Under the pieces are notes generated by a model. It was not told the origin of the DNA. It was given only the letters and a program-made list of their open reading frames with translations, and made no database searches. The translations under genes were made by a program, and so were the position numbers. A stretch of DNA of 20,828 nt from an uncultured cyanobacterium (GTDB taxonomy: Bacteria > Cyanobacteriota > Cyanobacteriia > Cyanobacteriales > Microcystaceae), in assembly GCA_963807635.1 (NCBI GenBank), contig CAWEDJ010000047.1:1-20828 (forward strand). The letters are read 5' to 3'. Below are positions 1 to 20,828 of the stretch, one piece after another. Positions within the stretch are counted from its first letter, which is position 1. Every line of letters begins with the position of its first letter.

Positions 1-2
1 TA

Positions 3-101
3 ATTAGTCCAGAAAAAGCCCAAAAATTAATTGATGCTGTTGCTAGTGGAAAATTACCTTTAACAGAAGCTTACGAATTGATAAAGAATTTACTTAATTA
101 A
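3..101 (+). CDS. 3' end of an unidentified gene entering the window (...ISPEKAQKLIDAVASGKLPLTEAYELIKNLLN*)
   Basis: Frame 3 is open from the window edge to TAA at 99-101 and converges on the next gene. Too short to identify. Confidence 0.5.
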   Translation: MSPEKAQKLIDAVASGKLPLTEAYELIKNLLN

Positions 102-116
102 AAATCTGAATTTCAC

Positions 117-1104
117 TTAAAGGTTAAGCTCTTCTTTTAGATCCTCTGGGATATTTTTTACGTTATTAAACTTGCTTTTATCAGCAGGCCATAGAGTCTC
201 TGGATTCCATCTAATATTGAGAAGGTCAGCATTAAAGAGGTCAGCTTCACCGAAGTTAGCATTACAGAGGTCGGCGTGACAGAGAATAGCGTGAGAAAGG
301 TCAGCGTGACAAAGGATAGCTTTACAGAGAGAAGCATTGGAGAGGATAGCATGATTGAGATCAGCGTGATCTAGGTTAGCATTGTATAGGTTAGCATTGT
401 ATAGGTTAGCATTAGAGAGTTTAGCGTGAGGAAGTTTGGCATTAGGGAGTTGAGCGTAAGGGAGTTCAGCGTTAGACAGATTCGCAGTAAAGAGATCAAG
501 ATTTAGTTTACCGATGACATCAGATTCAATCAGAAAATCAATAACACTGGTTTTACGTTCCGTGTCGTTTTTAAACAGTCTTAAAATGGATAGCGTCCTG
601 GCTCGAATTAGATTCAGTGACGAATCTAAAAGCTCTTGCTCTTCAGACTTAATTTCACCTGAATTAAGCTTATTTGAAAGTGCGATTAAGTTCTTGTCAA
701 TTAACAGCACGGATAATTGATCAAAGTAGGTTTGTAAGACTTCTTCCTTGGTGTTATTGTCTGCAATTTTTTGCTGGTCTTTAGATAGTGTCGCCGCACG
801 TTCTTGTTGTTCTTTTTGTAGCCAAGTTCCTAAAACTAGTAATGTTAAAGGTACTCCTAAAACACTTAGCCAATCCCAGACAGTTTTTCCATCGTTATAG
901 GCAGTTATTTCTACTGTTTTAACGAGATTCCCTTGTTTATCTTTTTTGACAGTTTCAACAGTTGTTGTCGTAACAGATTTATCCTTTCCTATGCCAAATC
1001 CACCAGGCCAGAATATCGTCGGAAAAGCCGAAAAAACGACAACGAAAATTAACAGGGCAATTGTTGGGCCAAGAAAATTTTAATTTCTTTAGTTCAGAAA
1101 GCAT
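117..1104 (-). CDS. Membrane-anchored pentapeptide-repeat protein (~328 aa) with one apparent frameshift near 1074-1077
   Basis: The frame of ORF 117-710 stays open upstream to 1079, through hydrophobic segments (FLGPTIALLIFVVVFSAFP; KTVWDWLSVLGVPLTLLVLGTW) and LQTYFDQLS. The C-terminus has A(D/N)Lxx repeats. ATG at 1104 joins the frame if one base of AAAA 1074-1077 is removed. Confidence 0.85.
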
Positions 1105-1217
1105 TATTCAAGAAGATAACTCATAATTATTGATTATATGTGATTTTTAGCAATTTTGTTTCGTGTCCAAGATTCTAAAACATGGTCGCCTTTACATTAA
1201 CTCTAAAAATCTAAACT

Positions 1218-1333
1218 GCGATCACTTTTATTGTCTTTCATCATTGCAATCACAGAGCTTGTGGTGCGATCACTGTCTTCTTATTGATTAAACTTTAAAA
1301 CCGCAATCGCTTTTTTTGATGAAGTGCGATCGC
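1218..1333. repeat. Cluster of five HIP1/HIP1-like octamers
   Basis: GCGATCAC 1218, GCAATCAC 1246, GCGATCAC 1266, GCAATCGC 1303, GCGATCGC 1326. Confidence 0.7.
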
Positions 1334-1403
1334 TGATCTGTCAGTTGAAGTGACGAAACCAAACAAGCTTTGCAACCAGCTACTTAGGAGGGATTCATTA
1401 AAG

Positions 1404-2832
1404 TTATTGTTTGACTAATTTCTCTCGTAATTCGCTTTTAATGCGATTCAAAATCGAAGCCTCATCGAGGGATTCTAAAATATTAGTCACAACGGTTTTC
1501 GGGCAATCTGCCCCAGGAAGCTCCATTGGCTAAATAGGTTTTCGTGACTTGCCCGATCGCGTAACAGGTCACTCCTGCCACCCCCGCCTGGGTAATGGCA
1601 ATGGTCATATAAGGCGCGAGGGAAATTCCCCCTGTCACAGGAACCGTTAATCCCAAAATCCCTTTGAGTGAACTTAATCCGAGGGATGTTAGAAACTCGC
1701 TGGCACTGATGCCGCCCATACTAATGCCAATTTTTTGTAAAAGTGCGATCGCGGAAGTGTGGGTCATGGTGATACCGTAGAGGCGGGAAAGAGCCAAAAT
1801 CATGGCGATATCAATTACGGCTCCTGTAAATAAATCTACCGCAGTCACAGGATTTAAGGCGATCGCAACGGCTTTGATCATCACAGCTTTTTGAATAGTG
1901 TCATCAGCCAGGGCATTGCGGACTTCCATCTTGCGTTGGACAAATTTTTCGTTCACATTATCGGCACAAAGTAGGGTATTTAAAGCCACCAAAGATTTCC
2001 CTTCCCGTTGTAAAAGTTCGACAATTTTTAACTTTAATTCTGTTACCTGGGGTTCACTTCGATATTGATGACGCTTCACTTTTCCCGACTTATCTTTGAT
2101 TAATTCTGACTGTAAAGGATTCGCGGCGACCATGACAATTTCATCGGGCGAAAGTAATTCCTTGACTCGTTCATCTCGAATTTTTTCATAAATGGCTAGG
2201 CGATCTGTTTCAGGATATTGATCGATTTTATTAAATACCAAAATCATCGGTTTTCCCACTTCTCGCAATTGAGAAAGGGCATTATATTCAACCTTACTTA
2301 AATCCCCTGCAATAATAAAAAGAATCAGATCAGTTTTTTGAGCAATATCACGGGCTAAGGCTTCACGGGTTTCTCCATCCACTTCATCAATGCCAGGGGT
2401 ATCAATTAGCTGAATTTGCGAATTTCCCCAACCCGATAGAGTAAACTTTTTAACCTGTTTTAAATTCTCATCCTGACTCACTTGCCAAGGCGCAGATTCG
2501 ATGATTTTAGTGACTCCATGTAGTGGCCCTGCTTCAAAAATAGGTTGACCCAGTAGGGCATTTAAAACTGAAGATTTTCCCCGTCCAACCATCCCAAAAG
2601 CGGCAATTTGCACAACCGAGTTATCTAGTTTTTCTAACATCGAAGAGAGATGATCAATGTCTTTTTCTAATCCTTGTTTTTCTCTCGGACTCAAATCTAG
2701 ATGATTGACTAAATCCCTTAAGGTATGTTGGGCTTTTTTATAATTTAATTCCTCTTGAATGGCTTCAAAATCGATCAAAGCATTCTCGAATTCTTCATTT
2801 TTCCAATTATCTTGAGGGGAAAGTTCGGTCAT
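1404..2832 (-). CDS. Era-like GTPase with C-terminal DUF697/YcjF-like domain; apparent frameshift near 1511-1514
   Basis: G1 GMVGRGKSS, G3 DTPG, G4 NKID and a hydrophobic C-terminal domain. After GASWG the tail PKTVVTNILESLDEASILNRIKSELREKLVKQ* continues in another frame to TAA at 1404-1406. Confidence 0.85.
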
Positions 2833-2923
2833 AAGAATTAGAATTAAAAAAGTTAATATTTAAAAAATGAATCGTATTGGATTATCTATACAAAATGTGT
2901 TACTTATTTCCCATATAAATTAA

Positions 2924-2947
2924 GGACATAATCTATTATGTTTCTAC
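2924..2947 (-). repeat. GTAG-type REP-like palindrome, copy 1
   Basis: Minus strand reads GTAGAAACATAATAGATTATGTCC, a variant of the copy at 4336-4359. Confidence 0.6.
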
Positions 2948-2985
2948 AGATACTTTTTGGGTGTTCATAATTGGCGATAATTCCT

Positions 2986-2999
2986 GCGATCGCTATAAT
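2986..2999 (+). promoter_or_regulatory. Putative -10 element (TATAAT) directly abutting a HIP1 site, upstream of the MOSC gene
   Basis: GCGATCGC 2986-2993 is followed by TATAAT 2994-2999, 31 nt before ATG 3031. Confidence 0.45.
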
Positions 3000-3030
3000 A
3001 AATTGTATTGATTAGCCAAAAATTGCTTTT

Positions 3031-3861
3031 ATGAAAGTATCGGGCATTTTTATTTATCCTATCAAATCCTGTCAGGGAATTGCTCTCACTGAAACCGACG
3101 TTCTTCCCCAGGGTTTTGCTTGGGATAGGGAATTTATGCTGGTGGATGGATCGGGAAATTTTTTAACCCAACGACAATATCCCCAACTAGCAACGATTCA
3201 GGTCAAAATTCAGGCTAATCATTTAATTTTATCGGTGAATGAAGAGAAAACAGTTATTCTAAAGCCTCATTTTTCTGGCGTTGAAAAAACCGTTCAAGTG
3301 TGGCGCGATCGCGTGACAGCCATTGATCAAGGAGATGGCATTGCGGAGTGGTTCCAAACGGTGTTAAATTTGCCATCTGAGACTAAAATTCGCTTAGTCA
3401 GACAATCTCCCGAACATATTCGCCCGATTAATAAAAATTACACCAATAATGAAGAAAAGCCCGTCAGTTTTGCCGATGGTTTCCCGATTTTATTAACGGC
3501 AACCGCTTCCCTCGCAGAATTAAATCGACGCTTAGAACTCAACTATCCGAACCAATCTCCGTCTATTCCCATGAATCGTTTTCGTCCCAATTTAGTGATC
3601 GAAACCGAGGAGCCTTTTATGGAGAGCGACTGGCAAAGGGTTACAATTAATCAACTGACTCTTGCCTTGGTCAAACCCTGTTCTCGCTGTATCGTCACCA
3701 CAACGGATCAGTTAAGCGGCGATCGCAACCCCCACAATGAACCCCTGAAAACCCTGAGTACTTTTCGCCAAATTCCCCAGGAAGGCATTATGTTTGGAGA
3801 AAATGCGATTCCCCTAAAGACGGGTAAAATCAGCATTGGTGATGAAGTAAATGGAGAATAG
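3031..3861 (+). CDS. MOSC domain-containing protein (YcbX/mARC-like)
   Basis: IYPIKSC, DREFMLVD, FADGFPILL, RFRPNLVI and KPCSRCIVTT motifs. Confidence 0.95.
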   Translation: MKVSGIFIYPIKSCQGIALTETDVLPQGFAWDREFMLVDGSGNFLTQRQYPQLATIQVKIQANHLILSVNEEKTVILKPHFSGVEKTVQVWRDRVTAIDQGDGIAEWFQTVLNLPSETKIRLVRQSPEHIRPINKNYTNNEEKPVSFADGFPILLTATASLAELNRRLELNYPNQSPSIPMNRFRPNLVIETEEPFMESDWQRVTINQLTLALVKPCSRCIVTTTDQLSGDRNPHNEPLKTLSTFRQIPQEGIMFGENAIPLKTGKISIGDEVNGE

Positions 3862-3924
3862 GGGATTTGAACCCCTGACCTCTGCGGTGCGATCGCAGCA
3901 CTCTACCAACTGAGCTAATTCCCC
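3852..3924 (-). tRNA. tRNA-Ala (anticodon CGC)
   Basis: Reverse complement GGGGAATTAGCTCAGTTGGTAGAGTGCTGCGATCGCACCGCAGAGGTCAGGGGTTCAAATCCCCTATTCTCCA folds as a cloverleaf with G3:U70, anticodon arm CTGCG-ATCGCAC-CGCAG and TTC T-loop. Confidence 0.97.
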
Positions 3925-3949
3925 TTGGATCGTCTATCTTATCATCTAA

Positions 3950-4261
3950 ATGCTATTATTTGTGATCTGTTTTAATCTATCTTTGACGCTCTTCAATCTT
4001 TATTTGGTGTTGCGTCTCCTACGATTGCGACAGTATTTAAAATGTACCACCCAGAGATTGATACGACTCGAAAAGTGTTCGCACCGTCTTTTGGCTCCCC
4101 TACCCCCCAATTTGACCCAAGCTAAACAAGGAACGATCCAATTGAGGAAAGGTTATCAAAAATTAAGCAGACAATTAATGCTTTTGCAGGGACTATTACA
4201 AAGTTTACAAGTGATTAATCTGATCTGGAAAAAACGAAGATGGGGAAGTCATTCAGTCTGA
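3950..4261 (+). CDS. Hypothetical protein with N-terminal hydrophobic helix and basic coiled-coil-like body
   Basis: 103-aa ORF filling the gap between the tRNA and the MarC gene. Confidence 0.7.
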   Translation: MLLFVICFNLSLTLFNLYLVLRLLRLRQYLKCTTQRLIRLEKCSHRLLAPLPPNLTQAKQGTIQLRKGYQKLSRQLMLLQGLLQSLQVINLIWKKRRWGSHSV

Positions 4262-4335
4262 TCAAAAATCAAAAAAGAAGAAAAATGCCGAAAATAACTT
4301 ACAAAAAATTGCCTTGTGATAACAGATAAATCTTT

Positions 4336-4359
4336 GTAGGGACATAATATATTATGTCC
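4336..4359 (+). repeat. GTAG-type REP-like palindrome, copy 2
   Basis: GTAG followed by the perfect 20-bp palindrome GGACATAATATATTATGTCC (4340-4359). Confidence 0.7.
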
Positions 4360-4446
4360 TTCCTCTGTTATAGAATTTAACCGCAAAATGCTATATTTAT
4401 GTGAATATTACTATAGAAATTTCCCAAATTATTCTTTGATCGCTAT

Positions 4447-5163
4447 ATGTTAGATTTTTTTCAATTTACGATGGGGAGTTTTGCCTCCCTCTTTCCCGTT
4501 GCTGATCCTTTGGGAGCGGTTCCCCTATTTATCGTTTTATCCGCTAACGCACCGCCCGAACTTCGCAAACAATTTGCTAGTAAAATTGGTCTTTATACCA
4601 TTTTAGTGCTGGTGATTTTTTTATTTATTGGTGGCAGTATTTTAAACTTTTTTGGGATTTCTATTGCGGTCGTTAAAATTGCAGGAGGAGCGGTTATTTT
4701 TGAAGCAGGATGGCAAGCTTTAAAGGAAGGTTCCCAATTGACTCCAGAAAATAAAACGGTCGCGATCGCAGAAGTAAAAGAACACGAAAATATTGCTTTT
4801 ATTCCCATGACGATTCCCCTGTTGGCGGGGCCAGGTTCCATTGCCGTCACTCTCGGATTAGCGGCCCAAGCAGGACAAGATTTCTCCCTAAAAACAGGTT
4901 TAAATTATGGGGCGGCCATTGTCGCGATCGCGATGATCGGATTTGTGAGCTTTGTCTGTTTACGACTTTCTAGTTGGTTTTTGGAAATCTTTGGAGAAAC
5001 GGGAATCATGGCTATTAGTCGTTTATTAGGTTTATTTATCCTAGCGGTTGGAGTCCAATTAATTCTCAATGGATTTACCGATTGGATTCATGATTTTAAT
5101 GGAGAAGAACAATCATTAGTAAACCGTTGGCTCTCATTTTTGATTGGCAATTATTTTGGATAA
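4447..5163 (+). CDS. MarC (NAAT) family integral membrane protein
   Basis: LFPVADPLG, IAGG, PMTIPLLAGPGSI and SRLLGLFILAVGVQ motifs; about six hydrophobic helices. Confidence 0.93.
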   Translation: MLDFFQFTMGSFASLFPVADPLGAVPLFIVLSANAPPELRKQFASKIGLYTILVLVIFLFIGGSILNFFGISIAVVKIAGGAVIFEAGWQALKEGSQLTPENKTVAIAEVKEHENIAFIPMTIPLLAGPGSIAVTLGLAAQAGQDFSLKTGLNYGAAIVAIAMIGFVSFVCLRLSSWFLEIFGETGIMAISRLLGLFILAVGVQLILNGFTDWIHDFNGEEQSLVNRWLSFLIGNYFG

Positions 5164-5178
5164 AATAAATAAAATTAC

Positions 5179-6119
5179 TTAGTTAAATAGATCAGAAAAT
5201 TCTGAAGTTAAATGCCGCTCCATCAAATTTTTAACCGCTTCTTGGGGAGTAGTTTTACCCTTTAATAAATAATAAACTTGATCCGCAATCGGCACAGAAA
5301 TTTCTTTAATTTGTGCAATTTTAACCAAAACTTCCGTTGTATTCACCCCTTCAGGACAGCCTTCACTTTCTGCTAAAATTTTCTCTAAACTCATTCCTTT
5401 TCCTAACTTATAACCCACCTGATAATTGCGAGATAACGGACTACTACAGGTTGCCAACAAATCCCCCAATCCCGATAGACCAAAAAACGTTTCAGGTTGC
5501 GCCCCCAAAGCCAAACCCACTCGAATCATTTCTGGTAATGCCCTCGTTAATAAAGCCGATTTCGCATTAGTTCCCAGGGCTAAACCGTCACACACCCCCG
5601 CCGCATCGCCACCACATTTTTGAGAGTACCGCCCAACTCCGTCCCCAAAGGATCACGATTCAAATAAACCCGAAAACTAGGGGAAGAAAAAATAGTTTGC
5701 ACCCGATCGGCCGCCAAGGTATGTTTGCTCGCCACCGCCGTTGCCGCAGGAAGTCCCATCGTAATTTCTTTGGATAAATTCGGCCCCGATAAAACCACTA
5801 AGGGAAAATAGGGAAAAGCCTTTTTCCACAGTTGGGAAGGGGTTTGCAGAGTGACAGGATCTAAGCCTTTTGTTGCTGTCACTAAAATCATTTTTTCGGA
5901 TAAATTTAAGGGGTGAAGTTGATTAATTACGGCTTGAACCCCCGCCATAGAAACAGCAGATACAATCACATCCGTACCTTGGAGAATCTTTTCTAAAGAG
6001 TCTGAATGATTTCGCGACCATAACCGAACCTCATAATCATTCCGTCTTGCCAGTGCCGCTAACGCCGTTCCCCACCGTCCAGCCCCGATAATGGTGACAA
6101 TTTTTGATTGATCTTCCAT
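5179..6119 (-). CDS. gpsA: NAD(P)H-dependent glycerol-3-phosphate dehydrogenase; apparent 1-nt deletion at ~5604
   Basis: IIGAGRWG, ATKGL, LSGPNL, ELGGTLKNV, GLSGLGDL, SRN and EGV motifs split over two ORFs. Restoring GC-ATCGC (5603-5609) to GCGATCGC gives KNVVAIAAGVCDGL in one frame. Confidence 0.95.
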
Positions 6120-6209
6120 TGTATTAATTGCGCGCGATTTTAAGTCCTAAAGCTATTCTCTCATAAGCTGTTAAAATTGAGAAATTGTAAACAAATTAAT
6201 CGCATTAAG

Positions 6210-6637
6210 ATGACGGTATTTCGTAATCCCACGCCGACGGTAGATATTATTATTGAAATGATCGATCAACCCCATCGACCCATTCTTTTAATTGAAAGAA
6301 AAAATCCGCCCCTGGTTGGGCTTTACCTGGAGGGTTCGTGGATTACGGAGAAACGGTAGAAGCTGTCGCGATAAGGGAAGCAAAGGAAGAAGTCAGCCTA
6401 GAGGTGGAATTAATCGAGCAATTTCATGTCTATTCTGACCCCAATCGGGATGAGCGACAACACACCTTAAGTATTGTTTTTATGGCGATCGCCAAGGGAA
6501 CCCCTAGAGCCGCCGATGATGCTAAAAAAGTTGGTTTTTTTGAACTGAGGGAATTACCCAAAGTCCTCTGTTTTGACCATCAACAAATTCTGCAAGACTA
6601 TCTCCGCTATCGTTACTATGGAATACGTCCCCGTTGA
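6210..6637 (+). CDS. NUDIX hydrolase; apparent 1-nt deletion at ~6309-6312
   Basis: [13 protein letters not shown]...ERKNPP / [27 protein letters not shown] (Nudix box) and SDPNRDER. Confidence 0.92.
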
Positions 6638-6736
6638 ATTTAATGTGTTTTTAATATTTGTAGTTTAGAGTGAAAAATCAATCTACTTCAACCCCTTCCC
6701 TATTTGCCCCTAAAAACTTACAACGTTCCTAAAATT

Positions 6737-7794
6737 ATGGCTGATTCCAATAGCTTTCCCATTCCAGAACAAAGCCTCGATCGCGATTGCACCACCCTCT
6801 CTCGCCACGTCCTCCAACAACTCCACAGTTTCGATGCCGATGCCCAGGATCTCAGTGCCATCATGAATCGTATCGCTTTGGCAGGTAAATTAATCTCTCG
6901 TCGTCTCAGTCGAGCAGAACTCATGGCCGATGCCCTGGGATTTACAGGAGAAACCAACGTTCAGGGAGAATCCGTCAAAAAAATGGATATCTTTGCTAAT
7001 GAGGTTTTTATCTCTGTTTTTAAGCAAAGTGGCTTAGTCTGTCGCTTGGCTTCGGAAGAGATGGAAAAACCCTATTATATACCTGAAAACTGCCCCATTG
7101 GACGCTATACCCTGCTTTATGATCCCATTGATGGCTCTTCTAATGTAGATATCAACCTCAGCGTGGGGTCTATTTTTTCCATTCGTCAGCAATCAGGAGA
7201 AGATCTCACAGGAGAAGCGACGGATTTATTAACTCAAAATGGTCGTCAGCAGTTGGCGGCGGGTTACATTCTCTACGGCCCTTCGACCATGTTAGTTTAT
7301 TCCCTGGGCAGGGTGTTCATTCCTTTATTCTTGATCCGAGTTTGGGCGAGTTTATTCTGGCTCAGGAAAATATCCAAATGCCCGATCACGGTCAAATTTA
7401 TAGCACCAATGAAGGAAATTTCTGGCAATGGGATGAAGCAATTCGGGATTATGCCCGCTATGTCCATCGCCATGAAGGTTATACGGCGCGTTACAGTGGA
7501 GCTTTGGTGGGAGATATTCACCGAATTTTGATGCAGGGCGGCGTTTTTCTTTATCCTGGGACGATTAAGAATCCTGAAGGGAAATTGCGTTTACTCTACG
7601 AAACGGCTCCTTTGGCTTTTTTAATTGAACAAGCAGGAGGTAGGGCGAGTGATGGTCACACTGATATCTTAGATTTAGTGGCGGGAAAACTCCATCAACG
7701 GAACCCGCTAATTATTGGGAGTAAAGAAGATGTTCAATTGGTAAAATCGTTTATTACTGATCGAGAAAAAAGAGAACGGGACGGAGAAGGTTAA
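6737..7794 (+). CDS. fbp: Class 1 fructose-1,6-bisphosphatase; apparent 1-nt deletion at ~7306-7308
   Basis: [42 protein letters not shown] and GKLRLLYE motifs across two overlapping ORFs. Confidence 0.95.
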
Positions 7795-7800
7795 TTTTTT

Positions 7801-8199
7801 ATGATGAGTGATTCTGACAATACTCTGGCGATCGCAAACTTAGCCTTTGAAGCCTGGAAAATGGGATTAGCCACAGGTAACTGGGAAGCCTTTTTAAACC
7901 TGTTGACCGAGGATTTTACTTTCTCTTTTCCTGTTGGTAAATATCAAGGAATTCATCAAGGTAAAGAAAGCGCAAAAGAATTTTTTGAGTATGTTTCTAA
8001 AATCTATTCGGAAGGTTTAGAAGTTGATTTAAAAAGAACGCTTCAGACGGATCAAACCGTTATTTTCGAGATCGAATCTGCTGGCCAAATGTTAGGACAA
8101 GCCTATCGTAATCAGGCGTCTGTTTTTTTTGAAGTCAGGGGTGAAAAAATCTGTAATTATCGGGAATATCTCGCGGTTTTTTATCGCATAAATCCATAA
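7801..8199 (+). CDS. NTF2/SnoaL-like domain protein
   Basis: 132 aa with the pattern LLTEDFTFSFP...YRNQASVFFEVRGEKICNYREY. Confidence 0.85.
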   Translation: MMSDSDNTLAIANLAFEAWKMGLATGNWEAFLNLLTEDFTFSFPVGKYQGIHQGKESAKEFFEYVSKIYSEGLEVDLKRTLQTDQTVIFEIESAGQMLGQAYRNQASVFFEVRGEKICNYREYLAVFYRINP

Positions 8200-8288
8200 T
8201 TTTGCACGTGATCGCATCCCAACCCCGATAGATTATCCTAAAATAAGAAAATCTTCCCCTCAATCAAACACCAAAGGAATGATACATC

Positions 8289-8606
8289 ATGGCAACGATG
8301 ATCGAAACTGACCTCAAGGAAATCTTATCTAAAATAGACAATCGCTTAGAACACATAGAAAAAGACTTGACGGATTTTAAAGCTGACATGGCGAAAGAGC
8401 TAACGGACTTTAAAACGGATATCAGCAAAGACATGACTGTTCTGAAAGTCGATATGGCAACGGTCAAAGCTGACCTAACCACCGTTAAAGATGATATCAA
8501 AGACCTTAAAGGTTCTCAACGCTCTCAGATATGGGCGTTAATTATCACCGTCATCGGAGCGACTATTACCGCCGTTGTTAAATTTGGTTTCTTCCCTAAT
8601 CCCTAA
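8289..8606 (+). CDS. Small coiled-coil protein with C-terminal membrane anchor, paralogue 1 (105 aa)
   Basis: AAAGGA RBS; MATMIETDLKE start; hendecad/heptad repeats; hydrophobic IWALIITVIGATITAVV followed by KFGFFPNP. Confidence 0.9.
   Translation: MATMIETDLKEILSKIDNRLEHIEKDLTDFKADMAKELTDFKTDISKDMTVLKVDMATVKADLTTVKDDIKDLKGSQRSQIWALIITVIGATITAVVKFGFFPNP
8361..8459 (+). repeat. Three degenerate 33-bp tandem repeats (11-residue units) inside paralogue 1
   Basis: KDLTDFKADMA / KELTDFKTDIS / KDMTVLKVDMA at 8361, 8394 and 8427. Confidence 0.75.
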
Positions 8607-8640
8607 TCCAAACTAATTACAACCAGAGGAAAAATAATCA

Positions 8641-8931
8641 ATGCATATCGTATTTCGGACTGAGAAAGAAGGTATCCAATGTCTCAATATTAGTAATTGG
8701 CTCATAGACAATAAAGGTTATAAGGGTAAAGGTTCTATAGCGGAGTTATGTATTATCATTGATATCCCTGAACAATGTATCAACTTCAATGGGGATGCTA
8801 AGTTTTGTACTCAAATTGAATATCACGAGAAGAAATGGTTTGTTGTCACCTTAGAGAATAATACTATCCATATTCCTGACTTTGAGATACTAGAAATGGA
8901 ACCTGATATCAGGAAGTATCTAGAAATCTAG
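8641..8931 (+). CDS. Hypothetical protein (96 aa), array cargo 1
   Basis: GAGGA RBS upstream; intact AT-rich ORF; no family recognised. Confidence 0.75.
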   Translation: MHIVFRTEKEGIQCLNISNWLIDNKGYKGKGSIAELCIIIDIPEQCINFNGDAKFCTQIEYHEKKWFVVTLENNTIHIPDFEILEMEPDIRKYLEI

Positions 8932-8950
8932 AGAATCTATGGGGGGTAAG

Positions 8951-9049
8951 ATGCGATCGCGAAAGTCAAGAGTGCGAAATTTTATTATCACAGTCATTGG
9001 GGCGACGATCACCGCCGTCGTAAAATTTGGTTTCTTCTCTAACCCTTAA
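8951..9049 (+). other. Anchor-only copy of the paralogue 3' end, either a gene remnant or a 32-aa small ORF (MRSRKSRVRNFIITVIGATITAVVKFGFFSNP; alternative ATG at 8939)
   Basis: 8984-9049 matches 8541-8606 at 56/66 nt, with 9 of the 10 differences synonymous. In-frame ATGs lie at 8939 and 8951. Confidence 0.7.
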
Positions 9050-9116
9050 AACTGCGATCGCAGTCTAAATCCTATAAATTAACCTAAAAATACGAAGACT
9101 AAAGGAGTAATAAGTC

Positions 9117-9356
9117 ATGACAACTACAATTGAAACTGACCTCAAAGAAGTATTAGGAGAAATTAAATCTCAGCTAAACGAAATCCAACGGGATGTAACC
9201 ACTTTTAAAGTCGATATGGCAACAGTCAAGGCTGACCTCAGCACCGTTAAAGCAGATATCAAAGAACTTAAAATTTCCCAAAGCTCTCAGATTTGGGTTT
9301 TAATTGCGGCTATTGTCGGAGCCATTATTAAATTTGGTTTTTTCCCCAATCCCTAA
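9117..9356 (+). CDS. Small coiled-coil protein with C-terminal membrane anchor, paralogue 2 (79 aa)
   Basis: AAAGGAG RBS; MTTTIETDLKE...SQIWVLIAAIVGAIIKFGFFPNP. Confidence 0.9.
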   Translation: MTTTIETDLKEVLGEIKSQLNEIQRDVTTFKVDMATVKADLSTVKADIKELKISQSSQIWVLIAAIVGAIIKFGFFPNP

Positions 9357-9491
9357 AACCGCGATCGCTAATTAAATTCTAAGTTTTGAGTTTTAATCAA
9401 GAATGGTAAAAAATTAGATTATTCTACTGGTGTGGCAATTTTAAAATTGTTATGGCATAATTTTAGATAATGATTTGGCGAGAAATTAATT

Positions 9492-10442
9492 ATGACGACA
9501 ACCCGAACCTATAAATTAGAAATACATATTGATAGTCAACAAATTACAAAAGAATCTTTAGAGAAAAAAGCTAATCATGTTTTACAAAAATATATCGAAA
9601 AAAACTCAATTAGCCTAGAAATTAATACTCCAAATTCCAGTTTTCATCAATTAATTATTAATGGTGATATTGAATCGGTTGATCAATGTCACAATAAAAT
9701 TCAACAGAAAATTATTAACGAAGAAAATTTAATGTTTTATCACTATATTGATGAAGCTGGTGATGAAATTAGATATAAAGCTTATCCTATTTTGGCTTAT
9801 ATTGAGCAACGTCTTCGTGTTTTTGTTAATGAATCTCTAGTTGAGATTTTAGGTTTTGCTTGGTGGGAAAAATATGCGCCTCAAGATATGGCTAAAACAG
9901 TGAATCCACTTCATTCAAAATACAAGGATGATTATATTGCTCCCTCCGTTTTGGAATGCACATTTTTTGATCATTTAATTGAGCTTGTTACTGCTGAGGT
10001 TTCTGAATTTCCGTCTAATAAACCTATTACTAGTGATGAATTCTCTAGTATGTTAGGAAGTTGTCAAACAATTGACGAATTCAAGTCTGTGTGGAATGAA
10101 AAAACAAGAATTATTTCTTTTTGGGATATATTCTCCAGGTATTTTGAAGACAAGCAGACGTGGGATAATTTACAAAGAGATCTAAAGGGTTTTGTTGTTG
10201 ATATAAGAAATAATGTGATGCACCATCGTCCCATTGGTTTCTTTGTAATTAAAAAATTAGACGAAATAAAAGAAGAACTAATTAAAGTATTTGATTCTGC
10301 TAAACCTGAACTCACAGAAGAAGAAAGAATTGAAGCCAAGCAAGAGATTCAAGAAATAGTGTATCATGGGTTTCTTACGGGCTATGCTAAAAAAGCAACC
10401 GATTGGTTAACAGATCAAGAAAAAAAGTTTCAAGAGTTTTAA
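9492..10442 (+). CDS. Swt1-like HEPN domain protein (putative RNase), array cargo 2
   Basis: YPILAYIEQRLRVFV...WW...LECTFFDHLIEL...FSRYF pattern and the R-x4-H motif RNNVMH. Very AT-rich, no HIP1. Confidence 0.7.
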   Translation: MTTTRTYKLEIHIDSQQITKESLEKKANHVLQKYIEKNSISLEINTPNSSFHQLIINGDIESVDQCHNKIQQKIINEENLMFYHYIDEAGDEIRYKAYPILAYIEQRLRVFVNESLVEILGFAWWEKYAPQDMAKTVNPLHSKYKDDYIAPSVLECTFFDHLIELVTAEVSEFPSNKPITSDEFSSMLGSCQTIDEFKSVWNEKTRIISFWDIFSRYFEDKQTWDNLQRDLKGFVVDIRNNVMHHRPIGFFVIKKLDEIKEELIKVFDSAKPELTEEERIEAKQEIQEIVYHGFLTGYAKKATDWLTDQEKKFQEF

Positions 10443-10709
10443 TGATATAATTTAACGATATAAATCAACTTGATTAGTTATCAATCGAAAATTAGTAAAA
10501 ATATAATCTACAGAAAGCTCTTTTTTAAACAACAATAATCTTAATTGCTAAACTTATTCCTTAAAGAATTTATTGAAGCATATAATAAATTTCACAATAT
10601 CAACATCTATATTATTATTCAGTGACAAAATTCGTAAAAAATTCGCGATCGCATCCTAAATCCCTATAAATTAACCTAAAAACAGAAAGACCAAAGGAAT
10701 AATTAAGTC

Positions 10710-11003
10710 ATGGCAACTACGATTGAAACTGACCTCAAAGAAGTATTAGGAGATATCCAAAAAGAACTCAGGGAAATTCGAGGCGACTTAAACGATCTCA
10801 AAGTTTCCCAAGCTCAAATTAAAGGAGAATTAGCAGCTTTTCAGGCTGAAATTAAAGGAGATCTAAACACGCTTAAGGTGGAAGTCTCTCTGATCAAAGA
10901 AGATGTCAAAGACTTAAAAGGAAGCCAACGATCGCAGATTTGGGTTTTAATTGTGGCTATTGTCGGAGCCATTATTAAATTTGGTTTCTTCCCCAATCCC
11001 TAA
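10710..11003 (+). CDS. Small coiled-coil protein with C-terminal membrane anchor, paralogue 3 (97 aa)
   Basis: AAAGGA RBS; MATTIETDLKE...GSQRSQIWVLIVAIVGAIIKFGFFPNP. Confidence 0.9.
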   Translation: MATTIETDLKEVLGDIQKELREIRGDLNDLKVSQAQIKGELAAFQAEIKGDLNTLKVEVSLIKEDVKDLKGSQRSQIWVLIVAIVGAIIKFGFFPNP

Positions 11004-11020
11004 AACCGCGATCGCACTTG

Positions 11021-12404
11021 CTATTTTATGTCGGCATTCGGTAAACGAGTTCCAATCGGTTTCGCAGGAATCATCGGTTTAGTCAGGTGAGAACTACTCT
11101 TTTTTAACACCGATACCGCTTGGAGATATTGGGGATCAAGTTCCGTCCCCACAAGAGAAGGATCATTGCGGAGTTGTAATTGTTGATCAATAGATAAATC
11201 TAGATAGACATCAGGATTAATGCCCTTGTGATTGATATCCGTCCCGCTAGGGGGATAATAACGCGCGATCGTTACCGCTAATCCTGAACCATCAGAAAGA
11301 GAATGAACGGATTGAACAGTTCCTTTACCGTAGGTGGTTGTCCCTACAATCGTTGCTCGTCCATTTTCCTTTAAGGCTCCTGTTAAAATTTCACTAGCAC
11401 TAGCAGAACCGTTATCGACGAGAATTACGAGGGGTAAATTGGTGATATCTGTTCCATTTGCTGAAAAATGGCGATCACCGCCCCTGCGGTCAATGGTACT
11501 CACAATTTCCCCTTTTTTGAGCCACATCCGTGCAATATCAACACTGGCAAACAATAGGCCCCCAGGATTGCCCCGTAAATCGAGAACATAACCCGAAATT
11601 TTCTTTTTGTTTAGATCTTCTATGGCCACTTTCATTTGCTCGGCGGCATGGGAACTAAATTCATCCAAACGGATATAACCGACCCGAAGATCATCATTTT
11701 CTTTGAGGTCATAGGTTACAGAATCTAACTCAATTTGTACCCGTTTCAAGGTGACATCAAAGATTCCCTTATTGGGACGAGACAACTGGAGGCTCACCTC
11801 CGTTCCGATGGTTCCTTGAATCTCTTGACTGGCCTGCTCCAGACTCATTAGGGCCGTGGGTTTGCCATTAATTCTGACAATGCGATCGCCGATCTGGATA
11901 CCCGCCTTCATAGCAGGAGAATTTTTAATCGGTTCTACGACATACAGATCACTGGTGCGCTTATCCAACGTCATCCGCAGACCAATACCCGACACTTCCC
12001 CAGAGGTTTGGTTCGTCAAATTCTGAAAATCATCGGGAGGCAAAAAACGAGTATAGGGATCGCCCAAGGTCTTGAGAGCTTTCACCACTTCCTTGTAAGC
12101 TTGTTGCGGACTACTGTAATTTTTCTCTAACAACTCCTGTCGCTTGGCTAGCCAATCTACATGATTAAAGCCCTTATCGACAAATTCATTATTAATTAAC
12201 TGCCAAACCTCATCGACAACTTTTTTGGGACTATCTTCTAGGCTATTATCAGAAGGTTTTGTTCGTTCAGCCTTGGGTGTTTGAGCAGGAAGGGATTGGG
12301 AACTAAAGGCAGGGGCGGCAAGCGTTTCCAGCACTGAGAGAGATTAGGGCGACTTGGGCAAATAACCTAGAAAGTGATCGGGGGAAACGGGGGGATGGTG
12401 TCAT
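11021..12404 (-). CDS. ctpB: Carboxyl-terminal processing protease (S41A, PDZ); apparent 2-nt loss in the (GA)n run at ~12336-12343
   Basis: DPYTRF, PDZ domain, LDLRGNPGG, SASASE, TYGKG, and CtpB-type YIRLDEFSSH and IDRRGGDRHFSANG. ATG 12404 gives the signal-peptide-like MTPSPRFPRSLSRLFAQVALISL, out of frame with the body. Confidence 0.9.
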
Positions 12405-12550
12405 GGCAGTTTAAGAAAAAACGGAGTAAGTGGATGGAAAGAGTGATTTAGGGGGTTAAATTGAGGGGTGAGACGTAAGAGAGAATGTTGAACTTTAACG
12501 TAAGGCGTTGCTAGGTCTTTTTCAAGCGTTCCTAATTTAGAGGCTTATTA

Positions 12551-13014
12551 CTAATGTAATTCGGCTTTCAGAAAATCGTGTAAAATTCTTTGATGAATTT
12601 CACCCAATGGACGGTTTTCCTCTGCCTTGATTGAATAAATTTCTCCTTGAAGAATCTCCTCTGCTGAGATGAGGGCAAAATCCCAACCTTCCTGAAGTGT
12701 TAGTTGATCAAGGGAAACGGTTAGGGGAGCGTGAAAAACGTGACGAATAGCCCGCTCATCTTCATAAAAGCCAAAGGGATCAAATGTTTTAAGTTCGTAG
12801 GCGATTTCTTCCCAAACTTCCCGTTTAACGGCTTCTTCAGGATTTTCTCCTATTTCGATGTGTCCTCCAAATAATCCCCAATAACCAGGGAGAGTATGTT
12901 AGGAATATTATCTCGAAGTTGCAATAGGAACTGATTCTCTCGATACAAAATCGCTAGGGCAACTGACGGTGGTTCGTTATTTTTGGAGGCGTTTATGGGG
13001 GAGGAATTGGTCAT
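12551..13014 (-). CDS. NUDIX hydrolase, absent from the ORF track; apparent 1-nt deletion at ~12890
   Basis: Manual translation: VALAILYRENQFLLQLRDNIPNIL / PGYWGLFGGHIEIGENPEEAVKREVWEEI ... LQEGWDFAL ... HQRILHDFLKAELH*. ATG at 13014 (or 13020) overlaps the end of the upstream gene. Confidence 0.88.
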
Positions 13015-13777
13015 CGACATTGATTTTAGTAGGAGTTTTGGGTTTCGTTGGGGTAGTTTGGCTGGGAGAGGGAACCACTGGGTTGATGACCTTATTTTGC
13101 TCAGGCTTGTTCTTGGAGGGAGAGGAAGGAGAGGGGCTGGGGACGGCGATCGGCTGGCTCGAAGGAGTCGGCTTCGGGGTTTCAGCTTGAACAGGCGGGG
13201 TGACGACGGGATCTTTAACTGGACGGGGACTCGTTTCGACGGTTGGACTGGCGGGGATCGGGTTTGGGGGTGGAGTCTCGGCTTGGATCGGGAGTAGTAA
13301 TGGGGGCTTGGAGATGGTCGGGGGGCGATCGCTGGGAAGTGTAACGTCCTTGGTGGGGGGAGTTGATACAGGCGGTTGATCGGTAGAACCCATAGAAGAT
13401 TGGGGTTCTTGACTTAATTCTAAGAGGTAGGATTCGCCTAATTGCTGTTTTCCGACAAAAATCGCCTCATATTGTAATTCTCCCTTGACAATAAGGGAAG
13501 ACCCTTTGGGGGGAAGGGGTTTATCGGTTCTGACCCAGACTGCCCCCGTTGCATCCTGAAGTTGGTAAGCTCCTCCCTCTAAAAAGGGCGCGACATTCAC
13601 GACGATTCCCTTGAGGGTTATATTGCTCTGATTGGAGATTTTCCCTAGTTCCGCGATCGCGGTATATTCCCCAGACGCTAATCCCAAGGGATTTAAAGGA
13701 CTACAGCTAATTATCAAACCGCTAATCAAAAACGGTATGGCTTTTTTACGCCAGTGGTAAATCTTGAAAAATGTCAT
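12977..13777 (-). CDS. Putative lipoprotein with OB-fold-like domain and Pro/Thr/Ser-rich tail
   Basis: Signal-like N-terminus ending IISC; LKGIVVNVAPFL...YQLQDATGAVWV OB-fold pattern; low-complexity Pro-rich C-terminal half. Confidence 0.8.
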   Translation of the reverse strand: MTFFKIYHWRKKAIPFLISGLIISCSPLNPLGLASGEYTAIAELGKISNQSNITLKGIVVNVAPFLEGGAYQLQDATGAVWVRTDKPLPPKGSSLIVKGELQYEAIFVGKQQLGESYLLELSQEPQSSMGSTDQPPVSTPPTKDVTLPSDRPPTISKPPLLLPIQAETPPPNPIPASPTVETSPRPVKDPVVTPPVQAETPKPTPSSQPIAVPSPSPSSPSKNKPEQNKVINPVVPSPSQTTPTKPKTPTKINVDDQFLPHKRLQK

Positions 13778-13908
13778 ACTTCAGCAAAAAAAATCACCCT
13801 AACTAAGTTATCTTAACCATAGCTTGTCAATAAAATCCCTTCATTTCCTGAAATTTAATTTTTATTTTCATTTTCAAACCCTATTGTTTTAGTTTTCTCT
13901 GATTCACC

Positions 13909-14791
13909 ATGTCTATTCACCAATCTGGTCAAATTTTAGACGGCAAGGCCCTCGCACAAAAAATCCAGCAAGCTTTAAAAACAGAAATTCAAACCCTCGA
14001 ACCGCAAATAGGGCGATCGCCTGGTCTTAGCGGTTTTGATGGTAGGGGATAATCCTGCCAGTGCGGTTTATGTGCGTAACAAAGAAAAAGCCTGTGAAAA
14101 AATTGGAATGCGCTCCTTCGGCAAACATTTTCCTGCCCTAACCTCTCAGGAAGAATTAACTGCCGTTATTCAGGAGTTAAACGCCGATCCCAACGTTGAC
14201 GGTATTTTAGTTCAATTGCCTTTGCCTAAACATCTGGATTCTGTTGCCTTATTACATACCATTGCCCCCGAAAAAGATGCCGATGGATTGCATCCCGTCA
14301 ATTTAGGTCATTTAGTCAGAGGAGAAACGGGTTTACGCAGTTGCACTCCTGCGGGTGTGATGGCCTTACTAGCAGAATATAATATTGACGTTGCAGGAAA
14401 AAACGCGATCGTCATTGGGCGCAGTATTTTGGTCGGTAAACCTTTGGCTTTAATGTTATTGGAAAAAAATGCCACTGTCACCATCGCTCATTCCCGCACC
14501 CAAAATTTAGCAGAACTCACCCGTCAAGCAGATATTGTGGTCGGCGCAGTGGGTCAACCTGAAATGATTACCGCCGAGATGGTCAAACCTGGCGCGATAG
14601 TAATTGATGTGGGTATTAATCGGGTGATAGATGGGTCAGGAAAGGCTCGTTTAGTAGGAGATGTGGATTTTGCTGGGGTTGCGCCGATTTCTAGCTATAT
14701 TACCCCTGTTCCTGGTGGCATTGGCCCAATGACGATCGCGATCCTATTGCAAAATACGGTCTTAAGTTATAAGTCCCATTTACCTGCTTAA
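13909..14791 (+). CDS. folD: Bifunctional methylenetetrahydrofolate dehydrogenase/cyclohydrolase; apparent 1-nt insertion at ~14024-14027
   Basis: [12 protein letters not shown]-terminus from ATG 13909, then [42 protein letters not shown] and [11 protein letters not shown]. Confidence 0.96.
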
Positions 14792-14793
14792 TA

Positions 14794-15225
14794 GTGTATT
14801 TAGGAAAAATTTTGGCTTTTTTTTCTTCCCTTGACCCCAATCTTCGTTCTCCTTTAGCGATCGCCTTGGGAGCGATTCCTGGTGCCTTGAGTCGCTATTA
14901 TCTCACCATCTTTTTTGCCCGTTTATGGGGAGAAGATTTTCCCTATGGAACTTTTATTATCAATATCACAGGCTCTCTCTTGATGGGATTTTTAGTTACC
15001 CTTGCCCTGGAGCGATCGCTGATTTCTCCTGATCTAAGATTATGCTTGGCCGTCGGTTTTTTGGGTTCCTATACGACCTTTTCAACCTATGCCCTCGACA
15101 CGACCATTATGTTGAAAACCCATCAGCAACCAATGGCTTTATTATATGGATTAGGCAGTACGATATTAGGAGTTTTAGGGATAGAAATTGGCAGTTTTTT
15201 AGCCCGAAGATTGCCCCAATTATGA
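14794..15225 (+). CDS. crcB: Fluoride efflux channel CrcB/FluC
   Basis: [23 protein letters not shown] and [12 protein letters not shown] motifs. Confidence 0.95.
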
Positions 15226-16124
15226 TTCCCATTGTTTATCATCCCCACTACGTCGCACCATTGCCCCAGGGTCATCGTTTCCCGATGGTGAAGTTCCAAA
15301 AACTCTATGAATTATTACTAAAAGACGGCATTCTCACCCCAGAAAATCTTTATCAACCCGAAATTCCCGATCAATCCCTGCTTGAGCTAGTTCATACCCC
15401 TGATTACATCGAAAATTACTGTCAGGGAACCCTAGACACTAAAGTGCAACGTCGTATCGGTTTACCCTGGAGTCCCGAATTAGTGCGGCGGACTTGTACT
15501 GCGGTGGGGGGAACCATTTTAACAGCAAAACTAGCTTTGGAATACGGGATTGCCTGTAATACGGCGGGGGGAACTCACCATGCTTTTCCTGATTTTGGAT
15601 CGGGTTTTTGTATTTTTAATGATTTGGCGATCGCGGCTAGGGTTTTACAAAAATGGGGACTGGTTAAACAAGTTTTAATTGTGGATTTGGATGTGCATCA
15701 GGGGGATGGAACGGCTTTTATTTTTCAAAATGATCCCAAGGTTTTTACCTTTTCTATGCACTGCGAGATTAATTTTCCCAGTCGTAAACAAACAAGTGAT
15801 CTAGATGTTCCTCTTCCTGAAGGTTTGGATAATGACGGTTATCTACAAATTTTGGCGAATTATTTACCCGATTTACTGAGCCAGGTGAAACCCGATTTGG
15901 TGCTTTACGATGCAGGAGTGGATACTCATGTCGGCGATCGTTTAGGTAAATTAGCTCTGACGGATGAGGGGCTTTATCGGCGGGAACGGCAAGTTTTAAG
16001 TACCTGTCGGGCGGGGGGCTATCCCGTTGCCTGTGTCATTGGGGGAGGATATGCAGAAGAGATGGAAAGTTTGGTTTATCGTCATTCTTTGTTGCATCGA
16101 GCGGCTAGGGATGTATATTTTTGA
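15222..16124 (+). CDS. Histone deacetylase family protein
   Basis: [33 protein letters not shown] and GGGY motifs. The likely start MIPIVYH overlaps the crcB stop (ATGA). Confidence 0.95.
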
Positions 16125-16235
16125 TTTACAACGGGTAAGCCGATAATGCTAAATAAATTAGGCGATCGCGTTATTCAGCTTGAAGATTTTCCAAGTTGAG
16201 AAATTTAACTGGATCTTTATCGTCTTTTTGCCTAT

Positions 16236-17120
16236 CTAATTTTCCTGACCTAACGCGGTCATTAAGGCTTTTTGACTAGCCGTTTGATAAATTTGTTGGA
16301 GAGATTGTTTAACTTCTTGGGCTTCCTCGTAGGGCAAAGGCAAGGTTCCCAAGAGTTCTAAAATGTCTTTTTGATTGGTCGGTGGTGCAATAACAACTAA
16401 GGAAGAATCTAGCGGTTCATCATACTGCCAAAATCTTTCAATTTGAGTTAATATTTCGTCTTTTGATGGTTTTGATTTTTTGTTCGTTTTAGTTGAGTGA
16501 TTTGTTTCTTCTAAAAAAATTGAGTCGGACGCGATCGCCGAACTTTCCTCTACAATTTTTGGGGTTTCTTCGAGGGAAATGGATGGTTTCTGACTGCGGA
16601 GTTGACGAAGTTCCGCTAAAATTTGGGATTTGGTACGACCGCGTAATTGAAAAATGACAAAGGGATCTTCACTAAAGCGATCGGCTAATTGATAATAAAT
16701 CGCTCCAATGTGTTTACAGGGATTAGCCTTATCAGGACAACTGCAATGAGAACGAATATCAGACAAATTAAAAGGAAATAAATTCAAACCATTTTTAATA
16801 AAGACTTTTTCGATACTTTCAGGCATTTGTCCCGCCAAAAGTTGAGCTGAATAAATCGCTTTTTCGGCTAAAGTTGTAACCACATAATGCCAATCTTCAT
16901 CGTTAAAAGGATCAAGCTTTAAGGAAACTTGATAAGGTTCTACTTCACTGCCCTGGACGGTGGCTAAAACTTGGGCATTCTCAAATTCAATACTTAGAAC
17001 ATGACCTTCTCTGGCATAGCTTCTGGCCCTTTCTAAACGTTTCTTAAACCGATAGGAATCTAATAATTCTAACCAACGTTCTACCCACCATTGTCGATTC
17101 TCAACCTGATAGTTTGTCAT
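16236..17120 (-). CDS. SWIM zinc-finger domain protein
   Basis: RLERARSYAREG, VQGS and CSCPDKANPCKH motifs. Confidence 0.92.
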   Translation of the reverse strand: MTNYQVENRQWWVERWLELLDSYRFKKRLERARSYAREGHVLSIEFENAQVLATVQGSEVEPYQVSLKLDPFNDEDWHYVVTTLAEKAIYSAQLLAGQMPESIEKVFIKNGLNLFPFNLSDIRSHCSCPDKANPCKHIGAIYYQLADRFSEDPFVIFQLRGRTKSQILAELRQLRSQKPSISLEETPKIVEESSAIASDSIFLEETNHSTKTNKKSKPSKDEILTQIERFWQYDEPLDSSLVVIAPPTNQKDILELLGTLPLPYEEAQEVKQSLQQIYQTASQKALMTALGQEN

Positions 17121-17145
17121 AATCCGTTATTAGAAAAAATACACT

Positions 17146-17612
17146 TTAATTATTGTCTCTATTTCCTGCAAATTCATCAAAGGGCGATCGCTGTTTGGGG
17201 TCAACGGGCCAATCTTCATTTTCGCCGCCGATAATTAAGAGTCTAATGGGGACAAATTCTTTATCCAACTGGGTCAGGGCATTAATGAGAATATCGATCG
17301 CAATCAAATCACTCGTCCCCAAATCAAACCAACAGCGCCCCAAACGCCTTCGTACTGAAAATCTGCCATATTGTGCATCGGAGCCATCATCACTTCGGTA
17401 GCGAGGGAACTGTCATAGTTCATATAACTAATATCAATCCCCACATCCTGCACCTGAAGATTTTCGGCGTTAAAAGCACTTAATTTGCCGAGATAAAACC
17501 AAGAATCAAAGACTTCTTCAATATATTGTTGCTCCATTGGCGAAGGTACGGATTCAAACTCTAGCCATATCCAGAGATCAAAAGCATTAAATTCTCGAAA
17601 TTGAACTTCCAT
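17146..17612 (-). CDS. DUF3531 family protein; apparent 1-nt deletion at ~17338-17341
   Basis: MEVQFREFNAFDLWIWLEF...FNAENLQ...MHNM / WGRCWFDLGTSD...LINAL...IGGENEDW across two ORFs. Confidence 0.85.
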
Positions 17613-17790
17613 AAATTAAATGACTGGGCTAAAGCTTAAGTTTAATACGCAAGGGGCAATGCTGGCTGAATAACGGCTCTATGGATTTATGGTTTAGGAA
17701 ATTGCTGTCAAAAAACTGATCTCGTTGATGTCTTCCTTTGGGTAGGGGTAATGGATGAACAATTCTGATAGGGATGCCTTAGTCGTGTGT

Positions 17791-18531
17791 CTATTTTTCC
17801 AGAAGCATTTCGGTTTTATCAGCTATATTTTCAAAAAAGAGATAAAAAAGCTGATCTGGGTCGGAATGGGAGTGATGAGAGCCAGCAGAGATGAGATAAC
17901 AACTGGTGTATTGGATTGTATCTCTATTGGTAGGTTTTTTCATGGCTTTAAAGACCATAACTTTATTTTTTGAGTTACTGATTTTTTCTAAAATTGTATC
18001 AAGTTTGATGAATTCAGGACAGACTTTTCTGATATCTTCTTCAATTCTAATTTGGTCGGAATAATCACAATCGTTGAGCAGTTCTGAGGAGATATATTTA
18101 ATTTTAAAATTTTTATTAATAACTAGATATTTTTTGATTTGGACAAGTTCTAGGGGCGTTTTTGGAATGATGTCTAGGGAGGAAAAGGAAAAGTCTGTTA
18201 GGGGGTGGTAGCCGTTATTGGGGTTAAATAAGGGGTTTAGTCGATAGCCGATGCCGTAGAGATTTTCGATAATGGTGATGGAGTTGTCAATTTTTTTAAA
18301 GGCTTTTCTAATTTCTTTAATATGGGATCTGATATTACTTTCGGTGGGGGTATGGTCAATGTCCCAAAGTTCGTTAATGATTTTTTCGTAGTCGAAGATT
18401 TGATCGGGATATTTTAGAAATAATACGAGTAGTTGATATTCTTTTTGATGGAGACTAACCTGTTTTCCGCCATAGGTCACAATTTGGGATTCAAGATCGT
18501 CTGAGAGTTTGTGATAGGTGATTGTCTGCAT
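17791..18531 (-). CDS. OmpR/PhoB-type winged-helix DNA-binding protein without receiver domain; C-terminal possible PAS-like domain
   Basis: LHQKEYQLLVLFLKYPDQIF...LW...NIRSHIKEIRK...IENLYGIGYRL at the N-terminus. The C-terminal YLVINKNFKIKYIS resembles a PAS start (tentative). Confidence 0.8.
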   Translation of the reverse strand: MQTITYHKLSDDLESQIVTYGGKQVSLHQKEYQLLVLFLKYPDQIFDYEKIINELWDIDHTPTESNIRSHIKEIRKAFKKIDNSITIIENLYGIGYRLNPLFNPNNGYHPLTDFSFSSLDIIPKTPLELVQIKKYLVINKNFKIKYISSELLNDCDYSDQIRIEEDIRKVCPEFIKLDTILEKISNSKNKVMVFKAMKKPTNRDTIQYTSCYLISAGSHHSHSDPDQLFYLFFENIADKTEMLLEK

Positions 18532-18655
18532 GGTTAAGGGTGGGACATAAATTAAGCTTTTTAATTCTTTTTGCCATAACTAGATGGAACCTTGAGGGAG
18601 AAAACTCAGGTTCACATCTGTTTAGTCGGACACCCCCTAAATGGTTGCATTTGTC

Positions 18656-18674
18656 TGTGAATATTTTGTGAATA
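18656..18674. promoter_or_regulatory. TGTGAATA direct repeat with 11-bp period, candidate OmpR/PhoB-type operator
   Basis: TGTGAATA at 18656 and 18667 in the divergent intergenic region. Confidence 0.4.
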
Positions 18675-19035
18675 AATGCTATTTTTTTGTTTCATTTTAT
18701 AAGTGTTTGTAAAGAGATTTGACGTTTTTATAAGAGTTAGTAAACAAAGCGATTTTTGCACAATTGGATTTTAGGGTCACGCGATACTGATCGGTGGATC
18801 TACTGAGTGAGCTTTATGAAATTCTTTTTGTCTAGATGAAATTTTGAACGGTTCTATTCCGGGATTCAGACGGATTAATCCAGTAGGGGGGACTATATTT
18901 CGCCTAATTTGAAACCCTTCTTTGAGGAGTGGAGGGACGTAAAATGAGGGAACATAGCCGATTTTTGAGGTTTTTTGGTATTAACGATTTAAATCAAAAC
19001 AATTTAAGACAATTTTAATTTGAGGATAAATAATC

Positions 19036-20828
19036 ATGGATGATTATTCTTTGATTGATCCGTTGGTCAATGACGGAGTTCAGGATTCGGTGGCTTATAC
19101 GGTTATTACGGATAAGCTGGATTACGCGCCAGGGGAGACCGCGACGATTACGGCGAGTGGTTTTAAAGTTGGCTCGACGATTGAGTTTGCGATCGCAGAA
19201 ACCACTCCAGGTGATGATGGCGAGTTAGATAGCTACAAGACTTCGCCTAGTTTTCAGCCCTTTTCTGTGACGGATGGAGGCAAGGATGATTTAGATGGGG
19301 TCGCCAATGGTCAGGTGGTGACGACTTGGTTTGTGCCGACGAATAACAATGGCACTGATGGCAGTACTCCTGATTCGTTGAATGCGACGTTGAATTTGAC
19401 AGCGACGGGTTCCAATGGTCAGGTGGCGACGACAACGTTTACGGATGCGCTGCCGCCAACTGTCAATTTAACGAATGCTAATTCAACAGGTAATGTTGGT
19501 GTTGCTATCTTTTCCAGTGCCATTTTCAACGCGGGATCGGGATTATTAGCTTCATTTCAAGTTGTAGGTGATGGCAGTAAAACCATCACAAAGGGTTATA
19601 ATACCCAAGGCACACTGGAATTTGACACAAAAGCAGCATCTGAGAATCTTCCCCTCGGAGTAGGGATCGCTGGAGGTGTTCCTATTTCTTACATCGGGAT
19701 CACGCCCTACCTCGAATTTCGGCTGGATATCAACGAGAACCAGAATAAAGATGGTGACCAGTTTCTGTCGCTCGATGCGATGGACTTCTATATCACGAAT
19801 GACGAAACTCTAACGGGTTACCCCTTTGAATCTGGCTTGGGAGGCAATGGCACCGGTCAGGCCAACCTAGTTTACAGCTTGGATGCTGGTAGCGATAAAT
19901 GGGTGGCACTTAATAGTGCGCTGCAACCGGGTAGTGGCTATGGTGATATGTCCACTTTCCTACCTGCAAACCTGTTTTACAATATTCTAGATTCTACAGA
20001 CCCGTCAACGTGGACTAAAAAGGCAAACTATATCACGCTGTACACAGAATACGGGCTTCAGGGAAAAACTACTGATAGCACTGGTGCCTTTCCACCTGTT
20101 AAAGACCAACAAGGGAATGATTACTATGTGCAGAACTGGGGTAACAGTGATGGCTTTGAAGAGTGGGGTCGTGGTGTAGGTCGCCCCCTTCAAGCCAGCA
20201 ACATTCGAGGCTACAAGTTTTTCGACAAAAACGGTAACGGCGTTGATGACGGTGTTGCTGCCGGCGAAGGTCCACTGCAAGGTGTCACGATTTACTTAGA
20301 TGCCAACAATAACCAAACAAAAGATCCGGGCGAGTTAAGTAAAGTCACAGACGCTAGTGGCATTTACGAGTTTAAAAATTTAGTCGCAGGTCTGAGTGGC
20401 ACACAATCTACATATTATGTTCGGGAAGAAGTACCTTCTGGGTATCTGGCGACTTCTCCGAACGATGGCACTAAAACGATCACGATCACGCCACTCCCTG
20501 GGAATAATTCTAGTAACGCGACCCGAAATGTAACGGTTCAGAATTTTTCGGCTGCGTATGGACCTACGATTGTCGTCAACCTCGACATTGCCCAATACAC
20601 CTATAATCTCGATGTTGCCAATTCACTGACCAATAACACAGCTTTTGGTAACAAGCGCGCACTCACTACTGTAAGTCTTAATGGTTACAAGTGGCATGAC
20701 CTCAATGCGGATGGCATTTGGCAACAGCCTACAGAACCCGGCTTATCAGGCTGGACTATCTTCTTCGATACCAACAACAACGGTACACAGGATGCGGGAG
20801 AAACTACAACCACTAATGCTTCAGGTCA
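19036..20828 (+). CDS. Large extracellular/surface protein with SdrD B-like repeats; 5' part only (at least 597 aa), absent from the ORF track
   Basis: GAGGA RBS and ATG 19036; frame 1 is open to the window end. Motifs TDKLDYAPGETATITASGF; GYKFFDKNGNG...EGPLQGVTIYLDANNN...TDASGIYEFKNL...YVREEVPSGY; second repeat GYKWHDLNADG...EPGLSGWTIFFDTNNNG. Confidence 0.9.
   Translation, partial: MDDYSLIDPLVNDGVQDSVAYTVITDKLDYAPGETATITASGFKVGSTIEFAIAETTPGDDGELDSYKTSPSFQPFSVTDGGKDDLDGVANGQVVTTWFVPTNNNGTDGSTPDSLNATLNLTATGSNGQVATTTFTDALPPTVNLTNANSTGNVGVAIFSSAIFNAGSGLLASFQVVGDGSKTITKGYNTQGTLEFDTKAASENLPLGVGIAGGVPISYIGITPYLEFRLDINENQNKDGDQFLSLDAMDFYITNDETLTGYPFESGLGGNGTGQANLVYSLDAGSDKWVALNSALQPGSGYGDMSTFLPANLFYNILDSTDPSTWTKKANYITLYTEYGLQGKTTDSTGAFPPVKDQQGNDYYVQNWGNSDGFEEWGRGVGRPLQASNIRGYKFFDKNGNGVDDGVAAGEGPLQGVTIYLDANNNQTKDPGELSKVTDASGIYEFKNLVAGLSGTQSTYYVREEVPSGYLATSPNDGTKTITITPLPGNNSSNATRNVTVQNFSAAYGPTIVVNLDIAQYTYNLDVANSLTNNTAFGNKRALTTVSLNGYKWHDLNADGIWQQPTEPGLSGWTIFFDTNNNGTQDAGETTTTNASG

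Follow-up and report, generated by a model that had tools for sequence, protein, structure and literature searches.

Integrons and the dif modules of Acinetobacter are built of tandem modules, in which variable accessory or defence cargo is bounded by a short recurring site, and homology-facilitated illegitimate recombination in naturally transformable bacteria uses one long homologous anchor together with a short GC-rich joint. In cyanobacteria the 8-bp palindrome HIP1 has been tied to recombination, as the available text of three reports describes smtB excision and HIP1-stimulated transformation (PMC13756078, PMC4390886, 10.1101/2024.09.10.611283), two of them stating that HIP1 raises transformation and linking it to precise excision (10.1101/2024.09.10.611283; PMC13756078) and one of the three that HIP1 does not introduce indels. 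These are single laboratory events, and natural arrays of HIP1-bounded gene units are not described in the available text of those reports. A search of the literature other than subscription papers and bioRxiv supplements gave no published description of HIP1-bounded arrays of the XhlA-like family considered here.

The window, a 20,828-nt stretch of DNA from a Snowella-like lake cyanobacterium, holds such an array between a SnoaL-like gene (Pfam E 2e-12) and a gene whose translation reads as a C-terminal protease. The coordinates, gene order and HIP1 positions given by the initial annotation were all correct when re-checked: a HIP1 variant (GTGATCGC) at 8208 is followed by P1, a 96-aa ORF, a gene remnant, P2, a HEPN ORF and P3, with exact HIP1 at 8953, 9054, 9361, 10645 and 11008. 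The features are as follows (G004 is a close relative, L153 an independent metagenome contig).

8208..8288, plus strand: P1 leader, comprising the HIP1 variant, a conserved promoter-like block and a ribosome site; left edge of the variable region
8289..8606, plus strand: P1, a 105-aa coiled coil with one C-terminal hydrophobic segment, XhlA-like family
8641..8931, plus strand: 96-aa orphan cargo ORF, 34% GC; left junction without HIP1
8934..8960, minus strand: opening 27 nt of a family leader in inverted orientation, HIP1 8953 among them; pairs with 8207-8237 as an inverted repeat (81%), weak leader HMM match (E 0.13)
8981..9049, plus strand: 3′-terminal remnant (anchor part) of a P1-type gene, in direct repeat with 8538-8606 and 84% to the end of P1
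9054..9116, plus strand: HIP1 and P2 leader, identical to the P3 leader at 56 of 65 columns
9117..9356, plus strand: P2, 79-aa family member; Pfam XhlA E 4e-7 (under the cut-off), PHROG 1193 E 4e-6
9361..9368, no strand: HIP1, left edge of the HEPN segment; L153 has a site at the same place
9492..10442, plus strand: 316-aa cargo with a ferredoxin-like N-terminal domain and a Swt1-like HEPN domain, 31% GC
10645..10709, plus strand: HIP1 and P3 leader, right edge of the HEPN segment
10710..11003, plus strand: P3, 97-aa family member; final 54 nt 96% to P2 and 98% to the single G004 gene
11008..11015, no strand: HIP1, right array boundary, common to G004

That everything lies on the plus strand is true of the genes, but the inverted half-leader (8960-8934), which uses HIP1 8953 on the minus strand, had been overlooked. 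Likewise, HIP1 or its variant marks five of the seven junctions, but the junction between P1 and the 96-aa ORF, a cargo that sits between the direct repeats 8538-8606 and 8981-9049, has no HIP1, and the family match of the remnant begins at about 8981, some 20 nt to the right of HIP1 8953. An assembly artefact is excluded, as L153 independently repeats the gene-HIP1-HEPN-HIP1-gene order, and contigs of run X3 span all 30 bins of the locus, both cargoes among them. The lack of HIP1 in both cargo ORFs, earlier put forward as evidence, was discarded because genes without HIP1 are no rarity: they make up 486 of the 666 with a length of 250-350 nt and 155 of the 433 with a length of 850-1050 nt, which gives a joint chance of about 26%.

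The small genes belong to an XhlA-like family of tail-anchored coiled coils with 26 matches in this genome, 15-36 per genome within the genus and 1-43 in each of the 27 of 40 relatives that carry it. Like XhlA (PF10779) and CCDC90/DUF1640 they combine a short coiled coil with one C-terminal membrane segment: coiled-coil-type profiles match the window proteins, and a single hydrophobic 19-mer (mean 2.1-2.3) lies at the C terminus of family proteins and none elsewhere. Unlike XhlA, the window proteins stay below its gathering cut-off (30.6, 21.6 and 16.4 bits; cut-off 34.7). Many of their close homologues carry a precomputed XhlA match, and NCBI labels a Synechocystis homologue ‘hemolysin XhlA family protein’. 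A CCDC90-like profile reaches only E 0.04, and the beta-layer consensus given for the start of the CCDC90/DUF1640 stalk in the available text of PMC4786415, [aliphatic]-A-T-K-[polar]-[DE], is not matched, P1 and P2 carrying by eye a similar MATVKAD. No homologue was found in 50,697 annotated phages, viral contigs hold the family at one locus, and the small proteins have no significant match to defence profiles. In all likelihood they are coiled-coil oligomers anchored in the inner membrane, with an accessory role; that this role is anti-phage we put forward only tentatively.

For the 96-aa cargo, profile searches gave no family match, the Atlas gave no match from 0.9 up, and the ORF was not found in 40 relatives; it has one homologue (98%). 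The 316-aa cargo is present in 1 of 40 relatives and matches PADLOC PDC-M34B at E 8e-7. Its HEPN domain has a conserved R-x4-H (R239 and H244, kept in at least 90% of 16 aligned sequences), and 19 of 34 homologues match HEPN_Swt1 (PF18731) at E<=0.01, one of them above the cut-off and the window protein itself at only E 0.002, so that both the R-x4-6-H motif and the profile match of a Swt1-like HEPN domain are present. The structural model (pLDDT 85) is helical in the HEPN region and fold searches with it were filled by the N-terminal domain, which was the sole part matched by VIA-align; Foldseek returned nothing at E<=0.001, and a single-sequence model of the HEPN part had a pLDDT of 47.

The unit that the initial annotation described for P2 and P3, running from HIP1 through leader, gene and stop to HIP1, recurs across the family as its common unit, and every family gene has its own conserved leader with a predicted promoter-like block. 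Paralogue similarity drops to background right outside HIP1 (pairwise identity 0.26-0.30), and a HIP1-like site lies no more than 10 nt from the end of best-partner homology in 7 of 10 3′ and 5 of 12 5′ comparisons, with reciprocal pairs counted twice and a null of about 11%. Of 20 full-length members in this genome, 7 have an exact HIP1 no more than 10 nt past the stop, as do 10 of the 27 in the G004 sample, compared with 84 of 3901 genes overall, counts that come from a simple custom ORF caller and from paralogues that are not independent. The placement of HIP1 at family gene ends is far beyond chance. Since HIP1 is reported as conserved by selection in the available text of PMC13756078, the alignments may simply extend to HIP1.

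We compared alleles of the locus in G004, L153 and contigs of runs X1, X2, X3 and X5; G001, G002 and G005, with the flanking genes apart, and G003, without the left flank, are unscorable here. All joints are read from assembled contigs, and short joints may stem from paralogues at other loci. At the 8208 site G004 and contigs of runs X2, X3 and X5 carry the canonical HIP1, and identity to G004 drops off just past it; G004 has one family gene at the locus, with a leader from the shared left HIP1 and the 3′ end of P3. A run X1 contig joins 9129-9248 (2 differences) to 10896-12000 and has no HEPN cargo, the deletion being the exact 1647-nt spacing of P2 and P3 and its joint lying within the 120-nt gene repeat, not at HIP1. 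In L153 the HEPN cargo lies between the same two HIP1 sites, but the flanking family genes are mosaic, with a P2-type 5′ part (112 of 123 nt) and a P1-type 3′ part (98% over 120 nt), and an intact P1-type end stands where the window has the remnant. Three genomes differ in tile order and cargo at the cobW locus, with edges at HIP1, and the murD locus is likewise variable across five genomes, one of these two arrays holding a complete Septu system. The HEPN cargo (at both ends), Septu and a methyltransferase-like ORF all start or end right at HIP1.

The initial annotation had called for a comparison between strains and had named fixed gene content, or breakpoints away from HIP1 and the repeats, as what would speak against it; here and at two further loci the number of units and the cargo differ between strains, and breakpoints fall at HIP1 or within the gene repeat, so neither of these was found. 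Its reading is supported in part. The family genes are not required for cargo turnover: of the 163 indels between G000 and G004, 153 are remote from any family gene and 10 touch one, even with 26 of the sampled loci chosen for the family. A synteny break is close to 21 of 28 family loci, compared with 557 of 1027 other genes and, of these, 162 of the 255 small ones; 21 of 29 versus 381 of 1066 have no collinear match, about three of these 21 being orthologues with length changes, and the break-versus-intact comparison was not significant (p=0.48).

Outside the family, 33 of 306 breakpoints lie within 8 nt of HIP1, compared with 2.3% of random intergenic positions in a null from one genome only. 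A strict clean-indel test away from the family, covering 2.14 of about 4.6 Mb of G004, found HIP1 at 3 of 42 empty sites where 1.25 would be expected (P=0.13). Enrichment of HIP1 at indel ends genome-wide is suggestive, and the strict test failed. An earlier clean-indel result (8 of 37 versus 1.66 expected) was set aside because it included family-selected loci and long overlaps.

Such joints could reflect an integron-like, site-specific system, in which a host recombinase or nuclease acting at HIP1 and the leader would excise HIP1-to-HIP1 circles and reinsert them at other HIP1 sites. The tiles and a spacer module of 67 nt do run from HIP1 to HIP1 as units, with five repeats in one array, a 5.4-kb insert elsewhere has an exact HIP1 duplication, and the available text of PMC4390886 mentions evidence for site-specific recombination at HIP1. 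A 21-nt repeat, found in some family leaders and not inside the window's array, occupies HIP1 sites in this genome, with filled and empty versions in two near-identical leaders; as a 21-nt unit tied to HIP1 it is like SDR5 of Nostocaceae in the available text of PMC5861425, PMC4390886 and PMC13756078, but this host lies outside Nostocaceae. As in integrons and dif modules, tandem modules with variable accessory and defence cargo lie between short recurring sites, and cassette number and order vary between strains. Unlike in those systems, a leader belongs to every tile, some joints lie within genes, and neither IntI, an attC hairpin nor an identified 28-bp XerC/D site is present: the integron integrase profile TIGR02249 gave at best 48 bits against a cut-off of 265 in this 94% complete genome and nothing among the window ORFs, the six tyrosine-recombinase matches are all on other contigs, 11 junction and spacer segments fold no better than shuffles (z -1.9 to +0.5), with stems arising mainly from HIP1 pairing with HIP1, and Rfam gave no match at E<=1 in 7800-11400. 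Exact single-HIP1 empty sites number 1 in 42, and the best-anchored deletion has its joint inside the 120-nt gene repeat. As a mechanism the integron analogy of the initial annotation is not supported, and we consider a site-specific system at HIP1 improbable. HIP1 might instead be a bystander that flanked an ancestral copy by chance, was co-duplicated and was kept by selection, the variation being ordinary paralogue recombination in tolerant intergenic DNA. HIP1 is indeed frequent (4738 sites, one per 850 nt genome-wide and one per 686 nt in intergenic DNA), its link to the family is weaker in other genera, where it comes right after the stop in just 3 of 24 members, numerous members in this genome have no flanking HIP1, and the strict indel test was not significant. 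However, a co-duplicated site alone does not predict that unrelated cargoes begin or end exactly at HIP1, and the excess of HIP1 at non-family breakpoints also argues against the bystander reading, which we regard as unlikely.

Another reading takes the arrays as a selected phage-defence hotspot, maintained by a joint action of the small proteins and their cargo against phage. Family neighbours include a complete Septu PtuA and PtuB pair (E 2e-156 and 8e-75), a DpnII/MboI-like nuclease, HEPN and toxin-antitoxin genes; family homologues lie on either side of CRISPR2 cas1-cas2 on pSYSA, and a HIP1-flanked family copy adjoins a phage endolysin. In the available text of two reports, one homologue co-fractionates with crRNA (10.1101/2020.07.02.184192) and a silent prophage expresses two genes, one of them a homologue (PMC4060947). 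The hotspot suggested by the initial annotation was nevertheless not borne out by PADLOC, which matched 1 of 8 inserts next to a family gene and 10 of 64 others (a comparison of low power), the cargo is heterogeneous and stands in either orientation, and the lack of significant defence-profile matches among the small proteins also weighs against it, so that we find this reading doubtful. It is quite unlikely that an integrase-free cassette system operates, in which the HIP1-bounded XhlA-like genes would double as anti-phage membrane proteins and dispersed homology anchors, while a cutting activity of the host directed to HIP1, which would also place the 21-nt repeat, would join incoming defence genes at HIP1; if true, HIP1 would be a natural, phylum-wide cassette joint.

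The explanation we favour, and consider probable, is RecA-type exchange between paralogous tiles, with HIP1 as a short second joint when new DNA arrives. A family gene and its leader appear to form a tile of 300-420 nt that is copied and exchanged as a unit ending at HIP1, and with at least 20 similar tiles per genome, and others in neighbouring strains, the necessary homology would be supplied. A crossover between two tiles, presumably through RecA, would delete or restore the DNA between them and yield mosaic genes, the products found in the alleles described above. Foreign DNA would most likely enter by natural transformation; ComEC and DprA are above their cut-offs and two C5 methylases are present. 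One end of the incoming DNA may find its anchor in a tile or core gene and the other end be joined at HIP1 or another microhomology, and the pattern of the remnant and cargo edges would fit long homology at one end and microhomology at the other. The duplicated gene ends left behind, 8981-9049 among them, are a likeness to homology-facilitated illegitimate recombination; the differences are that the anchor here is a dispersed multi-copy gene together with its promoter and that a single recurring palindrome would serve as the short joint. Likeness to HIP1-linked recombination lies in rearrangements that end at HIP1 and in the competence genes. A dedicated recombinase would be unnecessary, and the tiles would therefore be passive landing pads, probably one among many routes of accessory-gene turnover. 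We infer these events from alleles, none having been observed directly.

The question of what HIP1 does is thirty years old, and the evidence for recombination at it has so far consisted of a few laboratory events; the arrays are natural alleles with exact joints, and hence a natural test of its role. As Synechocystis PCC 6803 has the same gene family, the dependence of DNA capture on tiles and HIP1 is directly testable, and the large family, whose members neighbour CRISPR genes, a silent-prophage repressor and an endolysin, is a candidate accessory membrane protein.

Re-examination of the sequence bore out the gene order and coordinates first given for the array, in which three small coiled-coil genes (P1, P2 and P3) alternate with two cargo genes, a 96-aa ORF and a 316-aa HEPN gene. 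The abundant 8-bp palindrome HIP1, which the initial annotation placed at the junctions, lies itself or as a variant on five of the seven, but the P1/96-aa junction is without HIP1 and the anchor-only remnant does not start at one, as sequence comparison puts the beginning of its family similarity only at ~8981. A contig from metagenome run X3 spans 8751-8979 of the window, its alignment ending there among the pieces listed, and HIP1 8953 doubles as the start of an inverted half-leader directed back into the 96-aa ORF. Both cargo ORFs do lack HIP1, as had been noted, but this is expected by chance about a quarter of the time; PMC3025956 treats such absence as a known weak mark of foreign genes. 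The genome (G000) is that of a HIP1-rich cyanobacterium, with 4738 sites per 4.03 Mb, and close homologues of the small array proteins carry the label Snowella sp.

In the close relative G004, whose flanks are 91-95% identical to the window, these two core genes enclose just one family gene, and similarity decays just past the left HIP1 and returns in the last part of P3. In a 4.9-kb contig from run X1 the first half of P2 is fused to the P3 end, followed by 1.1 kb of the core gene downstream; its joint leaves out 1647 nt, which equals the P2-P3 repeat spacing exactly, and lies within the gene repeat. Contig L153 reads P1-type end, HIP1, P2/P1 mosaic, HIP1, HEPN gene (85%), HIP1, G004-type gene. 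These comparisons demonstrate that the array assembly is real and the locus polymorphic, and the expected variation in unit number and cargo between strains is thus present. Breakpoints had been predicted at HIP1 or the repeats: the L153 edges are on HIP1, and the X1 joint is in the gene repeat, not on HIP1. Shorter contig joints, which may be paralogues elsewhere, suggest extra tiles (leader plus family gene) after HIP1 11008 and an allele without the 96-aa cargo. Separately, single-base indels relative to G004 at 5605, 7309 and 12323, probably small assembly errors, leave three core genes split or truncated (glycerol-3-phosphate dehydrogenase-like, fructose-bisphosphatase-like and C-terminal protease-like), and further core ORFs near 14050 also appear split.

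P1-P3 each have a coiled coil and a single C-terminal hydrophobic segment, with a weak, below-cut-off likeness to Pfam XhlA. A family profile built from 22 sequences matched 26 times in G000, 15-36 times in the other five genomes from the genus, and 1-43 times in 27 of 40 relatives. The leader profile, built from 12 family members, recovered all 12 along with two orphan copies, and gave a weak match to the inverted half copy; the leader is not a general promoter of accessory genes. Exact HIP1 sites stand no more than 10 nt downstream of the stop in 7/20 full-length members in G000 and 10/27 in the G004 sample, against 84/3901 for all genes and only 3/24 for family members of other genera. At 12 of 14 close paralogue ends a HIP1-like site lies no more than 22 nt away; outside these sites, on either side, identity between pairs drops to 0.26-0.30. 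The copied unit is therefore leader plus gene, ending at HIP1, above all in this genus. Two broken copies, near-identical and sharing their flanks, occur on different contigs (C29:107-304 and C80:13429-13626) and are possibly redundant assembly.

G000 also has short repeats at HIP1. Spacing of HIP1/HIP1-like pairs shows a sharp peak at 21 nt (31 pairs, against 0-3 at 12-20 nt and 2 at 22 nt), many share a spacer sequence, and two near-identical family leaders differ by one 21-nt unit. The repeat is SDR5-like; PMC5861425 reports no SDR5 found outside Nostocaceae. Exact pairs 26-35 nt apart are in excess genome-wide (101, 81 intergenic, spacers unrelated), with a second rise near 57-69 nt.

Related arrays occur elsewhere. 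Upstream of a cobW-like gene, tile order varies among three genomes and edges fall on HIP1; in G004 a 67-nt HIP1-bounded spacer occurs five times, and the ATPase-HNH pair there makes up a complete Septu system, PtuA-PtuB. Beside murD, the genomes compared vary in how many tiles they carry and in their cargo, among which are a DpnII/MboI-like nuclease and a HicB-like gene.

Repeats, arrays and inserts outside the window
C60:32577; C67:24637; C36:61101 (three in tandem); C75:73438-73466: 21-nt repeat examples, G000
cobW-like gene, upstream, G000: two tiles and two single-gene cargoes
cobW-like gene, upstream, G004: four tiles and an ATPase-HNH pair
cobW-like gene, upstream, G003: four tiles beside a reverse transcriptase-like gene
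L022:2495-4500: within a family array, complete Septu (PtuA, PtuB) flanked by copies of the 67-nt HIP1-bounded spacer
L169:2931-4229: viral contig; family gene between two HIP1 sites, tail-to-tail with an endolysin, near a tail assembly chaperone
L205:12880-18292: 5.4-kb insert of G004, bounded by two HIP1 sites; single HIP1 in G000

The 316-aa cargo protein combines a ferredoxin-like N-terminal domain with a Swt1-like HEPN domain bearing a conserved R-x4-H, matches the PADLOC candidate PDC-M34B weakly, and may have RNase or defence activity. Among 40 relatives its only homologue occupies a stretch that has neither HIP1 nor family genes, so the HEPN gene moves independently of the tiles; homologue searches leave the 96-aa ORF an orphan. 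For the family proteins, several contexts hint at defence without proving it. Two Synechocystis homologues of the family come after CRISPR2 cas1-cas2 and, judged by position, are in our reading Slr7073 and Ssl7074. A further lead is the HIP1-flanked copy beside an endolysin in one viral contig. According to the respective reports, Slr7073 co-fractionates with crRNA (10.1101/2020.07.02.184192) and one of two expressed proteins of prophage Psy1 is 47% identical to Ssl7074 (PMC4060947). A third Synechocystis homologue (L238:2995-3387), whose leader resembles the Snowella family leader, sits within a polysaccharide gene cluster on plasmid pSYSM and fits a passenger equally well; the part of PMC8205485 available gives no phenotype for it.

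The proposed phage-defence hotspot was not supported by a PADLOC check of low power (E<=1e-15, first 1.38 Mb of G004), which matched 1/8 family-adjacent against 10/64 other inserts, two of the latter with a TnpB-like and a homing-endonuclease-like gene. Across 2.14 Mb of G004 against G000, only 10 of 163 collinear indels of at least 150 nt touch a family gene, despite 26 of the 125 fetched pieces having been picked for the family. Of the breakpoints away from the family, 33/306 have HIP1 no more than 8 nt away, compared with 2.3% of randomly chosen intergenic positions, an excess that conserved HIP1 sites can affect by extending alignments. In a strict empty-site test HIP1 was at 3/42 sites against 1.25 expected (P=0.13), one being an exact HIP1 duplication around the 5.4-kb insert, whose genes are one for a 1400-aa protein and two small ORFs, of which one is coiled-coil-like. 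Searches found neither an integron integrase nor an attC-like hairpin, so the integron analogy is not supported as a mechanism and the arrays are not members of that family. A bolder view, in which HIP1 underlies a defence cassette system that needs no integrase, seems to us unlikely.

Literature searches returned no description of such HIP1-bounded arrays. Homology-facilitated illegitimate recombination and repeat-mediated exchange are the known processes to which the tile arrays would work alike. Alongside the unit boundaries, mosaic genes, presence/absence alleles and single joint inside a repeat, competence genes are present. We favour, with some reserve, a mechanism in which RecA-type crossover between tiles would delete or restore cargo, and first capture would occur by natural transformation, with a homologous anchor on one side and, on the other, a short joint that would often be HIP1. 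This mechanism agrees with reports that describe HIP1 as raising transformation and as once bounding a precise excision (10.1101/2024.09.10.611283; PMC13756078; PMC4390886).
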